From: Escherichia coli
Lineage (GTDB): Bacteria; Pseudomonadota; Gammaproteobacteria; Enterobacterales; Enterobacteriaceae
Direction: 5' to 3' (one strand)
DNA: 64,000 nucleotides
NCBI RefSeq assembly: GCF_003334335.1
Contig: NZ_QOWQ01000005.1
In this document: in pieces, positions 1 to 64,000 of the stretch
Layout of the letters: every line of letters starts with the position of its first letter
How positions within the stretch are numbered: the first letter of the stretch is position 1
Made by a program: the position numbers and the translations under genes
Notes under the pieces: generated by a model
What the model was told of the DNA's origin: nothing
The model's input: the letters and a program-made list of their open reading frames with translations, nothing else
Databases searched by the model: none

Positions 1-33
1 AACGCCCTGAAAGCGGCGAATATCGATATTTAA
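1..33 (+). CDS. gyrB: DNA gyrase subunit B, 3' terminal fragment (last 10 codons, NALKAANIDI*)
   Basis: Frame 1 reads NALKAANIDI-stop, matching the recalled GyrB C-terminus; synteny with yidB downstream. Only 10 codons visible. Confidence 0.55.
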   Translation, partial: NALKAANIDI

Positions 34-54
34 TGGCGCTAACCATGCGAGCGT

Positions 55-155
55 GCCTGATGCGCTACGCTTATCAGGCCTACGAAAATCTTGCAATGTA
101 TTGAATTTTCATGATTTTGTAGGCCGGATAAGGCGTTCACGCCGCATCCGGCAAG
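55..155. repeat. REP/BIME-type palindromic elements (two inverted REP units)
   Basis: gcctgatgcgctacgcttatcaggcctac and gtaggccggataaggcgttcacgccgcatccggcaag, typical E. coli REP consensus in opposite orientations. Confidence 0.6.
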
Positions 156-168
156 AAGCTATAAGAAA

Positions 169-198
169 AGGGCGGAGATCATCTCCGCCCTTTTTATT
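169..198 (+). terminator. Rho-independent terminator downstream of gyrB
   Basis: GC stem gggcggagat/atctccgccc followed by a T-run. Confidence 0.6.
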
Positions 199-272
199 TC
201 TGCAATCCGCAATTATCATCCCGCAAATCTATACTTTTTGGGTCAACACGTAACGCTTTACAGGTGATTATC

Positions 273-671
273 ATGGGGCTTTTTGATGAAGTTGTCGGTG
301 CCTTTCTGAAAGGCGATGCGGGGAAATATCAGGCTATTTTAAGTTGGGTTGAGGAGCAGGGCGGCATTCAGGTGCTGCTGGAAAAACTGCAAAGTGGCGG
401 CTTAGGGGCCATTCTCTCAACCTGGCTGAGTAATCAACAGGGCAATCAATCGGTTAGTGGCGAGCAACTGGAATCGGCGCTCGGCACAAATGCGGTGTCC
501 GATCTCGGGCAAAAACTTGGCGTGGATACCAGTACAGCTTCCATTTTACTGGCAGAACAATTGCCGAAGATTATTGATGCGCTCTCACCGCAAGGTGAAG
601 TGTCACCACAAGCCAATAACGATCTGCTTTCCGCAGGCATGGAACTGCTGAAAGGGAAACTCTTCCGCTAA
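273..671 (+). CDS. yidB: DUF937 family protein YidB
   Basis: ORF 264..671; start placed at the ATG giving MGLFDEVVGAF (132 aa); synteny. Confidence 0.85.
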   Translation: MGLFDEVVGAFLKGDAGKYQAILSWVEEQGGIQVLLEKLQSGGLGAILSTWLSNQQGNQSVSGEQLESALGTNAVSDLGQKLGVDTSTASILLAEQLPKIIDALSPQGEVSPQANNDLLSAGMELLKGKLFR

Positions 672-785
672 GCAAAAAGGGAGCACGCAACGCGCGTTGC
701 ATCCCCCTTTTCCCTCGGGTGTTGTACTGATTTTTGAGCGGAATCGCGTTAGCATGGGTCAGGAACCAATCTACCTGGGGAACTC

Positions 786-1598
786 ATGGCTATTAAACTC
801 ATTGCTATCGATATGGATGGCACCCTTCTGCTGCCCGATCACACCATTTCACCCGCCGTTAAAAATGCGATTGCCGCAGCTCGCGCCCGTGGCGTGAATG
901 TCGTGCTAACGACGGGTCGCCCGTATGCAGGTGTGCACAACTACCTGAAAGAGCTGCATATGGAACAGCCGGGCGACTACTGCATTACTTATAACGGCGC
1001 GCTGGTACAGAAGGCCGCTGATGGTAGCACCGTGGCGCAAACTGCTCTCAGCTATGACGACTATCGTTTCCTGGAAAAACTCTCTCGCGAAGTCGGTTCT
1101 CATTTCCACGCCCTGGACCGCACCACGCTGTACACCGCCAACCGTGATATCAGCTACTACACGGTGCATGAATCCTTCGTTGCCACCATTCCGCTGGTGT
1201 TCTGCGAAGCGGAGAAAATGGACCCCAATACCCAGTTCCTGAAAGTGATGATGATTGATGAACCCGCCATCCTCGACCAGGCTATCGCGCGTATTCCGCA
1301 GGAAGTGAAAGAGAAATATACCGTGCTGAAAAGTGCGCCGTACTTCCTCGAAATCCTCGATAAACGCGTTAACAAAGGTACGGGGGTGAAATCACTGGCC
1401 GACGTGTTAGGTATTAAACCGGAAGAAATCATGGCGATTGGCGATCAGGAAAACGATATCGCAATGATTGAATATGCAGGCGTCGGTGTGGCGATGGATA
1501 ACGCTATTCCTTCAGTGAAAGAAGTGGCGAACTTTGTCACCAAATCTAACCTTGAAGATGGCGTGGCGTTTGCTATTGAGAAGTATGTGCTGAATTAA
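786..1598 (+). CDS. yidA: HAD-family sugar phosphatase YidA
   Basis: 270 aa ORF with HAD motifs (IAIDMDGTLL near the N-terminus, GDQENDI near the C-terminus); synteny. Confidence 0.9.
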   Translation: MAIKLIAIDMDGTLLLPDHTISPAVKNAIAAARARGVNVVLTTGRPYAGVHNYLKELHMEQPGDYCITYNGALVQKAADGSTVAQTALSYDDYRFLEKLSREVGSHFHALDRTTLYTANRDISYYTVHESFVATIPLVFCEAEKMDPNTQFLKVMMIDEPAILDQAIARIPQEVKEKYTVLKSAPYFLEILDKRVNKGTGVKSLADVLGIKPEEIMAIGDQENDIAMIEYAGVGVAMDNAIPSVKEVANFVTKSNLEDGVAFAIEKYVLN

Positions 1599-1603
1599 TC
1601 TGT

Positions 1604-1637
1604 GGGCGGGCAAACAGCATAAACGCGTTTGCCCGCT
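1604..1637. terminator. Bidirectional hairpin between convergent yidA and yidX
   Basis: gggcgggcaaac ... gtttgcccgc inverted repeat. Confidence 0.5.
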
Positions 1638-1643
1638 TACTGA

Positions 1644-2300
1644 TTATTGGTTTACTGCATATACAACCAGAAATTGCAGCGGTGCAGTAATGATGTCCAG
1701 CGTAACAGTCACTGGCAGTAATGCTGCGGAAACACCATCCGGAATGCCTCTGGGTGAATAGTATTCATAAAATCGCACTTTAAATGGATGGTAGAACGCC
1801 ATCACCTTTGAGTAATCCATGTTTTTATTTTTCTCATGGATTGTGCCTTTTAGGTTTTCCAGTGACCTGGTACAGTGTTGAACACCACAGGCAAAACCAT
1901 AATGCGTTGCCAGTGCCTTTTCTTCTTCGTTATTCCAGTAGTAGTAAAGCGATATTGTGCCGGTAAATTTCTTTTTCCCCGCATTTAAAACAAATCTTGC
2001 GTCATCGGCAACCTGAATATTGTGCCGGTTAAGTGCTGGATCATTGAGCATCTTAACGATGTCATCGGCACCATCAGTGATAAGGTAATCCAGCGATTCC
2101 CCTACAAAAACATAGCCTTTTGTTCCATTACTATCTTTTGCCTGCGATAGCCCAGTGATGGTGTCTGACTGCGATTGATACTTTCCTGAACTACCCTTTG
2201 CGGTATGGGAAACCAGAGCATACGAGATACAGCCTGAAAGCATCAGCGCCAGTGGGAATAAACCGGCAGCCTTAAAAAATCCCTTAAAATTCAACTTCAT
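1644..2300 (-). CDS. yidX: Lipoprotein YidX
   Basis: ORF 1644..2417; start taken at internal Met MKLNFKG with signal peptide and lipobox LSGC (218 aa). Confidence 0.8.
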
Positions 2301-2437
2301 GATTAATCCTTTAAACGAGTAGCTAAGCCGTTGAAAGCATACTCTTCTTTCCCTCCTGTTTAGCGCCTGATATCCCTTTTCAGATTTCTGCCCGACGCAT
2401 GTCATTTTTTTATGCATTGTTCTTTTTGTGATCTAAA

Positions 2438-2513
2438 TTGTAGTACAACAATATAAGTTTGTACTACATTACACGCACGGCAAACGCGAACGTCATCACG
2501 CTGGTACTACAAA
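2438..2513. promoter_or_regulatory. Putative DgoR operator repeats in the dgo promoter region
   Basis: Three near-identical dyad elements ttgtagtacaa, ttgtactacat, tggtactacaaa upstream of dgoR. Confidence 0.55.
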
Positions 2514-2577
2514 GTTGCCGCGTTATGCATCGATCGGGGTAAAGTAGAGAAGAACATACAGAGCACAAGGACTCTCC

Positions 2578-3267
2578 ATGACTCTCAATAAAACCGATCG
2601 CATTGTCATTACGCTGGGTAAACAGATCGTTCACGGCAAATACGTGCCAGGCTCGCCGCTTCCGGCTGAGGCGGAACTCTGTGAGGAGTTTGCAACCTCG
2701 CGCAACATCATCCGTGAGGTGTTCCGTTCGCTGATGGCGAAGCGGCTGATTGAAATGAAACGTTATCGCGGGGCGTTTGTGGCACCGCGTAACCAGTGGA
2801 ATTACCTCGACACTGACGTACTGCAATGGGTGCTGGAAAATGACTACGACCCACGGCTTATCAGTGCCATGAGCGAAGTGCGAAATCTGGTGGAACCGGC
2901 GATTGCCCGTTGGGCAGCAGAGCGCGCGACTTCCAGCGATCTGGCGCAGATTGAATCGGCGCTGAACGAGATGATTGCCAACAATCAGGACCGCGAAGCG
3001 TTTAACGAAGCGGATATTCGCTACCACGAGGCGGTGCTGCAGTCGGTGCATAACCCGGTGTTACAGCAACTTAGCATTGCGATCAGTTCGCTGCAGCGGG
3101 CGGTTTTTGAACGAACCTGGATGGGCGATGAGGCCAACATGCCGCAAACGCTCCAGGAACATAAGGCGCTGTTCGATGCGATACGACATCAGGACGGCGA
3201 TGCGGCAGAGCAGGCGGCGCTTACCATGATCGCCAGCTCGACACGAAGGTTAAAGGAAATCACATGA
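2578..3267 (+). CDS. dgoR: GntR-family repressor of D-galactonate catabolism
   Basis: 229 aa with N-terminal wHTH and FCD-type domain; first gene of dgoRKADT. Confidence 0.9.
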   Translation: MTLNKTDRIVITLGKQIVHGKYVPGSPLPAEAELCEEFATSRNIIREVFRSLMAKRLIEMKRYRGAFVAPRNQWNYLDTDVLQWVLENDYDPRLISAMSEVRNLVEPAIARWAAERATSSDLAQIESALNEMIANNQDREAFNEADIRYHEAVLQSVHNPVLQQLSIAISSLQRAVFERTWMGDEANMPQTLQEHKALFDAIRHQDGDAAEQAALTMIASSTRRLKEIT

Positions 3268-4142
3268 CAGCTCGCTACATCGCAATTGACTGGGGATCGA
3301 CCAATCTGCGCGCCTGGCTTTATCAGGGCGACCACTGCCTGGAGAGCAGGCAATCAGAAGCAGGCGTCACGCGCCTGAACGGAAAATCTCCGGCTGCGGT
3401 GTTAGCAGAAGTCACGACCGACTGGCGTGAAGAGAAAACGCCAGTGGTAATGGCAGGAATGGTTGGCAGCAACGTCGGCTGGAAAGTTGCACCGTATTTA
3501 TCTGTTCCTGCCTGTTTTTCGTCTATTGGCGAACAATTAACGTCAGTTGGCGACAATATCTGGATTATTCCCGGATTATGTGTCTCTCATGACGATAACC
3601 ACAATGTGATGCGCGGCGAAGAAACACAATTGATCGGCGCGCGAGCTCTGGCTCCTTCCTCTCTTTATGTCATGCCCGGAACCCATTGCAAATGGGTGCA
3701 GGCCGATAGCCAGCAAATCAACGATTTTCGCACCGTGATGACCGGTGAATTACATCATTTACTGTTAAATCACTCATTGATTGGCGCAGGTTTGCCGCCG
3801 CAGGAAAACTCTGCCGATGCCTTCACAGCTGGCCTTGAGCGTGGTCTTAATACGCCCGCCATATTGCCGCAGCTTTTTGAAGTTCGCGCCTCGCATGTGC
3901 TGGGAACACTTCCCCGCGAACAGGTCAGCGAATTTCTCTCTGGTTTGTTGATTGGCGCAGAGGTCGCCAGTATGCGCGACTATGTGGCCCATCAACACGC
4001 CATCACCCTTGTCGCCGGAACATCGCTGACCGCGCGCTACCAGCAAGCCTTTCAGGCGATGGGTTGCGACGTGACGGCGGTGGCGGGCGACACGGCATTT
4101 CAGGCTGGTATAAGGAGCATCGCTCATGCAGTGGCAAACTAA
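3264..4142 (+). CDS. dgoK: 2-dehydro-3-deoxygalactonokinase
   Basis: 292 aa, start overlaps dgoR stop (ATGA); operon context. Confidence 0.9.
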   Translation: MTARYIAIDWGSTNLRAWLYQGDHCLESRQSEAGVTRLNGKSPAAVLAEVTTDWREEKTPVVMAGMVGSNVGWKVAPYLSVPACFSSIGEQLTSVGDNIWIIPGLCVSHDDNHNVMRGEETQLIGARALAPSSLYVMPGTHCKWVQADSQQINDFRTVMTGELHHLLLNHSLIGAGLPPQENSADAFTAGLERGLNTPAILPQLFEVRASHVLGTLPREQVSEFLSGLLIGAEVASMRDYVAHQHAITLVAGTSLTARYQQAFQAMGCDVTAVAGDTAFQAGIRSIAHAVAN

Positions 4143-4743
4143 ACTCCCGCTGATCGCCATTTTGCGCGGTATTACGCCCGACGAGGCGCTGGCGCATGTT
4201 GGCGCGGTGATTGACGCCGGGTTCGACGCGGTTGAAATCCCGCTGAATTCCCCACAATGGGAGCAAAGCATTCCCGCCATCGTTGATGCGTACGGCGACA
4301 AGGCGTTGATTGGCGCAGGTACGGTACTGAAACCTGAACAGGTCGATGCGCTCGCCAGGATGAGCTGTCAGCTCATCGTTACGCCCAATATCCATAGTGA
4401 AGTGATCCGCCGTGCGGTGGGCTACGGCATGACCGTCTGCCCCGGCTGCGCGACGGCGACCGAAGCCTTTACCGCGCTCGAAGCGGGCGCGCAGGCGCTG
4501 AAAATATTTCCGTCATCGGCTTTTGGTCCGCAATACATCAAAGCGTTAAAAGCGGTATTGCCATCGGACATCGCAGTCTTTGCCGTTGGCGGCGTGACGC
4601 CAGAAAACCTGGCGCAGTGGATAGACGCAGGTTGTGCAGGGGCGGGCTTAGGCAGCGATCTCTATCGCGCCGGGCAATCCGTAGAGCGCACCGCGCAGCA
4701 GGCAGCAGCATTTGTTAAGGCGTATCGAGAGGCAGTGCAATGA
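4126..4743 (+). CDS. dgoA: 2-dehydro-3-deoxy-6-phosphogalactonate aldolase
   Basis: 205 aa KDPGal aldolase family; overlaps dgoK end. Confidence 0.9.
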
Positions 4744-5888
4744 AAATCACCAAAATTACCACGTATCGTTTACCTCCCCGCTGGATGTTCCTGAAAATTG
4801 AAACCGATGAAGGCGTGGTCGGTTGGGGCGAGCCCGTGATCGAAGGCCGCGCCCGTACGGTGGAAGCGGCAGTTCACGAGCTGGGTGACTATTTGATTGG
4901 TCAGGATCCATCGCGCATCAATGACTTATGGCAAGTGATGTATCGCGCCGGATTCTATCGCGGCGGTCCGATCCTGATGAGCGCCATCGCCGGGATTGAC
5001 CAGGCGTTATGGGATATCAAAGGTAAAGTGCTGAATGCGTCGGTCTGGCAACTGATGGGCGGCCTGGTTCGCGACAAAATTAAAGCCTACAGTTGGGTTG
5101 GCGGCGATCGTCCGGCGGATGTTATCGACGGCATTAAAACGCTACGCGAAATCGGCTTCGATACCTTCAAACTGAACGGTTGTGAAGAACTGGGGCTAAT
5201 TGATAACTCCCGCGCGGTAGATGCGGCGGTTAACACCGTGGCACAAATTCGTGAAGCTTTTGGCAATCAGATTGAGTTTGGTCTTGATTTCCACGGTCGC
5301 GTCAGCGCGCCGATGGCGAAAGTGCTGATTAAAGAACTGGAGCCGTATCGCCCGCTGTTTATTGAGGAGCCGGTGCTGGCGGAACAAGCCGAATACTACC
5401 CGAAACTGGCGGCACAAACGCATATTCCACTGGCGGCGGGTGAACGCATGTTCTCACGCTTCGATTTTAAACGCGTGCTGGAGGCAGGTGGTATTTCGAT
5501 TCTGCAACCGGATCTCTCCCACGCGGGCGGTATTACCGAATGCTACAAAATCGCCGGAATGGCAGAAGCCTATGACGTGACCCTTGCGCCGCACTGTCCG
5601 CTCGGACCGATTGCACTGGCGGCTTGCCTGCATATCGACTTTGTTTCCTATAACGCCGTACTTCAGGAACAAAGTATGGGAATTCATTACAACAAAGGCG
5701 CGGAGTTACTCGACTTTGTGAAAAACAAAGAAGACTTCAGCATGGTCGGCGGCTTCTTTAAACCGTTAACGAAACCGGGCTTAGGCGTGGAAATCGACGA
5801 AGCTAAAGTGATTGAGTTCAGTAAAAATGCCCCGGACTGGCGTAATCCGCTCTGGCGTCATGAAGATAACAGCGTAGCAGAGTGGTAA
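4740..5888 (+). CDS. dgoD: D-galactonate dehydratase (enolase superfamily)
   Basis: 382 aa; ATGA overlap with dgoA. Confidence 0.95.
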
Positions 5889-6007
5889 TTCCTGCCACGT
5901 AAGCCCCTCATCGGGCACTAAAACAGCAATACAAAAATATAACCCTCTGTAAATTACAGGGCATGGTGAGCGGCTTCGCTATGCCCAAAATCTGGAGAAA
6001 GCTCGCT

Positions 6008-7300
6008 ATGGATATTCCCGTTAATGCAGCAAAGCCGGGGCGTCGGCGTTATCTGACGCTGGTGATGATCTTTATTACGGTAGTCATTTGTTATGTCGAC
6101 CGCGCCAACCTGGCCGTGGCTTCCGCCCATATTCAGGAAGAGTTCGGCATTACCAAAGCGGAAATGGGCTATGTATTTTCGGCCTTCGCCTGGCTTTATA
6201 CGCTATGTCAGATCCCCGGCGGTTGGTTTTTAGATCGCGTAGGTTCTCGCGTGACTTATTTTATTGCGATATTTGGCTGGTCAGTGGCGACTTTATTCCA
6301 GGGCTTTGCCACGGGCTTAATGTCATTAATTGGTCTGCGCGCGATAACCGGTATTTTCGAAGCGCCTGCTTTCCCGACCAATAACCGGATGGTGACCAGC
6401 TGGTTCCCGGAACATGAACGCGCTTCTGCCGTTGGTTTTTATACGTCTGGTCAGTTTGTCGGTCTGGCGTTTCTGACGCCGCTGCTGATCTGGATTCAGG
6501 AGATGTTGAGCTGGCACTGGGTGTTCATTGTCACTGGTGGTATCGGCATTATCTGGTCGCTGATTTGGTTTAAGGTTTATCAGCCGCCGCGCCTGACCAA
6601 AGGTATCAGCAAAGCTGAACTGGATTACATTCGTGATGGCGGCGGTCTGGTGGATGGTGATGCGCCGGTGAAGAAAGAGGCGCGTCAGCCGTTAACAGCC
6701 AAAGACTGGAAACTGGTGTTCCATCGTAAACTGATCGGCGTTTATCTTGGGCAATTTGCGGTGGCTTCTACACTGTGGTTTTTCTTAACCTGGTTCCCGA
6801 ACTATTTAACCCAGGAAAAAGGAATCACGGCGCTGAAAGCAGGCTTTATGACCACGGTGCCATTCCTCGCGGCGTTTGTCGGCGTCCTGCTCTCTGGCTG
6901 GGTAGCGGATCTGCTGGTACGTAAGGGCTTTTCACTGGGCTTTGCGCGTAAAACGCCGATTATCTGCGGCTTGCTGATCTCCACCTGCATTATGGGCGCT
7001 AACTACACTAACGATCCGATGATGATTATGTGCCTGATGGCGCTGGCATTCTTCGGTAACGGTTTTGCTTCGATTACCTGGTCGCTGGTTTCTTCTCTGG
7101 CACCGATGCGCCTGATTGGTTTAACCGGCGGCGTGTTTAACTTCGCCGGTGGTCTGGGCGGCATCACCGTTCCGCTGGTGGTGGGGTACCTGGCGCAGGG
7201 TTACGGTTTCGCACCTGCACTGGTTTATATCTCCGCCGTCGCGTTGATTGGCGCGCTCTCTTATATCCTGCTGGTGGGCGATGTGAAGCGCGTTGGCTAA
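6008..7300 (+). CDS. dgoT: D-galactonate:H+ symporter (MFS)
   Basis: ORF 5963..7300; start taken at [11 protein letters not shown] (430 aa); MFS topology. Confidence 0.9.
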
Positions 7301-8361
7301 TCCTTCAACTGTGGAATATGTGCCACACCACTGCGCATAATCCACTTTCTTAAAGCCGGTGCGGTCAGGCATCGGCTTTTTACTATCTTGCCGAAGAGTT
7401 TTAAACGCAGTTTGCGGGTGGCGCGCCAGTAAGCGGTATTGAGCTTCTCTGGCTGCTTCAGTAACACCGAACGCAGAATGTCTGTGCTATCCAGCGCATA
7501 GCTAATCCCCTCCAGCGAGCTGGCGCTGATAAATCCCGCCGCTTCACCAATCAGAAAGGCGTTGTCCTTACCGCAGACAAAATCCTGCCAGCGCGAGGGA
7601 AACAGCACCGTGCATTTTTCGCTTTTCACCGTCTTACCAAACTGGAACTGAAAGGCGCTCATTTTCTCTTTCAGCGTCGTGAAACGCGTCTGACCGTCTT
7701 TCATTGGATAGGCACCGCCAAAGATAAAATAACCGTCTTTGCTGATACTCCATGAATAACAGTTAGTTATCGAATTATCAAAGATGCAGGAGTAGAACGG
7801 CACCGGATGTTTCTCCGCGAACCACTGCTGGATAGCGACATATTTACGGATTTGATGATCCGGGTAGAGATGTCGCCGCACCATCGAGTTTGCGCCATCG
7901 GCACCGACCAGATAGCGGGCGGTAATATGTTGCTCCCAGCCGTCTGCACGAAAAATGACATGCCATTTATCATCCTCACGCCAGATTTTTCGGCACAGGC
8001 TGTCGTGATAAACCTCAACGCTGGCGGGGATCAGCGATTTCATCCACAAGTCGAAAGCATGGCGATTAATATTGATATAGCTTCGCTGGTAGTTACGCGT
8101 GAGCGATGCGGCGACGTCGACGGTTTTGACGCTGAAAATCTGCGGATTAGCGATCACATCGACAGGAAGCGTCAGCCCATCGCGAATAAAAGATCGCTGC
8201 GCGTCCGGTGCCAGCAGACCGCCGCAGGGTTTGCTGAAACCTTCAGTACCACACTGGTGCTTTTTATCCAGCGCGATCACCTGCATTTTGCCTGCTAACT
8301 TTCGTGCCAACGCCGATCCTGCCGGGCCGAGGCCAATAATCGCCACGTCGAAATGTTCCAT
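7297..8361 (-). CDS. cbrA: FAD-binding oxidoreductase-like protein CbrA (colicin E2 tolerance)
   Basis: N-terminal dinucleotide-binding motif [14 protein letters not shown]; 354 aa from [10 protein letters not shown]. Confidence 0.85.
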
Positions 8362-8425
8362 CTTTTCACTCACATTCATCACGATGGCAAAAGACTATTG
8401 TCTGAAAGTGAAGTCCTTGTGAAGT

Positions 8426-9676
8426 ATGATGGCGGGACCCGTTTTGTATCAGGACCGCGCCATGAAACAGATAACCTTTGCTCCCCGTAATCACCTGCTC
8501 ACCAATACCAATACCTGGACGCCCGACAGCCAGTGGCTGGTATTTGACGTGCGTCCTTCTGGCGCGTCGTTTACCGGCGAGACCATTGAGCGTGTGAATA
8601 TCCATACCGGCGAGGTCGAGGTTATCTATCGCGCGTCACAGGGCGCACACGTCGGCGTGGTGACCGTTCATCCGAAGTCAGAGAAATATGTTTTCATCCA
8701 CGGCCCGGAAAATCCTGATGAAACATGGCATTACGACTTCCATCATCGGCGCGGAGTGATTGTTGAAGGCGGCAAGATGAGTAACCTTGATGCGATGGAT
8801 ATTACCGCGCCGTATACGCCAGGAGTGCTGCGCGGCGGCAGCCATGTGCATGTCTTTAGCCCGAACGGTGAAAGGGTGAGCTTTACCTATAACGACCATG
8901 TAATGCATGAACTCGATCCGGCGCTGGATTTGCGAAACGTCGGTGTTGCTGCGCCGTTTGGCCCGGTCAACGTACAAAAGCAGCATCCGCGTGAATACAG
9001 CGGTAGCCACTGGTGCGTGCTGGTGAGCAAAACCACGCCCACGCCACAGCCTGGCAGTGATGAAATCAATCGTGCTTATGAAGAAGGATGGGTAGGAAAT
9101 CACGCGCTGGCATTTATTGGCGACACACTTTCGCCAAAGGGCGAGAAAGTGCCGGAGCTGTTTATCGTTGAGTTACCGCAAGATGAAGCTGGCTGGAAAG
9201 CGGCAGGTGATGCGCCGTTAAGCGGAACGGAAACAACCCTGCCCGCGCCACCGCGTGGCGTCGTGCAGCGACGTTTAACCTTTACCCACCATCGGGCTTA
9301 TCCGGGGTTAGTCAACGTCCCGCGCCACTGGGTGCGCTGTAATCCGCAGGGTACACAAATCGCGTTTTTAATGCGAGATGATAACGGCATTGTGCAACTG
9401 TGGCTTATCTCGCCACAGGGCGGCGAGCCGCGCCAGTTAACCCATAACAAAACGGATATTCAGTCTGCATTTAACTGGCATCCGTCAGGAGAATGGTTGG
9501 GCTTTGTGCTGGATAATCGAATTGCTTGTGCCCATGCGCAAAGCGGCGAGGTTGAGTATTTAACCGAACACCACGCCAATTCACCTTCTGCGGACGCCGT
9601 GGTCTTCTCGCCGGATGGTCAGTGGCTGGCGTGGATGGAAGGCGGCCAGCTGTGGATCACCGAAACTGATCGCTAA
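8426..9676 (+). CDS. yidR: DUF3748 beta-propeller-like protein YidR
   Basis: 416 aa ORF; synteny. Confidence 0.8.
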   Translation: MMAGPVLYQDRAMKQITFAPRNHLLTNTNTWTPDSQWLVFDVRPSGASFTGETIERVNIHTGEVEVIYRASQGAHVGVVTVHPKSEKYVFIHGPENPDETWHYDFHHRRGVIVEGGKMSNLDAMDITAPYTPGVLRGGSHVHVFSPNGERVSFTYNDHVMHELDPALDLRNVGVAAPFGPVNVQKQHPREYSGSHWCVLVSKTTPTPQPGSDEINRAYEEGWVGNHALAFIGDTLSPKGEKVPELFIVELPQDEAGWKAAGDAPLSGTETTLPAPPRGVVQRRLTFTHHRAYPGLVNVPRHWVRCNPQGTQIAFLMRDDNGIVQLWLISPQGGEPRQLTHNKTDIQSAFNWHPSGEWLGFVLDNRIACAHAQSGEVEYLTEHHANSPSADAVVFSPDGQWLAWMEGGQLWITETDR

Positions 9677-9677
9677 A

Positions 9678-10010
9678 TCAGTTATCAGGCATTCTGGCCG
9701 GTGGAATAACCGCATTGGTGGCTTGCGCGTTGGCTTCGCTTTTTTCAACGCGCGAGCGCACCGAGCTGTCTTTGCGGAACACATCCCACGGCAGTAAAAG
9801 CGTGTCCATCACAGCGGTAAACGGCATATCGAGAATCGCCAGCGACTTAGTGCCCCAGTTGGTTTCATCGTCGCCAATCATGGTTGCGCTGGCGCGGGTG
9901 CCGGGATACGTTCCTTCTTTCCCTCCGGTATGGGACATCACGCTGGAGCATCCTCCGAGTAATGTCATTCCGCTGCATATCATGAACGCTAACAACACAT
10001 TTCTTATCAT
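9678..10010 (-). CDS. yidQ: Lipoprotein YidQ (DUF1375)
   Basis: ORF 9678..10085; start at MIRNVLLAFMICSGMTLLGGC (signal peptide with lipobox), 110 aa. Confidence 0.75.
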   Translation of the reverse strand: MIRNVLLAFMICSGMTLLGGCSSVMSHTGGKEGTYPGTRASATMIGDDETNWGTKSLAILDMPFTAVMDTLLLPWDVFRKDSSVRSRVEKSEANAQATNAVIPPARMPDN

Positions 10011-10184
10011 AATAAATTCATCTGTTGATCGTGGGTGTTGGCCTGATGAGTTATAGCGATCCCTTGCTGAAAATAACATCATCATTACGTCGCACTGTGG
10101 CGGCTATCGCACTTTAACGTTTCGTGCTGCCCCCTCAGTCTATGCAATAGACCATAAACTGCAAAAAAAAGTCCGCTGATAAGG

Positions 10185-10214
10185 CTTGAAAAGTTCATTT
10201 CCAGACCCATTTTT
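10185..10214 (+). promoter_or_regulatory. Sigma-32 heat-shock promoter of ibpA
   Basis: CTTGAAA -35 and CCCATTTT -10 separated by 15 nt, matching the sigma-32 consensus. Confidence 0.6.
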
Positions 10215-10220
10215 ACATCG

Positions 10221-10315
10221 TAGCCGATGAGGACGCGCCTGATGGGTGTTCTGGCTACCTGACCTGTCCATTGTGGAAGGTCTTACATTCTCGCTGATTT
10301 CAGGAGCTATTGATT
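10221..10315 (+). promoter_or_regulatory. ibpA 5' UTR, candidate ROSE-like RNA thermometer
   Basis: About 95-nt leader between heat-shock promoter and start codon; thermometer assigned from established ibpA biology, structure not folded here. Confidence 0.45.
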
Positions 10316-10729
10316 ATGCGTAACTTTGATTTATCCCCGCTTTACCGTTCTGCTATTGGATTTGACCGTTTGTTTAACCACTTAGAAAACAACCAGAGCC
10401 AGAGTAATGGCGGCTACCCTCCGTATAACGTTGAACTGGTAGACGAAAACCATTACCGCATTGCTATCGCTGTGGCTGGTTTTGCTGAGAGCGAACTGGA
10501 AATTACCGCCCAGGATAATCTGCTGGTGGTGAAAGGTGCTCACGCCGACGAACAAAAAGAGCGCACCTATCTGTACCAGGGCATCGCTGAACGCAACTTT
10601 GAACGCAAATTCCAGTTAGCTGAGAACATTCATGTTCGTGGTGCTAACCTGGTAAATGGTTTGCTGTATATCGATCTCGAACGCGTGATTCCGGAAGCGA
10701 AAAAACCGCGCCGTATCGAAATCAACTAA
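10316..10729 (+). CDS. ibpA: Small heat shock protein IbpA
   Basis: [17 protein letters not shown]..., alpha-crystallin domain, 137 aa. Confidence 0.95.
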
Positions 10730-10840
10730 TTCCCTAAGGCCGCCTGGCGCGGCCTGACATCTCCATGCTCGCCGTCAGGGAGCATATGCGAATCTTCGGA
10801 TTTGCAGGTACTTACTCGCTTCTTAGAAGGAGAAATGACT

Positions 10841-11269
10841 ATGCGTAACTTCGATTTATCCCCACTGATGCGTCAATGGATCGGTTTTGACAAACTGGCC
10901 AACGCACTGCAAAACGCCGGTGAAAGCCAGAGCTTCCCGCCGTACAACATTGAGAAAAGCGACGATAACCACTACCGCATTACCCTTGCGCTGGCAGGTT
11001 TCCGTCAGGAAGATTTAGAGATTCAACTGGAAGGTACGCGCCTGAGCGTAAAAGGCACGCCGGAGCAGCCAAAAGAAGAGAAAAAATGGCTGCATCAAGG
11101 GCTTATGAATCAGCCATTTAGCCTGAGCTTTACGCTGGCTGAAAATATGGAAGTCTCTGGCGCAACCTTCGTAAACGGTTTACTGCATATTGATTTAATT
11201 CGTAATGAGCCTGAACCCATCGCAGCGCAGCGTATCGCTATCAGCGAACGTCCCGCGTTAAATAGCTAA
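10841..11269 (+). CDS. ibpB: Small heat shock protein IbpB
   Basis: [17 protein letters not shown]..., paralogue of IbpA, 142 aa; SD aaggag upstream. Confidence 0.95.
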
Positions 11270-11282
11270 CTAGCTATTCTCT

Positions 11283-11312
11283 TTGCCCCGCCATTCTGGT
11301 GGGGCTTTTTTT
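11283..11312 (+). terminator. Rho-independent terminator of ibpAB
   Basis: gccccgcc...ggtggggc stem followed by T7. Confidence 0.55.
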
Positions 11313-11464
11313 GTCTTACTTACTCAACAATGCGTTAAATTTCGACTGTTTAAGATATTTCGGCACGTTCTTTCCCGTGATAATGTGCGCTATAAGGCAA
11401 ATCTGCTTCACCGATTCAGCCATAATCCGTAGCAATTAAAATGTTATCTCAAGAGAAATGGACG

Positions 11465-13126
11465 ATGAGTGATATAGCATTAACGGTCAGTATTCTGGCT
11501 TTGGTGGCAGTCGTCGGTTTGTTTATCGGCAACGTCAAATTTCGCGGCATAGGATTAGGTATTGGCGGCGTGCTGTTTGGTGGGATCATCGTCGGCCATT
11601 TTGTTTCTCAGGCGGGGATGACATTAAGTAGCGATATGCTGCATGTTATTCAGGAATTTGGCCTGATCCTGTTCGTTTATACTATCGGGATTCAGGTAGG
11701 GCCGGGCTTCTTTGCCTCATTGCGCGTCTCCGGATTACGCCTCAACCTGTTTGCTGTTCTGATCGTCATCATCGGTGGTCTGGTTACCGCCATCCTGCAT
11801 AAACTGTTTGATATTCCACTGCCGGTAGTGCTGGGGATTTTCTCCGGTGCGGTTACCAATACGCCAGCGCTGGGGGCAGGGCAGCAGATTTTGCGCGACC
11901 TGGGTACACCAATGGAAATGGTCGATCAGATGGGGATGAGTTACGCGATGGCGTATCCATTCGGCATTTGCGGGATTTTGTTCACCATGTGGATGTTGCG
12001 GGTTATTTTCCGCGTCAATGTCGAGACAGAAGCTCAGCAGCACGAGTCTTCACGCACCAATGGCGGCGCGCTGATCAAGACTATCAATATTCGCGTTGAG
12101 AACCCTAACCTGCATGATTTAGCCATTAAAGATGTACCGATTCTCAACGGCGACAAAATTATCTGCTCGCGTCTGAAACGCGAAGAAACCCTAAAAGTTC
12201 CTTCGCCAGATACCATTATCCAACTGGGCGATTTGCTGCATCTGGTGGGTCAGCCAGCGGATTTACATAATGCGCAACTGGTGATTGGTCAGGAGGTCGA
12301 TACTTCGCTGTCCACGAAAGGCACTGATTTGCGCGTCGAGCGTGTGGTGGTCACCAATGAAAACGTGCTCGGAAAACGTATTCGCGACCTGCACTTTAAA
12401 GAACGCTATGACGTTGTTATCTCGCGCCTGAACCGTGCCGGGGTCGAACTGGTCGCCAGTGGCGATATCAGCCTGCAGTTCGGCGATATCCTCAATCTGG
12501 TGGGGCGTCCGTCCGCAATTGATGCCGTTGCCAATGTGCTGGGGAATGCGCAGCAAAAACTGCAACAGGTTCAGATGCTGCCAGTGTTTATTGGCATCGG
12601 GCTAGGCGTATTGTTAGGTTCTATTCCCGTCTTTGTGCCAGGATTCCCGGCCGCGTTGAAACTGGGGCTGGCGGGCGGACCGCTGATTATGGCGTTGATC
12701 CTCGGGCGTATCGGCAGTATCGGCAAGCTGTACTGGTTTATGCCGCCAAGCGCCAACCTCGCGCTGCGGGAGCTGGGGATCGTGCTGTTCCTCTCGGTCG
12801 TTGGTCTGAAATCTGGTGGGGATTTTGTGAATACCCTGGTCAATGGCGAAGGGCTAAGCTGGATTGGTTATGGTGCCCTGATCACCGCCGTTCCGCTGAT
12901 TACTGTTGGCATTCTGGCGCGGATGTTAGCCAAAATGAATTACCTGACCATGTGCGGGATGCTGGCAGGTTCCATGACCGATCCTCCGGCGCTGGCGTTT
13001 GCTAATAATCTTCATCCAACCAGCGGTGCGGCGGCGCTCTCTTACGCCACTGTCTATCCGTTGGTAATGTTCCTGCGCATTATCACCCCCCAATTACTGG
13101 CGGTGCTCTTCTGGAGTATCGGTTAA
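11465..13126 (+). CDS. yidE: AAE-family transporter YidE
   Basis: 553 aa from [11 protein letters not shown]; two membrane domains flanking a central soluble region. Confidence 0.9.
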
Positions 13127-13839
13127 CTCTTTTCCGGGTGGAGTCGCCGTAAATGGTACTCCACCTGGTATTCGCTGGCATTTCTGAACATCACTGAATA
13201 ATTCAAAAACTCCCCGCTCTCGCTATATGACAACGAGGTGATCCGCAGCAGTGGCGTGTGTTCCGCTACCTTCATTTGCCGCGCCAGCAGTCTATCGGCG
13301 AGCACTGGCGTCAGGCTTTCATAATTACCGCCAATCAAAATCCCGCACTCTTGTTCAATATATTCAAACTTCGACCCTTCCAGATGTTGCAGCGAAAGAT
13401 TACGGAACAGTTTTACCGGCATATAGCTGTCTTCCAGCATCAGCGGTTTCCCTTCCACAAAACGAACGCGACGGGAGAAGTAGATCTGCTCGTTGATTTG
13501 AATCCGTAACTGGCTGGCAATGGCCGGAGGCGCAGGCATGATTTCAAAAATCAGCACCTGGCTGGTGACCGTTTTTCCCTGCCGTTTTAACACCTCCACC
13601 AGCCCGGTCAGACTGGCGGTTTGATGCAGTACATCTTTGCGCACCAGGTAAGTGCCACTACCGTGGCGGCGGACCACCAGCCCCCACGCTACCAGCAGGT
13701 CAATGGCTTTACGGATGGTCATCCGCGATACCGCAAACTCTTCCGCCAGCTTTTTTTCACCGGGAAGAAGGCTGTTTAGCGTGAAATCTGCGGAGTTAAG
13801 TCGAATTCTTAACCGCTCCGCAATGCTTTTGTAGATCAT
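13123..13839 (-). CDS. yidP: GntR/HutC-family transcriptional regulator YidP
   Basis: Start at [14 protein letters not shown] (238 aa); N-terminal wHTH and UTRA-like C-terminal domain. Confidence 0.85.
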
Positions 13840-14134
13840 CTCTAGATCTCTTTTTTGCCTGCAAGCCCGGGTAATGCGCACACAAGTTCTGCTTAATCGA
13901 TTGAAAAAACATCTTTTTTTTAAAGATGTGTTCGATGCTGTGTACCTGTGCTCACAGAGGTCTACTTTTTCGCGAAAACGTAGATCTCTACCGCCCAACG
14001 AAAAGCATGAAAGCGATCACGAATCCCATTGGGTCGTCATGTTCTGCCGATCGCATCTTCCTATCCTCGCTCCAGGCCTGCCGCATAACCAATCAGGCTT
14101 CCTACTTACAGAATTGAGAAAAGAGGATGTGGAA

Positions 14135-17455
<3,321 letters not shown>

Positions 17456-17621
17456 TTTAATATCCCTCCGGCGAATTATGCTCACAACCTGAACTTAACA
17501 GAAAACAATCCGTTCAGGGATACGACGTTTGTATTTTAAGAATCTGACTGCCTGACCCGACGCATTTTACCTCTCCCTATATTCATGCGTCCGGGACATA
17601 AACATAAATAAGGGCTATGAG

Positions 17622-19337
17622 ATGAATTCGTTACAAATCTTGAGTTTTGTCGGTTTTACGCTGCTGGTGGCGGTGATCACCTGGTGGAAGGTCCGCAAAA
17701 CAGATACCGGATCGCAACAAGGCTATTTTCTTGCCGGACGTTCACTAAAAGCGCCGGTTATTGCCGCTTCGTTAATGCTAACCAACCTTTCCACGGAACA
17801 ACTGGTCGGCCTTTCCGGGCAGGCCTACAAAAGCGGCATGTCGGTGATGGGCTGGGAAGTGACTTCAGCGGTGACGCTGATCTTCCTCGCGCTAATCTTT
17901 TTACCGCGCTATCTGAAGCGCGGCATTGCCACCATCCCCGATTTTCTGGAGGAACGTTATGATAAAACGACGCGTATTATCATCGACTTCTGCTTCCTAA
18001 TTGCCACCGGCGTCTGCTTTCTGCCGATTGTTCTCTACTCCGGCGCGTTGGCGCTCAACAGCCTGTTTCACGTCGGGGAATCGCTACAGATTTCTCACGG
18101 TGCGGCTATCTGGCTACTGGTAATTTTGCTTGGTCTGGCGGGAATTTTGTATGCGGTGATCGGCGGACTGCGCGCAATGGCAGTGGCGGACTCCATCAAC
18201 GGTATTGGGCTGGTTATCGGCGGGTTGATGGTGCCGGTATTTGGCCTGATCGCGATGGGCAAGGGCAGCTTTATGCAGGGCATTGAGCAACTCACCACCG
18301 TTCACGCCGAGAAATTAAACTCAATCGGTGGCCCGACCGATCCCTTGCCGATTGGCGCGGCATTTACCGGTTTGATTCTGGTGAACACCTTTTACTGGTG
18401 TACAAATCAGGGCATCGTGCAACGCACGCTGGCGTCAAAAAGCCTGGCGGAAGGGCAAAAGGGGGCGCTGTTAACGGCGGTGCTGAAAATGCTCGACCCG
18501 CTGGTACTGGTGCTGCCAGGGTTGATTGCGTTTCATCTGTATCAGGATTTACCGAAAGCCGACATGGCCTACCCGACGCTGGTCAATAACGTTCTGCCAG
18601 TGCCAATGGTGGGTTTCTTCGGCGCGGTGTTATTTGGTGCGGTGATCAGTACCTTCAACGGCTTTCTGAATAGCGCCAGTACGTTATTCAGTATGGGTAT
18701 TTACCGTCGCATCATTAACCAGAATGCCGAGCCGCAGCAGCTGGTCACCGTCGGGCGCAAATTTGGTTTCTTTATCGCTATCGTTTCGGTGCTGGTCGCG
18801 CCGTGGATCGCCAACGCGCCGCAGGGGCTGTATAGCTGGATGAAACAGCTCAACGGCATTTACAACGTGCCGCTGGTTACCATCATCATTATGGGCTTTT
18901 TCTTCCCGCGCATCCCGGCGCTGGCGGCAAAAGTAGCGATGGGGATTGGCATAATCAGCTACATCACCATCAACTATCTGGTGAAGTTCGACTTCCATTT
19001 CCTCTATGTGCTGGCCTGTACGTTCTGCATCAACGTGGTCGTGATGCTGGTGATCGGTTTTATCAAACCGCGCGCCACGCCGTTCACCTTCAAAGATGCG
19101 TTTGCGGTGGACATGAAACCGTGGAAAAACGTCAAGATCGCGTCAATTGGCATCCTGTTCGCGATGATTGGCGTCTATGCCGGGCTGGCTGAATTCGGCG
19201 GCTACGGTACGCGCTGGTTAGCGATGATCAGTTATTTCATTGCCGCCGTAGTGATTGTCTACCTGATTTTTGACAGCTGGCGGCATCGTCACGACCCAGC
19301 CGTAACCTTTACTCCCGACGGGAAGGATAGCCTATGA
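17622..19337 (+). CDS. yidK: Sodium:solute symporter family transporter YidK
   Basis: 571 aa polytopic SSS-type protein; precedes sulfatase gene. Confidence 0.9.
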   Translation: MNSLQILSFVGFTLLVAVITWWKVRKTDTGSQQGYFLAGRSLKAPVIAASLMLTNLSTEQLVGLSGQAYKSGMSVMGWEVTSAVTLIFLALIFLPRYLKRGIATIPDFLEERYDKTTRIIIDFCFLIATGVCFLPIVLYSGALALNSLFHVGESLQISHGAAIWLLVILLGLAGILYAVIGGLRAMAVADSINGIGLVIGGLMVPVFGLIAMGKGSFMQGIEQLTTVHAEKLNSIGGPTDPLPIGAAFTGLILVNTFYWCTNQGIVQRTLASKSLAEGQKGALLTAVLKMLDPLVLVLPGLIAFHLYQDLPKADMAYPTLVNNVLPVPMVGFFGAVLFGAVISTFNGFLNSASTLFSMGIYRRIINQNAEPQQLVTVGRKFGFFIAIVSVLVAPWIANAPQGLYSWMKQLNGIYNVPLVTIIIMGFFFPRIPALAAKVAMGIGIISYITINYLVKFDFHFLYVLACTFCINVVVMLVIGFIKPRATPFTFKDAFAVDMKPWKNVKIASIGILFAMIGVYAGLAEFGGYGTRWLAMISYFIAAVVIVYLIFDSWRHRHDPAVTFTPDGKDSL

Positions 19338-20827
19338 AACGCCCCAATTTTCTGTTCGTCATGACCGATACCCAGGCCACCAATATGGTCGGTTGCTATA
19401 GCGGTAAACCGCTGAATACGCAAAATATTGATAGTCTGGCGGCGGAAGGTATTCGCTTTAATTCCGCCTACACCTGTTCACCGGTTTGTACGCCTGCACG
19501 GGCCGGACTATTTACCGGTATCTACGCTAACCAGTCCGGCCCGTGGACCAACAACGTCGCGCCAGGCAAAAACATCTCCACTATGGGGCGCTACTTTAAG
19601 GATGCCGGCTATCACACCTGTTACATCGGCAAATGGCATCTCGACGGTCATGACTATTTCGGCACTGGCGAGTGTCCGCCGGAGTGGGACGCTGATTACT
19701 GGTTCGATGGGGCGAACTATCTTAGCGAACTGACGGAAAAAGAGATTAGCCTGTGGCGCAATGGCCTAAACAGCGTCGAAGATTTACAGGCGAACCATAT
19801 CGACGAAACCTTCACCTGGGCGCATCGTATCAGCAATCGGGCGGTGGATTTTCTGCAACAGCCTGCGCGCGCAGACGAGCCTTTCCTGATGGTGGTTTCG
19901 TATGATGAGCCGCATCACCCGTTCACCTGTCCGGTGGAGTATTTAGAGAAATACGCTGATTTTTACTACGAGCTGGGCGAGAAAGCACAGGATGACCTGG
20001 CTAACAAACCGGAACATCACCGCTTATGGGCGCAGGCGATGCCATCGCCAGTCGGTGATGACGGGCTTTATCACCATCCGCTCTATTTTGCCTGTAATGA
20101 CTTTGTTGATGACCAAATCGGACGGGTCATCAATGCCTTAACGCCAGAGCAACGTGAAAATACGTGGGTTATTTATACCTCCGATCACGGCGAAATGATG
20201 GGCGCACATAAGCTGATCAGTAAAGGGGCGGCGATGTATGACGACATCACCCGCATTCCGCTGATCATCCGTTCGCCGCAAGGGGAGCGGCGACAGGTCG
20301 ATACGCCAGTCAGTCATATCGATTTACTGCCGACAATGATGGCGCTGGCAGATATTGAAAAACCAGAGATTCTGCCGGGGGAAAATATCCTTGCCGTGAA
20401 AGAGCCACGCGGCGTGATGGTGGAATTTAACCGCTACGAGATTGAGCATGACAGCTTTGGCGGTTTTATTCCGGTGCGTTGCTGGGTGACGGATGACTTT
20501 AAACTGGTACTCAACCTCTTCACCAGTGATGAACTTTACGATCGCCGTAATGACCCAAATGAAATGCATAACCTGATCGATGATATCCGTTTTGCAGACG
20601 TTCGCAGCAAAATGCATGACGCCTTATTGGATTACATGGACAAAATTCGCGATCCGTTCCGCAGTTACCAATGGAGTCTGCGTCCGTGGCGTAAAGATGC
20701 ACGGCCGCGCTGGATGGGGGCGTTTCGTCCACGTCCACAAGATGGCTATTCGCCAGTTGTACGCGACTATGACACCGGCCTACCGACACAAGGGGTGAAG
20801 GTGGAGGAGAAAAAACAGAAGTTCTGA
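19334..20827 (+). CDS. yidJ: Cys/Ser-type sulfatase YidJ
   Basis: 497 aa; sulfatase signature CSPVCTPARAGLFTG near the N-terminus. Confidence 0.9.
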   Translation: MKRPNFLFVMTDTQATNMVGCYSGKPLNTQNIDSLAAEGIRFNSAYTCSPVCTPARAGLFTGIYANQSGPWTNNVAPGKNISTMGRYFKDAGYHTCYIGKWHLDGHDYFGTGECPPEWDADYWFDGANYLSELTEKEISLWRNGLNSVEDLQANHIDETFTWAHRISNRAVDFLQQPARADEPFLMVVSYDEPHHPFTCPVEYLEKYADFYYELGEKAQDDLANKPEHHRLWAQAMPSPVGDDGLYHHPLYFACNDFVDDQIGRVINALTPEQRENTWVIYTSDHGEMMGAHKLISKGAAMYDDITRIPLIIRSPQGERRQVDTPVSHIDLLPTMMALADIEKPEILPGENILAVKEPRGVMVEFNRYEIEHDSFGGFIPVRCWVTDDFKLVLNLFTSDELYDRRNDPNEMHNLIDDIRFADVRSKMHDALLDYMDKIRDPFRSYQWSLRPWRKDARPRWMGAFRPRPQDGYSPVVRDYDTGLPTQGVKVEEKKQKF

Positions 20828-20831
20828 CGAT

Positions 20832-20863
20832 AATGCCCGCTGATGATCACCCGGCGGGCATTA
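20832..20863. terminator. Hairpin terminator between yidJ and yidI
   Basis: aatgcccgc ... gcgggcatt inverted repeat. Confidence 0.5.
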
Positions 20864-20873
20864 TTCAGGCTGC

Positions 20874-21323
20874 TTAAACCAGTGAACCGCCGGTCAGGAA
20901 GGAAAAGATAAGGAATATCAGCAAAATGCTGCACACGATGCCGATACCAAAAAGCAAGGTATGGAAAGCCAGCGTCCCGCCGCCAAAAACCAGCGCGCCG
21001 CGAATGCCCCAGCGATTTTCCTTACGCATACCGCCAATAAATGCGCAAAGTAGCGCAGCAATGGCCAGTGCGATACCGCTTTGATTGAGGATTTTATCGA
21101 CATCTACGTCCTCTTTTTTCTCCACGGTGGTAATTTTTTCGCCTTTTATTCCGGCGAGAAGACCTCTTTTAATTTCAGCCGTTTTGTCCGCCACGATGCT
21201 TTCAAACGTTGGCGGTGGTGCGGAGAAAGGGCCGAATGAAAAGTGGATAATCCCCATCATTAAAGCGATGGCACCGAACAGCATGCCCAATGAACTGATT
21301 TTATTTTGAGCTATGATACCCAT
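20874..21323 (-). CDS. yidI: Inner membrane protein YidI
   Basis: ORF 20874..21431; start at MGIIAQNKISS (149 aa); hydrophobic. Confidence 0.8.
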   Translation of the reverse strand: MGIIAQNKISSLGMLFGAIALMMGIIHFSFGPFSAPPPTFESIVADKTAEIKRGLLAGIKGEKITTVEKKEDVDVDKILNQSGIALAIAALLCAFIGGMRKENRWGIRGALVFGGGTLAFHTLLFGIGIVCSILLIFLIFSFLTGGSLV

Positions 21324-21430
21324 CTGACCTCCTTGTAGCGGATGGCAAAAGCATATCAGGAAACGGGCGGACGAAATTCTTAAAAAAACCGCTAAAGGTA
21401 GAGCGTTAGTGAAATTGCAAAGGAGCAACA

Positions 21431-21778
21431 ATGAAAATTTCCCGCCTCGGAGAAGCGCCTGATTACCGCTTCTCGCTGGCTAATGAGCGTACTTTTCTGG
21501 CGTGGATCCGTACTGCACTAGGATTTCTGGCGGCGGGGGTTGGGCTTGATCAACTTGCGCCAGATTTCGCCACGCCCGTCATTCGCGAACTGCTGGCGTT
21601 GTTGTTGTGTCTGTTTTCCGGCGGGTTAGCGATGTATGGCTACTTGCGCTGGTTACGCAATGAAAAAGCGATGCGTCTGAAAGAGGACCTGCCCTACACC
21701 AACAGCTTATTAATCATTAGCTTAATATTGATGGTCGTGGCGGTGATCGTTATGGGACTGGTGTTGTATGCCGGATAG
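21431..21778 (+). CDS. yidH: DUF202 inner membrane protein YidH
   Basis: 115 aa membrane protein. Confidence 0.85.
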   Translation: MKISRLGEAPDYRFSLANERTFLAWIRTALGFLAAGVGLDQLAPDFATPVIRELLALLLCLFSGGLAMYGYLRWLRNEKAMRLKEDLPYTNSLLIISLILMVVAVIVMGLVLYAG

Positions 21779-22130
21779 CCGCAAAGCCAGACGCATTGCC
21801 GACCCAGGACTGCAGCCGGAGCGCACATCACTGGCGTGGTTTCGTACCATGCTGGGCTACGGCGCGTTGATGGCGTTGGCTATCAAACACAACTGGCACC
21901 AGGCGGGCATGTTATTCTGGATTTCGATTGGCATTCTCGCCATCGTGGCGCTGATCCTCTGGCACTACACCCGTAATCGCAATTTAATGGATGTCACGAA
22001 TAGCGATTTTTCCCAATTTCACGTAGTCCGTGACAAATTTTTGATCTCCCTCGCGGTGTTATCTCTCGCAATACTGTTTGCTGTAACGCATATACATCAA
22101 CTTATCGTATTTATTGAGAGAGTCGCATGA
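21768..22130 (+). CDS. yidG: DUF202 inner membrane protein YidG
   Basis: 120 aa; overlaps yidH end. Confidence 0.85.
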   Translation: MPDSRKARRIADPGLQPERTSLAWFRTMLGYGALMALAIKHNWHQAGMLFWISIGILAIVALILWHYTRNRNLMDVTNSDFSQFHVVRDKFLISLAVLSLAILFAVTHIHQLIVFIERVA

Positions 22131-22624
22131 CAGGAAGTCAGGTCATTGATGCTGAAGAGGACAGGCATAAACTGGTTGTAGAGTACAAGGATGCTCTGCA
22201 ACCTGCCGATTTTTATCACAATTTCAAACAGCGGGGCATCCGCTCCGTACAGCTCATTCCCTATCTTGAATTTGATGACCGGGGCGATCTGACGGCCGCT
22301 TCGGTGACAGCAGAGCTGTGGGGGAAATTTTTAATTGCCCTGTTCGAGTGTTGGGTGCGGGCAGATATCAGTCGTATCTCGATTGAGCTTTTTGACGCCA
22401 CCTTACAAAAATGGTGTGGCAGCGAAAACCCGCAACCGCGCTGTGACTGCCAGGCGTGCGACTGGCATCGCCTGTGCCCGCACGCTCGGCAGGAGACGCC
22501 AGACAGCGTGCTTTGTGCGGGCTATCAGGCGTTTTATTCTTACTCCGCACCGCATATGCGGGTGATGCGTGATCTGATAAAGCAGCATCGTTCTCCCATG
22601 GAGCTGATGACGATGCTGCGGTGA
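22127..22624 (+). CDS. yidF: YidF, stand-alone SPASM-like Cys-rich domain (sulfatase-maturase-like C-terminal half)
   Basis: 165 aa with cysteine cluster CDCQACDWHRLCP plus additional Cys; no CxxxCxxC radical-SAM motif. Confidence 0.85.
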   Translation: MTGSQVIDAEEDRHKLVVEYKDALQPADFYHNFKQRGIRSVQLIPYLEFDDRGDLTAASVTAELWGKFLIALFECWVRADISRISIELFDATLQKWCGSENPQPRCDCQACDWHRLCPHARQETPDSVLCAGYQAFYSYSAPHMRVMRDLIKQHRSPMELMTMLR

Positions 22625-22631
22625 CGTGCGC

Positions 22632-23816
22632 TTAAACGGGCTGCCCCTGATGCGACATCCGCGTCGCCAGCGGCAGCCAGCACAGCACGATCAACAATCC
22701 CATTAAGGTCATCAACAACCCCAGGCTGCCCTGACCGGTTTGCGGCAACATCGCAGAGAGCGACGCCAGCACGCCGGAACCAATGTTTTGCAGACCGCCG
22801 ACCAGCGCGCCAGCCGTGCCCGCCAGGAAGGGGAACGGCTCCATCGCGCCGCTGGTCGCCAGCGGAAACAGCATCCCGGCACCGAAAAAGAACAGCGCGG
22901 CGGGAACGAGCAGCGTCCAGACATTCATCACGCCAAACCAGTCGGGGATCCACATCAGCAAGCCAGCCAGCAGGCAGCAGATAACCGACTGCCACATTAA
23001 CGTGGAGAAGCGTTTATTGGGACGTCCGGCAAACCATGCGCCAAAAAACGCTGCCGGAATCGGCAGAATAAACAAAATACTGACCGTCATACTGCTCAGC
23101 CCTAACACCGCGCCCATCAGCACGCCGGAGCAGGCTTCAAAGGCGGCAATCCCGGCCAGACCGCCAATCAGCATCAGCAAATAACAGTTAAAACCGCTGT
23201 TACCGAAAAGCGTTTTATAACTGGTAAGCAGGCGCGTGCGCGGTGCATCGACCGGACGCGTTTCCGGCATCCAGCGGGCCATACTGAAGGTCACACCAGC
23301 ACAAAGAACCAACAAAAAGAGATAACAGGCGCGCCAGTTCCACATCGTATCCAGCAGACCGCCGATTAGCGGTGCGAGCAACGGACTGACGAGAATCCCC
23401 ATGTTTAACAGGCTGTTAGCATGGCGCAACTGTGTCCGTTCATATAAATCTCGCGGTAAAGTACGCGCCATTACGCCGCCAACGCCGGTGCCCATCCCCT
23501 GCATCGCGCTGGCGGCAATCAACACCGTCAAACTGGAGGTCGTGACCGCGACCAGCGTTGCCAGCATAAAAATGGACATTCCGACGAGGATCACCGGTCG
23601 GCGGCCCACGCGGTCGGAAATCGGGCCATAAAACAGCTGTGAGACACCGTAAGTCAGCAGATAAGCGCCCATTACGCTCTGCACCGCCCCTTCACGGACG
23701 TTGAGATCGCGCGCCATATCGGCAATAGCTGGAATATAAATGGTTTGCGCCATCTGACCGACGGCCACGAGTAATACCAACATCAATAACAAATTGACGT
23801 TTCTTTGCCTTTTCAT
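22632..23816 (-). CDS. emrD: MFS multidrug efflux pump EmrD
   Basis: 394 aa from MKRQRNVNLL; 12-TM MFS. Confidence 0.9.
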   Translation of the reverse strand: MKRQRNVNLLLMLVLLVAVGQMAQTIYIPAIADMARDLNVREGAVQSVMGAYLLTYGVSQLFYGPISDRVGRRPVILVGMSIFMLATLVAVTTSSLTVLIAASAMQGMGTGVGGVMARTLPRDLYERTQLRHANSLLNMGILVSPLLAPLIGGLLDTMWNWRACYLFLLVLCAGVTFSMARWMPETRPVDAPRTRLLTSYKTLFGNSGFNCYLLMLIGGLAGIAAFEACSGVLMGAVLGLSSMTVSILFILPIPAAFFGAWFAGRPNKRFSTLMWQSVICCLLAGLLMWIPDWFGVMNVWTLLVPAALFFFGAGMLFPLATSGAMEPFPFLAGTAGALVGGLQNIGSGVLASLSAMLPQTGQGSLGLLMTLMGLLIVLCWLPLATRMSHQGQPV

Positions 23817-23990
23817 TATCACGGATGCTTTTATAAAAATAATTAGAATAAGTCACTACGCATTCCCATAAATGCGGGAGAGGAATCTATCACATTGATG
23901 AATGTTAGCCAGATATACGCCAGGAATGGGGAATTGTTTAGCGGCAGAATATGTAAACAAAAGCGGCAATAAATGTTGCCGGGAGAGATG

Positions 23991-24028
23991 GTAGGGCGGA
24001 TAAGATGCGTCAGCATCGCATCCGACAC
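23991..24028. repeat. REP-like palindromic element
   Basis: ggtagggcggataagatgcgtcagcatcgcatccgacac. Confidence 0.4.
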
Positions 24029-24044
24029 CAACCCGCACGCTAAA

Positions 24045-24077
24045 TATAAAAGGGGAGCGGTTTCCCGCTCCCCTTTG
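24045..24077 (-). terminator. Rho-independent terminator of tisAB
   Basis: ggggagcgg/ccgctcccc stem; on the minus strand it is followed by a U-rich tract directly downstream of tisB. Confidence 0.5.
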
Positions 24078-24095
24078 GTGCGACTTGAATCTGAA

Positions 24096-24185
24096 TTACT
24101 TCAGGTATTTCAGAACAGCATCAAGCAGTTGCAGTGCTGCAACAATGAGTTTGAGGATAAGAATGGCGATATCCACCAGGTTCAT
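24096..24185 (-). CDS. tisB: Type I toxin TisB (29 aa membrane peptide)
   Basis: Minus-strand ORF MNLVDIAILILKLIVAALQLLDAVLKYLK, matching recalled TisB; below the 60-aa cutoff of the ORF track. Confidence 0.9.
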   Translation of the reverse strand: MNLVDIAILILKLIVAALQLLDAVLKYLK

Positions 24186-24295
24186 ACGCGTCTCCTGTGG
24201 TTCAGGAGCACTGCCAGCTGACGTACCTTTCCGCTGCCTGTTGCCAGCTGTTGTGCACGCGGTATCTCAAGGAGAAACGTTGTGCTTGTTGACAT
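24182..24295 (-). CDS. tisA: tisA leader ORF (37 codons; reported to be poorly or not translated)
   Basis: MSTSTTFLLEIPRAQQLATGSGKVRQLAVLLNHRRRV; stop overlaps tisB start (ATGA). Confidence 0.5.
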   Translation of the reverse strand: MSTSTTFLLEIPRAQQLATGSGKVRQLAVLLNHRRRV

Positions 24296-24419
24296 AACAC
24301 AGTGTGCTCACGCGGGGTTAAGGCGCTGACGGCACCACCCGTTTCAGCCAGGACTTAGTGCGCCGGGTAACGATGCGGCCCCCGCATAACACATTGCGTA
24401 CAGTGATATTATAGAAGTT

Positions 24420-24439
24420 TACTGTATAAATAAACAGTA
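24420..24439. promoter_or_regulatory. LexA box (SOS operator) of tisAB / istR-2
   Basis: TACTGTATAAATAAACAGTA, a near-perfect CTGT-N8-ACAG SOS box. Confidence 0.8.
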
Positions 24440-24545
24440 ATATTTGGACAAAACGCAAACTGTGATCGATACTCAACTATGCACTAAATACGTCAAAATT
24501 CGTGCCGAAATTGCGCGTTCTGCGCGGAACACGTATACTTTCAGT

Positions 24546-24620
24546 GTTGACATAATACAGTGTGCTTTGCGGTTACCAGCCGCAGGCGACTGACGAAACC
24601 TCGCTCCGGCGGGGTTTTTT
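24546..24620 (+). ncRNA. istR: IstR-1 antitoxin small RNA (longer IstR-2 isoform would start near 24481)
   Basis: About 75 nt ending in terminator ctcgctccggcggggtttttt; 5' region gttgacataatacagtgtgct nearly identical to plus strand 24288-24308, so complementary to the tisAB mRNA leader; candidate -10 tatact about 24534. Confidence 0.75.
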
Positions 24621-24749
24621 GTTATCTGCAATTCAGTACAAAACGTGATCAACCCCTCAATTTTCCCTTGCTGAAAAATTTTCCATTGTCTCCCCTGTAA
24701 AGCTGTGCTTGTATAAATATTGTTAAACACAAAACCAACAAGGTCCCCA

Positions 24750-24848
24750 ATGACTACTTCCATGCTCAACGCAAAACTACTACCAACTGCGCCATCCGCC
24801 GCAGTGGTCGTCGTGCGTGTGGTGGTGGTCGTCGGCAATGCGCCGTAG
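24750..24848 (+). CDS. ivbL: ilvBN operon leader peptide
   Basis: MTTSMLNAKLLPTAPSAAVVVVRVVVVVGNAP, Val/Leu-rich leader; 32 codons. Confidence 0.9.
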   Translation: MTTSMLNAKLLPTAPSAAVVVVRVVVVVGNAP

Positions 24849-24873
24849 GGACTGGAACAACACACGATTCCAA

Positions 24874-24908
24874 AACCCCGCCGGCGCAAACCGGGCGGGG
24901 TTTTTCGT
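24874..24908 (+). terminator. ilvBN attenuator terminator
   Basis: ccccgccggcgcaaaccgggcgggg hairpin followed by T5. Confidence 0.7.
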
Positions 24909-24953
24909 TTAAGCACCTCCCGGAAAGTCGGCCCAGAAGAAAAGGACTGGAGC

Positions 24954-26642
24954 ATGGCAAGTTCGGGCACAACATCGACGCGTAAGCGCTTTACCGGCGC
25001 AGAATTTATCGTTCATTTCCTGGAACAGCAGGGCATTAAGATTGTGACAGGCATTCCGGGCGGTTCTATCCTGCCTGTTTACGATGCCTTAAGCCAAAGC
25101 ACGCAAATCCGCCATATTCTGGCCCGTCATGAACAGGGCGCGGGCTTTATCGCTCAGGGAATGGCGCGCACCGACGGTAAACCGGCGGTCTGTATGGCCT
25201 GTAGCGGACCGGGTGCGACTAACCTGGTGACCGCCATTGCCGATGCGCGGCTGGACTCCATCCCGCTGATTTGCATCACTGGTCAGGTTCCCGCCTCGAT
25301 GATCGGCACCGACGCCTTCCAGGAAGTGGACACCTACGGCATCTCTATCCCCATCACCAAACACAACTATCTGGTCAGACATATCGAAGAACTCCCGCAG
25401 GTCATGAGCGATGCCTTCCGCATTGCGCAATCAGGCCGCCCAGGCCCGGTGTGGATAGACATTCCTAAGGATGTGCAAACGGCAGTTTTTGAGATTGAAA
25501 CACAGCCCGCTATGGCAGAAAAAGCCGCCGCCCCCGCCTTTAGCGAAGAAAGCATTCGTGACGCAGCGGCGATGATTAACGCTGCCAAACGCCCGGTGCT
25601 TTATCTGGGCGGCGGTGTGATCAATGCGCCCGCACGGGTGCGTGAACTGGCGGAGAAAGCGCAACTGCCTACCACCATGACTTTAATGGCGCTGGGCATG
25701 TTGCCAAAAGCGCATCCGTTGTCGCTGGGTATGCTGGGGATGCACGGCGTGCGCAGCACCAACTATATTTTGCAGGAGGCGGATTTGTTGATAGTGCTCG
25801 GTGCGCGTTTTGATGACCGGGCGGTTGGCAAAACCGAGCAGTTCTGTCCGAATGCCAAAATCATTCATGTCGATATCGACCGTGCAGAGCTGGGTAAAAT
25901 CAAGCAGCCGCACGTGGCGATTCAGGCGGATGTTGATGACGTGCTGGCGCAGTTGATCCCGCTGGTGGAAGCGCAACCGCGTGCAGAGTGGCACCAGTTG
26001 GTAGCGGATTTGCAGCGTGAGTTTCCGTGTCCAATCCCGAAAGCGTGCGATCCGTTAAGCCATTACGGCCTGATCAACGCCGTTGCCGCCTGTGTCGATG
26101 ACAATGCAATTATCACCACCGACGTTGGTCAGCATCAGATGTGGACCGCGCAAGCTTATCCGCTCAATCGCCCACGCCAGTGGCTGACCTCCGGTGGGCT
26201 GGGCACGATGGGTTTTGGCCTGCCTGCGGCGATTGGCGCTGCGCTGGCGAACCCGGATCGCAAAGTGTTGTGTTTCTCCGGCGACGGCAGCCTGATGATG
26301 AATATTCAGGAGATGGCGACCGCCAGTGAAAATCAGCTGGATGTCAAAATCATTCTGATGAACAACGAAGCGCTGGGGCTGGTGCATCAGCAACAGAGTC
26401 TGTTCTACGAGCAAGGCGTTTTTGCCGCCACCTATCCGGGCAAAATCAACTTTATGCAGATTGCCGCCGGATTCGGCCTCGAAACCTGTGATTTGAATAA
26501 CGAAGCCGATCCGCAGGCTTCATTGCAGGAAATCATCAATCGCCCTGGCCCGGCGCTGATCCATGTGCGCATTGATGCCGAAGAAAAAGTTTACCCGATG
26601 GTGCCGCCAGGTGCGGCGAATACTGAAATGGTGGGGGAATAA
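24954..26642 (+). CDS. ilvB: Acetolactate synthase I large subunit
   Basis: 562 aa ThDP enzyme; follows ivbL attenuator. Confidence 0.95.
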   Translation: MASSGTTSTRKRFTGAEFIVHFLEQQGIKIVTGIPGGSILPVYDALSQSTQIRHILARHEQGAGFIAQGMARTDGKPAVCMACSGPGATNLVTAIADARLDSIPLICITGQVPASMIGTDAFQEVDTYGISIPITKHNYLVRHIEELPQVMSDAFRIAQSGRPGPVWIDIPKDVQTAVFEIETQPAMAEKAAAPAFSEESIRDAAAMINAAKRPVLYLGGGVINAPARVRELAEKAQLPTTMTLMALGMLPKAHPLSLGMLGMHGVRSTNYILQEADLLIVLGARFDDRAVGKTEQFCPNAKIIHVDIDRAELGKIKQPHVAIQADVDDVLAQLIPLVEAQPRAEWHQLVADLQREFPCPIPKACDPLSHYGLINAVAACVDDNAIITTDVGQHQMWTAQAYPLNRPRQWLTSGGLGTMGFGLPAAIGAALANPDRKVLCFSGDGSLMMNIQEMATASENQLDVKIILMNNEALGLVHQQQSLFYEQGVFAATYPGKINFMQIAAGFGLETCDLNNEADPQASLQEIINRPGPALIHVRIDAEEKVYPMVPPGAANTEMVGE

Positions 26643-26645
26643 GCC

Positions 26646-26936
26646 ATGCAAAACACAACTCATGACAACGTAATTCTGGAGCTCACCGTTCGCAACCATC
26701 CGGGCGTAATGACCCACGTTTGTGGCCTTTTTGCCCGCCGCGCTTTTAACGTTGAAGGCATTCTTTGTCTGCCGATTCAGGACAGCGACAAAAGCCATAT
26801 CTGGCTACTGGTCAATGACGACCAGCGTCTGGAGCAGATGATAAGCCAAATCGATAAGCTGGAAGATGTCGTGAAAGTGCAGCGTAATCAGTCCGATCCG
26901 ACGATGTTTAACAAGATCGCGGTGTTTTTTCAGTAA
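26646..26936 (+). CDS. ilvN: Acetolactate synthase I small (regulatory) subunit
   Basis: 96 aa ACT-domain protein immediately after ilvB. Confidence 0.95.
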
Positions 26937-26954
26937 CCGCTCAAGGCTTGAACA

Positions 26955-26992
26955 ACATCGCGCTTATCGTTAAGGTAAGCGCGTATTTTTTT
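26955..26992 (+). terminator. Terminator after ilvN
   Basis: cgcgcttatcg...ggtaagcgcg hairpin followed by T-run. Confidence 0.5.
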
Positions 26993-27011
26993 TACCCGCC
27001 AGGACAAGACC

Positions 27012-27602
27012 ATGATCACCGTTGCCCTTATAGACGATCACCTCATCGTCCGCTCCGGCTTTGCGCAGCTGCTGGGGCTGGAACCTGATTTGCAGGTAGT
27101 TGCCGAGTTTGGTTCGGGGCGCGAGGCGCTGGCGGGGCTGCCGGGGCGCGGTGTGCAGGTGTGTATTTGCGATATCTCCATGCCCGATATCTCCGGTCTG
27201 GAGCTGCTAAGCCAGCTGCCGAAAGGTATGGCGACGATTATGCTCTCTGTTCACGACAGTCCTGCGCTGGTTGAGCAGGCGCTTAACGCGGGGGCACGCG
27301 GCTTTCTTTCCAAACGCTGTAGCCCGGATGAACTCATTGCTGCGGTGCATACGGTTGCCACGGGCGGCTGTTATCTGACGCCGGATATTGCCATTAAACT
27401 GGCATCCGGTCGTCAGGACCCGCTAACCAAACGTGAACGCCAGGTGGCGGAAAAACTGGCGCAAGGAATGGCGGTGAAAGAGATTGCCGCCGAACTGGGC
27501 TTGTCACCGAAAACGGTACACGTCCATCGCGCCAATCTGATGGAAAAACTGGGCGTCAGTAACGACGTAGAGCTGGCGCGCCGCATGTTTGATGGCTGGT
27601 GA
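27012..27602 (+). CDS. uhpA: Response regulator UhpA (NarL/FixJ family)
   Basis: 196 aa; receiver plus LuxR-type HTH. Confidence 0.95.
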
Positions 27603-29104
27603 TGAAGACGTTGTTCTCCCGCTTAATTACCGTTATTGCCTGCTTTTTTATCTTCTCTGCCGCATGGTTTTGCCTGTGGAGTATCAGCCTGCATCTGGTT
27701 GAGCGCCCTGATATGGCGGTGCTGTTATTTCCGTTTGGTCTGCGTCTGGGGCTAATGCTGCAATGCCCGCGCGGATACTGGCCCGTATTGCTGGGCGCGG
27801 AGTGGCTGCTGATTTACTGGCTAACGCAGGCGGTCGGTTTAACCCATTTTCCGTTATTGATGATCGGTAGTTTACTGACGTTACTGCCCGTAGCGCTGAT
27901 CTCGCGCTATCGCCATCAGCGTGACTGGCGCACCTTGCTGTTACAGGGGGCGGCGTTAACGGCGGCGGCGTTGTTGCAGTCGCTGCCCTGGCTTTGGCAC
28001 GGCAAAGAGTCGTGGAATGCGCTGTTGCTGACTTTAACTGGCGGCCTGACGCTGGCCCCGATATGTCTGGTGTTCTGGCACTATCTCGCCAATAACACCT
28101 GGCTGCCGCTCGGTCCGTCACTGGTTTCTCAGCCAATCAACTGGCGCGGGCGACATCTGGTCTGGTACTTGCTGCTGTTTGTTATCAGTCTCTGGCTCCA
28201 GTTGGGATTGCCGGACGAACTGTCGCGCTTTACGCCATTCTGTCTGGCGCTGCCGATTATCGCGCTGGCCTGGCACTATGGTTGGCAAGGGGCGCTGATT
28301 GCGACGTTGATGAACGCCATCGCGCTGATCGCCAGTCAAACCTGGCGCGATCATCCGGTGGATTTATTGCTCTCGCTGCTGGTGCAAAGTCTGACAGGGT
28401 TGTTGCTTGGCGCTGGCATCCAGCGGTTGCGTGAACTTAACCAGTCGCTGCAAAAGGAACTGGCGCGCAATCAGCATCTGGCTGAACGGTTGCTGGAAAC
28501 CGAAGAGAGCGTGCGCCGTGATGTGGCGCGTGAGCTGCATGATGATATCGGTCAGACCATCACTGCTATTCGTACTCAGGCGGGCATTGTTCAGCGGCTG
28601 GCGGCAGATAACGCCAGCGTGAAGCAGAGCGGGCAGCTCATCGAACAACTATCGCTGGGCGTTTACGACGCGGTGCGCCGTTTGTTGGGTCGGTTACGTC
28701 CGCGCCAGTTGGATGATCTCACCCTGGAGCAGGCCATCCGCTCACTGATGCGGGAAATGGAGCTGGAAGGGCGCGGTATTGTCAGCCATCTCGAATGGCG
28801 AATCGATGAATCAGCGTTAAGCGAAAACCAGCGCGTGACGCTGTTTCGTGTCTGCCAGGAAGGGCTGAACAACATTGTGAAACATGCTGATGCCAGCGCG
28901 GTCACCCTGCAAGGCTGGCAGCAGGATGAACGGTTGATGCTGGTTATTGAAGACGATGGCAGCGGTTTGCCGCCGGGTTCCGGGCAACAAGGTTTTGGCC
29001 TCACCGGAATGCGCGAGCGCGTAACGGCGCTGGGTGGCACATTACACATTTCCTGTCTGCACGGCACGCGTGTCAGCGTTTCTCTACCTCAACGCTATGT
29101 CTAA
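27602..29104 (+). CDS. uhpB: Sensor histidine kinase UhpB
   Basis: 500 aa; membrane N-terminal domain, H-box ELHDDIGQ; start overlaps uhpA stop. Confidence 0.9.
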
Positions 29105-29113
29105 GGTTTGATG

Positions 29114-30433
29114 ATGTTGCCGTTTCTGAAAGCGCCTGCCGATGCGCCATTAATGACTGATAAATATGAAATTGATGCCCGCTATCGCTACTGGCGTCGG
29201 CATATTCTGCTGACCATCTGGCTGGGTTACGCGCTGTTTTACTTCACGCGGAAAAGTTTTAACGCCGCCGTACCAGAAATCCTTGCTAACGGCGTGCTCA
29301 GCCGTAGCGATATCGGCCTGTTAGCGACCCTGTTTTACATTACCTATGGCGTGTCGAAGTTTGTCTCCGGCATTGTCAGCGATCGCTCAAATGCCCGTTA
29401 TTTTATGGGGATAGGGCTTATCGCCACGGGCATTATCAACATTCTGTTTGGCTTCTCGACGTCGCTATGGGCGTTTGCCGTGCTCTGGGTGCTGAACGCC
29501 TTTTTCCAGGGCTGGGGTTCACCGGTGTGTGCGCGTCTGTTAACGGCCTGGTATTCACGTACCGAGCGCGGCGGTTGGTGGGCATTATGGAACACGGCGC
29601 ATAACGTCGGCGGCGCACTCATTCCCATTGTGATGGCAGCGGCTGCGCTGCATTACGGCTGGCGTGCCGGGATGATGATTGCTGGTTGTATGGCGATAGT
29701 CGTGGGGATTTTTCTCTGCTGGCGGCTACGCGATCGCCCGCAGGCGTTAGGTTTACCGGCGGTCGGTGAATGGCGACACGACGCGCTGGAAATTGCTCAA
29801 CAACAAGAAGGGGCAGGGTTGACGCGTAAAGAGATCCTCACCAAATATGTGTTGCTGAATCCGTATATCTGGCTGCTTTCGTTTTGCTATGTGCTGGTCT
29901 ATGTGGTCCGGGCGGCGATCAACGACTGGGGCAATTTGTATATGTCCGAGACACTGGGCGTCGATCTGGTCACGGCGAATACGGCAGTGACGATGTTTGA
30001 ACTGGGCGGATTTATCGGTGCGCTGGTAGCCGGTTGGGGCTCGGACAAATTGTTTAACGGCAACCGAGGGCCGATGAATTTGATTTTCGCCGCCGGAATT
30101 TTGCTTTCAGTCGGCTCCCTGTGGCTGATGCCATTTGCCAGCTACGTGATGCAGGCAACCTGCTTCTTCACCATTGGTTTTTTTGTCTTTGGCCCACAGA
30201 TGTTAATCGGTATGGCGGCGGCAGAGTGTTCCCACAAAGAGGCGGCAGGGGCGGCGACGGGGTTTGTCGGCTTGTTTGCTTATCTGGGGGCGTCGCTTGC
30301 TGGTTGGCCGCTGGCGAAAGTACTCGATACCTGGCACTGGAGCGGATTTTTTGTGGTTATCTCTATCGCCGCCGGGATTTCCGCACTGCTGTTACTGCCC
30401 TTTTTGAACGCCCAGACACCGCGCGAAGCGTGA
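29114..30433 (+). CDS. uhpC: Membrane sensor UhpC (MFS, glucose-6-phosphate receptor)
   Basis: 439 aa from MLPFLKAP; paralogue of UhpT. Confidence 0.9.
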   Translation: MLPFLKAPADAPLMTDKYEIDARYRYWRRHILLTIWLGYALFYFTRKSFNAAVPEILANGVLSRSDIGLLATLFYITYGVSKFVSGIVSDRSNARYFMGIGLIATGIINILFGFSTSLWAFAVLWVLNAFFQGWGSPVCARLLTAWYSRTERGGWWALWNTAHNVGGALIPIVMAAAALHYGWRAGMMIAGCMAIVVGIFLCWRLRDRPQALGLPAVGEWRHDALEIAQQQEGAGLTRKEILTKYVLLNPYIWLLSFCYVLVYVVRAAINDWGNLYMSETLGVDLVTANTAVTMFELGGFIGALVAGWGSDKLFNGNRGPMNLIFAAGILLSVGSLWLMPFASYVMQATCFFTIGFFVFGPQMLIGMAAAECSHKEAAGAATGFVGLFAYLGASLAGWPLAKVLDTWHWSGFFVVISIAAGISALLLLPFLNAQTPREA

Positions 30434-30460
30434 TGCATCTCACCTTTTCACTTCATATCC

Positions 30461-30491
30461 GGCAAAACTAAGAAATTTTCCAGGTTTTGCC
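30461..30491 (+). promoter_or_regulatory. Putative UhpA-binding inverted repeat in the uhpT promoter
   Basis: ggcaaaac ... gttttgcc inverted repeat about 80-110 bp upstream of uhpT ATG. Confidence 0.5.
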
Positions 30492-30570
30492 TGGACGCTA
30501 TCTCAGGCCTGATTTGCTGCTGATTTTTACAATGCATGCCTCACGCAGGTATTCATTTCAGGAGTAACCC

Positions 30571-31962
30571 ATGCTGGCTTTCTTAAACCAGGTTCGCAAG
30601 CCGACCCTGGACCTTCCGCTCGAAGTGCGGCGCAAAATGTGGTTCAAACCGTTCATGCAATCCTACCTGGTGGTCTTTATCGGCTACCTGACGATGTACC
30701 TGATTCGCAAGAACTTTAACATCGCGCAGAACGATATGATTTCGACCTACGGGTTGAGCATGACGCAGCTGGGGATGATCGGCCTGGGTTTCTCCATCAC
30801 TTATGGCGTGGGTAAAACGCTGGTTTCCTACTACGCCGACGGCAAAAACACCAAACAATTCCTGCCGTTCATGCTGATCCTCTCTGCTATTTGTATGCTG
30901 GGCTTCAGTGCCAGTATGGGCAGCGGCTCGGTTAGCCTGTTCCTGATGATTGCCTTCTACGCCTTAAGCGGCTTTTTCCAGAGTACCGGCGGTTCGTGCA
31001 GTTACTCCACCATCACCAAATGGACGCCGCGTCGTAAACGCGGGACATTCCTCGGTTTCTGGAATATTTCTCACAACCTTGGCGGTGCAGGCGCAGCAGG
31101 TGTGGCGCTGTTCGGGGCAAATTACCTGTTCGATGGCCATGTCATCGGCATGTTTATCTTCCCGTCGATTATCGCGCTGATTGTCGGTTTTATCGGCCTG
31201 CGTTACGGCAGCGACTCCCCGGAATCTTATGGCCTCGGCAAAGCTGAAGAACTGTTCGGCGAGGAGATCAGCGAAGAGGACAAAGAGACAGAATCTACCG
31301 ATATGACCAAGTGGCAGATCTTTGTTGAGTATGTGCTGAAAAACAAAGTGATCTGGCTGCTGTGCTTCGCCAACATTTTCCTCTATGTGGTACGTATTGG
31401 TATCGACCAGTGGTCAACCGTATACGCGTTCCAGGAACTGAAACTCTCTAAAGCGGTGGCGATTCAGGGCTTTACGCTGTTTGAAGCTGGTGCGCTGGTC
31501 GGTACGCTGCTGTGGGGCTGGCTCTCTGACCTGGCGAACGGTCGCCGTGGCCTGGTGGCCTGCATCGCGCTGGCGCTGATTATCGCCACGCTCGGTGTGT
31601 ATCAACATGCCAGTAACGAATATATCTATCTGGCTTCTCTCTTTGCGTTGGGTTTCCTGGTCTTTGGCCCGCAATTGTTGATTGGTGTGGCTGCTGTTGG
31701 CTTTGTACCTAAAAAAGCGATTGGCGCTGCCGATGGTATTAAAGGCACCTTTGCTTACCTGATTGGTGACAGCTTTGCCAAGTTAGGTCTGGGAATGATT
31801 GCCGATGGGACGCCGGTATTCGGCCTTACCGGCTGGGCAGGCACCTTCGCCGCGCTGGATATCGCCGCGATTGGTTGTATCTGCCTGATGGCGATAGTGG
31901 CGGTAATGGAAGAACGCAAAATCCGCCGCGAGAAAAAAATTCAGCAGTTGACAGTGGCATAA
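30571..31962 (+). CDS. uhpT: Hexose-6-phosphate:phosphate antiporter UhpT
   Basis: 463 aa MFS organophosphate:Pi antiporter. Confidence 0.95.
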
Positions 31963-31977
31963 ACGTAACTGGTGACT

Positions 31978-32005
31978 TTTGCCCGGCATGACGCCGGGCT
32001 TTTTT
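31978..32005. terminator. Bidirectional terminator between uhpT and ade
   Basis: gcccggcatgacgccgggc followed by T7. Confidence 0.55.
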
Positions 32006-32007
32006 TA

Positions 32008-33774
32008 TTATTCCGTGACTTCCAGCGTAGTGAAGGCAAACTTCTCGCCATCAAATAGCCCCTGACTGGTTAGTTTTAGCGCGGGGATCACTGGCAGAGA
32101 AAGAAACGCCATCTGAATAAACGGCTCATCGGGTAACGGACCGCATTCACGGGCGGCGGCTTTCAAGGCGTCAATTTGTTCCGCCAGCGACTGCGCCGTG
32201 TCGGTGCTCATCAGCCCGGCAATGGGTAACGGCAGATGACTTTGTACCTGGCCGTTACGTACCACGCACAGCCCGCCGCCATCCTGAATCACCTGATTGA
32301 CCGCCAGCGCCATCTCTTCGGCACTGCGACCGATCACCACAATATTATGGCTGTCATGGCTGACCGTCGCAGCCAGCGCACCTTCATTCAGTCCAAAGCC
32401 GCCAAGCAAACCACAAGCCGGAGCCAGCCGTTGCCCGTAACGCTCAAGTACGGCAATAAAGCTCACATCATCGCGATCAAAACCATTTTCGCTGTAGACG
32501 CTGGAGTGGGAGTGCGTAATCAATTCGTTATGGATGACGTCAATGACCCGATAGCGTTTTCCGGGCGTAAATTGCAGGGCAAAGTCGCTGGCGGAAACTG
32601 GCTGGCGGGCAATGGTGTTGCCATATGGCGGAGCGGATTGTGCCAGTCTCGCCGACTCTTCCGCCTGTAAGGTTTGCGCATCAATCGGCTCGCCTTTCAC
32701 CAGTACCTGCTGCACCGTGACCTTACGCGCATCGCTCAACAGGACGATATCGGCCTGCTTGCCGGGTGCCAGTAAGCCGAGGTGATTCAGACCAAAGTGG
32801 CGCGCCGTCGACCAGCTGGCGACGCGATATGCCACATGCAGCGGCACATTGTGTTGTTCGATCAGGCGGCGAATTAAGGCATCGATGTGTCCTTCATGGG
32901 CGATCTCCCACGGGTTACGGTCATCGGTACAGAGCATGCATTGCGGGCTGTTAAATTCGTTGATCAACGGTGCCAGCGCGTTGAGATTGCGGGCAGCGGA
33001 CCCTTCGCGGATCATCAACGACATGCCGAGTTGTAATTTCCGGCGTCCTTCTTCCAGCTGATAACTTTCGTGGCAGTTTTCAATACCCGCAGTAATATAG
33101 GCGTTAAGTTCTTTACCACCCAAACCCGGGCAGTGACCGTCCAGCGTCAGGTGGCGAAATGCATCCAGTTTATCGAGCAGCGCATTCTGCCCGCTAATTA
33201 CGCCAGGGTAGTCCATCATTTCTGCAAGGCCGGTAACCTGCGGATGGTCCCGCCAGGCGAGCATCTGTTCAAGGGTAAAACTGGCACCGTTAACATCGCA
33301 GCCTTCCAGGGCGGGTACGCAAGAGCTGACCTGTAAGTACTGGTTTTGCCTTGCCTGTTCGGCACAGCGGGCAAACCAGGCGAATCCGGCTTCGCCCATC
33401 ACGTTGACGATTTCATGAGGGTCGCAAATAACGGTCGTCAGGCCGCGCGGCAGGGTAGCGGTTTCAAAAGTGACCGGCGTCATCATGCTGGATTCAATAT
33501 GCAGGTGAGCATCAATAAACCCTGGCACCGCCGTTGCGCCGCGAGCATCAATCCGCTGCAAAGCCGGAGCATCAGTGTATTCTGCGCCAACACCGGCAAT
33601 GTAACGTCCTTTAATCACAATTGGGCCGGAAATTTCTCCGCCATTGATCAGGTCGAGAATAGAGACATTATCAATAATATAATCGGCAACAGCGTCGCCA
33701 CGGGAAACGGCTAACAATTCCTGGTATTCAGCCCGGCTAATGTGATGAAATTTATGGTTAATAGAATTATTCAT
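32008..33774 (-). CDS. ade: Adenine deaminase
   Basis: 588 aa amidohydrolase with metal-binding motif [11 protein letters not shown]. Confidence 0.95.
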
Positions 33775-33948
33775 ATTTTTCTCATTTTGATTTTATCAAT
33801 TTGATTATTATTTATCATAAAGAAACGTCGCGAGATTATTAAAGAATATCCATTAATGTGCAATTGAAATGTGATAATTATCACTGAACCGTTGTTGTCA
33901 TTTGTTTTACAAAAGCAAGGGATTAAATCTCCTCCAATGGACAAAAAA

Positions 33949-35283
33949 ATGAATAATGACAATACCGATTACGTGAGTAATGAATCAGGGACGCTTTCGC
34001 GATTATTTAAACTACCTCAGCATGGGACCACCGTCCGCACAGAATTGATTGCGGGGATGACCACTTTTTTAACCATGGTGTACATCGTTTTTGTGAACCC
34101 GCAAATCCTCGGCGCGGCACAAATGGACCCGAAAGTGGTGTTTGTTACCACCTGTTTGATTGCCGGTATCGGCAGTATTGCGATGGGGATATTTGCTAAC
34201 TTACCCGTGGCGCTGGCTCCGGCAATGGGGCTGAACGCCTTCTTTGCCTTCGTGGTCGTGGGGGCGATGGGCATCTCCTGGCAGACCGGGATGGGCGCAA
34301 TATTCTGGGGCGCAGTTGGACTATTTTTGCTCACGCTGTTTCGTATCCGGTACTGGATGATCTCCAACATTCCCTTAAGTTTACGTATTGGTATCACCAG
34401 CGGAATTGGATTATTTATCGCCTTAATGGGATTAAAAAATACTGGCGTTATTGTCGCCAATAAAGACACGCTGGTGATGATTGGCGATTTAAGTTCTCAC
34501 GGCGTGTTGTTAGGTATTTTAGGGTTTTTTATTATAACCGTGTTGTCATCACGTCATTTTCATGCCGCGGTGCTGGTTTCTATTGTGGTGACGTCTTGCT
34601 GTGGATTATTTTTCGGTGATGTTCATTTTAGCGGCGTCTATTCCATTCCGCCTGATATTAGCGGCGTCATTGGTGAAGTAGATTTGAGCGGCGCGTTAAC
34701 ACTTGAACTCGCCGGTATCATTTTCTCCTTTATGCTGATCAACCTATTTGATTCATCAGGAACATTAATTGGTGTAACTGATAAAGCGGGCTTAATAGAT
34801 GGTAACGGTAAATTCCCCAATATGAATAAGGCGCTGTATGTTGATAGCGTCAGTTCGGTGGCGGGTGCGTTTATCGGCACCTCGTCTGTTACTGCCTATA
34901 TTGAAAGTACTTCTGGTGTGGCAGTCGGTGGCCGCACGGGGCTGACTGCGGTTGTGGTTGGCGTTATGTTCCTGTTGGTTATGTTCTTCTCACCGCTGGT
35001 GGCGATAGTTCCTCCTTACGCAACCGCCGGAGCGTTAATCTTTGTTGGCGTGCTGATGACTTCGAGCCTGGCGCGCGTTAACTGGGATGATTTTACCGAA
35101 TCGGTGCCTGCGTTTATTACCACGGTGATGATGCCCTTTACTTTCTCGATCACCGAAGGGATTGCACTCGGCTTTATGTCGTACTGCATCATGAAAGTAT
35201 GCACCGGGCGCTGGCGCGATCTGAACCTGTGTGTGGTGGTGGTCGCAGCTCTGTTTGCACTGAAGATTATTCTGGTGGATTAG
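33949..35283 (+). CDS. adeP: Adenine permease (NCS2/AzgA family)
   Basis: ORF 33871..35283; start ambiguous between 33937 (MDKK) and 33949 (MNNDN). Confidence 0.8.
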   Translation: MNNDNTDYVSNESGTLSRLFKLPQHGTTVRTELIAGMTTFLTMVYIVFVNPQILGAAQMDPKVVFVTTCLIAGIGSIAMGIFANLPVALAPAMGLNAFFAFVVVGAMGISWQTGMGAIFWGAVGLFLLTLFRIRYWMISNIPLSLRIGITSGIGLFIALMGLKNTGVIVANKDTLVMIGDLSSHGVLLGILGFFIITVLSSRHFHAAVLVSIVVTSCCGLFFGDVHFSGVYSIPPDISGVIGEVDLSGALTLELAGIIFSFMLINLFDSSGTLIGVTDKAGLIDGNGKFPNMNKALYVDSVSSVAGAFIGTSSVTAYIESTSGVAVGGRTGLTAVVVGVMFLLVMFFSPLVAIVPPYATAGALIFVGVLMTSSLARVNWDDFTESVPAFITTVMMPFTFSITEGIALGFMSYCIMKVCTGRWRDLNLCVVVVAALFALKIILVD

Positions 35284-35335
35284 TAACTGGCGAGGGTTTC
35301 CAGATATCATGAGTTCTGATTACGCAGGAGAACTC

Positions 35336-35788
35336 ATGATCTGGATAATGCTCGCCACGCTGGCGGTAGTGTTTGTGGTTGGTTTTCGGGTGCTGACATC
35401 CGGGGCCAGAAAAGCGATTCGCCGTCTCAGCGATCGGCTGAACATCGATGTCGTACCCGTGGAGTCGATGGTCGATCAAATGGGAAAGTCAGCTGGTGAC
35501 GAATTTTTACGTTATTTGCATCGTCCGGATGAGTCGCACCTGCAAAACGCCGCGCAGGTGTTGCTCATCTGGCAAATTGTCATTGTCGATGGTAGCGAAC
35601 AGAACCTGCTGCAATGGCATCGGATTTTACAAAAAGCTCGCCTCGCCGCGCCGATTACCGACGCTCAGGTCAGGCTGGCGCTAGGTTTTCTGCGCGAAAC
35701 CGAACCTGAAATGCAGGATATTAATGCTTTTCAGATGCGCTATAACGCGTTCTTTCAGCCTGCCGAGGGCGTTCACTGGTTGCATTGA
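35336..35788 (+). CDS. yicN: DUF1198 protein YicN
   Basis: Start at MIWIMLATL (150 aa) with SD aggag 7 nt upstream; N-terminal TM helix. Confidence 0.8.
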   Translation: MIWIMLATLAVVFVVGFRVLTSGARKAIRRLSDRLNIDVVPVESMVDQMGKSAGDEFLRYLHRPDESHLQNAAQVLLIWQIVIVDGSEQNLLQWHRILQKARLAAPITDAQVRLALGFLRETEPEMQDINAFQMRYNAFFQPAEGVHWLH

Positions 35789-35794
35789 AACCGT

Positions 35795-35866
35795 TTCGTC
35801 TTATCAGCCTACAGACCGCGCCTGACCTGTCGGGTGGATAAGACGTTCACGCCGCATCCGGTAATC
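35795..35866. repeat. REP/BIME element
   Basis: cgtcttatcagcctacag and ggataagacgttcacgccgcatccgg. Confidence 0.5.
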
Positions 35867-35998
35867 TTTGCCCTGTTCCGTTTCGATCTTAACTCCAGCT
35901 CAAGCAACACCGTAAAAGTTGCAAAAACGTTAAATGCGTCACACATTTCAATGTTAAAGTGGTCGGCTTTTCCCCTGAAACATGCCACGGGTAACACC

Positions 35999-37189
35999 AT
36001 GAGTGAATTTATTGCCGAAAACCGCGGCGCGGATGCCATCACCCGACCGAACTGGTCAGCCGTTTTCTCGGTGGCGTTTTGTGTCGCCTGTCTGATTATC
36101 GTTGAGTTTTTGCCCGTCAGTTTGTTGACGCCAATGGCCCAGGATTTAGGCATTTCGGAAGGGGTTGCCGGGCAATCGGTGACCGTGACCGCCTTTGTGG
36201 CAATGTTTGCCAGTTTGTTTATTACCCAGACAATTCAGGCTACTGACCGCCGCTACGTTGTTATTTTGTTTGCCGTTTTGCTGACGCTCTCCTGCTTGCT
36301 GGTTTCCTTTGCTAACTCATTCAGTTTGCTTTTAATCGGTCGTGCCTGTCTGGGGCTGGCGCTGGGCGGGTTCTGGGCGATGTCGGCGTCGCTGACCATG
36401 CGTCTGGTGCCGCCGCGTACGGTGCCGAAGGCGCTGTCGGTGATCTTCGGCGCGGTTTCTATTGCGCTGGTGATTGCCGCGCCGTTGGGCAGTTTTTTAG
36501 GCGAGCTTATCGGTTGGCGCAATGTCTTTAATGCGGCGGCGGTGATGGGCGTGCTGTGTATTTTCTGGATTATCAAATCATTGCCTTCACTGCCAGGCGA
36601 ACCCTCGCATCAGAAACAAAATACTTTCCGCTTATTACAACGTCCGGGTGTGATGGCAGGGATGATCGCCATCTTCATGTCTTTCGCCGGGCAGTTTGCT
36701 TTCTTCACGTATATTCGCCCGGTGTATATGAACCTGGCGGGATTCGGCGTGGATGGCTTAACGCTGGTGCTGTTGAGTTTTGGTATCGCCAGCTTTATTG
36801 GTACGTCGCTTTCGTCGTTCATTCTTAAACGTTCGGTAAAACTGGCCTTAGCAGGCGCGCCGTTAATACTGGCTGTGAGTGCGTTGGTACTGACGTTGTG
36901 GGGAAGCGATAAAATCGTTGCTACCGGCGTGGCGATTATCTGGGGGCTAACTTTTGCATTGGTTCCCGTCGGCTGGTCAACGTGGATCACCCGCTCGCTG
37001 GCCGATCAGGCAGAAAAAGCCGGGTCTATTCAGGTGGCGGTTATTCAGCTTGCTAATACCTGTGGCGCGGCAATCGGCGGTTATGCGCTGGATAATATTG
37101 GTCTGACTTCGCCGTTGATGTTGTCCGGCACATTGATGTTGCTGACTGCATTGTTGGTTACTGCAAAGGTGAAAATGAAGAAATCCTGA
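35999..37189 (+). CDS. nepI: Purine ribonucleoside efflux pump NepI (MFS)
   Basis: Start at [10 protein letters not shown] (396 aa). Confidence 0.85.
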
Positions 37190-37229
37190 TATCAGGTAAA
37201 GAAGCGTTGGTCAGTAGTTGTTGCTGTTC

Positions 37230-37523
37230 TTACATATCCGGGCATTCTACCTTACCCAACGCTTCCCAATAATTGCTCTGATTATTACGTTCCATCGCCA
37301 CGATGGCCTCGCGTATATGTTGTTTATTGTTTTCATCTGACAACATTAACTTTTCCCACGCTTCATCTGATAATGACGCCTGTGGCGTGCAAATTTTACG
37401 TAAATCTTGTAATACCGTGGTTTTCTCTTTTGCGGACTGCAGTGAGCTAAAAGGCGACTCGGCGTATACGATGCCTGGCATAGCGAAAAAAGTGAAAATA
37501 AGCAGTAGTGTCGTTGGTTTCAT
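37230..37523 (-). CDS. yicS: Secreted small protein YicS
   Basis: 97 aa with N-terminal signal peptide. Confidence 0.8.
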   Translation of the reverse strand: MKPTTLLLIFTFFAMPGIVYAESPFSSLQSAKEKTTVLQDLRKICTPQASLSDEAWEKLMLSDENNKQHIREAIVAMERNNQSNYWEALGKVECPDM

Positions 37524-37744
37524 GGATTCAACCTTTTACAAATGTGTATCGAATGAAGCATAAGTGTAGTTTGCTTTCATCGCTCTCATCATGCTGTACG
37601 AAACGCGCTTGCGTGGTCAGTAAGAAGTGCCAGACTTTATATTCCACTTTTATTCCTTTTTATTCTTATCGATAGCGTTTCGTTTTTTAAACCGCAGCGA
37701 CCTTACCGCTATAGTCAGGTAATCATTAATAAAAGGATAAAAAA

Positions 37745-38563
37745 ATGAAACTGACAACACATCATCTACGGACAGGGGCCGCATTATTGCTGGCCGGAAT
37801 TCTGCTGGCAGGTTGCGACCAGAGTAGCAGCGATGCAAAACACATTAAAGTTGGCGTTATAAATGGCGCAGAACAAGATGTCGCGGAAGTCGCTAAAAAG
37901 GTGGCAAAAGAGAAATATGGCCTCGATGTTGAACTGGTAGGATTTAGCGGTTCGTTGCTACCGAACGATGCGACAAATCATGGCGAACTTGATGCGAATG
38001 TCTTCCAGCATCGACCCTTTCTTGAACAAGATAATCAGGCGCATGGTTATAAACTGGTAGCGGTGGGAAATACGTTTGTCTTCCCTATGGCGGGTTATTC
38101 CAAAAAAATCAAAACCGTGGCGCAAATAAAAGAAGGCGCGACAGTGGCGATCCCCAACGACCCGACCAACCTTGGTCGCGCACTTTTACTGTTGCAAAAA
38201 GAGAAGCTAATTACTCTGAAAGAGGGAAAAGGGTTATTACCTACCGCGCTGGATATAACCGATAATCCTCGTCATTTGCAGATTATGGAACTCGAGGGGG
38301 CGCAGCTCCCGCGCGTACTGGATGATCCCAAAGTTGATGTAGCGATTATCAGCACCACTTACATTCAGCAGACCGGGCTTTCTCCGGTGCACGACAGCGT
38401 ATTTATTGAAGATAAGAATTCGCCGTATGTGAATATTTTGGTGGCACGGGAAGATAATAAGAATGCAGAAAACGTGAAGGAATTTCTGCAATCTTATCAA
38501 TCACCCGAAGTCGCTAAAGCGGCAGAAACCATTTTTAACGGTGGCGCGGTGCCTGGCTGGTAA
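37745..38563 (+). CDS. nlpA: Lipoprotein NlpA (methionine-binding MetQ paralogue)
   Basis: 272 aa; signal peptide with lipobox LAGC. Confidence 0.9.
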   Translation: MKLTTHHLRTGAALLLAGILLAGCDQSSSDAKHIKVGVINGAEQDVAEVAKKVAKEKYGLDVELVGFSGSLLPNDATNHGELDANVFQHRPFLEQDNQAHGYKLVAVGNTFVFPMAGYSKKIKTVAQIKEGATVAIPNDPTNLGRALLLLQKEKLITLKEGKGLLPTALDITDNPRHLQIMELEGAQLPRVLDDPKVDVAIISTTYIQQTGLSPVHDSVFIEDKNSPYVNILVAREDNKNAENVKEFLQSYQSPEVAKAAETIFNGGAVPGW

Positions 38564-38566
38564 TTC

Positions 38567-39490
38567 TCACTTATGCCGCGCCGGACGATTTATTTTTCTG
38601 GCGCGGCGACGGGAATCCATTGAAATCAAAATCACCGATGACAGAATCAGCAGCGTTCCCAGCCAGTCCGGTAATGTGAACGTGATCCCCAGCAACAGCA
38701 AAGAGAGTAGCGCGCTACTTAATGGTTCTGCACAGCTCAAAATGCTGGCTTTTGGACCGCCAATTAATTGTGCTCCTTTCAGGTACAGACTAAATGTCAG
38801 GGACGTACCAATGACCACCAAATAAAAAAACGCCAGAATCAAACTGCCGTTAACGACAAAGTTTGTTCCTTGTCTGGCATAAAAAGGCAACAGAATCAGA
38901 CCGCCAATCAGCATACTCCAGCCGACGACTGGTAACGTGCCATAGCGGGCAATTAGCGTTGAGGGATAGGTGGTATAGAATGCAGCAGCAAATGCCGAGG
39001 CAATGCCCCAGAACAACGCGGCAGGAGAGATCGATAATGACGTCGGATTACCGTGTGTCACCAATAAAAAAGTCCCGACCAGCGATGTCAAAATAGCGCA
39101 GAAAACCAGAATGCCCGGGCGCGATTTACGCACCAGTGAGAACCAGGCGACGATAATCGTCGGTGAGAGGAATTGCAGCACCGTTGCCGTGGCTGCGTTC
39201 GATTTTTCGATGGTTAGCAAAAAAGTGAGCTGTACAGTTAGCGCGCCAACCACGGAAAAAATCAGCAGGCTAATGGCATCTTTATGATTGTTAATAATAG
39301 AAAAGATTTTATCGCCATGAACAAATGACAGCGTCAGTAGAATCAAACCGGCGAATATCAAACGCGTCATAGTCAAAAACTGCGACGACATCTGGCTTTG
39401 CTCCATGATGTATTGCGCGCAGACCCCTGAACTTCCCCACAACACGGCGGCAATCAGAACGTTCAGCATCCCCTTTCTGGTGGAACCCAT
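38567..39490 (-). CDS. yicL: EamA/DMT-family transporter YicL
   Basis: 307 aa, 10-TM EamA-like. Confidence 0.85.
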
Positions 39491-39600
39491 TTTTCCCTCT
39501 GCATACTGTTTTGTCGTTTATGTATGCAGGCATGATAGCAAAAATGGCGAGGATGGCTCTGTTTGCGCCACGCCGATTTTTCTTAGCCCAGACTGGTGAG

Positions 39601-40785
39601 CTAAATATCTTTAATAAACAGCAGGCAAATCATCGCAATACCCAACATCCCTATCGCCAGCCAGAACAACGCATGGTAGCTCCAGATTTCAACCATAATT
39701 CCGTCAACAGAGCCGGCGATAATCCAGCCGACGCGTGAAGTATTTGCATATAACGTTGTCGCAGAGCCTATTTTTTCAGGCATCAAGTCCTGAAAATAAA
39801 GCATGCCGATACCACAGAGAATACCAAGGAAGATGGCATTAAGAATTTGCAATTCCAGCTCAACCGCCGGAGTCGTCGCCATGAGTACGCTGGCGTAAAA
39901 ACACATTCCACTCACGATAGCAATGAGCATTAATAGTCGCTTGCCAATACGTTTCATGTAATAGCCTGCGATTAACATCATCGGAATTTCCAGACCGGCA
40001 GCGATACCAATCATTTCTCCAGCCAGTTTATCGGTTAGATGCAGTTCATCAATAATAAATAGCGGCATATTTATCATGTAGAGATTATTCGCCGCCCACA
40101 TCATTGAACAGACCACAAAAAGTAGCCGCGTATCCCGCTTCCTGTGGGTGGAGGGTAAAATTTCTACGGGTTGGGTAACGACAGGAATATTTCTTTGTAT
40201 TGATGGCAAAAACAACCAGACTATCAGTCCGCAAACAACAAATGCGATGGCAGCGGTGAGATACATCACTTTAAAACTAAATCCCATTGCCAGTTCATAA
40301 GCGAGCGGTGGCCCGATAACCCAGGCAAGCGAGATCTGAGCACGTAAAAATGTACTGAACATGACCGTCTCACGGCCTGTTCTGTCGGCGTGTTCACGGG
40401 CGAGGGCGAACATTTGCGGGTTTGCGGTGGAAGCAAAACTACTCAGAAGTACGCCCGTTGAGAGGAGAATGAAGTAGTTGCGATTCCACGCAAAAAGCGT
40501 GCAGGCCAGCACTCCAAATAAGCAACATAGCAGAATCAGTAATTTACGGTCGCCTTGTTTATCGGAGTGCCTTGCCAGAAATTGACTGACCAGAATTCCC
40601 ATAATAGCGCTACCGGTGAAGAAAAAACCTACCATTATAGGACGGGCTTTCAGTTCATCTGCGAGGAATATACTTAGGGTAGGAGTCTGAAGAGCGCCCG
40701 CAATACCCGTCAGAAAGGCGACAAGTAAAAATGCCGCGGCAGTGAGATCAAGTATTTTTGATGGAGTGGTAGCCGTTTTTTGCAT
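39601..40785 (-). CDS. setC: Sugar efflux transporter SetC (MFS)
   Basis: 394 aa MFS. Confidence 0.9.
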   Translation of the reverse strand: MQKTATTPSKILDLTAAAFLLVAFLTGIAGALQTPTLSIFLADELKARPIMVGFFFTGSAIMGILVSQFLARHSDKQGDRKLLILLCCLFGVLACTLFAWNRNYFILLSTGVLLSSFASTANPQMFALAREHADRTGRETVMFSTFLRAQISLAWVIGPPLAYELAMGFSFKVMYLTAAIAFVVCGLIVWLFLPSIQRNIPVVTQPVEILPSTHRKRDTRLLFVVCSMMWAANNLYMINMPLFIIDELHLTDKLAGEMIGIAAGLEIPMMLIAGYYMKRIGKRLLMLIAIVSGMCFYASVLMATTPAVELELQILNAIFLGILCGIGMLYFQDLMPEKIGSATTLYANTSRVGWIIAGSVDGIMVEIWSYHALFWLAIGMLGIAMICLLFIKDI

Positions 40786-41421
40786 TCTTCTGAATCACCG
40801 GGCGAAAAAATATAACTGAGTTACAAATAAGTACCAGTCGAATGAGTATTGTATTAAGAATTTTTGAGTATCGCTGATACAACCAGAAAGCAATGCTAGC
40901 GCAATATTATAGGGCCAGCAATTGAGATTATTAGTAAAAGCATGTTAAGAATTAATTACCGAATTTATATATTAATTATAGTAAGGCAATGAGCTATTTT
41001 TGATAGTAAAAATAAAACAAGTTGATTTGATATATTAAATGAACAAATTAATCTTGATGGCAGTCTGATTATTGGTGAAGTTTATAGTCAGTTTTTTTCG
41101 CCAGCGGTTAAAGAAATAGAATAGTCGTATAAAAAAGGGTGTTCTGGGGCGAGTAAAACAACATCTTCACCTTAATGGCGATACAGTTGGCTGAGAGTCA
41201 GCAGGGGGGCAAATCACCTGCAAATAAACACGGCGCATACTGGCGTGAATATCGCGGATGCGTTCGAGGACAGAAGAACCGACAGGCGGATTCTTCAGCC
41301 GCTCATCGTCCATCACAAAACCTTAGACCAGGTATTCCTGAAGCCGATTGAATATTGAGCAGTAGAAAATATCTGGATTGACAGTATTACAAGGGGTTGG
41401 AGAACGTCAGGAGAGGCATTT

Positions 41422-41516
41422 TGGCGGAAGATCACAGGAGTCGAACCTGCCCGGGACCGCTGGCGGCCCCAACTGGATTTGAAGTCCAGCCGCCTCACCG
41501 GAGACGACGATCTTCC
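41422..41516 (-). tRNA. selC: tRNA-Sec (selenocysteine, anticodon UCA)
   Basis: Reverse complement matches the 95-nt tRNA-Sec GGAAGATCGTCGTCTCCGGTGAGGCGGCTGGACTTCAAATCCAGTTGGGGCCGCCAGCGGTCCCGGGCAGGTTCGACTCCTGTGATCTTCCGCCA, with long extra arm. Confidence 0.95.
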
Positions 41517-41808
41517 GCGCCTCGATTGCTACATGGAGGCGGGGCGCATTATAGCTACTTCCTTGAGTTTCTACATCCCCCAGATCAGTTTTTTCCGCCT
41601 AATACACGCAGCGTATTATCACGAAAGCATTATAGTTCATATAAAATCCATATTTTACAATGATATATGAGCGGAATTAACGCTACCACGATCACATAAA
41701 ACAAGAATCATAAATTAATAACCAGATATCGGAATATTCGCTCTCACAGGGATGGTTTACAAAATGCGTTATCGGTCTCAGCACCCCTATAGCATCAAGG
41801 AAAAGTAG

Positions 41809-43191
41809 ATGAAGAGTGAAGTGTTGTCCGTTAAAGAGAAAATTGGTTATGGCATGGGAGACGCCGCCAGCCACATTATTTTCGATAACGTAATGTTATA
41901 TATGATGTTCTTTTATACCGATATTTTTGGCATTCCTGCCGGATTTGTCGGAACCATGTTTTTGGTCGCTCGTGCACTGGATGCGATTTCCGATCCTTGC
42001 ATGGGGTTGTTGGCCGATCGAACGCGCTCTCGCTGGGGTAAATTTCGTCCGTGGGTACTGTTTGGCGCACTGCCATTTGGGATCGTCTGTGTACTGGCCT
42101 ATAGCACGCCAGATCTCAGTATGAACGGAAAAATGATTTATGCAGCAATTACTTACACCCTACTTACCTTACTTTATACCGTCGTCAATATCCCTTACTG
42201 CGCATTGGGTGGTGTAATCACCAATGACCCGACTCAGCGTATCTCGCTGCAATCCTGGCGTTTTGTGCTGGCGACCGCGGGAGGCATGCTTTCTACGGTT
42301 CTGATGATGCCACTGGTTAATTTAATTGGTGGTGATAATAAACCACTCGGTTTCCAGGGTGGTATCGCGGTCCTTTCCGTGGTGGCATTCATGATGCTGG
42401 CATTCTGTTTCTTCACCACTAAAGAACGCGTTGAAGCACCACCTACAACGACGTCTATGCGGGAAGATTTACGTGATATCTGGCAAAACGACCAGTGGCG
42501 GATTGTCGGTTTACTAACCATTTTCAATATCCTGGCGGTGTGCGTACGCGGTGGAGCGATGATGTATTACGTCACATGGATTCTGGGTACGCCGGAAGTG
42601 TTTGTCGCTTTTCTCACCACTTATTGCGTGGGTAACCTGATTGGTTCCGCTCTGGCAAAACCGCTGACCGACTGGAAATGTAAAGTCACTATTTTCTGGT
42701 GGACGAACGCCCTGCTGGCAGTGATTAGCCTCGCGATGTTCTTTGTTCCCATGCAGGCCAGCATCACTATGTTTGTCTTCATCTTCGTGATTGGTGTGTT
42801 GCATCAACTGGTGACACCTATCCAGTGGGTAATGATGTCCGATACCGTCGACTACGGCGAGTGGTGCAATGGTAAACGCCTGACCGGGATCAGTTTTGCT
42901 GGCACGCTGTTTGTGCTCAAACTGGGGTTGGCCTTCGGCGGCGCTCTTATCGGCTGGATGCTGGCTTATGGCGGATATGATGCGGCAGAAAAAGCGCAGA
43001 ACAGCGCCACGATTAGCATCATTATTGCGCTATTCACGATTGTTCCGGCGATCTGTTATTTGCTGAGCGCGATTATCGCTAAACGCTACTACTCACTCAC
43101 GACGCACAATCTGAAAACCGTTATGGAACAGCTGGCCCAGGGCAAACGCCGTTGCCAGCAACAATTCACCTCTCAAGAAGTGCAGAACTAA
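41809..43191 (+). CDS. yicJ: GPH-family glycoside/cation symporter YicJ
   Basis: 460 aa. Confidence 0.9.
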   Translation: MKSEVLSVKEKIGYGMGDAASHIIFDNVMLYMMFFYTDIFGIPAGFVGTMFLVARALDAISDPCMGLLADRTRSRWGKFRPWVLFGALPFGIVCVLAYSTPDLSMNGKMIYAAITYTLLTLLYTVVNIPYCALGGVITNDPTQRISLQSWRFVLATAGGMLSTVLMMPLVNLIGGDNKPLGFQGGIAVLSVVAFMMLAFCFFTTKERVEAPPTTTSMREDLRDIWQNDQWRIVGLLTIFNILAVCVRGGAMMYYVTWILGTPEVFVAFLTTYCVGNLIGSALAKPLTDWKCKVTIFWWTNALLAVISLAMFFVPMQASITMFVFIFVIGVLHQLVTPIQWVMMSDTVDYGEWCNGKRLTGISFAGTLFVLKLGLAFGGALIGWMLAYGGYDAAEKAQNSATISIIIALFTIVPAICYLLSAIIAKRYYSLTTHNLKTVMEQLAQGKRRCQQQFTSQEVQN

Positions 43192-43200
43192 GGAACGGCA

Positions 43201-45519
43201 ATGAAAATTAGCGATGGAAACTGGTTGATTCAACCTGGCCTCAATTTGATTCACCCGCTTCAGGTGTTCGAGGTTGAACAGCAGGGTAATGAAATGGTGG
43301 TCTATGCTGCCCCCCGTGATGTGCGTGAACGTACCTGGCAGCTTGATACGCCTTTATTTACGCTGCGCTTTTTCTCCCCACAGGAAGGTATTGTCGGTGT
43401 ACGGATTGAGCATTTTCAGGGGGCGCTGAATAACGGTCCTCATTACCCACTCAATATTTTGCAGGACGTGAAGGTCACAATCGAAAACACAGAGCGTTAT
43501 GCTGAGTTTAAAAGTGGCAACTTAAGTGCGCGTGTCAGCAAAGGTGAGTTCTGGTCACTGGATTTTCTGCGCAACGGCGAACGTATTACCGGTAGTCAGG
43601 TGAAAAATAATGGCTACGTGCAGGACACGAATAATCAACGAAATTATATGTTTGAGCGGCTGGATCTTGGCGTTGGCGAAACAGTTTATGGTCTGGGAGA
43701 GCGCTTCACTGCCCTGGTGCGCAATGGTCAAACGGTAGAGACCTGGAACCGGGACGGCGGCACAAGTACTGAACAGGCGTATAAAAATATCCCGTTCTAC
43801 ATGACTAACCGTGGTTATGGGGTACTGGTCAATCATCCCCAATGCGTCTCTTTTGAAGTGGGATCGGAGAAAGTCTCCAAAGTGCAGTTCAGCGTTGAGA
43901 GTGAATATCTCGAATACTTTGTTATCGACGGTCCGACGCCGAAAGCGGTACTTGATCGTTATACCCGCTTTACTGGTCGTCCGGCGCTGCCGCCCGCGTG
44001 GTCCTTCGGTCTGTGGCTAACCACTTCATTTACCACCAACTACGACGAGGCGACAGTAAACAGCTTTATCGATGGTATGGCGGAACGCAATCTGCCACTG
44101 CATGTTTTCCACTTTGACTGTTTCTGGATGAAAGCCTTCCAGTGGTGCGATTTTGAGTGGGACCCGCTGACTTTCCCGGACCCGGAAGGGATGATCCGCC
44201 GCCTGAAAGCGAAAGGGCTGAAAATCTGCGTCTGGATTAACCCCTATATCGGGCAAAAATCCCCCGTCTTTAAAGAGTTACAAGAGAAAGGCTATTTACT
44301 CAAACGCCCGGACGGTTCGCTGTGGCAGTGGGATAAATGGCAGCCAGGTCTGGCGATTTATGACTTTACCAATCCGGATGCCTGCACATGGTACGCCGAC
44401 AAACTGAAAGGTCTGGTCGCGATGGGCGTTGATTGCTTTAAGACCGACTTTGGCGAACGTATCCCAACCGATGTTCAGTGGTTTGACGGTTCCGATCCGC
44501 AGAAAATGCATAACCATTATGCGTACATCTACAACGAACTGGTGTGGAACGTGCTCAAGGACACCGTTGGTGAGGAAGAAGCCGTCTTGTTTGCCCGCTC
44601 GGCCTCCGTTGGTGCGCAGAAATTCCCGGTACACTGGGGTGGTGACTGTTACGCTAACTACGAATCAATGGCGGAAAGCCTGCGCGGTGGTTTGTCTATT
44701 GGCCTTTCAGGTTTTGGCTTCTGGAGCCACGATATCGGCGGCTTTGAAAATACCGCTCCGGCACACGTTTACAAACGCTGGTGCGCGTTTGGTTTGCTCT
44801 CCAGCCATAGCCGTTTACATGGCAGCAAATCTTATCGTGTGCCGTGGGCCTACGATGATGAGTCCTGTGATGTGGTGCGCTTCTTCACGCAACTGAAATG
44901 CCGCATGATGCCGTATCTGTATCGTGAAGCTGCGCGTGCAAACACGCGGGGTACGCCGATGATGCGGGCCATGATGATGGAGTTCCCGGACGATCCGGCT
45001 TGTGATTACCTTGACCGTCAATACATGTTAGGCGACAACGTGATGGTTGCGCCGGTGTTCACTGAAGCGGGCGATGTGCAGTTCTACCTGCCGGAAGGTC
45101 GCTGGACACACCTGTGGCACAACGATGAACTCGACGGTAGTCGCTGGCATAAACAGCAGCACAGCTTCCTGAGTCTGCCCGTTTATGTGCGTGATAACAC
45201 TCTACTGGCGCTGGGCAACAACGATCAACGTCCCGATTACGCGTGGCACGAAGGCACGGCATTCCACCTCTTTAATCAGCAAGACGGGCATGAAGCCGTC
45301 TGTGAAGTGCCCGCTGCTGACGGTTCGGTGATCTTTACTCTAAAAGCAACACGTACTGGTAACACGATTACTGTGATTGGTGCGGGCGAGGCGAGGAACT
45401 GGACACTGTGCTTGCGCAATGTTGTGAAAGTAAATGGTCTGCAAGGCGGTTCGCAGGCTGAAAGTGAGCAGGGGCTGGTGGTGAAGCCTCAAGGGAATGC
45501 GCTGACAATTACGTTGTAA
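43201..45519 (+). CDS. yicI: Alpha-xylosidase (GH31) YicI
   Basis: 772 aa; GH31 catalytic region (WINPYIG, FKTDFGE). Confidence 0.95.
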
Positions 45520-45571
45520 TCTATTGATGGAATGCCGGGTACGTCTGAGTCGTACCCGACGAGATTGATGT

Positions 45572-47281
45572 TTACTGCACCGGCTCCGTCGATGTAACTT
45601 CACCGCTGGAAACGACGCCCGCATTCATGGTTTGAGTCACTTGCTGCTTTGCGGCGTTCACGGCATGCAATTGCCCGCTAACCGTAGGTTTCAGCGGGGC
45701 ATTGGCCTGAATATCTCCACTGGCGGTAAGCTGAATATTGCCGTCGCCAGTCAACGGTAATTCAGGCCATCCCCATTGTTGCAAAATATTCACCGGCACA
45801 CCGCGTCCATTCAGGCTGATATGGGTCTGACGTTGTGGCGTTTGTGAAACACTGGCGGTGGCTTCCAGAATGCCTTTTTCAGTAAATGCACTCAGTTCGC
45901 TGATATTCACCGTGCTGCTGTTGGCGGTCAGCGCCAGCGACGGGCGACGAACATCAACACGATTGAATGTCGCGGCGGCGGCATTCAGATTCGCCGAGCC
46001 ACTCCAGACGCCCCATTTATGATCGGTAACCAGCGTCAGGTTGGCACCGTAACCATCGAGCGTGGTGAGCTGCCACGGGAAGTCAGGGTCGATATCAATG
46101 ATCAGATTGCGGCTGGCGCTAAATCTCTTCAGTTGCAGGCTGTTTAACCAACCGGGTGTCGTTTCCATCCACAACTGTTGCCAGTTTTTCGGCAAGGTAT
46201 ATTCCAGCCCGGCAATTGCCGCATCATCAAGGATCAACGTTTTCCCGTCACGCAGCCAGTTCCCTGACGTTCTGACCATACCCCCTTCCCAGCGGCTGGT
46301 GAACTGGCGCAGCGCTACGCCCTGCGGGGAAAATTCCGCGTTTATAATCGGGTCAAATAAATGCAGCGAACCATAAATGAACTCGCTAGCGTTCATCGAC
46401 AGTTTGCCTTCTTGTGTCTGCCAGTCATCTTTACTGAAGGTCATGTTGCGCAAGCTGAGATCGAGGTCGGTCACCGCCCAGTCCGGACCTTGCAAACGAG
46501 CATCGATCACTTCCAGGCGACCAATCTGCAACGACGGGACAGAGCGTAATGGCGCAAAGAAGTCGGTTAGCGATTTTTCGCTTTGTAGACGGATATCCGC
46601 CATGCGCAGGTTTTCCACTTGCCAGCTGCCGTCGGCGTTACGCTGCGCGTTTCCGGTTAATGTCCCGCGCGCGATGTCGGCACCCAGGTTAGTCAGCGTA
46701 ACGCGATCGTTATCAATACTGCCTTCAATCAGTACATTGGTGGCAGGAACATCATTGAGCGAAAGCGATCCGGCACTAAACTGAATCTGCGCCTTCGTAC
46801 CCAGCACTTTACCGGCTTCTGGTGACCACGGAACCACGCCGCCATTTACCCGCTGCGCGCTCAGTTTCCATTCGCTATTCGGGCTATTAAACGCCATATC
46901 ACGCAGTTGCAGACGATCGGCTTTGAACGGTAGCGGCGCGGTCTGGTCGGTGAGATTCAGCGTCCCGTTTTCCAGCAGGATGGTATCGACATGGCGTGGT
47001 TCGGTCAGTTGCCGACTACTTAGCGCAATGTCGACACTTTTGGCCACCAGGGTCGCGGGCTGGCCATCACGACCAAACGTGACATTCTCCAGCACGATAT
47101 GAGATGGCGCGGAAAAACGGTGATCCATCGCCCCGAAGGCCAGATGATAGTCGCTATTCTCGGAAACCCATGCGCTGATATGTTCTGCTCCCCAGCGGGT
47201 TTGCAGAAGAAAATAGAGGCCAGCGATCACCACTAACAGAGCGATGAGAATGTAGAGAAGCAGCTTCCCAATAAATTTCAT
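45572..47281 (-). CDS. yicH: AsmA-family protein YicH
   Basis: Start at MKFIGKLLLYILI (569 aa); N-terminal TM anchor. Confidence 0.85.
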   Translation of the reverse strand: MKFIGKLLLYILIALLVVIAGLYFLLQTRWGAEHISAWVSENSDYHLAFGAMDHRFSAPSHIVLENVTFGRDGQPATLVAKSVDIALSSRQLTEPRHVDTILLENGTLNLTDQTAPLPFKADRLQLRDMAFNSPNSEWKLSAQRVNGGVVPWSPEAGKVLGTKAQIQFSAGSLSLNDVPATNVLIEGSIDNDRVTLTNLGADIARGTLTGNAQRNADGSWQVENLRMADIRLQSEKSLTDFFAPLRSVPSLQIGRLEVIDARLQGPDWAVTDLDLSLRNMTFSKDDWQTQEGKLSMNASEFIYGSLHLFDPIINAEFSPQGVALRQFTSRWEGGMVRTSGNWLRDGKTLILDDAAIAGLEYTLPKNWQQLWMETTPGWLNSLQLKRFSASRNLIIDIDPDFPWQLTTLDGYGANLTLVTDHKWGVWSGSANLNAAAATFNRVDVRRPSLALTANSSTVNISELSAFTEKGILEATASVSQTPQRQTHISLNGRGVPVNILQQWGWPELPLTGDGNIQLTASGDIQANAPLKPTVSGQLHAVNAAKQQVTQTMNAGVVSSGEVTSTEPVQ

Positions 47282-47401
47282 GGTCTTCCATCCCGTGAAA
47301 TGCACATAAGGGAGTTATGCACGATTTACGCGCAATCCTCAAGGCGGGAATGGTGAAAGAGGTGAGACTGCGGCGGTAATTATCTTACCGCCGCCAGTGA
47401 A

Positions 47402-48793
47402 TTACTGTTTTTCTGGTGGGAAAATCAGATTCAGCACGATGGCAGTAATACCGCCCGCGGCGATCCCGGAGGAGAGCAGGTTTTTCAGCCATTCAGGGGC
47501 AAACTGCAAAATCAGCGGCTGCTGAGACACGCCCAGACCAACCGCCAGCGACAGCGCGATAATCAGAATCGCCCGACGGTTCAGCGGCTCACGAGAAACG
47601 ATACGCACACCGGAGGCGGCGATGGTGCCAAACATTACAAGCGTTGCGCCGCCCAGAACCGGTTCTGGAATGTGTTGTACAAAACCGCTCACTGCCGGGA
47701 ACAGACCCAGCACGATCAACATCAGCGCGACGACAAAACCGACATAGCGGCTGGCAACACCAGTCAACTGGATCACTCCGTTGTTTTGCCCGAAGCAGGA
47801 GTTCGGGAAGGTGTTAAACACCGCCGAAACAAACGAGTTCAGGCCGTTTGCCAGCACGCCACCTTTCAGGCGTTTCATGTACAGCGGACCGGACACTGGC
47901 TGTTCGGAAACGTCAGAGGTCGCCGTGATATCGCCAATGGTTTCCAGCGAAGTGATCATAAAGACCAGCATCAGCGGCAGCAGCAGACTCCATTCAATGC
48001 CAAGACCGTAATAGAGCGGCGTTGGCACCATAATCAGTTCTTGCGTCATCGGTTCGTTGCTTTCTGGCAACATGCCCATAAACCACGCCAGCGCATATCC
48101 GGCCGCCATCGCAATCACCAGTGAGGCCACGCGTAAGTAAGGGTTACGTTGACGGTTAAGCAGGATAATTAAGGCTAAGACCACGCCTGCCAGCAGCAGA
48201 TTTTTCGGTGCGCCGAAGGTGTTATCGCTCATGGCTGCGTAACCGCCGCCAATGGACGTTAACCCAACCTGAATTAGCGACAGGCCGATAATCATCACCA
48301 CAACGCCAGAAACCAGCGGCGTAATAATGCGGCGCGCCAGATGCAGAACGCGGGAGATCACCATCTCGGTGCAACTTGCCAGCATCAACGTGCCGAACAA
48401 AGCCGCCATCATGGTAGGAACATCAGCACCACCGGTTTTCAGCGCGGTACCGCCCATAATCAGCGGGGCAACAAAGTTGAAGCTGGTGCCCTGAATAGAC
48501 AACAGCCCGGAGCCAACCGGACCCCAGGCCTTAATTTGAATAATCGATGCCACACCGGAGGCAAACAGCGACATACTAATAATGTGTTGCGTGTCTTGTG
48601 CCGGTAAACCCAGCGCCTGGCAGATTAATAGCGCTGGCGTGATCACCGCAACGAACATCGCCAGCAGATGCTGACAGGCGGCAAACAGGGTTTGAGGAAG
48701 CGGCGGACGATCTTCAAGACGGTAAATCAGTTCGCTGTTTTGAGTCTGCGCAACCGGTTGCGCATTTTCTGACTCGAGGGTGGAAACAGACAT
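47402..48793 (-). CDS. xanP: Xanthine permease XanP (NCS2)
   Basis: Start at [12 protein letters not shown] (463 aa). Confidence 0.9.
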
Positions 48794-49072
48794 CGAAAAC
48801 AATCCCGTGGTAGCAAAGCGGGCATTTTAGCTGACCGAAAGAGAAAAGCAAACGTTTGCCACATCCTCATCTAAATATTTAAATGAGATAAATGCACTTT
48901 TTTATATAACTTTTGGTATTTTTCTGCTTAAAATCCATGCCATTTGTTCATTAACAGCTGAGAATTTGACCCAGGAAAGCATAACTCGATACCCGTCATA
49001 GTTCATGAAGTTGCCACTGCGCGATGAAGTATGACGAGTATGAAAGAGTGATGCGGATACAAAGGAGTAACT

Positions 49073-50278
49073 ATGTTTCATCTCGATACTTTAGCAACGC
49101 TTGTTGCCGCAACGCTGACGTTGCTGCTCGGGCGTAAGTTGGTCCATTCCGTCTCCTTTTTGAAGAAATACACCATACCGGAACCTGTTGCGGGTGGTTT
49201 GTTGGTGGCGCTGGCGCTACTAGTACTGAAAAAAAGCATGGGCTGGGAAGTCAACTTTGATATGTCCCTGCGCGATCCGTTAATGCTGGCTTTCTTCGCC
49301 ACCATTGGCCTGAACGCCAACATTGCCAGTTTGCGTGCCGGTGGGCGTGTGGTTGGCATCTTCTTGATTGTGGTTGTTGGTCTGTTGGTGATGCAAAATG
49401 CCATTGGCATTGGTATGGCTAGCCTGTTAGGGCTTGATCCGCTGATGGGGCTGTTGGCCGGTTCTATTACGCTTTCCGGCGGTCACGGTACGGGCGCTGC
49501 GTGGAGTAAATTGTTCATTGAACGTTATGGCTTCACCAATGCGACGGAAGTGGCGATGGCCTGTGCAACGTTCGGTCTGGTGCTGGGCGGCTTGATTGGC
49601 GGTCCGGTGGCGCGCTATCTGGTGAAACACTCCACCACGCCGAACGGTATTCCGGATGACCAGGAAGTCCCGACGGCGTTTGAAAAGCCGGATGTGGGCC
49701 GCATGATCACCTCGTTGGTGCTGATTGAAACTATCGCGCTGATTGCTATCTGCCTGACGGTGGGGAAAATTGTTGCGCAACTTTTGGCTGGCACTGCTTT
49801 TGAACTGCCGACCTTCGTCTGTGTACTGTTTGTTGGCGTGATTCTGAGCAACGGTCTGTCAATAATGGGCTTTTACCGCGTCTTTGAGCGTGCGGTATCC
49901 GTGCTGGGTAACGTAAGCTTGTCGTTGTTCCTGGCGATGGCGTTGATGGGGCTGAAACTGTGGGAGCTGGCTTCGCTGGCGCTGCCGATGCTGGCGATTC
50001 TGGTGGTACAGACCATCTTCATGGCGTTGTATGCCATCTTCGTTACCTGGCGCATGATGGGCAAAAACTACGATGCGGCAGTGCTGGCTGCGGGTCACTG
50101 TGGTTTTGGCCTCGGTGCAACGCCAACGGCAATCGCCAACATGCAGGCGATCACTGAACGCTTTGGCCCGTCGCACATGGCGTTTTTGGTGGTGCCGATG
50201 GTCGGTGCGTTCTTTATCGATATCGTCAATGCGCTGGTAATTAAGTTGTATTTGATGTTGCCGATTTTTGCCGGTTAA
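49073..50278 (+). CDS. gltS: Sodium/glutamate symporter GltS
   Basis: 401 aa. Confidence 0.95.
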   Translation: MFHLDTLATLVAATLTLLLGRKLVHSVSFLKKYTIPEPVAGGLLVALALLVLKKSMGWEVNFDMSLRDPLMLAFFATIGLNANIASLRAGGRVVGIFLIVVVGLLVMQNAIGIGMASLLGLDPLMGLLAGSITLSGGHGTGAAWSKLFIERYGFTNATEVAMACATFGLVLGGLIGGPVARYLVKHSTTPNGIPDDQEVPTAFEKPDVGRMITSLVLIETIALIAICLTVGKIVAQLLAGTAFELPTFVCVLFVGVILSNGLSIMGFYRVFERAVSVLGNVSLSLFLAMALMGLKLWELASLALPMLAILVVQTIFMALYAIFVTWRMMGKNYDAAVLAAGHCGFGLGATPTAIANMQAITERFGPSHMAFLVVPMVGAFFIDIVNALVIKLYLMLPIFAG

Positions 50279-50320
50279 CCGATGAAGCGGCGGTAGAAGT
50301 GCCGCCGCAACAAAGACAAA

Positions 50321-50400
50321 TGCCTGATACGCTTCGCTTATCAAGCCTGCGTATTGATTCATAATTTATTGAATTTGTAGGGTGAATCGCATCCGGCAGG
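50321..50400. repeat. REP-like elements between gltS and recG
   Basis: gcctgatacgcttcgcttatcaagcctgc and gtagggtgaatcgcatccggcagg. Confidence 0.4.
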
Positions 50401-50443
50401 AAGGTAGGGTAACCTGAAATGGCGGTCTTCTCACTGCCGCCTT

Positions 50444-52525
50444 TTACGCATTCGAGTAACGTTCTGTCTCCGGCATCCAGCGTTCTATCAAGGCTTTTGC
50501 CTGTTGTGGGTAACGTTCGTGAATATGTCGCGCCAGGCGCTGAACTTCCGGGATCATCGCCTGATCGCGCAGTAAATCCGCCACTTTAAATTCAGCATTA
50601 CCCGTCTGACGCGTGCCTAACAATTCGCCAGGGCCGCGAATCTCCAGATCTTTTTGCGCAATCACAAAACCGTCGTTACTGTCGCGCAGCACTTGCAGGC
50701 GAATTTGCGCCGTTTTAGAAAGCGGCGTTTTGTAGAGCAGCACGCAGTGAGAAGCCACCGCGCCACGACCTACGCGCCCGCGCAGCTGGTGTAACTGCGC
50801 CAGACCCAGACGCTCAGGGTTTTCGATAATCATCAGGCTGGCGTTAGGCACATCAACACCGACTTCAATAACGGTAGTGGCAACCAGCAGATGTAGCTCA
50901 CCTTGTTTAAACGACGCCATCACCGCCTGTTTCTCGGCTGGTTTCATCCGCCCGTGTACCAGGCCAACATTCAATTCTGGTAGCGCCAGTTTCAACTCTT
51001 CCCAGGTAGCTTCCGCCGCCTGCGCTTCCAGTAACTCTGACTCTTCAATCAACGTACAAACCCAGTACGCCTGACGACCTTCAGTTATGCAGGCGTGGCG
51101 CACGCGGTCAATGATGTCGGTACGGCGGGTATCAGGAATAGCGACCGTAGTCACTGGCGTGCGGCCTGGCGGCAGCTCATCTATCACCGAGGTATCGAGA
51201 TCGGCATACGCCGTCATTGCCAGCGTGCGGGGGATCGGCGTGGCGGTCATGATCAACTGATGCGGATGGAAGCCCTGCTGCTGGCCTTTCTCCCACAATG
51301 CCAGACGCTGATGCACGCCAAAACGATGCTGTTCGTCGATAATCACCAGCGCCAGGCCGTTAAACTGCACCTGTTCCTGGAAGATGGCGTGTGTACCGAC
51401 AATCATCTGCACCTGACCGCTGGCGATGGCTTCCTGCTGAGACAGTCGCGCTTTGCCTTTCTGCTTACCGGCGAGCCAGCCCACTTTGATACCGAGCGGT
51501 GCAAACCAGTTGCGGAAGTTATTGGCGTGCTGCTCGGCGAGTAATTCGGTTGGTGCCATCAGTGCCACCTGTTTGCCGTGGGCAATCGCACGCAGCGCGG
51601 CGAGGGCGGCGACCAGCGTTTTACCGGAACCTACATCGCCCTGTACCAGGCGCATCATCGGCACATCCAGCGCCATATCATGCTCGATCTCCGCCACTAC
51701 GCGTGCCTGTGCGCCCGTTGGCTTGAACGGTAAGGCGGCGAGGAGTTTATTTTTCAGCGTGTCATTGGCGCTCAGCGGCTGGGCATGAAAACGCTGTGCT
51801 CCGGCACGTAAGGCTAACATGCTGAGGTTGTGCGCCAGCAGTTCTTCCAGAATCAGACGACGTTGCGCCGGATGCTGCCCGGTTTCCAGATCGCTAAGCT
51901 GTAGCGTCGGTGGCGGGCGGTGCAAAGTGCGCAACGCTTCCGGTAGCGTCATCATTCCTTGTGACAGTTCCGGCGGCAGGAGTTCTTCAATGGCGCAGGT
52001 GTCGAGCAGATCCAGCGCCTGGTCGGTTAATTTACGCAGCGTGGCCTGCTTTACGCCTTCCGTTGTTGGATAAACCGGCGTGAGCGTTTCCTGTAATTCT
52101 GGCGTGCTGAGATCGCCCTGCACGCGGTATTCCGGGTGGATCATCTCCGCACCATATTTACCGCGCTTTGCTTCGCCATAAGCCAGTACACGGCGGCCCG
52201 TCGCCAGGCTATTTTTCATTGCCGCGCTGAAATTGAAAAAGCGCATGGTGAGGATGCCGGAACCGTCGCTGATCTGGCAGGTCATCATCCGCCGACCGCC
52301 GAAGGAGATATTGCAGTTCAGCACTTCGCCTTCCACCGTGGCATAAACGCCCGGCAGTAGTTCTCCGATGGGGTAGAGATGGGTGCGATCTTCGTAGCGC
52401 AGGGGAAGGTGTAAGAGTAAATCCTGCACGGTATGCAGGTTGATTTTCGCCAGTTTGTTACTAAGCGCTGCGCCAACGCCCGTTAGGGAACTGAGCGGGA
52501 CAGTATCTAACAGGCGGCCTTTCAT
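50444..52525 (-). CDS. recG: ATP-dependent DNA helicase RecG
   Basis: Start at MKGRLLDTVPL (693 aa); helicase motifs GDVGSGKT, DEQHRFG. Confidence 0.95.
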   Translation of the reverse strand: MKGRLLDTVPLSSLTGVGAALSNKLAKINLHTVQDLLLHLPLRYEDRTHLYPIGELLPGVYATVEGEVLNCNISFGGRRMMTCQISDGSGILTMRFFNFSAAMKNSLATGRRVLAYGEAKRGKYGAEMIHPEYRVQGDLSTPELQETLTPVYPTTEGVKQATLRKLTDQALDLLDTCAIEELLPPELSQGMMTLPEALRTLHRPPPTLQLSDLETGQHPAQRRLILEELLAHNLSMLALRAGAQRFHAQPLSANDTLKNKLLAALPFKPTGAQARVVAEIEHDMALDVPMMRLVQGDVGSGKTLVAALAALRAIAHGKQVALMAPTELLAEQHANNFRNWFAPLGIKVGWLAGKQKGKARLSQQEAIASGQVQMIVGTHAIFQEQVQFNGLALVIIDEQHRFGVHQRLALWEKGQQQGFHPHQLIMTATPIPRTLAMTAYADLDTSVIDELPPGRTPVTTVAIPDTRRTDIIDRVRHACITEGRQAYWVCTLIEESELLEAQAAEATWEELKLALPELNVGLVHGRMKPAEKQAVMASFKQGELHLLVATTVIEVGVDVPNASLMIIENPERLGLAQLHQLRGRVGRGAVASHCVLLYKTPLSKTAQIRLQVLRDSNDGFVIAQKDLEIRGPGELLGTRQTGNAEFKVADLLRDQAMIPEVQRLARHIHERYPQQAKALIERWMPETERYSNA

Positions 52526-52530
52526 GGCGC

Positions 52531-53220
52531 TTACCCTGCGGCCTGCATGGTGGACCACCAGTCAGCATCAGCTTCGATCTCGCCTTGCTGATTGACGTGG
52601 GGGTAAGGCAGGCCTTTGCGTTTTGCGACTTTCGCCAGCACCGGATAGCCGCCTTCAAACAACAGGCGTTGTTGCTCTGCTTCCGGCAACATGCTGTTTT
52701 CACGCAGGTACATGCCTGCATTTTGCCGCTGACGCTGGGCTTCGTAAAGAATGAGGGCTGAGGCAACGGAAACATTCAGCGACTGCACCATGCCGATCAT
52801 CGGAATGATGATGTCCTGATCCGCCAGGGCCAATGCTTCCTGCGTGATGCCCGTTTTCTCCTGTCCCATCAAAATGCAGGTCGGGCGAGTGTAATCAATT
52901 TCGCGGAAATCGACAGCATTATCAGAAAGATGGGTTGCCAGAATCTGCATGCCCTGGCCTTTCAGATGAGCGACGGCATCGCCAATGGTGCGGTGTGTTT
53001 TCACCTGTACCCAGCTGTTACTACCCGCCGCTGCCGAAGCCATGGTGCGCATCCGGCTACCAGGCCAGACGGCGTGAACTTCATGTACGCCAACGGCATC
53101 TGCGGTACGAATAATCGCAGAAACGTTATGAGGTTTGTGGACCTGCTCCATGCAGACGGTCAGGTCAGGCTGCCGCCTGGCGAGCATTTCGCAGATGCGT
53201 GCATAACGTGTTGGGTTCAT
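52531..53220 (-). CDS. trmH: tRNA (Gm18) 2'-O-methyltransferase TrmH (SpoU)
   Basis: 229 aa SPOUT methyltransferase; last gene-but-one of the spoT operon. Confidence 0.95.
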   Translation of the reverse strand: MNPTRYARICEMLARRQPDLTVCMEQVHKPHNVSAIIRTADAVGVHEVHAVWPGSRMRTMASAAAGSNSWVQVKTHRTIGDAVAHLKGQGMQILATHLSDNAVDFREIDYTRPTCILMGQEKTGITQEALALADQDIIIPMIGMVQSLNVSVASALILYEAQRQRQNAGMYLRENSMLPEAEQQRLLFEGGYPVLAKVAKRKGLPYPHVNQQGEIEADADWWSTMQAAG

Positions 53221-53226
53221 AAAACA

Positions 53227-55335
53227 TTAATTTCGGTTTCGGGTGACTTTAATCACGTCTGGCATCACGCGGATTTTGCGCATGATATTCGCCAGATGCA
53301 CACGGTCACGAGCGGTCAGACGAATAAAGGCGCTGTAGACGCGACCATCTTTCTCTTCCGTATTCAAACTTTGAATATTCGAGGTCGTGGTGTTAATTGC
53401 CGCCGTCAGGTTTGCCAGCGCACCCTGATGATTGAACATCTCCACCTTGATTTCGGTGATGAATTCCTGCGCCGTCTCTTTATCCCATTCCACAGCCATA
53501 AACTTCTCTGGCTCTTTCTGGTAGCCACGGATGTTACGGCAGGATTCATGGTGGATCACCAGACCTTTACCGGGGCTGACGTGGGCGATAATCGGGTCGC
53601 CAGGAATAGGGCGGCAGCATTTCGCAAAGGTGATCAGCACGCCATCGGCACCTTTAATTGGCAGATGTCCGTGACTTTGGGTTGCCGGTGGAATGGAGGC
53701 GTCCCCATGTTGTAGATTTTTCGCGACCACCACGCTCATTGCGTTACCAAGGCCGATTTCAGCCAGCAGATCGTCAAGCGTTGCCAGCTTCATGCGATCC
53801 AGCTCGCGCTGAATATTTTCCTGCGGGATTTCATTCAGCTTACGGCTACCACCCAAAGCATGGTTGAGCAGACGACGGCCCAGGCTTACAGAATCATCAC
53901 GCTTGAGGTTTTTCAGCAACTGACGAATTTTGGCGCGCGCTTTTGAGCTAACGACAAAGTTCAGCCACGCGGCATTCGGGCGAGCGCCCGGTGCGGTAAT
54001 GATTTCAACGGTTTGACCGCTGGTAAGCGGCTGCGACAGCGGGTAAGGCTGGCGGTCAACGCGTGCGCCCACGCAGGCATGACCGATATCGGTATGCACT
54101 GCATAAGCGAAGTCGACGGGCGTTGCACCGGCAGGCAGCTCGACAATGCGCCCTTCCGGTGTGAAAACGTAAATCTCATCCGGGAAGAGATCGGATTTAA
54201 CGCTCTCGATAAATTCAAACGAACTACCGGCGCTCTGTTGCAGCTCCAGCAGGCTTTGCATCCAGCGCTGGGCGCGGATTTGTGCGGTAGTACTGGTTTC
54301 GCCGTGCTCTTTATAAGCCCAGTGCGCGGCAACACCCATCTCCGCCATCTGATCCATATCTTCGGTACGGATCTGGACCTCAACCGGCACGCCGTGCGGG
54401 CCAATCATCGAGGTGTGCAAAGACTGATAGCCGTTCGCTTTTGGAATGGCGATATAGTCTTTCACGCGGCCCGGACGCGGCTTGTACAGGCTGTGCATCT
54501 GGCCCAGCACGCGATAACAGGTGTCAGAATCATTGACGATCACGCGGAAAGCGTAGATGTCCATGATTGAGTGAAAACGCTGCTCTTTGAGCACCATTTT
54601 GCAGTAAATCGAATAAAGATGCTTTTCGCGACCACTGACGCGGCACGGTATTCCCGCTTCCTGCAAACGCCCTTCGATTTCAGAAAGAATCTTCTGGATC
54701 ATCTCTTTACGGTTGCCGCGCGCGGCTTTCACCACTTCTTTGATTACGCGATAACGGTTGGGATACAGCGCCTCAAAACCCAGCTCTTCGAGTTCGGTTT
54801 TAATGTGGTGGATACCTAAACGGTGCGCCAGCGGGCTGTAAATTTCGAGAGTTTCACGGGCGATGCGGCGACGTTTGTCCGGGCGAAGTGAGCCCAGCGT
54901 GCGCATGTTGTGGGTACGGTCGGCAAGTTTGATGAGGATGACGCGGATATCCTGCACCATCGCCATAATCATCTTGCGAAAGTTTTCGGCCTGCGCCTCT
55001 TTCTTATCGCGGAACTTGAGTTTATCAAGTTTCGACACCCCCTCTACCAGCTCGGCGACGCTTTTACCAAAAAGCTGTTCCATATCCTGGTAGGTGGCGG
55101 GAGTATCTTCAATCACGTCATGCAGCAGCGCCGCCATCAGCGTTTCATAGTCGAGTTTCATCTCGGCCAGAATGCAGGCAACCGCTACCGGGTGCGTGAT
55201 ATAGGGTTCACCGCTTGAACGTGTTTGCCCCTCGTGAGCATCACGTGCAACGAGATACGCCTGCCGCAGACGCTTGATTTGGTCTTCCGGCAGGTAGGTT
55301 TGAATCAGTTGATTCAGGCTTTCAAACAGATACAA
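53227..55335 (-). CDS. spoT: Bifunctional (p)ppGpp synthetase/hydrolase SpoT
   Basis: 702 aa with HD, synthetase, TGS and ACT regions. Confidence 0.95.
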   Translation of the reverse strand: MYLFESLNQLIQTYLPEDQIKRLRQAYLVARDAHEGQTRSSGEPYITHPVAVACILAEMKLDYETLMAALLHDVIEDTPATYQDMEQLFGKSVAELVEGVSKLDKLKFRDKKEAQAENFRKMIMAMVQDIRVILIKLADRTHNMRTLGSLRPDKRRRIARETLEIYSPLAHRLGIHHIKTELEELGFEALYPNRYRVIKEVVKAARGNRKEMIQKILSEIEGRLQEAGIPCRVSGREKHLYSIYCKMVLKEQRFHSIMDIYAFRVIVNDSDTCYRVLGQMHSLYKPRPGRVKDYIAIPKANGYQSLHTSMIGPHGVPVEVQIRTEDMDQMAEMGVAAHWAYKEHGETSTTAQIRAQRWMQSLLELQQSAGSSFEFIESVKSDLFPDEIYVFTPEGRIVELPAGATPVDFAYAVHTDIGHACVGARVDRQPYPLSQPLTSGQTVEIITAPGARPNAAWLNFVVSSKARAKIRQLLKNLKRDDSVSLGRRLLNHALGGSRKLNEIPQENIQRELDRMKLATLDDLLAEIGLGNAMSVVVAKNLQHGDASIPPATQSHGHLPIKGADGVLITFAKCCRPIPGDPIIAHVSPGKGLVIHHESCRNIRGYQKEPEKFMAVEWDKETAQEFITEIKVEMFNHQGALANLTAAINTTTSNIQSLNTEEKDGRVYSAFIRLTARDRVHLANIMRKIRVMPDVIKVTRNRN

Positions 55336-55353
55336 GGGCGACCCGCTTTGTGA

Positions 55354-55629
55354 TTAACGACGACCTTCAGCAATAGCGGTAACGGCTTGTAATTCAGCGG
55401 CTTCCTGCTCTTGCTGTTCCTGGCGTTCGCGAACGTCGAGGATCTGGTTGTTGATCAGACCTTCTTCGATTTCGCGCAGCGCGATTACAGTGGTTTTATC
55501 GTTTTCTTCCGGTACCAGCGGATCCTTTCCGCCTACCTGCATCTGACGAGCGCGACGCGCGGCGACCAGTACCAGGTCAAAACGGTTACCAATTTTCTCT
55601 ACAGCGTCCTGAACAGTTACGCGTGCCAT
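55354..55629 (-). CDS. rpoZ: RNA polymerase omega subunit
   Basis: 91 aa [29 protein letters not shown]. Confidence 0.95.
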
Positions 55630-55683
55630 ACTTAAAAAGCTCCACAGGTGAAGAAATGACTGGGCATGATACTGAAATCAGGT

Positions 55684-58861
<3,178 letters not shown>

Positions 58862-59152
58862 GGTTCTCTCCCTAAAAATCTGTCTGGCAGGGTAGCGATT
58901 TGTGCGTATTGTCACGATTGAGATTTTTTAAGGTGAGAGGAAATTGATAACTTGTAGTTATGTGAAATCGCTATTTTCTGTAGCGTAGATGCATTCTTCT
59001 GACTTCTTGTCTGAGAAAATGCATAAGAAAAAATAGGTTAAAATTGAGGGGTGGAAAAGAAAGGTGCAATGTTTAGCCATTGTGTTCACCGCACCTGGAC
59101 TTTGGCTTACGCATCGGGTATCTCAATCAACAAAAAGAGTTTTTAGTTTCTG

Positions 59153-59977
59153 CTATTTCTTCTCTGTAATTTTTACACTGTTTTCCAACTGCTTGATGCT
59201 GACCTGCGGGGTCGGCAACTCCTCAGGCATGGTTCCGCCAAGTTCCTGAATGGTTTGCATCACCTTGCTACCCACGTCAAAGTGTGTGGTATTAGCTTGC
59301 TGTTTTGAATTCACGCCATCCCGCTTGAGTTTTTCTTCTGTTTGGGTAGCTCGAAAGAGATTAGCCGCCAGTTCTGTTGAACCCATATGATCCAGGATCT
59401 TCTGATTCTTTTTCAGCCCCTTCCGCTGATGAATAGCTTTCTGATCTAATCCACCATACAGCCCCTGGTAACCATGATTCTGAAATATGGCGAAATCAGT
59501 AGCTGTCGCTACCCCAGCTTGCTGTGCTGCCTCAACCAATTGTTTGTTATGTTCTTTCAACTCATTTCTCAGAAACAGACGCTTTTCGTCTTCACGAAGT
59601 TGCTTAAATGCTTCATCGTCAGCAAGCTCCTGCCGTCGGGTCTGGATAGCAAAATAAGTCTGCCCTGCCGCAATGACCGGTTTCGCAGGGTCGCCGTTTT
59701 GTACTACCAGGTAACAGGCATAGCGGGAGAGTACGATGTCTTTTAATGCTCTTTTGGCATTTGAGCCAATTTTGACCATATCGAGGATCTCCTCGAAATG
59801 GTCATCAATTGTGTGACCACTGTTCTCACAGGCTTCTTTGGCGCGCGTTAATACAGGTATAAAGTGACGATACTCTGAATAACCCAGTAGTTTCCCAAGT
59901 TGTCTTGCTGACCATTGTTCTGCTCCGTTTGCATTAATCAGTTTTATCTCTTCAAAAGGTTGATGATGTTCGTTCAT
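59153..59977 (-). CDS. dinD: DNA damage-inducible protein D
   Basis: 274 aa from MNEHHQPFE; LexA box immediately upstream. Confidence 0.85.
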   Translation of the reverse strand: MNEHHQPFEEIKLINANGAEQWSARQLGKLLGYSEYRHFIPVLTRAKEACENSGHTIDDHFEEILDMVKIGSNAKRALKDIVLSRYACYLVVQNGDPAKPVIAAGQTYFAIQTRRQELADDEAFKQLREDEKRLFLRNELKEHNKQLVEAAQQAGVATATDFAIFQNHGYQGLYGGLDQKAIHQRKGLKKNQKILDHMGSTELAANLFRATQTEEKLKRDGVNSKQQANTTHFDVGSKVMQTIQELGGTMPEELPTPQVSIKQLENSVKITEKK

Positions 59978-60020
59978 TGCCCACTCCATGTGATATCAAT
60001 TGCAAAGAAAGTAAATCTGT

Positions 60021-60040
60021 AACTGTATTTATATACAGTT
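60021..60040. promoter_or_regulatory. LexA box upstream of dinD
   Basis: AACTGTATTTATATACAGTT, CTGT-N8-ACAG about 45 bp upstream of dinD start. Confidence 0.7.
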
Positions 60041-60132
60041 GTGAGTATCTCACGTTCTCAGTGTGCTGGGCAAAAAAACATCGCAAAATCTGGAGCAGGC
60101 ACGAAAAACAGAATTGAAAGTTGCGGGGAAGA

Positions 60133-60166
60133 AAAATGCCGCTCTGTTTGAGTGGGCGGCATTTGT
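60133..60166 (-). terminator. Terminator downstream of yicC
   Basis: atgccgc...gcggcat hairpin followed by T-run on the minus strand. Confidence 0.5.
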
Positions 60167-60198
60167 GAAGGCTGAAAAGTAAGAATTGGCGTTACGAG

Positions 60199-61062
60199 TT
60201 ATTCAATATTCTGAATCTGCTCGCGCATCTGCTCAATCAACACTTTCAGCTCAATCGCGGAGTTTGTCACTTCGGCATTGATAGACTTCGACGCAAGAGT
60301 GTTCGACTCGCGGTTGAACTCCTGCATCATAAAGTCCAGACGACGACCAACGGCTTCTTTTTTCTTCAGAATGTTGTAGGTCTCTTTGACATGCGCTTCG
60401 AGGCGGTCCAGTTCTTCGGCAACGTCAATTCGTTGTGCCAGCAGAACCAACTCCTGCTCCAGACGGTTGTTTTCCAACTGAACCTGAGCATCTTCCAGCT
60501 TCGCGACCAAGCGTTCACGCTGCCATTGCAGGATTTCCGGCATATGGGAGCGGACTTTGACCACTTCGGCGGTGACGCCTTCCAGACGCTGCTCGATCAA
60601 TGCTTTCAGTGCCTGACCTTCGGTTTCGCGCGCGACAATAAAGTCGTCCAGCGTACCATCCAGCGCCGCGAGAATTTCAGCGGCAATGGCGTCAAGATCC
60701 TGCTCCTGGGCTGCCATCACGCCCGGCCAGCGTAGAATATCAACCGGGTTGATTTCCCCTTCGTCACTCTGCATTTTTACCCAGTTCGCGGCAGTTACCA
60801 GCTGTTTAGCCAGTTTTTCGTTGAGGATCAGCTCACCTTGCGCGCTAACATCTGGCTCATAGCGCAGGGTACATTCCACTTTACCGCGCGTCAGGCGAGA
60901 ACGAATACGCTCGCGAACGACAGGTTCAAGGCTACGGAACTGCTCCGGCAGACGAAAGTAAGTTTCCAGATAACGCTGGTTTACCGAGCGCATTTCCCAG
61001 GTTGCGCTCCCCCATTCACCCTTGATTTCACGCCGGGCGTAGGCGGTCATACTGCGGATCAT
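60199..61062 (-). CDS. yicC: YicC-family stress-induced protein (RNase adaptor)
   Basis: 287 aa YicC N- and C-terminal domains. Confidence 0.9.
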   Translation of the reverse strand: MIRSMTAYARREIKGEWGSATWEMRSVNQRYLETYFRLPEQFRSLEPVVRERIRSRLTRGKVECTLRYEPDVSAQGELILNEKLAKQLVTAANWVKMQSDEGEINPVDILRWPGVMAAQEQDLDAIAAEILAALDGTLDDFIVARETEGQALKALIEQRLEGVTAEVVKVRSHMPEILQWQRERLVAKLEDAQVQLENNRLEQELVLLAQRIDVAEELDRLEAHVKETYNILKKKEAVGRRLDFMMQEFNRESNTLASKSINAEVTNSAIELKVLIEQMREQIQNIE

Positions 61063-61188
61063 AGACGTTCCTGTTTATAAAAGGAGAGGTGGAAGGATTA
61101 TAGCCATCGATGCCTTGTCAGGATAGGAATAACCGCCGGAAGTCCGTATAATGCGCAGCCACATTTGTTTCAAGCCGGAGATTTCAAT

Positions 61189-61905
61189 ATGCGTCCAGCA
61201 GGCCGTAGCAATAATCAGGTGCGTCCCGTTACCCTGACTCGTAACTATACAAAACATGCAGAAGGCTCGGTGCTGGTCGAATTTGGCGATACCAAAGTGT
61301 TGTGTACCGCCTCTATTGAAGAAGGCGTGCCGCGCTTCCTGAAAGGTCAGGGCCAGGGCTGGATCACCGCAGAGTACGGCATGCTGCCACGTTCTACCCA
61401 CACCCGTAACGCTCGTGAAGCGGCGAAAGGTAAGCAGGGTGGACGCACAATGGAAATCCAGCGTCTGATCGCCCGTGCGCTTCGCGCGGCAGTAGATTTG
61501 AAAGCGCTGGGTGAGTTCACCATTACGCTGGACTGCGACGTGCTTCAGGCTGATGGTGGCACGCGTACCGCTTCGATTACGGGTGCCTGTGTGGCGCTGG
61601 CAGATGCGCTACAGAAGCTGGTGGAAAACGGCAAGCTGAAAACCAACCCGATGAAAGGGATGGTAGCCGCGGTTTCTGTCGGGATTGTGAACGGCGAAGC
61701 GGTTTGCGATCTGGAATACGTTGAAGACTCTGCCGCAGAGACCGACATGAACGTAGTGATGACCGAAGACGGGCGCATCATTGAAGTGCAGGGGACGGCA
61801 GAAGGCGAGCCGTTCACCCATGAAGAGCTACTCACCTTGTTGGCGCTGGCCCGAGGGGGAATCGAATCCATTGTAGCGACGCAGAAGGCGGCGCTGGCAA
61901 ACTGA
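61189..61905 (+). CDS. rph: Ribonuclease PH, apparently full length (238 aa)
   Basis: Start at [14 protein letters not shown]; ORF runs to ...[11 protein letters not shown]-stop, with no sign of the K-12 rph-1 frameshift. Confidence 0.9.
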
Positions 61906-61911
61906 TTTTTA

Positions 61912-61937
61912 AGGCGACTGATGAGTCGCTTTTTTTT
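61912..61937 (+). terminator. rph-pyrE intercistronic attenuator hairpin
   Basis: gcgactgatgagtcgc followed by T8. Confidence 0.7.
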
Positions 61938-61969
61938 GTCTGTAGAAAAGTAAGATGAGGAGCGAAGGC

Positions 61970-62611
61970 ATGAAACCATATCAGCGCCAGTTTATTGAAT
62001 TTGCGCTTAGCAAGCAGGTGTTAAAGTTTGGCGAGTTTACGCTGAAATCCGGGCGTAAAAGCCCCTATTTCTTCAACGCCGGGCTGTTTAATACCGGGCG
62101 CGACCTGGCACTGTTAGGCCGTTTTTACGCTGAAGCATTGGTGGACTCCGGCATTGAGTTCGATCTGCTGTTTGGCCCTGCTTACAAAGGGATCCCGATT
62201 GCCACCACAACCGCCGTGGCGTTGGCGGAGCATCATGACCTGGACCTGCCGTACTGCTTTAACCGCAAAGAGGCAAAAGACCACGGTGAAGGCGGCAATC
62301 TGGTTGGTAGCGCGTTACAAGGACGCGTAATGCTGGTAGATGATGTGATCACCGCCGGAACGGCGATTCGTGAGTCGATGGAAATTATTCAGGCCAATGG
62401 CGCGACGCTTGCTGGCGTGTTGATTTCGCTCGATCGTCAGGAACGGGGGCGCGGCGAGATTTCGGCGATTCAGGAAGTTGAGCGTGATTACAACTGCAAA
62501 GTGATCTCTATCATCACCCTGAAAGATCTGATTGCTTACCTGGAAGAGAAGCCGGAAATGGCGGAACATCTGGCGGCGGTTAAGGCCTATCGCGAAGAGT
62601 TTGGCGTTTAA
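61970..62611 (+). CDS. pyrE: Orotate phosphoribosyltransferase
   Basis: Start at [13 protein letters not shown] (213 aa). Confidence 0.95.
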
Positions 62612-62647
62612 AGAAACTCGCCGGATGAAAATTCATCCGGCGTCATA

Positions 62648-63244
62648 TTACTGCAACTGCGCGGCAATTAGCGGCCAGCGGGCGTCAAAATCATCCGTCG
62701 GGCGGTATTTAAATTCGCTGCGGACAAAACGTGACAGCATACCTTCACAGAAGGCCAGGATCTGGCTTGCCAGCAGGGTTTCATCGGTGGTGTAACCTTC
62801 ACCCTCACGCATTCTCTTTTCACGCAATACCTGGCGCAGCTGCGCTTCAATACGCTCGAACAGCTGGTTGATGCGCCCTTGCAGGCGATCCTGTTCAAAC
62901 ATTAGCGCATGACCAGTGAGGATGCGGGTCAGGCCAGGATTACGCTCACCAAAACCGAGAAGCAGCAACACAATCAGACGCAGGCGCGCTGTGGTGTCTT
63001 TCTCATCTTTCAGAATCAGATTGATGCGAGTAATCAGGCTATCTTCGATAAACTCAATCAGGCTATCGAACATGCGGGTCTTACTGGGGAAGTGGCGATA
63101 CAGTGCCGCTTCGGAAACGCCGACAGAGGCGGCCAGTTTTGCCGTCGTGATACGTTGGCTTCCATCGCTGGATTCCAGCATCAGCGCCAGAGACTGAAGT
63201 ATTTCCTCGCGACGGTTCCTTTTCGCAGTTTGTTTTTCTGCCAT
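62648..63244 (-). CDS. slmA: Nucleoid occlusion factor SlmA (TetR family)
   Basis: Start at [16 protein letters not shown] (198 aa); TetR-type HTH. Confidence 0.9.
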
Positions 63245-63350
63245 GTTACAAAATACCCCTGAAAATAAGCACTTGCCAGGCGGCACCCACGCTATGACCG
63301 CAAACGAAATGTTTGCGGCTATGTTATGACGTTATTCGGATGCGTATGTG

Positions 63351-63809
63351 TTACTGACGACCAGAGTGACCAAAGCCGCCTTCACCGCGGTCGGTGGCGT
63401 CGAAATCTTCCACCAGATTAAATTCAGCCTGTACTACCGGAACAAAAATCATCTGGGCGATGCGTTCGCCAGGTTGAATGGTGAAGCTGTCCTGACCACG
63501 GTTCCACACGGAAATCATCAACTGGCCCTGATAGTCGGAATCGATCAATCCTACCAGGTTACCAAGCACGATACCGTGCTTATGTCCCAATCCGGAGCGC
63601 GGCAGCATCATTGCCGCCAGTGAAGGATCGGCAATATGAATCGCCAGCCCGGTCGGAACCAGCGTAGTGTCACCCGGAGCCAGTTCTACGGCGTCGTCGA
63701 GACAGGCACGCAGGTCAAGTCCGGCAGAGCCAGAGGTGGCATAAGTCGGGAGCGGAAATTCCTTCCCAACGCGCGGGTCCAGAATCTTAACGTCGATTTT
63801 TTTCATCAT
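63351..63809 (-). CDS. dut: dUTP pyrophosphatase
   Basis: 152 aa [15 protein letters not shown]... Confidence 0.95.
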
Positions 63810-64000
63810 AACGGGTCACGATCTCGTCGAGTAATAATTGGCCAAGGAGCTCTTTGCGCTCAAGCGGTAAGACTTTATCTCCGTCCTGCCAGAAAAGGTG
63901 TAATGCGTTGTTGTCGCTGTTAAATCCTTGAGTTGGCTGGGAAACATCGTTCGCGCAGATCAGATCAAGGTTTTTACGGATACGTTTTTGCCGGGCGTAT
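63787..64000 (-). CDS. coaBC: Phosphopantothenoylcysteine decarboxylase/synthetase, 3' fragment
   Basis: Minus-strand frame ends ...[21 protein letters not shown]-stop, overlapping the dut start; the window ends inside the gene. Confidence 0.85.

Follow-up and report, generated by a model that had tools for sequence, protein, structure and literature searches.

A conserved set of TAGAC boxes between yidP and glvC of Escherichia coli as a candidate non-canonical operator of the regulator YidP

The region described here separates the divergently oriented genes yidP and glvC in a 64-kb stretch of Escherichia coli DNA, which was analysed as a whole and is referred to as the window. The genes and features at this locus are as follows.

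13123 to 13839, minus strand: yidP, encoding a GntR/HutC-type regulator of 238 aa (open reading frame, RefSeq annotation)
13828 to 13839: box A1, TTTGTAGATCAT, with the core TAGAT at 13832-13836, in codons 2-3 of yidP
13840 to 13851: box A2, CTCTAGATCTCT, with the core TAGAT at 13843-13847, on the yidP ribosome-binding site
13906 to 13932: AT-rich inverted repeat, stem ACATCTTT/AAAGATGT with the loop TTTTT, judged to lie outside the control system
13956 to 13989: palindrome B, AGAGGTCTACTTTTTCG followed by CGAAAACGTAGATCTCT, centre at 13972/13973, flanked on the inside by a T-tract and an A-tract
13960 to 13965: box BL, GTCTAC, inverted, within palindrome B
13980 to 13985: box BR, GTAGAT, within palindrome B
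14006 to 14021, plus strand: CRP-like site, CATGAAAGCGATCACG, centre at 14013/14014, 41 bp to the right of the centre of palindrome B
14039 to 14067, plus strand: putative glvC promoter, with a -35-like ATGTTC at 14039-14044, a 17-bp spacer and a -10-like TATCCT at 14062-14067
14074 to 14100, plus strand: short stem AGGCCTG ... CAGGCTT in the inferred glvC leader
14135 to 15751, plus strand: glvC, encoding an alpha-glucoside-specific PTS IICB transporter of 538 aa (NCBIfam, RefSeq)

YidP comprises a GntR domain (Pfam PF00392, residues 3-64, E = 7e-21) and a UTRA domain (PF07702, residues 87-224, E = 2e-30), which agrees with its earlier recognition as a GntR/HutC-type regulator from the letters of the DNA. 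Orthologs of this protein are labelled by JGI as 'GntR family glv operon transcriptional regulator'. GlvC matches the NCBIfam model TIGR02005 with 955 bits against a cutoff of 607, and glvC, with a glvG remnant downstream, is the presumed regulated operon. The divergent order of glvG-glvC and yidP is kept in about 65 loci. The operon has decayed in K-12-like E. coli strains, in which glvG is frameshifted. To our knowledge, YidP still belongs to those E. coli transcription factors that lack an assigned function. No published characterisation of YidP was found, nor were YidP binding sites found in the literature mentioning yidP, in a GntR motif compendium with its supplements or in a ChIP-exo candidate list. 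A literature search for aglA/aglB in combination with a GntR regulator gave no result either.

The sequence-only reading of this DNA had drawn attention to several strings between the two genes. All of them are found at the positions it gave, namely GTAGATCATCTCTAGATCTC at 13831-13850, TAGATCTCTA on the glvC side at 13981-13990 and the dyad GTCTACTTTTT / CGCG / AAAACGTAGATC at 13960-13986. The overlap of GTAGATCATCTCTAGATCTC with the yidP start codon also holds, since this codon, CAT on the plus strand at 13837-13839, falls inside the segment. The imperfect dyad is present, but its size had been understated, and its real extent is a palindrome of 34 bp (13956-13989). The arms of this palindrome (13956-13972 and 13973-13989) have 17 nt each, are complementary at 15 of 17 positions and adjoin without a spacer. 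Within the left arm lies a third, inverted copy of the repeated 9-mer (TAGACCTCT, minus strand, 13956-13964). The box A1 element spans codons 1-4 of yidP (ATG ATC TAC AAA on the minus strand), and box A2 follows at 11 bp in the same orientation. The tail of A2 (13847-13851) represents, on the complementary strand, the Shine-Dalgarno sequence of yidP, which reads AGAGA here and AGAGG in other genera.

Both exact copies of TAGATCTCT in the 64-kb window lie inside one 150-bp stretch at yidP/glvC, and the same 150 bp contain three of the six matches in the window that have at most one mismatch. A spacer-less palindrome with at least 15 of 17 complementary positions is expected 0.005 times per 64 kb, and the occurrence of three GTAGAY hexamers within 156 bp has a Poisson P of about 4e-5. 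The predicted fold of palindrome B was better than that of all 200 shuffles (z = -3.5).

A motif search in orthologous intergenic regions had been named beforehand as a check that could refute the proposal of operator half-sites. This search was carried out on 67 non-redundant orthologous yidP/glvC intergenic regions from Enterobacteriaceae and Proteus, which cover more than 20 genera, and the boxes proved to be conserved. Four boxes with the core TAGAC (A1, A2, BL and BR) stand out as conserved islands, with 1.6-1.8 bits per position in the cores compared to 0.8 for the whole intergenic region. Conservation in the box cores is 81-100 %, while the rest of the intergenic region is poorly conserved. 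In A1, TAGATCA is invariant in the 67 loci. For A2, the majority sequence is CAGTAGACCTCT, with core positions conserved to 88-99 % and a mean of 1.62 bits, and the core positions of palindrome B are conserved to 81-100 %.

The registers of the boxes are conserved as well. A1 and A2 keep their distance of 11 bp and their common orientation without an indel in 67 loci, and BL and BR are 21 bp apart in 68 of 68 sequences, with 16 nt between the inverted half-sites. The distance from BR to the centre of the CRP-like site is 30 bp in 66 of 68 sequences. Of 69 loci, 59 have the pattern GTCTA-N16-TAGAC upstream of yidP with at most one mismatch, and the 421 kb of these loci contain no further match. 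The 21-bp register is also kept beside glvC/GH4 genes in homologs with 44-65 % identity. Taken together, the boxes exceed chance expectation, show purifying selection, occur in fixed registers and accompany yidP. The distance from A to B is variable, ranging from 44 to 122 bp, and clusters at 44/45, 97-99 and 117-122 bp. This corresponds to fractional turns of about 0.1-0.3, and 0.6 in Proteus; as a sign of looping, such helical phasing is suggestive only.

Judged from the alignment, conservation concerns the unit (G/A)TAGA(C/T) and not the 9-mer to the letter. In A2 and BR, the GATC and the AGATCT palindromes formed around it are specific to Escherichia, with a few other lineages in the case of A2. 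Since other genera carry GACC at these positions, the AGATCT/GATC palindromes were rejected as the functional unit. For A1, the codon usage of yidP suggests a constraint beyond the coding requirement. The Ile2 codon is ATC and the Lys4 codon is AAA in 69 of 69 loci, while the codons for Ile6, Ile42 and the other lysines vary, and it is the invariant wobble base of Ile2 that points to this constraint. The wobble base of Tyr3 varies, as does the corresponding position of the other boxes. In two loci (L055 and L083), BR is degenerate despite an unchanged recognition helix. Polymorphism among E. coli strains was uninformative because their divergence is too small (at least 98 % identity); one strain carries a G>T change at 13959 that recreates the majority sequence ATGTCTA.

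On the glvC side, the CRP-like site has a mean of 1.61 bits, and its ATGA and GATCAC parts are almost invariant. As a sequence match it is at chance level, since CATGA-N6-TCACG has three mismatches to TGTGA-N6-TCACA and the window contains 200 such matches compared to 212 expected. The positions that match the CRP consensus are the conserved ones, and the label 'CRP-like' was kept because of this conservation and the position of the site. The -10-like hexamer (1.64 bits; TATTCT in most genera) starts about 49 bp from the centre of the CRP-like site in every locus. With this fixed spacing, the CRP-like site would be centred at about -60.5/-61.5 and palindrome B would lie around -101, counted from the inferred start, which is predicted at about 14074. 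A conserved ATGA-N6-TCAC ahead of TATNCT at this distance would resemble class I CRP promoters of the lac type (-61.5), and the element is tentatively assigned to CRP. Published transcription starts and CRP binding data were looked for without result. A scan with the sigma-70 consensus gave no match at the glvC promoter proposed here and none for yidP, and for this reason the glvC promoter is called putative. Weak candidates for a yidP promoter that were picked by hand, CATTAC around 13871-13876 on the minus strand and TTGTCT-17-TAGACA across the palindrome, are not claimed.

The nearest solved structure for YidP is that of NagR (YvoA), its best PDB match, and both proteins have the same architecture of a GntR wHTH and a UTRA domain. 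Their DNA-binding domains align without gaps. Arg48 and Gly69 of NagR are kept as R39 and G60 and NagR Arg38 is replaced by K29, so that YidP retains two of the three base-contacting residues. The best NCBIfam match of YidP is PRK09764, which we take to be the MngR/FarR model, and TreR (TIGR02404) is detectable as a homolog with E = 1.6e-24. In the dre operators of NagR and DasR, the half-sites adjoin each other around the core GT-N4-AC (GTGGTCTAGACCAC), and a single juxtaposed dimer occupies both (PDB 4WWC, 4U0Y; PMC4333415). The NagR/DasR half-site GTGGTCTA is nearly identical to the boxes described here, for example A1 (GTGATCTA) and BL (GAGGTCTA), and in native dre sites and YidP boxes alike the G at -4 is well kept while -5 is either G or T. 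The inner TCTAC, which is contacted only through the backbone in NagR, is the best-conserved part of the YidP boxes. Control of a PTS sugar operon and, probably, a response to a sugar phosphate are further features of NagR that YidP would share. In contrast to the dre operators, the half-sites at the yidP locus are inverted at a distance of 21 bp and are accompanied by a direct-repeat pair 11 bp apart.

In the canonical core of GntR/HutC operators, GT-M-TA-K-AC, GT and AC are 4 nt apart (PMC4494728). In the YidP boxes, GTAGAC/GTCTAC, they are 2 nt apart, and the boxes do not form a single palindrome of abutting half-sites. The location in the shared promoter region of regulator and target, conserved alongside both genes, is common to the YidP boxes and the canonical operators. 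Upstream of distant YidP homologs, a canonical TGGTCTAAACCA is found. Among the GntR regulators, FarR/MngR, NagQ, SdhR and NanR are documented to use repeat operators that depart from the canonical form. FarR recognises direct repeats of TGTATTAWTT, NagQ recognises repeats of TGGTATT, and (GGTATA)3 is bound cooperatively by three NanR dimers. Like the operators of FarR/MngR, NagQ and NanR, the A1-A2 pair consists of at least two boxes in the same orientation about one turn apart. However, the box K-R-TCTAC is only loosely similar to TGTATTAWTT, TGGTATT and GGTATA, and the yidP locus has a further, inverted pair whose boxes are two turns apart. NanR, a member of the FadR subfamily, depends on an extension at its N-terminus, whereas YidP begins 2 residues ahead of the wHTH domain and has no such extension. 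GlvR (YfiA), the regulator of the B. subtilis glv operon, belongs to the RpiR family, and the operators of TreR are canonical GT-N4-AC palindromes. The loci of TreR in B. subtilis and other HutC repressors of alpha-glucoside or trehalose PTS operons, of GlvR and of yidP have in common that a local regulator lies beside genes for a PTS IICB component and a phospho-alpha-glucosidase. GlvR is described as a positive regulator in a title cited in PMC5309279.

Since the boxes are real and conserved across more than 20 genera, the repeated TAGATCTCT motifs are most likely binding sites of YidP, and the region is probably a composite, non-canonical YidP operator that represses both yidP and glvC. The initial suggestion of operator half-sites, possibly those of YidP, has gained support from the conserved TAGAC boxes, the 21-bp register, the likeness of the half-sites to those of NagR/DasR and the presence of GntR and UTRA domains in the neighbouring regulator. 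We infer YidP as the binder and repression as its effect, and likewise the stoichiometry, the identity of the effector and the assignment of promoter and CRP elements.

In the proposed mechanism, the operator would consist of four copies of a box of 7-8 bp, (G/A)TAGA(C/T) on the plus strand and K-R-TCTAC on the other, each resembling one half-site of the dre operator. BL and BR, inverted and separated by two helical turns, form the 34-bp palindrome together with the T-tract and the A-tract, at a fixed distance upstream of the CRP-like site and the -10-like hexamer of the glvC promoter. The direct repeats A1 and A2, one turn apart, cover the ribosome-binding site and the first three codons of yidP. 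If the inducer is absent, both pairs would be occupied by YidP dimers or by a dimer of dimers. Occupancy of pair A would block the expression of yidP (autoregulation), and palindrome B, alone or looped to pair A, would keep CRP from activating glvC. Transport by GlvC would yield a phosphorylated alpha-glucoside, which could bind the UTRA domain and release YidP, comparable to trehalose-6-P for TreR and GlcNAc-6-P for NagR.

Several points speak against this model. The boxes do not fit the canonical HutC consensus GT-N4-AC, and a juxtaposed dimer of the NagR type cannot reach across half-sites that are 21 bp apart. Part of the conservation is of other origin, as A1 lies in coding sequence and the CTCT tail of A2 corresponds to the Shine-Dalgarno sequence of yidP. 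In addition, it would be unusual for a simple repressor to act at a palindrome some 100 bp ahead of the inferred start and farther upstream than the CRP-like site. The failure to locate a yidP promoter, the degenerate BR of L055 and L083 and the decay of the operon in K-12-like strains also count against the model.

It is conceivable, though doubtful, that YidP uses a geometry undescribed for HutC regulators, with one dre-like half-site per domain, looped pairs and tuning by Dam in some lineages. The inverted pair two turns apart and the direct pair one turn apart would then be bound by a splayed dimer or a tetramer, looping out the intervening 44-122 bp. Three of the four boxes contain GATC in Escherichia (A1, A2 and BR) and in Proteus (A1, BL and BR). 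Lineage-specific Dam tuning of repression could occur because the adenine methylated in GATC coincides with the A that is invariant in the box.

Binding of a genuine conserved operator by another factor, such as a HutC/GntR paralog or a global sugar regulator, is considered unlikely. The link between the boxes and YidP is indirect, and TAGACC/GGTCTA is a generic HutC half-site that also occurs in NagR/DasR operators and upstream of homologs with 32 % identity. Furthermore, the centre of the E. coli palindrome, consisting of T-tract, CGCG and A-tract, may loosely recall NagC/Mlc-type sites. However, the central CGCG is restricted to E. coli and is not conserved beyond it. The boxes are located solely beside yidP in 69 of 69 loci and follow its homologs down to 44 % identity, and the position of one pair over the ribosome-binding site and start codon of yidP is the classic one for autoregulation. 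A YidP paralog with 54 % identity and an altered recognition helix (ARTTMRKA) also has changed B boxes, GTATAC/TATAC; this covariation of helix and box is based on a single paralog.

A further explanation, which is improbable, does without a dedicated operator. The conservation would result from overlapping constraints of codons, Shine-Dalgarno sequence and promoter, and the palindrome would be a DNA or RNA structure, either a cruciform or a transcript hairpin. The coding nature of A1, the Shine-Dalgarno sequence in the A2 tail and the better folding of the single-stranded palindrome compared to shuffled controls would fit this explanation, as would the weak resemblance of the arms, on either strand, to a -35 (TTGTCT) and a -10 (TAGACA) element 17 bp apart. 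Nevertheless, the TAGAC core also occurs in the non-palindromic copies A1 and A2, the wobble base of Ile2 is invariant beyond the coding need, and the T that a -10 hexamer needs at its last position is missing from TAGACA. The arms of palindrome B are conserved in sequence and not through compensatory changes, and the loop length is fixed. No terminator-like site (GC-rich stem with a T-run) was found in the region, and Rfam gave no match at E <= 1.

Even less credible is a role of the motif as a cluster of GATC sites for Dam methylation or SeqA binding, forming an epigenetic or replication-linked element instead of repressor boxes. Five GATC sites lie within 216 bp (13834, 13845, 13983, 14015 and 14049) compared to 0.87 expected (P = 0.002), three of these five are located in boxes, and the GATC of A1 is invariant in all orthologs. 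However, A2 and BR mostly have GACC outside Escherichia and BL has GACC even in E. coli, so that the conserved unit is TAGAC/TAGAT and not GATC. The GATC in the CRP-like site belongs to the conserved GATCAC. Whereas Dam switches of the pap/agn43 type have conserved GATC in their binding sites, A1 is the only box with a conserved GATC. Finally, although the six 9-mer matches with at most one mismatch across the window are close to the 5.5 found in shuffles and the hairpin at 13909-13929 is only marginally better than shuffles, a chance origin of the repeats in an AT-rich intergenic region has a negligible probability and is excluded for the boxes by their clustering, the 15/17 palindrome and, above all, the cross-genus conservation with fixed registers.

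The proposed YidP operator consists of four boxes with exact coordinates and is testable. Its likely target would be the alpha-glucoside PTS operon glvC-glvG (aglA/aglB in Klebsiella), with a probable co-input by CRP. The assignment would fill one gap in a regulon database, and the map of the native control region could serve synthetic-biology users of the glvC locus. Split dre-like half-sites at a two-turn distance would slightly widen the known range of architectures among HutC operators. Overall, this is sound but ordinary gene-control DNA that leaves the understanding of the regulator class unchanged.

A few other elements of the region were set aside. The short hairpin pointed out in the sequence-only reading has its stems at 13909-13916 and 13922-13929, but its loop has 5 nt and not 6. 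The segment around it, about 75 bp long, is missing in 26 loci and unalignable elsewhere, with a mean of 0.28 bits per position, and E. albertii has no copy of the hairpin. Its fold (z = -2.7) is equalled by 4 of 200 shuffles and is weaker than that of the palindrome. The hairpin was rejected as a regulatory element and is best explained by chance. Open frames that bridge the intergenic region in frame (13874-15751 on the plus strand and 13123-13998 on the minus strand) were rejected as well, as the intergenic region lacks codon-like conservation and differs among loci by indels of 43, 54 and about 75 bp. The stem in the inferred glvC leader is weak, with four pairs and -3.5 kcal/mol, and Klebsiella has an insertion in its loop. 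Its GGCC/GGCC pairing is predicted on the alignment, and two of the pairs are kept through two-sided changes.

The control region lies in the E. coli chromosome between two divergent genes, and its sequence does not differ from that in RP437, a K-12 derivative. The genes around it are as follows.

11441-13126, + strand: yidE
13123-13839, - strand: yidP, encoding a GntR winged-helix domain and a UTRA domain
295 bp: yidP/glvC intergenic region
14135-15751, + strand: glvC, alpha-glucoside PTS IICB gene
15751-16565, after glvC: glvG remnant, frameshifted and truncated as in K-12
After the glvG remnant in gene order: yidL

The genes yidE and yidP are convergent, and their 3' ends overlap by 4 bp (13123-13126). 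The two domains identify YidP as a regulator of the HutC subfamily. Its nearest solved relative is NagR/YvoA, and its best NCBIfam match is PRK09764, probably the MngR/FarR model.

All strings quoted in the sequence-only reading are present at their positions, except that the hairpin loop has five T instead of six. The dyad it described is also present but larger, with arms at 13956-13972 and 13973-13989 that are complementary at 15 of 17 positions and have no spacer. The repeated 9-mer has a third copy, TAGACCTCT, which is inverted and forms the left arm. Two exact copies of the 9-mer exist in the 64 kb, and both fall within the control region. A palindrome of such quality is expected 0.005 times per window, and three GTAGAY hexamers fall within 156 bp (P ~4e-5). 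Compared with 200 shuffles, the palindrome folded better than all of them and the hairpin only marginally better. The motif cluster is not a chance feature.

A single YidP protein scan of representative genomes yielded 77 loci. The gene order glvG-glvC / yidP, mostly followed by yidE, is kept in about 65 of them, from Escherichia, Citrobacter, Klebsiella, Raoultella, Kosakonia, Kluyvera, Lelliottia, Cedecea, Buttiauxella, Mangrovibacter, Superficieibacter, Chimaeribacter, Proteus and other genera. An alignment of 67 non-redundant yidP/glvC intergenic regions is poorly conserved overall, at 0.8 bits per position, but contains sharp islands.

Conserved islands in the alignment of 67 intergenic regions
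A1 (13828-13839): TTTGTAGATCAy, spanning yidP codons 1-4
A2 (13840-13851): nGTAGACCTCT, directly upstream of A1; its CCTCT is complementary to AGAGG, the Shine-Dalgarno sequence of yidP
Palindrome B (13956-13989), with the inverted boxes BL and BR: majority cATGTCTAwtTTT-N6-AAAAGTAGACAAC
AAAACCATGAAAGCGATCACGAAT
CCTATTCTC
glvC Shine-Dalgarno sequence

The four boxes share a TAGAC core (T 91-100%, A 81-100%, G 94-100%, A 99-100%, C 88-93%), with T instead of C at the last position in A1. In Proteus (L063-L066), box A2 is degenerate (TATAC), and the palindrome arms GTGATCTrC/GTAGATCAC are identical to box A1. These arms also equal a CRP half-site (TGTGATCT/AGATCACA) but are 21 bp apart, unlike CRP spacing.

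Spacing within each pair is rigid: A1 and A2 are 11 bp apart without any indel, and BL and BR are 21 bp apart in 68 of 68 sequences. The A2-BL distance varies in classes of 44/45, 97-99 and 117-122 bp, and the A-B distances are approximately, though not convincingly, in phase. Allowing one mismatch, the pattern GTCTA-N16-TAGAC lies no more than 400 bp upstream of yidP in 59 of 69 loci, and no other match is present in 421 kb from these loci. In three distant YidP homologs from metagenomic and genomic contigs (65%, 52% and 44% identical), A1, A2 and the 21-bp register are all preserved, and two of the homologs adjoin genes for a PTS IICB and a GH4 phospho-glucosidase. The AT-rich hairpin (13909-13929), which had been counted as part of the control region, sits in the variable A2-BL segment, is conserved at 0.28 bits per position and is lacking in E. 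albertii. It is regarded as having arisen by chance in E. coli.

Among the 44 conserved residues in the first 80 yidP codons, only Ile2 (ATC) and Lys4 (AAA) have an invariant codon (69/69 each). Both codons (13828-13836, yidP codons 2-4) are kept even in AT-rich Proteus, while the other conserved residues each use several synonymous codons; ATT, ATC and ATA are all used freely at Ile6 and Ile42. The wobble base of Ile2 coincides with the invariant G in the core of the box, whereas that of Tyr3 is variable, as is the matching position of the three remaining boxes. Selection on A1 therefore acts on the DNA itself and not through its codons alone. The yidP start codon is GTG in most genera and ATG in E. 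coli.

The earlier proposal that the motifs may be operator half-sites, possibly for the GntR/HutC-type YidP, gains support from their conservation, their co-localisation with yidP and their likeness to the NagR half-site. The case for YidP as the binder is circumstantial. The boxes accompany yidP and one pair covers its translation start, an arrangement typical of autoregulated local repressors. On the opposite strand, the boxes (GTGATCTA in A1; GAGGTCTA and GTTGTCTA in B) almost match the NagR half-site GTGGTCTA, which each NagR DNA-binding domain reads via Arg38 (G-5), Arg48 (G-4) and the wing residue Gly69 (G-7) (PMC4333415). The DNA-binding domains of YidP and NagR align without gaps; Arg39 and Gly60 of YidP correspond to Arg48 and Gly69, and Lys29 replaces Arg38. 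The boxes show the pattern reported for native dre sites, the operators of NagR and DasR, in which G is mostly retained at -4 and G or T occurs at -5. Citrobacter sp. 18056 (1997-3708 of its locus) carries two tandem yidP genes, a 54%-identical paralog adjoining a glvC-like gene, followed by a 79%-identical ortholog. The paralog has the recognition helix ARTTMRKA instead of (A/S)RMTIRKA, and its B boxes are GTATAC/TATAC, a single case of co-variation. Homologs with 32% identity have the canonical TGGTCTAAACCA upstream.

A different transcription factor might bind the boxes, but their co-localisation with yidP down to 44% identity speaks against it. GATC is enriched, with 5 sites in 216 bp (P = 0.002), largely as a by-product. 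It is conserved only in A1, and A2 and BR read GACC elsewhere. A lineage-specific Dam effect on binding may exist. A purely structural or promoter explanation would leave unexplained why non-palindromic copies exist and why the wobble base of Ile2 is constrained.

The HutC consensus is a single palindrome whose half-sites abut, four bases separating GT from AC (PMC4494728), and on it the two NagR domains are juxtaposed (PMC4333415). At yidP/glvC, in contrast, two helical turns lie between the inverted half-sites, and the boxes of the second pair form a direct repeat spaced by one turn. A NagR-like dimer therefore cannot touch both boxes of a pair alike. Documented exceptions to the canon are FarR/MngR and NagQ, which bind direct repeats, SdhR, which binds a compound palindrome, and NanR, with three GGTATA repeats and three cooperating dimers. 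In several HutC groups, additional half-sites lie 7-12 bp away from the main one. YidP might bind as a splayed dimer, as two dimers or as a tetramer with a loop. Overall, the boxes are supported as an operator whose split architecture is mildly unusual and whose HutC regulator is uncharacterised.

Two further elements lie on the glvC side.

14006-14021: CRP-like element CATGAAAGCGATCACG, conserved as ATGA-N6-TCAC
14062-14067: -10-like hexamer, TATCCT here and TATTCT in most genera (C for T in E. coli)

The mutual distances of these elements and the palindrome are invariant in 67 loci. The centre of B is 41 bp and BR 30 bp from the CRP-like centre, which is 49 bp from the -10-like hexamer; ATGA-N6-TCAC starts 48.5 bp before the conserved TATNCT. 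Since the CRP match by sequence alone is at chance level and a consensus scan found no promoter, both assignments are inferred from conservation and spacing. The putative CRP site would lie near -61 and B near -101 in a class I geometry, implying a CRP-dependent class I glvC promoter with a predicted start near 14074. Directly left of the palindrome, TGTACCTGTGCTCACA (13941-13956) has two mismatches to the CRP consensus, and its conservation does not extend to other genera. A short stem at the start of the putative glvC leader (14074-14100) reads AGGCCTG...CAGGCTT in E. coli and GGCC...GGCC elsewhere. Its pairing survives two-sided changes in Pseudocitrobacter (GGCT/AGCC) and Entomohabitans (GACC/GGTC) (stem loci L012, L044, L021/L025/L026/L037), and in the Klebsiella oxytoca group the loop carries an insertion of 43 nt.

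The position of B is fixed relative to the glvC side and that of pair A relative to the yidP start, which fits a situation described for two-site GntR divergons, where each site serves its own operon (PMC4494728). The pairs may also cooperate via looping. YidP would repress both transcription units, and a phosphorylated alpha-glucoside would relieve this repression; the negative sign and the effector are proposed by analogy with NagR and TreR.

The control region matched no Rfam family and no terminator. YidP is listed as uncharacterised in a genomic SELEX overview, does not appear in the GntR motif compendium or its supplements, and is not among 40 ChIP-exo candidates; no description of a YidP binding motif or experiment was found in the literature. 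The pairing of regulator and target is an existing inference by context, since JGI already names orthologs 'GntR family glv operon transcriptional regulator'.

The yidP-glvC intergenic region has no match in 1147 of 5426 complete E. coli genomes, while the yidE end is kept in 5417, so the yidP-glv module is accessory within the species. In E. coli S51 (NZ_CP015995.1), glvG is intact and encodes a 441-aa 6-phospho-alpha-glucosidase, yidP is frameshifted, and an IS4-like element sits between pair A and palindrome B. The insertion and the frameshift may represent a natural derepression of the operon.

Follow-up and report, generated by a model that had tools for sequence, protein, structure and literature searches.

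YidF of Escherichia coli is a reduced derivative of a locus-specific anaerobic sulfatase-maturating enzyme under purifying selection

The gene yidF (22127..22624, + strand) lies in a window of 64,000 nucleotides from E. coli, whose sequence showed no differences from E. coli K-12 MG1655 across the yidF neighbourhood. From its open reading frame, its similarity to the family TIGR03942, its matches in PDB, its synteny and its dN/dS values, we recognized the 165-aa product as a reduced derivative of a locus-specific anaerobic sulfatase-maturating enzyme (anSME). With a probability of roughly 0.7, YidF is what reductive evolution has left of this enzyme, retained with a second function. It contains seven cysteines (C75, C97, C106, C108, C111, C117, and C130) and the internal stretch RCDCQACDWHRLCP, in agreement with the cysteine cluster described from the sequence alone. 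Inspection of the 165-aa translation also confirmed that YidF has no CxxxCxxC motif. The stop codon of yidG shares bases with the start codon of yidF (ATGA, 22127-22130), which leaves no space upstream of yidF for such a motif, and this 4-base overlap was common to all related loci compared.

The two genes preceding yidF encode DUF202 membrane proteins. Gene yidH (21431..21778, + strand) leads the yidH-yidG-yidF group and overlaps yidG by 11 bases, while yidG (21768..22130, + strand), the orthologues of which match PF02656, is translationally coupled to yidF. Upstream, yidJ (19334..20827, + strand) ends 1.3 kb from yidF and encodes a cytoplasmic Cys-type sulfatase, with orthologues matching Pfam Sulfatase (PF00884). 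The predicted formylglycine site of YidJ is C52 in CTPAR (19487-19501), within CSPVCTPARAG, and no signal peptide was seen on inspection of the YidJ sequence. The remainder of the cassette was also as previously read, with the solute:sodium symporter gene yidK (17622..19337, + strand; NF007790, 857 bits), co-transcribed with yidJ (4-base overlap), and the AraC-family regulator gene yidL (16562..17485, - strand), divergent from yidKJ. A small inner-membrane protein is encoded by yidI (20874..21323, - strand) in the interval from yidJ to yidH; this gene is missing in some E. coli, as seen in two sampled strain loci and in matches of 82% coverage. In E. albertii and E. marmotae, yidJ and yidK are gone and yidH-yidG-yidF is retained. 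An anSME gene is likewise linked to a DUF202 pair in Vibrio litoralis and Marinomonas, with a different gene order.

The similarity between YidF and anSME is well beyond chance. YidF matched NCBIfam TIGR03942 with an E-value of 5e-21 and 75 bits (family cutoff of 349), and a phmmer search against PDB returned anSMEcpe (4K36/4K37) as its sole matches. The AlphaFold model of YidF (pLDDT of 80.7) had significant PDB structure matches only to anSMEcpe (E about 1e-4, TMq 0.57-0.59). Residues 8-97 of the model form a strand-helix-strand-helix-helix arrangement with pLDDT values of 86-96, and the lowest-confidence part is the Aux II loop (57-61). The expected domain hits did not appear, as neither YidF nor any of 17 short homologues matched Pfam SPASM or Radical_SAM. 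One of these 17 homologues matched a Zn-ribbon Pfam family, and we observed a weak likeness to small Cys4 zinc-ribbon proteins (L40e at E 0.3-0.7).

Comparison of orthologous loci revealed what YidF derives from. In about 35 other enterobacterial species, a full-length anSME of 369-374 aa is encoded directly after yidH-yidG, at exactly the position of yidF, mostly with yidL/K/J upstream and emrD downstream; orthologues at this position are therefore not uniformly short. These proteins begin with MTGC[QH]VMAKPASSRCNLxCRYCFY and score 458-484 bits in TIGR03942, above the cutoff; the Pfam domains of the full-length orthologue are Radical_SAM (12-173) and SPASM (254-312). The ancestor of YidF is thus a 370-aa radical-SAM/SPASM maturase, coupled translationally to yidH-yidG and usually adjoining a yidL-yidK-yidJ sulfatase cassette. 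The sequence-only reading had proposed that YidF was the SPASM half of a maturase lacking its radical-SAM core. It is indeed an AslB/anSME derivative without a radical-SAM motif, but not the SPASM half, since it aligns to full-length residues 1-7, 150-239, 299-317, and 322-370. In-frame internal deletions in Escherichia removed residues of about 8-149, which hold the CxxxCxxC cluster site and the larger part of the SAM-binding barrel. Residues of about 240-298 and 318-321 were deleted as well, and with them three cysteines of Aux I and the one of X3C. Hence, nearly all of the Radical_SAM and SPASM domains were lost.

As judged from these alignments, YidF still has the ancestral start codon, the final beta/alpha units of the barrel, all of the CX2CX5C...C Aux II set and the helices at the C-terminus. 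Codons 1-7 (MTGSQVI; 22127..22147, + strand) correspond to the ancestral N-terminus (MTGC[QH]VM...), with the first deletion junction after residue 7. A 5' truncation was rejected as the route of core loss, as the original start codon stays with an internal in-frame deletion behind it. Residues 8-97 (22148..22417, + strand) are the C-terminal remnant of the radical-SAM barrel (full-length 150-239; anSMEcpe about 175-246). Residues 98-135 (22418..22531, + strand) contain the second deletion junction, at which a stretch of about 59 residues with the Aux I ligands was lost, and then the motif C108-x2-C111-x5-C117 ... C130. The C-terminal helices, ending in SAPHMRVMRDLIKQHRSPMELMTMLR, occupy residues 136-165 (22532..22621, + strand) and are better conserved than any other part, in reduced and full-length forms alike.

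Using the Aux II ligand assignment of anSMEcpe (PMC5682303, PMC5715301), the HMMER alignment to 4K36 equated C108, C111, C117, and C130 of YidF (codons 22448-22450, 22457-22459, 22475-22477, and 22514-22516, + strand) with C317, C320, C326, and C348. The pairing of C117 with C326, and not C330, depends on spacing, as MAFFT places a 4-residue gap the other way. Cysteines C108, C111, and C130 were invariant in all forms (41 sequences), and C117 was retained in every form except those of Citrobacter short forms, which have Tyr instead. The first cysteine of "CDC", C106, is restricted to the K-12 lineage; elsewhere in E. coli and Escherichia the residue is Arg. The Aux I-type cysteine is missing in Escherichia, the Leclercia short form (P0099) and Silvania. 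From this cysteine pattern, the Aux II site of the retained module most likely still holds a single, surface-exposed [4Fe-4S] cluster. In anSME, this site is thought to conduct electrons out of the enzyme (PMC5715301).

YidF belongs to a graded series. Reduced forms of 363, 315, 311, 310, 249, 220, 213, and 154-178 aa were found in named genera of Enterobacteriaceae, with the 311- and 310-aa forms located after yidH-yidG. In the 311-aa form, the N-terminal core had a dN of 0.26 and an omega of 0.21-0.28, compared with 0.03-0.14 for both values in full-length controls, while its retained modules had an omega of 0.07-0.11. These intermediates give the order of decay: the radical-SAM motif is destroyed first, then the N-terminal core drifts and is deleted, in frame. 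That every deletion seen is in frame partly reflects ascertainment, since the reduced forms were identified among called proteins; frameshifted copies were observed in Pluralibacter gergoviae, Kluyvera genomosp. 3 and one E. coli strain. Deletion junctions varied by lineage among the reduced forms compared. A 5-residue gap at 193-197 was common to full-length Leclercia and Leclercia-type short forms, which also joined in the NJ tree (bootstrap 81). The short forms of Escherichia, Citrobacter and the Klebsiella-like group came together (bootstrap 58-64) on long branches, and this grouping may be long-branch attraction. Reduction arose at least twice independently in Enterobacteriaceae. Reduced forms were more frequent where yidJKL is absent, with yidJ in 2 of 10 reduced-form loci vs 26 of 38 full-length loci (Fisher p = 0.01, uncorrected for phylogeny).

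Purifying selection acts on the amino-acid sequence of the remnant, including in Escherichia species that lack yidJ and yidK. The earlier alternatives of a decayed remnant or a stand-alone protein are thus compatible, as YidF arose by decay and is also selected. The dN/dS of yidF was 0.15-0.17 across Escherichia species pairs (p = 2e-12 to 4e-10 vs neutrality) and 0.14 for a Citrobacter short-form pair. In these short-form comparisons from two genera, dS was 0.5-1.4, and the dS of yidF equalled that of adjacent genes. All four regions of YidF had dN/dS values below 1, including residues 8-97 (0.13-0.15) and the C-terminal tail (0.01-0.10, with many synonymous changes). Protein-level change was fastest in the Aux II region (dN 0.17-0.23). 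For comparison, dN/dS was 0.07-0.12 for yidG and 0.01-0.03 for yidH. In this value, yidF exceeded yidH, emrD and ilvB several-fold and the full-length orthologues about twofold, indicating relaxed constraint. Among E. coli strains, the dN/dS of yidF was 0.20-0.30. The gene was found in 5,421 of 5,426 complete E. coli genomes and was intact in 39 of 40 sampled copies, with at least one strain frameshifted; the ORF was unbroken in three Escherichia species. Over 19 sequences, 29 residues were invariant and the mean column identity was 40%.

Without a radical-SAM cluster, a SAM site or Aux I, YidF should be unable to form formylglycine by radical chemistry, and YidJ must then use AslB or another system, in line with the suggestion that its maturase is encoded elsewhere. 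A full-length AslB (411 aa, all three cluster sites; PGAP name anaerobic sulfatase maturase) is encoded in the same genome. If YidJ is matured, this would occur via AslB, YdeM or an uncharacterised aerobic Cys-type system. Preservation of the remnant by selection suggests that YidF probably has another job. Most likely, it carries a second, maturase-independent function of its anSME clade, in which the membrane proteins YidH and YidG also take part; it could, for example, be a docking or electron-transfer subunit. Its likely role is that of a small single-cluster protein partnering YidH/YidG. The survival of in-frame deletions only would follow from selection for translating the C-terminal module off the coupled start.

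Other explanations were weighed against the same data. YidF could be functional and cluster-free, a cytoplasmic protein with a purely structural or regulatory part beside YidH/YidG or some other partner, with cysteines used for zinc or folding. The barrel remnant and C-terminal helices are the most constrained parts and the Cys loop is not, the loop is modelled with low confidence, the third ligand position is Tyr in Citrobacter, and there is the weak zinc-ribbon likeness. However, the three invariant cysteines argue otherwise, and the CX2CX5C...C spacing is kept in most lineages while nearby Aux I cysteines are lost, the pattern expected from selection specifically for the Aux II site. We consider this explanation unlikely. 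It is distinctly improbable that YidF still matures YidJ or other Cys-type sulfatases, as a non-radical "oxidative" maturase, an accessory subunit of AslB/YdeM or a missing third system. Older K-12 annotation listed YidF as a putative Cys-type oxidative YidJ-maturating enzyme. [quoted passage not shown] Moreover, yidF still adjoins the Cys-type sulfatase cassette in E. coli and Superficieibacter, and it retained the site thought to be the electron exit (PMC5715301). Yet YidF lacks the radical-SAM cluster, half of the SAM-binding barrel and the substrate-adjacent Aux I, and it is selected in E. albertii, E. marmotae, Citrobacter, Leclercia and Klebsiella-like genomes where yidJ was lost from the locus. 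Wherever a maturase seems needed, full-length copies with an intact motif stay.

A functionless pseudogene fragment, with an ORF merely not yet interrupted and YidJ using other maturases, is already disfavoured and very improbable. The missing core and Aux I, the TIGR03942 score far under the cutoff, the frameshifts and decay in many lineages, the long branches, and the excess of reduced forms where yidJKL is missing would all suit it. Nevertheless, the dN/dS values at substantial dS in two genera, the almost invariant C-terminal tail and the near-universal intact ORF do not. Independent reductions also retained the same module, at an omega as in full-length enzymes, while the N-terminal core relaxed. 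That only translation of the frame matters, through yidH-yidG mRNA protection or prevention of polarity, is scarcely credible. The conserved yidG/yidF overlap and the in-frame nature of every surviving deletion are compatible with it, but such selection would keep an open frame and not amino acids, in contrast to the invariant residues and to a dN/dS well below 1 at a dS like that of adjacent genes.

The preferred reading, a selected remnant of an anSME, can be set against known systems. YidF is homologous to anSME (AslB, AtsB, ChuR, anSMEcpe; TIGR03942; PDB 4K36-4K39), of which its syntenic full-length orthologues are bona fide members. Like them, it has the final barrel units, four Aux II ligands and the C-terminal helices, and in E. 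coli its gene lies beside that of a Cys-type sulfatase. It differs in having neither the CxxxCxxC cluster nor any of the four Aux I ligands, in the loss of most of the SAM-binding barrel, in its 75 bits vs the cutoff of 349, in the impossibility of radical-SAM chemistry and in its retention in genomes whose loci lack the sulfatase. AslB and YdeM are full-length paralogues in the E. coli genome. Over the whole length, AslB shares 46% identity with the C. werkmanii full-length orthologue of YidF, and AslB residues 173-270 and 351-402 align with E. coli YidF; unlike yidF, aslB has no linked DUF202 genes within the stretch examined. Twitch radical-SAM enzymes such as BtrN and MoaA have a naturally shortened SPASM domain with a single auxiliary cluster, as presumed for YidF (PMC5715301). 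However, Twitch domains keep the first half (Aux I) and lack CX2CX5CX3C, whereas YidF is their mirror image, with CX2CX5C...C kept and the Aux I half absent, and Twitch proteins have the full radical-SAM core that YidF lacks. Although pseudoenzymes and domain-loss derivatives are a conceptual class and not a sequence family, and the non-catalytic role of YidF is putative, YidF resembles them in that its catalytic machinery was lost and a sub-domain is under purifying selection.

The locus under study is identical in the window and in E. coli K-12 MG1655. It comprises yidL (16562-17485, minus strand; AraC family), yidK (17622-19337; solute:sodium symporter), the sulfatase gene yidJ (19334-20827), yidI (20874-21323, minus strand), yidH (21431-21778), yidG (21768-22130), and yidF (22127-22624), which codes for a protein of 165 aa that includes RCDCQACDWHRLCP. 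The next gene, emrD (22632-23822), is convergent with yidF. Because yidH overlaps yidG by 11 bases and the yidG stop codon contains the yidF start (ATGA), yidH, yidG, and yidF are translationally coupled as one unit. YidJ lacks a signal peptide and carries the Cys-type sulfatase signature C52-T-P-A-R inside CSPVCTPARAG. We rechecked what a sequence-only reading had stated about the ORF, the cysteines of YidF, its lack of a CxxxCxxC motif, and the YidJ motif, and all of it was correct. When 20800-22800 was scanned for promoters and terminators, nothing resembling a sigma-70 promoter was detected, and no terminator downstream of yidF was convincing. In one class of E. coli strains, with matches covering 82% of the 19334-22624 query, yidI is absent; the comparison loci L091 and L092 have yidH directly after yidJ. 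Coverage of the whole region was below 80% in about 300 of 5421 genomes. Just upstream of yidL, a 6-phospho-alpha-glucosidase-like GH4 gene (15751-16565) is split into ORFs of 212 and 70 aa, and presumably corresponds to the known glvG pseudogene; RefSeq annotates the MG1655 copy (record L094, 1-439) as frameshifted, and an intact 440-aa GH4 gene is found with a PTS EIIC-EIIB gene in related loci. Between emrD and ivbL-ilvBN (window 23843-24300; L094 7772-8059) lie the tisB toxin gene, a small-ORF region, and ysdE, which are ordinary K-12 content unconnected with the YidF question.

YidF is related to the anaerobic sulfatase-maturating enzymes (anSME), yet it falls under every family threshold. 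Compared with the NCBIfam anaerobic sulfatase maturase model TIGR03942, it scored 75.1 bits (E=5e-21) in two separate stretches, below the curated equivalog cutoff of 349.45 bits. The sole phmmer match among PDB sequences was the Clostridium perfringens enzyme anSMEcpe (4K36/4K37), in two pieces (YidF 27-95 with anSMEcpe 175-246, and YidF 105-152 with anSMEcpe 314-370). An AlphaFold model, for which the input alignment held 41 sequences, was confident (pLDDT 80.7, pTM 0.79) with the exception of residues 1-9 and the loop 101-130. When this model was searched against PDB with Foldseek, the only significant matches were eight anSMEcpe chains (E about 1e-4, TMq 0.57-0.59). YidF contains no CxxxCxxC radical-SAM cluster motif and has no Pfam match at all. 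In a 19-sequence alignment, none of the 17 short homologues matched SPASM (PF13186) or Radical_SAM and only the two longer sequences did, indicating that Pfam cannot classify YidF.

Short YidF-like proteins of 162-178 aa, nearly all starting with MTGC, were found by protein search in Escherichia, Citrobacter, Superficieibacter, Leclercia, Silvania, and Klebsiella-like genomes. An Atlantibacter-like contig showed the order AraC, symporter, sulfatase, DUF202, DUF202, followed by a gene of ~374 codons reading MTGCHVMAKPASSRCNLRCRYCFY... and interrupted only by an 'nn' assembly gap. With one genome scanned per species, a full-length form of 369-374 aa was present in about 35 enterobacterial species, from Atlantibacter, Pluralibacter, Kluyvera, several Citrobacter, Trabulsiella, Kosakonia, Yokenella, Buttiauxella, and Dryocola to a Leclercia. 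The longer form envisaged by the sequence-only reading does therefore exist at orthologous loci: tblastn with the E. coli neighbours placed the gene directly 3' of yidH-yidG in all loci found; 26 of 38 loci have yidL-yidK-yidJ upstream, and emrD often lies downstream. These syntenic orthologues scored 458-484 bits against TIGR03942, above the cutoff, and have both a Radical_SAM (12-173) and a SPASM (254-312) domain. A true maturase was thus the ancestral occupant of the yidF site, and the syntenic orthologues with the same start codon, along with the restriction of Foldseek matches to anSMEcpe, establish that YidF shares both descent and fold with anSME. One typical enterobacterial yidL-yidK-yidJ-yidH-yidG-anSME-emrD locus (L016, CACSKA010000004.1) comes from a record titled 'Chryseobacterium sp. 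18061'. Four of its six neighbour proteins are 84-87% identical to those of E. coli (YidG and YidL, 70-71%), and the record is probably a mislabelled or contaminated assembly.

Alignment with the full-length enzyme of Citrobacter werkmanii matches E. coli YidF to its residues 1-7, 150-239, 299-317, and 322-370. The segment 8-149, including C15/C19/C22, is deleted, and since the ancestral start codon and the first seven residues are kept, the radical-SAM core was lost by in-frame internal deletion and not by 5' truncation. The proposal that YidF is the SPASM half of a maturase was not borne out, as nearly the whole of SPASM is deleted along with nearly the whole of Radical_SAM; only about residues 299-312 of SPASM remain. 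The almost complete loss of both domains explains why Pfam finds no match. Searching the whole window by tblastn with two full-length orthologues revealed no second remnant of the deleted core and no other anSME, so the missing parts were not relocated nearby. We also considered a split enzyme with a separately encoded N-terminal half; nothing in the window supports it, and the intermediates described below show decay of the N-terminal core, not its separation.

The two auxiliary Fe-S clusters of anSMEcpe are ligated by C255, C261, C276, and C330 (Aux I) and by C317, C320, C326, and C348 (Aux II) (PMC5682303; PMC5715301). C108, C111, C117, and C130 of YidF align with the Aux II ligands with the CX2CX5C spacing intact, the assignment of C117 to C326 being based on this preserved spacing (MAFFT puts the 4-residue gap on the other side). 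Judging from this alignment, YidF retains the complete Aux II ligand set as a putative cluster site. The Aux I ligands are all deleted, three of them within the 240-298 segment and the X3C cysteine through the 4-residue deletion. The Aux II-aligned cysteines are kept in Escherichia and most short forms, and C108, C111, and C130 do not vary among the 41 sequences compared, short or full-length. Beyond the motif, the Aux I-type cysteine is deleted in Escherichia and replaced by Ser in the Leclercia short form and by Gly in Silvania; despite this loss, all three keep the Aux II set. YidF C106 (window 22442-22444), the first Cys of the 'CDC' pointed out by the sequence-only reading, is restricted to the K-12 lineage. 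Two other E. coli strains (L092, L093), E. marmotae, and P0001, which represents the E. coli cluster, have Arg at this position, and E. albertii has Lys. C106 is a K-12-lineage substitution outside the conserved cysteine set.

An exhaustive HMMER search of cluster representatives, complemented by cluster look-ups, uncovered a graded series of reduced forms. A 5-residue deletion destroys CxxxCxxC in a Kosakonia form of 363 aa, a Shimwellia form (315 aa) is a reduced intermediate, and in a Kluyvera form (311/317 aa) and a 310-aa form the motif is destroyed and the Aux I segment deleted. Further reduced are the forms of [Enterobacter] lignolyticus (249 aa), Kluyvera (220 aa), and a 213-aa form, and minimal forms occur in Klebsiella aerogenes (162 aa, 197 cluster members), Pseudenterobacter (156 aa), and an Enterobacter sp. 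(154 aa). The 311- and 310-aa forms are encoded directly 3' of yidH-yidG at loci without yidJKL. In all intermediates, the N-terminal core resembles the full-length enzymes less than the retained modules do. When the 311-aa form was compared with full-length genes of Kluyvera, dN of the N core was 0.26 and omega 0.21-0.28, vs 0.03-0.14 for both values in full-length controls, and omega of the retained modules was 0.07-0.11, the same as in controls. Full-length enzymes are best conserved in the N core; in the reduced forms, the pattern is inverted. Frameshifted full-length copies were found in Pluralibacter gergoviae and Kluyvera genomosp. 3. Two near-full-length copies deserve mention: the one in Enterobacteriaceae RIT691 (L032, 7001 onward) reads CNLNSRCFY, has lost CxxxCxxC, and looks like a further early-stage inactivation, and the one in Kosakonia pseudosacchari (L033, 7001 onward) has an altered N-terminal motif, SSCCTLHCRYCCY.

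The deletion junctions differ from lineage to lineage. The Leclercia-type short forms have a 5-residue gap (193-197) and a C-terminal tail in common with the full-length Leclercia enzyme, with which they cluster (bootstrap 81); the Escherichia and Citrobacter short forms do not have this gap and are placed elsewhere in the neighbour-joining tree, which is moderately supported and in which the short forms, evolving fast, may be drawn together. For both the Kluyvera 311-aa form and the Kosakonia 363-aa form, the nearest full-length genes are those of the same genus. Taken together, the junctions, the Leclercia gap, and the own-genus affinities indicate several independent reductions, at least two and probably four or more. 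Where the sulfatase cassette is missing, reduced forms are found more often: 2 of the 10 loci with a reduced form have yidJ, compared with 26 of the 38 with a full-length one (Fisher p=0.01, uncorrected for phylogeny).

Selection on yidF was estimated with the Nei-Gojobori method on codon alignments, which gives approximate values; dS was saturated in the deep comparisons (E. coli vs full-length Citrobacter, and the 310-aa form vs all references), for which no omega is given. Among E. coli, E. albertii, and E. marmotae, which have the 165-codon form in common with its ORF intact (K-12 for E. coli), dN/dS was 0.15-0.17 at dS of 0.53-0.71 (p=2e-12 to 4e-10 vs neutrality). Values were 0.14 (dS 1.4) for two Citrobacter short forms, 0.27-0.41 for Leclercia-type short forms, and 0.02-0.13 for the same columns of full-length orthologues. 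For the same species pairs, dN/dS was 0.01-0.03 for yidH, 0.07-0.12 for yidG, 0.14-0.20 for yidI, 0.03 for emrD, and 0.03-0.05 for ilvB. All four YidF regions had dN/dS <1, the most constrained being the C-terminal tail, where E. coli and E. albertii differ by 1 non-synonymous and 12 synonymous changes. Since dS of yidF is as high as in neighbouring genes, the constraint is on the protein and not on the DNA. Omega within E. coli was 0.20-0.30. The gene was detected at >=95% identity in 5421 of 5426 complete E. coli genomes, and in a 40-row sample spread over the ranking, 39 copies were annotated intact and one was frameshifted.

These data contradict the view that YidF is a neutral relic of the maturase, as its dN/dS, its invariant residues, and the retention of the gene all stand against it; yidF shows neither the disrupted frame nor the neutral evolution of a pseudogene. 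A constraint on translation of the yidF frame only, regardless of its product, does not explain the conservation of amino acids. It is also hard to reconcile the data with YidF still being a YidJ-specific maturase or helper, given that all catalytic elements were lost and that E. albertii and E. marmotae lost yidK and yidJ and kept yidI-yidH-yidG-yidF. This retention in Escherichia species without yidJ means that selection on YidF is independent of YidJ. A cluster-free adaptor is possible: no part of YidF evolves faster, or is modelled with less confidence, than the Cys loop, and Citrobacter forms have Tyr at one Aux II ligand position.

Hence, YidF descends from a maturase, and its remaining module is under purifying selection that does not depend on YidJ. 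Missing from YidF are the radical-SAM site, half of the barrel that binds SAM, and Aux I. YidF would then be unable to make formylglycine by the anSME mechanism, and YidJ would have to depend on AslB or a different system; K-12 encodes a full-length AslB that shares 46% identity with the C. werkmanii orthologue. Most likely, the retained module still holds a surface-exposed putative Aux II [4Fe-4S] cluster and, with YidH/YidG, performs a second function belonging to this anSME clade. The proposed link to YidH/YidG is suggested by the conserved coupled start codon, the persistence of yidH-yidG-yidF without any sulfatase gene, the strong constraint on yidH and yidG in species without one, and the adjacency of the trio in Vibrio litoralis (L041, 6980-8949) and Marinomonas flavescens (L037, 6986-9040). 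In these two loci, a full-length anSME gene is followed by YidH-like and YidG-like DUF202 genes, an order unlike the enterobacterial one, indicating that the association predates the Enterobacteriaceae; in V. litoralis, AraC, symporter, and YidJ-like sulfatase (75% identity) genes adjoin them. If translation of the C-terminal module has to begin at the coupled start, deletions in the dispensable upstream part would survive only when in frame, which would account for the in-frame-only pattern, an argument weakened by the fact that reduced forms were discovered as called proteins.

Other gene associations were observed at these loci. In Citrobacter, Leclercia, Klebsiella-like, Silvania, and one further genome (L083 7544-8866, L084, L085, L086, L090, L096), a dsdA gene (D-serine ammonia-lyase, 787 bits) is convergent with a short or intermediate yidF, followed by GntP-permease and LysR genes resembling dsdX and dsdC. 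A table entry in one study lists YidF overexpression as boosting D-serine resistance of E. coli (PMC12363166). The dsdA adjacency and this effect may be a coincidence. In Silvania H4N4 (L090, 1062-5909), genes for a 494-aa sulfatase, PTS IIB and EIIC, and an arylsulfotransferase adjoin yidH-yidG-short yidF, and two further loci (L012, L019) have unrelated sulfatases upstream (22-24% identity to YidJ). It seems that sulfatase-related cassettes are swapped in and out next to yidF.

Existing annotation already implies the resemblance of YidF to anSME: PGAP calls YidF 'radical SAM protein', and the source names 'regulator' and 'Arylsulfatase regulator (Fe-S oxidoreductase)', from the K. aerogenes cluster, agree with this. 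Full-text literature searches found no paper treating YidF as a truncated maturase, and none of the papers found deals with the full-length ancestor at the syntenic position, the map of in-frame deletions, the retention of Aux II only, the recurrent graded series, or the evidence for purifying selection; one mention of 'YidF' was a typo for YdiF. With the radical-SAM machinery lost, the label 'radical SAM protein' is misleading, and YidF could not be the maturase of its neighbour YidJ. Nor should it be dismissed as a pseudogene, being a selected protein encoded by a core E. coli gene. The search for the maturation route of Cys-type sulfatases in E. coli is thereby narrowed; aslB and ydeM mutants of E. 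coli were reportedly the subject of work by Benjdia and colleagues in 2007. The series from full-length to motif-dead full-length, Aux I-deleted, and minimal forms of 154-178 aa is an unusually clear record of stepwise domain loss, pointing to an Aux II-containing module with a value of its own. It provides hypotheses for yidF, yidG, and yidH and for the poorly understood part played by the Aux II cluster of SPASM enzymes, of moderate interest to the radical-SAM enzyme field and to those working on uncharacterised E. coli genes. A bolder reading, which we consider unlikely, is that the YidH/YidG-linked anSME clade had a second, radical-SAM-independent function in its last ~150 residues (barrel remnant, Aux II cluster, and C-terminal helices). 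Enterobacteria no longer needing the maturase would have repeatedly trimmed it to this Aux II module, and mini-YidF with YidH/YidG would represent a new membrane-associated Fe-S module or, in the boldest form, part of a third maturation system for Cys-type sulfatases in E. coli.

Follow-up and report, generated by a model that had tools for sequence, protein, structure and literature searches.

The window analysed here, a 64,000-nt stretch of Escherichia coli DNA, carries at 24045–24620 what is almost certainly the tisAB/istR locus of this species, whose tisB and istR-1 genes form a chromosomal type I toxin-antitoxin module; its features are collected in Table 1. The module is flanked by emrD and ivbL-ilvBN, and its identification rests on three independent tests, namely the Rfam istR model, the NCBIfam TisB models, and identity to K-12 MG1655. 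The 29-codon minus-strand ORF that a sequence-only reading of this DNA had placed at 24096–24185 is present and passes both NCBIfam TisB models, aligning over residues 1–29/29 with equivalogs NF011340 (69.6 bits; cutoff 53) and TIGR04459 (59.9 bits; cutoff 38). On the opposite strand, the Rfam model RF01400 (istR) matches 24491–24620 (+) at 150.1 bits (gathering 45, E = 3.7e-31) over model positions 1–130/130. The interval 23900–24800 is 100% identical over 901 nt to K-12 MG1655 and to many other complete E. coli genomes, and the RefSeq annotation of MG1655 and other E. coli at the matching position gives emrD, ysdE, tisB, and ivbL-ilvBN. The sequence-only reading recovered a complete type I module that lies below normal ORF cutoffs; the elements that it listed were all present, at or a few bases from where it had put them.

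Table 1. Features of the tisAB/istR locus, in positions of the 64,000-nt window
Feature	Position	Strand	Basis or remark
tisB, 29-aa hydrophobic toxin, MNLVDIAILILKLIVAALQLLDAVLKYLK	24096–24185	-	29-codon ORF, NCBIfam match, RefSeq tisB annotation
tisB Shine-Dalgarno AGGAG	24192–24196	-	read from sequence; predicted sequestered in structure
tisA, 37-codon ORF in the tisB 5' UTR	24182–24295	-	overlaps tisB by ATGA
IstR-1 target, standby region of tisB mRNA	24287–24309	-	direct repeat with the IstR-1 5' end; standby role from PMC6690012
5' structured element of processed (+42) tisB mRNA	~24310–24360	-	conservation; +42 coordinate counted from ~24401
tisAB transcription start	~24401	-	placed 7 nt downstream of the -10
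tisAB promoter -10, TATAAT	24413–24408	-	sequence; listed as tisAB -10 in PMC11264685
LexA box TACTGTATAAATAAACAGTA	24420–24439	.	2 mismatches to the 20-nt consensus
IstR-2 promoter, TGGACA-17 nt-GATACT	24445–24473	+	promoter scan; hexamers given for IstR-2 in PMC11264685
IstR-2, SOS-induced long form, ~140 nt	24481–24620	+	Rfam istR over 24491–24620; 5' end placed from promoter position
IstR-1 promoter, TTGCGC-17 nt-TATACT, internal to istR-2	24511–24539	+	sequence; hexamers listed in PMC11264685
IstR-1, antitoxin sRNA, ~75 nt	24546–24620	+	5' end placed from -10 position and published length
tisAB intrinsic terminator, stem 24076–24049 then T-rich tail	24037–24076	-	12-bp stem, 8 G-C pairs, 4-nt loop

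The sequence-only reading had taken the locus for the known TisB/IstR-1 module and not for a new system, and both NCBIfam models, Rfam istR, and the 100% identity to MG1655 agree with it; the short ORF and the sRNA region alike found their tisB/istR matches in the database searches. The tisB/istR-1 locus of this window is an already known system. Short ORFs and palindromes do arise by chance, and this general risk is all that speaks for a chance or decayed look-alike, in which a short hydrophobic ORF and a palindrome would merely resemble tisB/istR; a locus 100% identical to the characterised one of MG1655, with profile HMM and covariance-model scores far over threshold and 0 chance matches expected for either the LexA box or the IstR pattern, leaves no room for that explanation.

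Work on the tisB/istR-1 system goes back to 2004, and its ribosome-standby mechanism is the best characterised of its kind; the K-12 system was reportedly the subject of work by Vogel et al. in 2004 and Darfeuille et al. in 2007. It was also the subject of Romilly et al. in 2019 (PMC6690012). Compared with K-12, the locus is identical throughout 23900–24800, as is its emrD-ilvB context; the TisB peptide (including the K-12-type Asn2), the promoters, the LexA box, the standby site, and IstR-1/IstR-2 are all the same, with no difference inside the locus. The parts computed here are the identity of these elements, their pairing, the predicted sequestration of the ribosome-binding site (RBS), and the cross-genus architecture, and the literature on the identical sequence supplies LexA control, processing, standby, RNase III cleavage, toxicity, and persistence. 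The identity of the locus does not extend to the window as a whole, and the idea that the window is literally K-12 MG1655 was rejected because of SNPs in ilvB/uhpA (two against MG1655 in the 5.9 kb compared, at 25824 and 27248) and because of 98.5% identity with 4 gap positions over 58862–61866 (dinD-yicC-rph).

Several other features of the window were recorded in passing. In the dinD region, a second LexA-box-like palindrome, AACTGTATTTATATACAGTT, lies at 60021–60040 (+) and differs from the consensus at 3 positions. It is 44 nt upstream of the start codon of dinD (59156–59977, -), whose protein is 99.3% identical to K-12 DinD; this palindrome looks like the dinD SOS operator. An Rfam ROSE_2 RNA thermometer matches at full length at 10250–10322 (+; 100.4 bits) and, by its position in E. 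coli, is presumably the ibpA 5' UTR. A selenocysteine tRNA (Rfam tRNA-Sec, 83.8 bits) is found at 41426–41516 (-), and selC in E. coli is a known integration hotspot for genomic islands. Rfam ES036 (CssrF), an sRNA family, matches at 76–118 (-) with 44.8 bits (gathering 37.6). Nearer to the module, the Val/Leu-rich attenuator ORF ivbL, the ilvB operon leader peptide MTTSMLNAKLLPTAPSAAVVVVRVVVVVGNAP, occupies 24751–24849 (+), starting ~130 nt downstream of the istR terminator.

The tisB and sRNA genes are divergent and do not overlap, and in the intergenic region between them the LexA box stands at the tisAB promoter, 6 nt upstream of its -10 and ~5–6 nt before the -35 of the IstR-2 promoter. 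This box had been claimed between the divergent transcripts and was found there; in the minus-strand 5'-to-3' reading of the locus it is TACTGTTTATTTATACAGTA, and the number of matches expected by chance, from 100 dinucleotide-preserving shuffles of the whole window, is 0. In the literature, the box has a heterology index of 1.81, and LexA control of tisAB is documented (PMC5668327). The hexamers of all three promoters are those tabulated for MG1655 (PMC11264685). Across 13 aligned loci of the comparison described below, the IstR-1 promoter hexamers retain 88% and 96% mean identity and the ATACT of the IstR-2 -10 is invariant. The transcription starts at 24401, 24481, and 24546 were inferred from the promoter hexamers, not mapped, and give the minus-strand transcript a leader of ~215 nt upstream of tisB. 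The tisAB terminator is a perfect inverted repeat with 90% mean identity across the 13 aligned loci, and the small-RNA gene is closed on the plus strand by a stem at 24595–24618 followed by a T-run, in keeping with the strong terminator that had been expected at about 24598–24620.

TisB is strongly hydrophobic (GRAVY +1.62), and its toxicity, membrane depolarisation, and role in persister formation have been reported (PMC2826370, PMC8145889). The tisB RBS AGGAGA is 100% conserved in E. coli (PMC11264685). In RNA folding, the Shine-Dalgarno is unpaired with a mean probability of 0.05 in the +1 form of the mRNA, 0.01 in the +42 form, and 0.06 in the +106 form; the RBS is thus predicted to be buried in stable structure in all three forms, from which a need for ribosome standby would follow.

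The small RNA on the plus strand has two forms that share one terminator. IstR-1 consists of a 5' single-stranded antisense tail (24546–24567), an internal hairpin, and the terminator hairpin with its U-run, and its minimum-free-energy (MFE) fold leaves nt 1–12 unpaired ahead of two hairpins. It is reported to be constitutive (PMC5668327, PMC11264685), whereas IstR-2 is reported to be made only in the SOS response and not to repress tisB translation (PMC11264685). The sequence-only reading had described a divergent sRNA at the LexA box and an SOS-controlled module. The sRNA is there, but the RNA adjoining the box is IstR-2, not the antitoxin IstR-1; likewise, SOS control applies to the toxin mRNA and to IstR-2 and does not include the antitoxin, because IstR-1 is transcribed from a promoter of its own and, reportedly, constitutively. 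One may ask in turn whether IstR-2, rather than IstR-1, is the functional regulator, being SOS-induced and either buffering TisB during the SOS response or acting on separate trans targets. Its promoter abuts the LexA box and has a -10 that is nearly invariant across 13 loci, and the whole IstR-1 sequence is contained in it; against this, the predicted fold of IstR-2 has its antisense stretch partly masked by the 5' extension, no transcribed segment is less conserved than the 5' part specific to IstR-2 (20% invariant columns, 65% identity), and, according to the literature, tisB translation is not repressed by IstR-2 (PMC11264685), so that this reading is very improbable. A narrower proposal, that IstR-2 has an SOS-specific, TisB-independent function, such as other trans targets or titration of late-SOS tisB mRNA, was considered because its promoter is kept in 13/13 aligned loci from six named genera despite the lack of tisB repression; it would seem unlikely, if somewhat less so. 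IstR-1 stays the antitoxin in what follows.

The link between IstR-1 and the toxin mRNA is a direct repeat. A repeat of about 21/23 had been claimed between the 5' part of the sRNA and the tisAB leader; the repeat is real, although at 24288–24310 versus 24546–24568 it amounts to 20/23, and it is only after a shift of one base, to 24287–24308 versus 24545–24566, that the best ungapped core of 21/22 is obtained. No other site within 3 substitutions of the repeat occurs in the 64-kb window. In the duplex prediction that had been proposed as a check, IstR-1 nt 1–22 (24546–24567) form 22 contiguous pairs with leader positions 24309–24288, of which 20 are Watson-Crick and 2 are G.U, and the complementarity is given in the literature as 21 nt (PMC4147584). 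The best IstR-1/tisAB duplex has an energy of -78 kcal/mol versus -53 ± 4 for shuffled IstR-1, a z-score of -6 that rests on mononucleotide shuffles, a weaker null than dinucleotide shuffles. An extended homology between istR and the tisAB leader, as from an ancient duplication, was considered behind a predicted 70-nt interaction and rejected, the alignment being weak beyond the 22-nt core. Only one other word is shared, between the leader and the istR terminator (GCTCACGCGGGGTT versus GCTCCGGCGGGGTT, 12/14) and was treated as a G+C-rich chance pairing.

With the inferred +1 at 24401, the IstR-1 target spans ~+93 to +115, and its 3' edge lies 91 nt upstream of the tisB Shine-Dalgarno (24196), that is, away from the RBS. 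This start is supported by the published +106 RNase III product, which then falls at 24296, inside the duplex. In published work, the +1 form is inert, and a single-stranded standby site for S1 and the 30S subunit, ~100 nt upstream of the RBS, becomes exposed when the 5' end is processed to +42; IstR-1 pairing at this site prevents standby binding and provokes cleavage by RNase III, which leaves the inert +106 form (PMC6690012). In the MFE fold of the +1 form, the 5' end pairs with the target region, and target accessibility shows a modest rise from 0.39 to 0.48 between the +1 and +42 forms, so that in silico folding gives no sharp version of the published structural switch. The leader block at ~24310–24360 corresponds by position to the 5' stem-loop required for S1/30S standby binding (PMC6690012).

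The distribution of the module beyond E. coli was followed with a degenerate 38-nt pattern that was derived from the conserved positions of the Rfam istR consensus and run on one genome per bacterial species. The pattern has one match in the window (0 expected) and yielded 14 loci in species-level genomes from six named genera, 13 of them in genomes other than E. coli. The hosts are Salmonella enterica arizonae and diarizonae, seven Citrobacter, Franconibacter, Siccibacter, and Pseudenterobacter, together with two further Enterobacteriaceae and the divergent E. coli E69. Counts of the full architecture use the 12 of 14 genomes with at least 560 nt of upstream flank, and in 12/12 of these a 29-aa TisB, a near-identical target, a LexA box, and all three promoters are present. 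Their TisB orthologues, each of 29 aa, share 18–28/29 residues with the one here and keep the core LKL-V---QLLDAVLK invariant, and the target lies 247–258 nt upstream of the IstR-1 start. Among the 14 other genomes, CTGT-N8-ACAG is found in 13, the LexA box being degenerate in RIT714. Where the flank is shorter, part of the locus is visible: in S. enterica arizonae (313 nt), the target and LexA box are seen and the tisB position is beyond the available sequence, and in C. amalonaticus (171 nt), the LexA box alone is seen. In every flank long enough to show the neighbouring genes, these are emrD and ilvB, and, judged by this constancy across genera, the tisB/istR module is old and vertically inherited.

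Conservation within the locus is concentrated where the two RNAs meet. The IstR-1 target is the most conserved segment, with 87% invariant columns over 13 loci; the IstR-1 antisense tail has 82%, the leader block at ~24310–24360 has 77%, the tisB coding sequence has 53%, and the IstR-2-specific 5' part has 20%. The cross-species duplex is 96.5% paired, versus at most 50.5% in slid registers; since the IstR side was selected by the search pattern, only the target side counts here as an independent observation. A single pair shows a compensatory change, U-A to C-G, and at the same pair two Citrobacter genomes have an A.C mismatch. The covariation statistic is weak, with 15/500 shuffles scoring at least as high as the observed duplex, because hardly any of its positions vary; on the aligned loci, then, cross-species support for the duplex is a matter of conservation, not of covariation.

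The leader ORF calls for a separate assessment. A 37-codon ORF preceding tisB had been claimed, and both the ORF and the overlap of its TGA with the tisB ATG (ATGA, 24185–24182) are borne out, but it does not hold up as a conserved leader peptide, the AUG being lost in 7/12 related genomes. The tisA AUG (24295–24293; +107 with +1 at 24401) falls within the IstR-1 duplex, which agrees with the earlier statement that the sRNA is antisense to the leader around the tisA start. No Shine-Dalgarno is found upstream of this AUG, where the sequence is CCGCGTGAGCACACTGTGTT, and the NCBIfam search with tisA gave no match. In the 7 genomes concerned the AUG is ACG, and a 34-nt block inside tisA (24253–24286) is missing in 8/12; the four genomes that keep an ORF at the tisA position have 26–46 codons of unrelated sequence, with TisB staying at 29 aa, and in the divergent E. 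coli E69 the frame there is another one, of 27 aa. As for the 34-nt leader segment itself, Escherichia, S. enterica diarizonae, and two Citrobacter have it and 8 other species lack it; the standby site and the tisB AUG are accordingly ~126–128 nt apart in one group and 91–94 nt apart in the other.

These observations bear on a coupling of the hok/mok kind, by which tisA would be translated, termination at the ATGA would deliver ribosomes to tisB, and IstR-1 would act by blocking tisA translation. The overlap is real, the tisA AUG does lie in the IstR-1 duplex, and more than 99% of E. coli with the locus keep the 37-aa ORF, its "biological implications unknown" (PMC11264685). Such coupling was nevertheless rejected as exceedingly improbable, because tisA is not conserved, has no Shine-Dalgarno, and has no family match, its start and 34 nt of its length each being absent from more than half of the related genomes and its surviving counterparts unrelated; the literature, moreover, reports no evidence of tisA translation and a standby mechanism in its place (PMC11264685, PMC6690012). 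Membership of the hok/mok type was examined as well, and tisA is not the conserved, translated leader needed for toxin translation in that type. As a reading frame tisA exists, but it probably does not serve as a functional coding sequence, and its loss across genera suggests that its conservation above 99% within E. coli reflects constraint at the RNA level and shallow divergence, not selection on a peptide.

Within E. coli, at least 80% of 24045–24620 is present in 4151/5426 complete genomes, at 95–100% identity and always on the chromosome, and ~23% of the 5426 are without the cassette but have its flanks. In strain AVS0750, window positions 23983–24631 (649 nt, comprising a REP-like element, tisAB, and istR) are replaced by 116 nt of unrelated sequence. 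The REP-like palindromic element (…GGATAAGATGCGTCAGCATCGCATCC…) lies at ~23985–24040, just downstream of the tisAB terminator, and probably explains the median of 2 matches per genome for the 901-nt query. Between emrD and tisB, a 24-codon ORF, MNVSQIYARNGELFSGRICKQKRQ, at 23898–23972 (+) corresponds to the RefSeq E. coli 'protein YsdE'; it is retained in strains without the tisB/istR cassette, and the NCBIfam search with it gave no match.

Taken together with the literature (PMC6690012, PMC4147584, PMC5668327, PMC2826370, PMC11264685), the arrangement would operate as follows. In the unstressed cell, LexA at 24420–24439 would repress both the tisAB promoter (-) and the divergent istR-2 promoter, with IstR-1 made constitutively from its own promoter. 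Upon DNA damage, LexA would be removed and tisAB mRNA would accumulate, initially as a primary transcript that could not be translated because its RBS is buried and its 5' end is paired with the upstream standby region. Loss of ~41 nt from the 5' end would expose a single-stranded standby site ~90–100 nt upstream of the RBS, where a 30S subunit could wait via protein S1 before sliding to the RBS. The 5' tail of IstR-1, by pairing over ~22 bp with the standby site, would block standby binding and lead to RNase III cleavage to the inert +106 form. Once tisB mRNA exceeds IstR-1, the 29-aa TisB would insert into the inner membrane and collapse the proton-motive force and ATP, and dormant, antibiotic-tolerant cells would result. 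Nothing in the sequence contradicts this tisB/istR-1 explanation.

Among related systems, dinQ/agrB, another LexA-controlled type I toxin-antitoxin pair of E. coli, is alike in its divergent, non-overlapping toxin and sRNA genes, its LexA-repressed toxin promoter, its inert primary mRNA activated by 5' processing, and its constitutive antitoxin (PMC5668327); unlike tisB/istR-1, it has another toxin family and another sRNA, and it is absent from the window. The zorO/orzO pair of E. coli O157 likewise combines a 29-aa toxin with a divergent antisense RNA of the trans type, whose pairing site is in the 5' UTR, and a standby-like element has been proposed for it (PMC6690012, PMC11264685); however, it is not under LexA control, it has no sequence relationship to tisB/istR-1, and its region of base pairing varies, whereas that of tisB/istR-1 is nearly invariant. 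The hok/sok system of plasmid R1, with its mok leader, resembles tisB/istR-1 in encoding a small membrane toxin together with an antisense RNA and in having an overlapping ORF upstream, but mok is translated and is the antisense target, whereas tisA is not conserved and is reported to be untranslated (PMC11264685).

Two of the present results go slightly beyond existing annotation, namely the delimitation of the absence allele (23983–24631 versus 116 nt in AVS0750) and the cross-genus loss of tisA, the latter bearing on the remark quoted above that its biological implications are unknown (PMC11264685). The tisB/istR-1 module to which they belong is biologically important in that it contributes to ciprofloxacin-induced persisters.

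Follow-up and report, generated by a model that had tools for sequence, protein, structure and literature searches.

A 27-bp hairpin over the yicN start codon at the adeQ-yicN junction of Escherichia coli, tentatively read as fold-back inhibition of read-through transcripts

Why does the start codon of yicN in Escherichia coli lie in one arm of a long inverted repeat whose other arm overlaps a putative promoter of the same gene, and could this arrangement decide which transcripts are translated into YicN? The window (the whole stretch of 64,000 nt that was analysed) is E. coli K-12-like, and a position w in it corresponds to 3877738 - w on the minus strand of MG1655 (NC_000913.3). The gene upstream of yicN is adeQ (yicO), which an earlier sequence-only reading had misnamed adeP, and the two genes are separated by a spacer of 52 nt; the inverted repeat lies inside this spacer and the start of yicN (Table 1). 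The yicN start proposed in that reading, ATG 35336, is confirmed by the annotation and by homologues from 13 genera, which all begin with M-I/V-W at this point and thereby identify 35336 as the genuine start. Its product, YicN, has been described as a membrane protein with a single span that co-purifies with SecYEG (PMC8082313). Codon 4 of the gene (35345–35347) is the rare isoleucine codon ATA, which lies in the right arm, where AUAAU pairs with GUU-U, and which is retained in Escherichia, Citrobacter, Enterobacter and relatives. The in-frame ATG that had been pointed out at 35309 in the left arm is also present. As a candidate for the true start it was rejected: it is ATA in Escherichia sp. 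MOD1-EC7003, has no Shine-Dalgarno sequence at a usable distance and, in Enterobacter-type loci, either is not in frame or runs into a stop codon; the 159-aa open reading frame called from it should not be used.

The repeat is perfect, as had been claimed, and slightly larger than described: ATCATGAGTTCT (35306–35317) and AGAACTCATGAT (35329–35340) form 12 rather than 11 bp around a loop of 11 nt (35318–35328) rather than 10, and the right arm agaactcatga, which had been placed at 35328–35338, is actually found at 35329–35339. The Shine-Dalgarno sequence, expected in or next to the loop, indeed straddles the loop and the right arm. On its own, this 35-nt hairpin has a predicted folding energy of -15.3 kcal/mol (z = -5.0). 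Folding of 35284–35365 yields a single hairpin, 35288–35357, with 27 pairs and -39.9 kcal/mol (z = -7.45); none of 200 shuffles was as stable, and the hairpin ranks in about the top 0.1% of 15,980 80-nt windows taken from both strands of the 64-kb window. Its helices, UGGCGAG:CUCGCCA, GUU:AAU, UCCAGA:UCUGGA and then the 11–12-bp tip, are interrupted by a 1x1 internal loop and by two bulges, of 1 nt and 2 nt, and the structure begins 5 nt past the adeQ stop codon. The stem of the sequence-only reading thus stands in so far as the start codon is predicted to be sequestered, but the repeat is only the tip of the 27-bp hairpin. Perfect 12-bp inverted repeats (loop 3–30) occur at four loci of the 64-kb window, against 0.21 expected from Markov-1 simulations.

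A stable hairpin past a stop codon resembles Rho-independent terminators and REP elements; unlike these, the hairpin at hand has no U-tract, is present in a single copy and shows neither a REP consensus nor an Rfam match, a search of Rfam 15 at the site having returned nothing even at E <= 10. Of 5,426 complete E. coli genomes, 5,402 contain the sequence, each at a single site, and membership in REP/BIME or another intergenic repeat family was rejected on the basis of the single copy and the lacking REP consensus.

Table 1. Features of the adeQ-yicN junction and the 86-mers used for comparison (positions in the window).
Feature	Position	Strand	Remarks
adeQ coding 86-mer	35150–35235		identical in 40.4% of genomes
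adeQ (yicO) stop codon TAG	35281–35283	+	
Outer stem, 5' arm UGGCGAG	35288–35294	+	partner 35351–35357; E. coli and closest relative only
Middle stem, 5' arm GUUUCCAGA	35296–35304	+	partners 35347–35349 and 35340–35345; promoter spacer; its TTTnCC block is kept in all genera
-10-like hexamer TATCAT	35305–35310	+	about 31 nt upstream of the ATG; left arm of the repeat
5' arm of the 12-bp repeat	35306–35317	+	contains non-conserved in-frame ATG 35309
Predicted yicN transcription start	35317–35319	+	putative, about 7 nt past the -10 hexamer, in the loop; MG1655 3842421–3842419, minus strand
11-nt loop GAUUACGCAGG	35318–35328	+	holds the first three Shine-Dalgarno bases
Shine-Dalgarno sequence AGGAG	35326–35330	+	5 nt before the ATG; straddles loop and right arm
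3' arm of the 12-bp repeat	35329–35340	+	contains the yicN start codon, 35336–35338
yicN CDS	35336–35788	+	150 aa, DUF1198/PF06711
3' arm of middle and outer stems	35340–35357	+	yicN codons 2–8 (AUC UGG AUA AUG CUC GCC A)
yicN coding 86-mer	35400–35485		identical in 60.8% of genomes
yicN-nepI spacer 86-mer	35800–35885		identical in 58.5% of genomes

For comparison, 80 yicN loci (L001–L080) were retrieved from Enterobacteriaceae. Only in Escherichia, the Citrobacter amalonaticus group, one further Citrobacter and some Kluyvera is yicN preceded by adeQ; in the other loci this place is taken by uhpT, by a divergent LysR-type gene or by others. Whatever the upstream gene, the hexamer TATNAT is found 29–37 nt upstream of the yicN ATG in 72 of 81 sequences, and over 69 distinct sequences its positions 1, 2, 3, 5 and 6 are invariant, with C (27), G (39) or T (3) at the unconstrained position 4, the profile of a sigma70 -10 element. 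Outside the adeQ context the hexamer has a partner, TCGACA/TTGACG, 15–16 nt upstream, and the conserved TCGACA-N15/16-TATNAT block looks like a sigma70-like promoter of yicN. Judged by a -10 profile and a -35 element at 15–18 nt, sigma70 promoter features are found across the family, and the E. coli sequence shows the -10 element only. Two nucleotides bulged from the hairpin, T35305 and A35306, are the first two positions of this hexamer, where T and A are the most critical bases of a -10 element; owing to their bulged position, pairing does not account for their invariance. The hexamer and its flanks are unchanged in 16 of 16 adeQ-adjacent sequences. Moreover, a block of the form aTTTcCCng-TATNAT-GnGC (35296–35314 in the window) is kept in the 69 distinct sequences, including genera without the hairpin (TTT 90–100%, CC 78–91%, G after the hexamer 96%). 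With a divergent LysR-type gene in many of these genera, the promoter may overlap a binding site for a regulator. Sigma32, sigma28, sigmaE and sigma54 were rejected for this block, the spacings being a misfit when compared by eye with the consensus sequences. Two further observations concern the same region: in Enterobacter and Leclercia, 4–5-bp repeats (CCGCT/AGCGG, CCGA/TCGG) surround the hexamer, and on the minus strand a promoter-like TCGCCA-16-AATAAT (35293–35266), matching at 9 of 12 positions, is directed antisense into the adeQ 3' end. The number of such sites is that of chance (1 found, 1.1 expected).

The predicted effect of the hairpin on initiation is severe. In read-through RNA, including the end of adeQ, the AUG (35336–35338) is unpaired with a probability of 0.002, and freeing positions -15 to +19 costs 33.6 kcal/mol, as opposed to 6–8 kcal/mol in RNA starting at 35317–35321. 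The start codon and part of the Shine-Dalgarno sequence are thus predicted to be held in a stable duplex with RNA upstream of them, as in fold-back inhibition. As the left arm is the -10 box and the predicted transcription start lies in the loop, this fold would be open only to transcripts entering from adeQ. The hairpin had previously been considered a translation-control or processing hairpin, and the former view holds with regard to the sequestered AUG and part of the Shine-Dalgarno sequence but not for mRNA from the yicN promoter, which, given the predicted start in the loop, would lack the left arm, a circumstance that the sequence-only reading had itself named as refuting its proposal.

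We tentatively favour the reading that the hairpin serves in fold-back inhibition of adeQ read-through transcripts, in the manner of IS10 and IS50. RNA entering yicN from adeQ would fold into the 27-bp hairpin and lock the ribosome-binding region, so that adeQ transcripts would yield no YicN. Without ribosomes, this RNA would be exposed to decay or to termination by Rho, and adeQ would thereby gain a boundary although it has no intrinsic terminator. Transcripts from the yicN promoter would begin in the loop, without the 5' arm, and would be translatable. A terminator scan flagged no intrinsic terminator in the adeQ-yicN gap. In IS10 and IS50, RNA initiated outside the element alone forms the hairpin and is translationally silent, and the native transcript starts between the arms. 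The yicN start codon and ribosome-binding site are likewise predicted to pair with a segment upstream of the predicted transcription start of the gene. In contrast to the insertion sequences, adeQ and yicN are a pair of chromosomal genes outside any mobile element, their stem, at 27 bp, is longer, the native start of yicN is deduced from a motif and the native promoter has lost its -35 element. Fold-back inhibition of the transposase genes of IS10/Tn10 and IS50/Tn5 was reportedly described by Davis, Simons and Kleckner in 1985 and by Schulz and Reznikoff in 1991.

The main rival is the view taken in the sequence-only reading, that of a constitutive attenuator. Here, yicN would be mostly co-transcribed with adeQ and the hairpin would be contained in essentially all yicN mRNA, keeping YicN synthesis very low or dependent on opening of the structure by adeQ translation, RNase cleavage or a trans factor. 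We regard this as a serious possibility, albeit an unlikely one. It draws on the lack of a good -35 element in E. coli, where the best match, TAGTAA at a spacing of 18 nt, agrees in 3 of 6 positions and counts against fold-back inhibition. In adeQ-adjacent lineages the end of adeQ has taken the place of the -35 element, so that the yicN promoter may be weak or dead in E. coli; if it were dead, the hairpin would sit in every yicN mRNA. The left arm of a further locus, that of Escherichia sp. ESNIH1 (L040), likewise overwrote its -35 region, and the gap to adeQ is merely 52 nt and has no terminator. The constitutive attenuator is also in line with the transcription start tables of Kim 2012, in which no entry for yicN or yicO was found. 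A wider set of published transcript-end tables (Cappable-seq, Rend-seq annotation, the 3'-end mapping of Adams et al., SMRT-Cappable-seq, ROSE, a 3'-seq meta-analysis, a nanopore study and Kim 2012), searched by gene names and by MG1655 coordinates in both versions, yielded no 5' end, 3' end or read-through RNA for adeQ-yicN. This counts against fold-back inhibition, these tables being incomplete and their silence not equal to absence. Full-text literature searches on yicN, yicO and adeQ turned up nothing on their transcription.

A precedent for such an attenuator is IS200, where a stem-loop in the 5' UTR of tnpA sequesters the Shine-Dalgarno sequence and lowers 30S binding (PMC4513863). This stem-loop belongs to the native 5' UTR and represses all transcripts, with a separate terminator stopping impinging transcription (PMC4513863). 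Like it, the yicN hairpin is a cis-acting stem-loop burying translation start signals, and the IS200 arrangement matches the constitutive attenuator rather than fold-back inhibition. What speaks against an attenuator in all yicN mRNA is the strength of the hairpin itself: an opening cost of 33.6 kcal/mol would nearly abolish translation, yet YicN was recovered with SecYEG (PMC8082313), and the existence of the protein in E. coli means that some yicN mRNA must escape the 34-kcal/mol block, which also favours fold-back inhibition. Likewise at odds with the attenuator, all 16 adeQ-adjacent sequences keep the -10 hexamer and the bases around it unchanged, down to the two bulged nucleotides on which pairing places no constraint.

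Opening by adeQ translation can be considered separately. In translational coupling, as at the MS2 coat-replicase junction, the masking segment lies inside the upstream open reading frame and is opened by its translation. The yicN start resembles such cases in being masked by upstream RNA at a tight gene junction and differs from them in that the 5' arm lies past the adeQ stop codon. A ribosome terminating at this stop would cover roughly the sequence to 35296 and melt only the outer stem. It would reach 7–9 of the 27 pairs and the remainder would still fold at about -32 kcal/mol, which argues against the attenuator and against a classical translational-coupling device alike.

Within E. coli, the hairpin is exceptionally uniform: the 86-mer 35280–35365 is identical in 95.9% of 5,402 genomes (compare the neighbouring 86-mers in Table 1). 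The rare variants inspected all preserve pairing on the sense strand, being too few for a statistical test. C35335T in strain C5 turns a G-C into a G-U pair, C35308T in LD67-1 and S1-IND-02-A turns C-G into U-G and TATCAT into TATTAT, and the double change G35311A + C35335T in MOD1-EC7003 replaces G-C by A-U with loss of the upstream ATG. The double-mutant stem of MOD1-EC7003 was absent from the complete E. coli genomes, among which only the single G-U intermediate of strain C5 was found. Of 16 relatives, 11 have a sense strand that is more stably folded than its antisense counterpart. The uniformity of the 86-mer, the pair-preserving variants and this strand bias all count in favour of fold-back inhibition.

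Beyond E. coli, the distribution of the hairpin is narrow. Strong hairpins of -39 to -41 kcal/mol (z -5.8 to -8.9) are found in the window, L007 and L001, that is, in E. coli and its closest relative, and other Escherichia species reach -20 to -26 kcal/mol (z -1.2 to -3.1). Several results of this comparison count against fold-back inhibition: other adeQ-adjacent lineages have weak hairpins (z -0.8 to -3, and -0.8 to -2.4 in adeQ-adjacent genera other than Escherichia), L041 reaches a z of about -2.5 to -3 with a divergent upstream gene, and L017 and L079 have close co-oriented open reading frames and no hairpin. The same applies to covariation, with two double changes in 31 pairs and 11 pairs invariant. 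Neither the 18-nt core GTTTCCAGATATCATGAG nor its partner CTCATGATCTGGATAAT varies among the 16 adeQ-adjacent sequences, and a core that is invariant on both sides is uninformative for covariation. In nearly all remaining genera z stays within about +/-1.7. A structured cis-regulatory RNA conserved across genera was rejected, with z about 0 outside the adeQ-adjacent group and double changes in 2 of 31 pairs.

A z below -5 is reached only where a co-oriented gene ends at most 65 nt upstream without a terminator, namely in E. coli and MOD1-EC7003 (adeQ, 52 nt) and in ESNIH1 (65 nt). In ESNIH1 (PQKR01000005.1, 2936–3035) the upstream gene is a co-oriented 338-aa gene other than adeQ, no terminator separates it from yicN, and an independent hairpin of unrelated sequence, with -40.6 kcal/mol (z about -5.5), masks the yicN start. 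The relatives of this locus have longer spacers with terminators and no hairpin. Taken together with E. coli, this pattern is consistent with the device having evolved repeatedly where genes abut closely with no terminator between them. The left arm in ESNIH1, GCGTCGCC-GCGTT, is the reverse complement of the gene's own codons 5–9 in 13 of 14 nt, which hints at an origin by templated inverted copying. In E. coli, the flanks of the left arm have changed from GATAAGYG to GGCGAGGG and from TGYC to TTCT, and every change adds pairs.

Templated mutation could have produced both strong hairpins with no selection involved, which counts against fold-back inhibition, and a second rival takes this to be the whole explanation. 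Under it, the junction is a neutral quasi-palindrome produced by template switching, in which the pre-existing TCATGA motifs of the -10 and start regions seeded inverted copying of the coding start into the spacer and the product has no function. The self-complementarity of TCATGA, by which some repeat is to be expected, agrees with this proposal, as do the copied arm of ESNIH1 and, in E. coli, TGGCGAG as the reverse complement of CTCGCCA with 4–5 clustered changes relative to the sister species. We nevertheless consider it a doubtful explanation. The segment is far more invariant in E. coli than its neighbours (95.9% versus 40–61%), the G.G mismatch, the G-U pair and the bulge beside the copied patch misfit a single clean copy, and strong hairpins occur only in a tight co-oriented context although the seed repeat is present in about 25 other lineages. 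Furthermore, a templated origin is compatible with later selection. A fuller version of the fold-back reading would include just this: the hairpin would have arisen by inverted templated copying of the first codons of yicN into its own promoter, independently in E. coli and ESNIH1 and each time after a co-oriented gene had come to abut without a terminator, and would provide promoter-specific translation, with Rho ending the upstream transcript, as a terminator-free boundary. This combined account is speculative and on the whole unlikely.

Traces of the adeQ junction were also observed where these genes are missing. In L010, L011 and L076, the last bases of adeQ (tggattag / ggatggg) and an adeQ-type spacer are located ~50–60 nt upstream of yicN, and ade and adeQ are absent, which suggests that ade-adeQ was deleted in these lineages; their hairpins are moderately stable (z -1.7 to -3.7). 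YicN variants from metagenomes contributed only spacers of the E. albertii, C. freundii and Enterobacter types and nothing new.

A third rival assigns the hairpin to the adeQ mRNA, either as a processing site for RNase III or as a 3' stem-loop protecting against exonucleases after Rho-dependent termination. In its favour, adeQ has no terminator of its own and the hairpin starts 5 nt past its stop codon. The RNase III stems of the lambda N leader and of the rnc and pnp leaders are long, slightly imperfect duplexes of more than 20 bp. The adeQ-yicN duplex is similarly long, slightly imperfect and intercistronic, and its 27 bp amount to the approximately two helical turns of an RNase III substrate and suffice for the enzyme. 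Unlike in those leaders, the duplex includes the yicN start codon, so that cutting it would turn the downstream gene off instead of on; the yicN mRNA would be destroyed, which again amounts to silencing of read-through RNA. Term-seq tables, which are incomplete, list no 3' end in 3841–3843 kb, and yicN goes unmentioned in the accessible text of the RNase III target paper; a full-text search likewise turned up no paper that names yicN in connection with RNase III. A role in adeQ mRNA processing or stability is a decidedly doubtful alternative.

Function at the DNA level, as the operator of a dimeric regulator or as a cruciform, appears very improbable. A perfect 12-bp dyad does overlap the promoter, many genera have a LysR-type gene that diverges from yicN, and the conserved TTTnCC block in the spacer is otherwise unexplained. 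Bulged arms of 27 bp around an 11-bp gap are nevertheless atypical of operators, and other species lack the dyad but retain the promoter block. Natural variants, moreover, preserve G-U pairs, whose pairing counts in sense-strand RNA alone, and the E. coli locus has no LysR-type gene. An intrinsic terminator of adeQ is hardly tenable despite the strong hairpin directly past the stop codon, as the tail reads CGCUGGCGG in place of a U-tract, the terminator scan did not flag the site and the 11-nt loop and moderate G+C are atypical, in agreement with what had been concluded from the missing U-tract alone.

To our knowledge, the fold-back trick has so far been textbook material only for transposases. 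On the favoured reading, the adeQ-yicN hairpin is a familiar type of device at a new location. If confirmed, fold-back inhibition at this junction would represent an ordinary chromosomal gene insulating its translation from the transcription of its neighbour by means of a promoter folded onto the start codon, and would show how genes can regain their boundaries once a rearrangement has taken away a terminator and a -35 element. In practice, adeQ-yicN RNA levels would be no guide to the expression of yicN in E. coli, and yicN constructs placed behind an upstream promoter with the native spacer would probably be silent. The reach of the finding is limited by YicN being an uncharacterised, SecYEG-associated protein.

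Some other structures in the window deserve mention. A small terminator-like hairpin, CGCCA-CGC-UGGCG (35352–35366), followed by the U-rich GUAGUGUUUGUGG, overlaps the outer right arm and may represent an alternative fold once the outer stem is open; the U-richness may merely reflect transmembrane codons of YicN. The other perfect 12-bp repeats are located at 166–194, 24049–24076 and 19497–19545. With their short loops and A/T-rich flanks (AAAAGGGCGGAG... and AAAGGGGAGCGG...), the first two resemble bidirectional terminators, and the third consists of CACGGGCCGGAC with a gap of 25 nt. Finally, two adjacent 80-nt windows inside nepI (36345–36488, plus strand) fold at -44.1 and -41.7 kcal/mol and are among the most stable of the whole window.

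Follow-up and report, generated by a model that had tools for sequence, protein, structure and literature searches.

The window analyzed here is a stretch of 64,000 nucleotides of Escherichia coli DNA. According to ARAGORN, it contains a single tRNA gene, selC, which encodes the selenocysteine tRNA (tRNA-SeC, anticodon tca) on the minus strand (Table 1). The gene scores 83.8 bits against the Rfam model RF01852 (gathering score 47), which places it in the tRNA-Sec family, and an alignment of five E. coli sequences with a complete gene has no variable columns in it (CE10, in which the tRNA copy is partial, was left out of this count). Both programs bear out the position and strand that an earlier first-pass annotation, made from the sequence alone, had assigned to selC. 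Its estimate of around 640 bp between selC and setC was likewise accurate, as the gap (40786-41421) measures 636 bp. The gene order nlpA-yicL-setC-selC-yicJ-yicI is that of K-12. MG1655 additionally has yicU (b4797), a small protein gene of 19 codons that lies antisense in yicL and for which the equivalent position here is approximately 39036-39095 on the plus strand.

Table 1. Features at and around selC. Variable or indel columns were counted in an alignment of six E. coli spacers (95.6-100% identity), selected to be divergent rather than sampled at random.
Feature	Position	Strand	Description or basis	Variable/indel columns
nlpA	37745-38563	+		
yicL	38567-39490	-		
Lineage-variable selC-yicL segment (setC, spacer and relic)	39520-41406		Homology breaks against DS566-2 (L002)	
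setC, MFS sugar efflux transporter	39601-40785	-	394-aa ORF; part of the lineage-variable segment	1.2% (5' end)
AT-rich block directly upstream of setC	40786-41079	-	294 bp, 29.3% GC	3.7%, no indels
Fast-drifting DNA between relic and AT-rich block	41080-41181			17.3%
Residual ORF in the rhuM relic	41167-41316	-	49 codons from GTG 41316; 48 codons from ATG 41313	
rhuM relic, pseudogene (yicT, b4653, in K-12)	41182-41343	-	tblastn, PGAP, MG1655 annotation	9.3%
selC 3' flank, 78 nt, leader of an ancestral selC-proximal rhuM	41344-41421	-	E69 comparison	17.7%
Approximate att core	41407-41445		Last 24 nt of the tRNA and about 15 nt of 3' flank; single copy, i.e., unoccupied attB	
tRNA-Sec selC (UCA)	41422-41516	-	95 nt, CCA encoded; ARAGORN and Rfam	
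yicJ	41809-43191	+		
yicI	43201-45519	+		

The selC gene is the insertion target of the LEE and LPA islands (PMC9144400). In the window, no integrase-borne island is integrated at this site. When up to three mismatches are allowed, the last 24 nt of the tRNA gene match only once in the 64 kb, and a blastn-short search of 36000-48000 with selC and its flank returned only chance words of at most 11 nt. A tblastn search of the whole window with the 394-aa integrase of the selC island of BL21(DE3) gave a best E-value of 1.6. These searches uphold the claims of the first-pass annotation that selC has neither an integrase beside it nor a direct repeat of its 3' end. As positive controls, a selC 3' repeat was detected in CE10, DS566-2 and E69, and because the searches find such repeats in other genomes, their negative outcome in the window is meaningful. 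In CE10, the same spacer comes after island DNA and an incomplete repeat (with a 2-nt insertion) of the 24 nt that end the tRNA. In BL21(DE3), it is island genes that precede this spacer, and a P4-type integrase (394 aa) adjoins the real selC. With a complete tRNA gene, a single 3' end and no tyrosine recombinase gene or fragment adjoining it, the site in the window has the features of an unoccupied attB, and the pairing of an integrase with flanking direct repeats that marks a decayed island is absent at selC here.

This is also the most frequent condition of the locus. The selC/spacer junction found here occurs in 2492 of 5426 complete E. coli genomes, which makes it the commonest state. The spacer together with setC is present in 3602 of the 5426, and in around 1110 genomes (3602 minus 2492) selC and this spacer are thus separated by an island. 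A full-length rhuM cassette is found instead in 845 of the 5426 genomes, counted by the presence of the cassette, and some others carry, e.g., the LEE. With the content downstream of selC viewed in sampled rows, the genomes divide over these four states at approximately 46, 20, 16 and 18%. In island-bearing genomes, the match on the selC side ends at 41407-41421 and that on the setC side at 41442-41451. As the matches end at the island junctions, the att core can be placed roughly at 41407-41445. The 15 nt directly 3' of selC (41407-41421) are kept even beside wholly different content such as the LEE or a full rhuM. Their retention fits an att core that reaches beyond the end of the tRNA.

The first-pass annotation had described the site as apparently empty and free of cargo. 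The former holds insofar as there is no island and the junction is the commonest one in E. coli, but the spacer is occupied by a relic of rhuM, and the absence of cargo is thereby contradicted. The query with which this relic was tested is the 345-aa RhuM of DS566-2 (locus L002, 7397-8434), itself a match to Pfam PF13310 with an E-value of 6e-118. By tblastn, 162 bp of the spacer correspond to residues 121-185 of the 345 (E = 5e-20, 63% identity), inside the Pfam domain, which spans residues 70-323 of the reference RhuM. The relic is thus homologous to PF13310, but it is no intact full-length frame, as it retains only 65 of 345 residues, or 19% of the gene. Within it, an in-frame TAA occurs at 41323-41325 and two in-frame deletions have removed 8 and 3 codons. 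No other part of RhuM, N- or C-terminal, was found in the spacer by tblastn. NCBIfam gave no match for the relic, the full-length RhuM or the 165-aa protein encoded next to rhuM in DS566-2, and PHROGs gave none for RhuM. On identical loci, PGAP annotates a pseudogene of a "RhuM family protein" with an internal stop and missing N and C termini, and the MG1655 pseudogene yicT (b4653) maps to 41182-41313. The relic and yicT are hence already part of the K-12 and RefSeq annotations, and the locus is an ordinary, already catalogued one. Literature searches returned only unrelated papers for yicT and nothing mechanistic on the function of RhuM. The GC content of the relic is 52.5%, compared to a window mean of 51.8%. 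Over its full length, its DNA is at best around 75% identical to any intact rhuM recovered, and no intact source allele was found among these; the rhuM of Escherichia sp. MOD1-EC7003 is 90% identical to it over 71 nt.

In view of these observations, a virgin spacer, made up of native intergenic DNA in which no island cargo was ever present and an ORF is open only by chance, is extremely unlikely. A virgin site would account for the lack of an integrase, an att duplication or a cargo-sized gene between selC and setC, and for the configuration being the commonest in E. coli. It would leave unexplained, however, why the 65 aligned residues match RhuM at all, why two independent annotations (PGAP and MG1655) place a pseudogene here, why the 78-nt flank of selC is the leader of rhuM in E69 and why other lineages have different DNA in place of the entire segment 39520-41406. 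An origin of the RhuM match in chance composition is ruled out by the conserved block MDDERLKNPPVGSSV...LERIRDI. We consider it highly probable instead that the K-12-type selC state consists of an intact single-copy attB without an integrase-borne island, next to old and eroded island-type DNA. The first-pass annotation had itself proposed that a partial selC repeat or an integrase fragment in the spacer would betray a decayed island. Neither is present in the spacer, but a fragment of a cargo gene, rhuM, is, so that the proposal is borne out in spirit rather than to the letter.

The 48-codon ORF that had been noticed in the spacer exists exactly as quoted (MDDERLKNPP...SPLR, from the ATG at 41313). 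Judged by its sequence, it is a frame left open inside the rhuM pseudogene yicT. The earlier remark that this ORF may be spurious is therefore half right: its peptide is not conserved, yet the ORF is not noise either. In four of the six E. coli lineages compared, its frame is broken by 1-nt indels. A C5/C6 tract at 41204-41209 shifts the frame in three of the six and replaces the last 12-13 residues, and SJC33 has an extra 1-nt deletion that results in a peptide of 32 aa. Frame and peptide are thus not kept among relatives as those of a small-protein gene would be. It is very unlikely that yicT is a live small-protein gene, with a 48-codon frame co-opted from the rhuM fragment and translated, even if a frame of 46-48 codons from the same ATG is open in five of the six lineages, the first 35 residues differ by only 0-3 substitutions across those five and a weak AAGG lies around 9 nt upstream of the ATG. 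The C-terminal 12-13 residues are wholly different between the C5 and C6 alleles, one lineage encodes only the 32-aa peptide, and non-synonymous changes (H23R, I22M, R27C, V11G) occur. Moreover, the codon upstream of the ORF, TAA here, is AAA in four of the six lineages (Lys, as in intact RhuM), which makes the frame simply continuous with rhuM codons. The relic also has 9.3% variable columns, compared to 1.2-3.7% in the neighbouring functional DNA. The changes in the relic read as pseudogene drift, with no conserved peptide. For short ORFs near tRNA genes in general, a comparison with the cargo families of islands is advisable before small proteins are proposed.

The spacer is far from uniform. 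Its description as AT-rich in the first-pass annotation applies to the 294 bp proximal to setC but not to the 255 bp proximal to selC, of which the GC content is 48.6%; setC itself has 46.2% GC. The fast-drifting DNA between the relic and the AT-rich block (41080-41181) shows no match to the C-terminus of RhuM, to the rhuM loci or to an integrase. Wherever rows of the 3602 genomes were sampled, the AT-rich block was linked to both setC and the relic. It has no homologue in the 80 RhuM loci described below, and in a plasmid collection it matches three E. coli records only, of 1.0-4.9 Mb. Based on its position and conservation, the block probably carries the promoter or leader of setC, i.e., a regulatory region. 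A promoter scan of 40700-41850 returned no minus-strand sigma-70 site at threshold and hence none to serve setC, and in the combined promoter and terminator scan of the same interval fewer sites were found than in shuffles. A perfect TATAAT is present on the minus strand at 40911-40906, but it is not claimed as a promoter, the -35 hexamer matching at three of six positions by eye. Rfam, searched over 38000-44000 with E-values up to 1, returned tRNA-Sec only and thus no known sRNA or leader in the spacer. The AT-rich block is far better conserved (3.7% variable columns) than the adjacent 340 bp (9-18%), and no promoter, Rfam family or ORF accounts for this.

The relic and setC belong to a segment that varies among lineages as a whole. 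Outside this segment, the window and DS566-2 (L002) are 95-98.5% identical, and the homology breaks off at 39519/39520 and 41406/41407. Other characteristics of a decayed island are found here: the segment is tRNA-adjacent, variably present and of atypical composition (GC 29-46%, compared to 51.8% for the window). In DS566-2, selC is followed after 52 nt by a full-length rhuM, a partial selC repeat, the 165-aa hypothetical gene and yicL. The repeat, located 112-139 nt past the rhuM stop, is a degenerate attR that matches at 28 of 32 nt. Neither DS566-2 nor E69 has setC between selC and yicL, and none of the 80 RhuM loci yielded a copy of it either.

E69 is a divergent lineage labelled E. coli; across yicL-nlpA, it is 88% identical to the window. 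Its selC region (L006, features at 204-248, 728-1762, 1878-1980 and 2021-2062) starts with a partial selC copy, a DUF4942-like relic and a full-length rhuM. These are followed by a second partial selC copy fused to sequence resembling the 78-nt flank (1878-1980, 84.6% identical to window positions 41443-41341) and, starting 40 nt past this leader-like sequence, by codons 1-14 of a further rhuM (2021-2062). After this stump come an unrelated gene on the other strand and yicL. Since the same flank precedes the rhuM stump in E69, the 78 nt after selC in the window represent the old rhuM leader. The layered organization of the E69 region is suggestive of serial captures at one att site.

The variable segment could also be regarded as one decayed selC islet, composed of setC, spacer and relic (39520-41406) and acquired in a single event, in which case the site would be occupied rather than empty. 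The variable presence of the block fits this idea, as do its sharp breaks at 39519/39520 and at 41406/41407 (the latter 15 nt past the tRNA), a GC content below the window mean in both setC and the AT-rich block, and the different genes that fill the same slot in other lineages. Nonetheless, the yicL end has no att repeat and there is no integrase, and E69 shares a further 44 nt with the window on the yicL side, meaning that the breakpoints differ among lineages. Such differing breakpoints are better accommodated by serial deletions and replacements than by one integrative event, and we regard a single-event islet as rather improbable. It overlaps with the preferred explanation of an unoccupied attB beside eroded island-type DNA, and the main differences concern wording and whether setC came together with rhuM.

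Following the preferred explanation, an Escherichia ancestor would have had a full rhuM, located around 120 nt downstream of selC. A deletion may then have joined the 78-nt leader to codon 121 in the K-12-type lineage, where a second event may have removed everything after codon 185, joining the relic to the AT-rich region upstream of setC. The K-12-type keeps codons 121-185 and E69 codons 1-14, which would point to independent deletions of one ancestral gene. The relic would now be under neutral drift, and the conserved 294 bp would serve as promoter and leader of setC, being AT-rich DNA of a foreign type that is likely silenced. The putative attB would have stayed competent for later island capture, and in some lineages rhuM may have been re-acquired at the same att site. 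The spacer keeps no att repeat or integrase fragment that would directly attest to an earlier integration in this lineage.

The association of rhuM with selC extends well beyond E. coli. A scan with the RhuM query, covering one genome per species, yielded 80 loci that were kept. In 24 of these 80, all from Enterobacterales other than E. coli, rhuM is preceded by a tRNA-Sec gene of the same orientation, and in 15 of the 24 the gap between both genes is below 900 nt. For comparison, a single selC gene is expected by chance in a random 6-kb flank at approximately 0.1-0.2% of loci. The hosts include Enterobacter, E. albertii, Erwinia, Yersinia, Serratia, Pseudescherichia, Pantoea, Raoultella, Proteus, Morganella, Photorhabdus, Providencia and Hafnia. 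In E. coli as well as in Yersinia, Pseudescherichia and Hafnia, the rhuM stop is followed at a distance of 105-139 nt by a partial selC repeat. For the latter three (105-132 nt past the stop), the shuffle p was 0/300, and weaker matches were seen in Serratia (p = 0.053) and in a metagenome-assembled genome of Erwinia (p = 0.013). The succession of selC, rhuM and repeat resembles a small att-flanked cassette without an integrase. For E. albertii (L013, 4507-5927), the stretch between selC and a full-length rhuM contains a truncated integrase of 266 aa and a DUF4942-like ORF of 206 aa. This region resembles a CP4-like island that has undergone an internal deletion and carries rhuM as its distal gene. 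Also in Salmonella, as reportedly described by Blanc-Potard et al. in 1999, the rhuM of SPI-3 adjoins selC, and the region is mosaic and has no functional integrase.

Full-length RhuM matches the PADLOC model PDC-S05, a candidate defence group, with an E-value of 3e-173. The relic in the window would accordingly descend from a candidate anti-phage gene and not from a proven virulence gene. A possible, though tentative, generalization is that rhuM is the conserved distal gene of a family of selC-specific integrative elements across Enterobacterales, of which the cassettes are retained for defence or re-mobilised. If so, an integrase-less cassette of around 1.3 kb, made up of selC, rhuM and a partial selC repeat around 110-130 nt past the stop, may survive in many genera. 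It could be kept for its defensive role, or integrases encoded by other selC islands could mobilise it in trans. The yicT relic of K-12 and the tandem arrangement of E69 may then be remnants of several captures at a single hotspot. The only mildly new item is how widely the selC-rhuM-attR association is spread among genera, which could be a modest lead for studies on defence-gene hotspots. More generally, empty tRNA hotspots can hold fossils of past cargo, exemplified here by a defence-candidate gene cut down to a 162-bp pseudogene. As a standard marker, an intact selC indicates that islands of the LEE/LPA type are absent, and the window represents such a case.

Among known systems, MG1655 is the closest counterpart. 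Its selC, yicT and setC (b3658, b4653 and b3659) follow the same order, with the same pseudogene at equivalent coordinates. Both sequences are structurally alike, but the 20 differences in 5001 nt show that the window is not MG1655 itself. The selC islands of E. coli (LEE, LPA and CP4-like islands, e.g., that of BL21(DE3)) use the att core found here. Compared to these, the window has no integrase, duplicated att or cargo island and shares only the target. The rhuM of the DS566-2/IHE3034 group has the same position relative to selC, belongs to the same family and shares an identical first 15 nt of flank. There, however, rhuM is intact (345 aa), followed by attR and not accompanied by setC, and the relic has only around 75% DNA identity to it. 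Finally, rhuM belongs to SPI-3 of Salmonella, an island that also sits at selC (PMC3680342). As in the window, rhuM of the sugR-rhuM region lies beside selC in a mosaic context without a functional integrase (PMC3680342). In the Salmonella serovars that carry it, however, rhuM is intact and part of a 17-kb island, whereas here 19% of the gene is left and its neighbours are different.

Follow-up and report, generated by a model that had tools for sequence, protein, structure and literature searches.

The window, that is, the whole 64,000-nt stretch of Escherichia coli DNA analyzed here, carries a full-length rph gene upstream of pyrE, and the locus is almost certainly an rph-pyrE operon of the ordinary wild type, from a natural E. 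coli that is phylogroup-A-like and does not belong to K-12. Full-length rph is the norm of the species and represents its wild-type state, MG1655 being the exception. As far as found, the only slightly new element is a minority allele of the pyrE attenuator, for which a functional description was not found; the locus is otherwise known biology.

The rph gene and the rph-1 lesion

The rph gene occupies positions 61189-61905 on the + strand and consists of 238 codons followed by TGA, as obtained from the list of open reading frames and by direct reading of the sequence. It starts with the ATG at 61189, and its frame is uninterrupted as far as the TGA at 61903-61905 (+), which lies 5 nt before the extended attenuator hairpin and 8 nt before the G+C core of the hairpin. 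The interval 61189-61969 comprises exactly rph and the intercistronic region, the ATG of pyrE being at 61970. The sequence-only reading of this DNA had described an uninterrupted frame of 238 aa, and both its coordinates and its terminal peptide are exact.

The frame is a real gene and a chance open reading frame is excluded, since the product matches the RNase PH family over its full length and can be aligned with a known structure almost to its end. The match to the RNase PH profile (NCBIfam TIGR01966, an equivalog) has an E-value of 1.9e-114 and a score of 380.8 bits against a cutoff of 141.5, and it extends from end to end, residues 2-236 corresponding to profile positions 1-235 of 236. 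The alignment with the solved Pseudomonas aeruginosa structure 1r6l continues through residue 237. The C-terminal segment, including the last 15 residues, is present in the RNase PH of the window, whereas it is lost in the truncated protein of K-12. The window protein is identical to those of EDL933, MIN12, and EC416, which are annotated as WP_001247093.1, and this identity suggests that it acts as a phosphorolytic 3′-5′ exoribonuclease.

Upstream of rph, a divergent open reading frame matches the YicC family in a profile search. A promoter scan of the region upstream of rph gave no match. The hexamer TATAAT at 61147-61152 was considered as a promoter element and set aside, as a good -35 element is missing at 16-18 nt from it, and a promoter is not claimed. 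An antisense frame of 144 aa (61545-61979, opposite strand, inside rph) is treated as spurious.

The window frame reaches codon 238 because GGGGG is present where MG1655 has GGGG. This G5 run is located at 61855-61859 (+), in codons G223-G224, and alignments show that MG1655 and W3110 have G4 at this site, which is the rph-1 frameshift. In the shifted frame of MG1655, translation meets a premature stop 29 nt upstream of the normal one; the same TAG is found in the window at 61874-61876 (+), out of frame. In agreement with this, the NC_000913.3 entry for rph (b3643) is described as “truncated RNase PH” with a length of 687 nt, and its translation of 228 aa ends with ...LALARGESNPL*. W3110 and MG1655 have the same 70 bases in the region of the G run. 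The window shows neither the loss of one G from the run at codons 223-224 nor a frame closed by TAG after codon 228 and, consequently, does not carry rph-1.

The comparison of window positions 61100-62000 with the reverse strand of MG1655 yields 9 substitutions, two of which alter an amino acid, and two 1-nt indels, one in the G run (GGGGG versus GGGG in MG1655) and one in the hairpin arm (AGTCGC versus AGTCGCC in MG1655). The two sequences are not identical, and the position given earlier for the lesion is correct: the frameshift that the earlier reading placed near the 3′ end of rph in MG1655 and W3110 is the 1-bp deletion at codons 223-224. The polar effect on pyrE that it ascribed to this frameshift corresponds to published reports (PMC2784333 and PMC11148124, both citing Jensen 1993). 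The low PyrE level caused by the 1-bp deletion is described as acting through a translation-coupled attenuator (PMC2784333), and the truncated rph-1 product is devoid of RNase PH activity (PMC11148124).

The frequency of the two versions was assessed by exact matches among 5425 complete E. coli genomes, the G5 query being the 70-mer of the window that runs from the G5 run to the start of the hairpin. The G5 70-mer is present in 5160 genomes (~95%), including O157:H7, Nissle 1917, and HB101. The corresponding G4 70-mer of MG1655 is present in 168 of the 5425. Given these numbers, full-length rph is plainly the wild type. The 60 listed of these 168 are almost without exception K-12 laboratory strains (MG1655, W3110, BW25113, J53, HMS174, and their evolved derivatives). 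One clear non-K-12 genome is found among those listed, namely 2015C-3101 (NZ_CP027221.1), a human isolate with a 5.3-Mb genome, in which G4 stands in a non-K-12 SNP background and rph is annotated as “frameshifted” by PGAP (locus 244-959). Either this run has slipped independently in 2015C-3101, or its G4 reflects a sequencing error in the homopolymer.

The 3′ part of rph also contains the repeats of a known deletion. A sequence search finds the 10-bp direct repeat GCAGAAGGCG in exactly two copies in the window, at 61798-61807 (+) and at 61881-61890 (+), both intact and 83 nt apart. A recurrent adaptive deletion of 82 bp in rph-pyrE has been described for MG1655 (PMC2784333). In the K-12 stock NBRC 3301 (NZ_CP048439.1), the sequence between the two copies of GCAGAAGGCG is deleted, and this deletion matches the adaptive one known from MG1655.

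Origin of the source strain

Over its entire length, the window aligns collinearly with positions 3877737-3813738 of MG1655 (reverse), with 99.61% identity, 240 mismatches, and 5 indel events. The indels are found at 50385, 59052-59053, 60156, 61859, and 61929. According to the MG1655 gene table, the G in rph is the only indel within a coding sequence, and the other four are intergenic. The indels at 50385, 59052-59053, and 60156 amount to -3, +2, and +1 nt relative to MG1655 and fall in the recG/gltS, dinD/yicG, and yicC/dinD intervals, respectively. The near-identity to MG1655 throughout that characterizes the K-12 lineage is not seen in the window, and the earlier suggestion of a non-MG1655 source is borne out.

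The mismatches are unevenly distributed. Positions 1-41600 contain 8 SNPs and no indels, whereas ~232 SNPs (~1%) are found in 41647-64000. The switch in divergence lies between 40023 and 41647, beside selC (tRNA-Sec, 41426-41516), and it resembles the boundary of a recombination tract at a site of island integration. Beside selC, the segment 41182-41343 is also occupied by a RhuM-family remnant, which is incomplete and has an internal stop (PGAP, EC416 locus 9182-9343). Its location coincides in part with that of yicT, a pseudogene of MG1655, and the remnant resembles the scar of a former selC island. The tRNA-Sec gene (41426-41516, -) is one of four Rfam matches at gathering level in the window, all outside 61000-62100. 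The others are the ES036 sRNA (76-118, -), a ROSE_2 thermometer before ibpA (10250-10322, +), and istR, the partner of tisB (24491-24620, +). None of the four is unexpected in this chromosomal region of E. coli.

In the part of the window that is close to MG1655, the glvC-glvB equivalent is one continuous PTS frame of 538 codons at 14135-15751. It is unsplit owing to a single SNP at 15239 (C versus T), by which the window has CAG in place of the amber TAG of MG1655; the unsplit PTS gene reported from the sequence is therefore real. The adjacent glvG equivalent (15751-16565) does not differ from MG1655 and is annotated as frameshifted in EC416 by PGAP, and for these reasons it is still regarded as a pseudogene.

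The closest relationship is to natural isolates. All 64,000 bases are matched in the pig isolate EC416 (NZ_AP027404.1, 600388-664387), the only differences being 8 SNPs, without any indel. The rph of EC416 is annotated as intact by PGAP. Many phylogroup-A-like isolates are within a few mismatches per 25 kb of the window ends. Among the matches listed, EC416, BUCT2930, HH35, PO06021, and 23CRST021 are near-identical to the window in its left 25 kb as well as in its right 25 kb. The source is thus a natural strain related to K-12 but not belonging to it, and its sequence can be explained without invoking a repaired K-12 or a laboratory hybrid. Its phylogroup-A-like character is probable, since the first 41.6 kb of the window are nearly identical to K-12.

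Other origins of the full-length rph have been weighed. If the source were an rph+ K-12 strain (DH5alpha and JM83 are examples) or a derivative of MG1655 with a repaired rph-1, the first 41.6 kb would fit, as this part departs from MG1655 by just 8 SNPs and has no indels. Such strains do exist: DH5alpha is rph+, and JM83 has been described as an rph+ K-12 strain (PMC11148124). This origin is nevertheless extremely unlikely. DH5alpha equals MG1655 over 1871 nt except for one G, but 25 SNPs and one indel, the attenuator C, set it apart from the window over the same 1871 nt. Moreover, K-12 RNase PH has V138/I216 and that of the window A138/T216, the window and MG1655 are ~232 SNPs apart across 41647-64000, and the amber codon of K-12 glvC is absent. 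The comparison with DH5alpha and the SNPs relative to MG1655 over the whole window refute an rph+ K-12 origin.

A laboratory hybrid, in which a K-12 backbone had received the selC-rph segment by conjugation or transduction, would explain the sharp jump at selC, from 8 SNPs in 41.6 kb to ~232 in 22.4 kb. It is very unlikely all the same, because the combined haplotype occurs in nature: EC416 has it with 8 SNPs in the entire 64 kb, and the same five isolates (EC416, BUCT2930, HH35, PO06021, and 23CRST021) are near-identical at the left and at the right 25 kb. In addition, the non-amber glvC belongs to the 8 left-hand SNPs and is unexpected in true K-12 derivatives, and related E. coli commonly show mosaics of this kind. 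An error of sequencing or assembly in the homopolymer, by which one G would have been added to a gene that is truly frameshifted, has a vanishingly small probability. Homopolymer runs are error-prone, and the non-K-12 genome 2015C-3101 does have G4 with a “frameshifted” rph, but the G5 run is shared by the 5160 of 5425 complete genomes, which come from many laboratories and platforms, and the frame restored by it agrees with the family model up to the last position.

The pyrE attenuator and its coupling to rph

The intercistronic region contains the pyrE attenuator at 61911-61937 (+), identified by terminator scan and by folding, with a stem formed by AAGGCGACT and AGTCGCTTT. Its core GCGACT-GATG-AGTCGC (gcgactgatgagtcgc) is located at 61914-61929 and is followed by T8 at 61930-61937. 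The match of the terminator scan (61911-61932) has 9 pairs and a loop of 4, followed by the T-tract. The fold of a 46-nt segment gives -14.9 kcal/mol with z = -4.7, and none of 200 shuffled sequences folds as well (0/200). Between rph and pyrE there is therefore a G+C-rich hairpin with a U-tract, as required of an attenuator. An Rfam search of 61000-62100 gave no match even at E ≤ 1, and there is no family for the pyrE leader.

A terminating ribosome covers ~12-15 nt 3′ of the A site. With the rph stop at 61903-61905, the hairpin start at 61911, and the core at 61914, the geometry of the locus places the hairpin within this reach. The U-rich leader stretch between stop and hairpin is represented in the sequence by a T5 run at 61906-61910 (+), which, on the basis of the published model cited in PMC2784333, is a putative UTP-sensitive pause site. 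Downstream, pyrE extends from 61970 to 62611 (+) and encodes orotate phosphoribosyltransferase of 213 aa (TIGR00336, 240.6 bits against a cutoff of 106.8); its length and position are the same as those of b3642. The motif GAGGAG at 61957-61962 (+), 7 nt before the pyrE ATG, is a Shine-Dalgarno-like candidate recognized from the sequence only.

The attenuation model that has been published for pyrE is reportedly credited to Bonekamp 1984 and Jensen 1993. When UTP is scarce, RNA polymerase would lag in the U-rich leader, and the ribosome finishing rph would then occupy the 5′ arm of the hairpin; with the terminator blocked in this manner, transcription would read through into pyrE. Conversely, when UTP is plentiful, the polymerase would run ahead of the ribosome and terminate. 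In MG1655 and W3110, the loss of one G would cause translation to stop 29 nt early, and the ribosome would never be at the hairpin, so that rph-1 would give high termination and low PyrE. In the window, the G5 run would allow translation to continue to the normal stop, and the wild-type geometry of coupling would be retained. The rise of pyrE read-through at low UTP belongs to the model of the papers cited in PMC2784333. The geometry of the locus suggests that attenuation works normally in the source strain, and the pyrimidine pseudo-auxotrophy of MG1655 and W3110 should not be assumed for it.

The attenuator had been called intact in the sequence-only reading. The string of the hairpin with its T8 is exact, but the allele is a minority one with one stem C fewer: the 3′ arm reads AGTCGC in the window and AGTCGCC in MG1655, the difference lying at 61929/61930. 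The window 70-mer across the hairpin (C followed by T8) is found exactly in 488 of 5411 complete genomes (~9%), while the MG1655-type 71-mer (CC followed by T8) is the majority form, with exact matches in 4581 of the 5411. Among the aligned examples, CC+T8 is present in MG1655, EDL933, DH5alpha, and 2015C-3101, and further variants are C+T7 in MIN12, CC+T9 in EC116, and CC+T7 in ER1709. EC416 has C+T8 and does not differ from the window anywhere across 61189-61969.

Because of the missing C, the basal G-C pair of the stem, beside the U-tract, becomes G·U or stays open. In equal context, the predicted energy of the hairpin is -14.9 kcal/mol for the window and -16.9 kcal/mol for MG1655, that is, ~2 kcal/mol weaker in the window. 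For the core stem, the values are -10.0 (with the G·U pair) or -8.4 (with 6 pairs only) in the window versus -11.7 in MG1655. On these predictions, the set-point of attenuation might differ slightly from that of the K-12 rph+ reference behind the model.

It is doubtful, though worth considering, that the shorter stem terminates less and thereby raises the basal read-through into pyrE in this lineage while rph itself is wild type. The weaker predicted energies of the whole hairpin and of its core would point in this direction, and the C-deleted allele, being a stable minority form (488/5411), is no error. Against such an effect, the attenuator still has 9 pairs in its stem, 4 of them G-C, together with the full T8, the natural T7 and T9 variants suggest that small changes are tolerated, and rph and pyrE are otherwise intact. 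It is likewise unlikely that the C-deleted attenuator is a functional natural variant that would weaken the pyrE terminator and reset the UTP set-point in one sub-lineage. If this were the case, the model of “normal” coupling derived from K-12 would not fit all wild E. coli quantitatively. The reading preferred here remains that of an ordinary wild-type operon, with which none of the observations conflicts.

Comparison with known loci

The window locus and the rph-1 locus of MG1655 and W3110 have in common the gene order yicC / rph-pyrE / slmA, the core of the hairpin, the T8 tract, and the start of pyrE, and the nucleotide identity between the window and the MG1655 locus is ~99%. They differ in the length of RNase PH, which is 238 aa in the window and 228 aa in MG1655 rph-1, and in the distance from the rph stop to the hairpin, which is 5-8 nt in the window and ~35 nt in MG1655 rph-1. 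Two residues also distinguish the proteins, namely A138 and T216 in the window versus V138 and I216 in K-12 (MG1655 and DH5alpha). The rph+ K-12 lineages (DH5alpha and ER1709, protein WP_001247096.1) share with the window the G5 run and the full-length RNase PH of 238 aa, but they differ from it in their V138/I216 SNP background and in the CC hairpin arm. The common rph allele WP_001247093.1 is accompanied by CC+T8 in EDL933 and by C+T7 in MIN12, whereas it is joined to C+T8 in the window and in EC416.

UTP-sensitive attenuation is also known at pyrBI of E. coli. As a background comparison, pyrBI resembles pyrE in having a U-rich pause region, a translating ribosome, an intrinsic terminator, and read-through at low UTP. 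The two systems differ in the message on which the coupled ribosome is engaged: at pyrBI it translates a short dedicated leader peptide, whereas the message translated at pyrE is the 3′ end of a full-size gene, rph.
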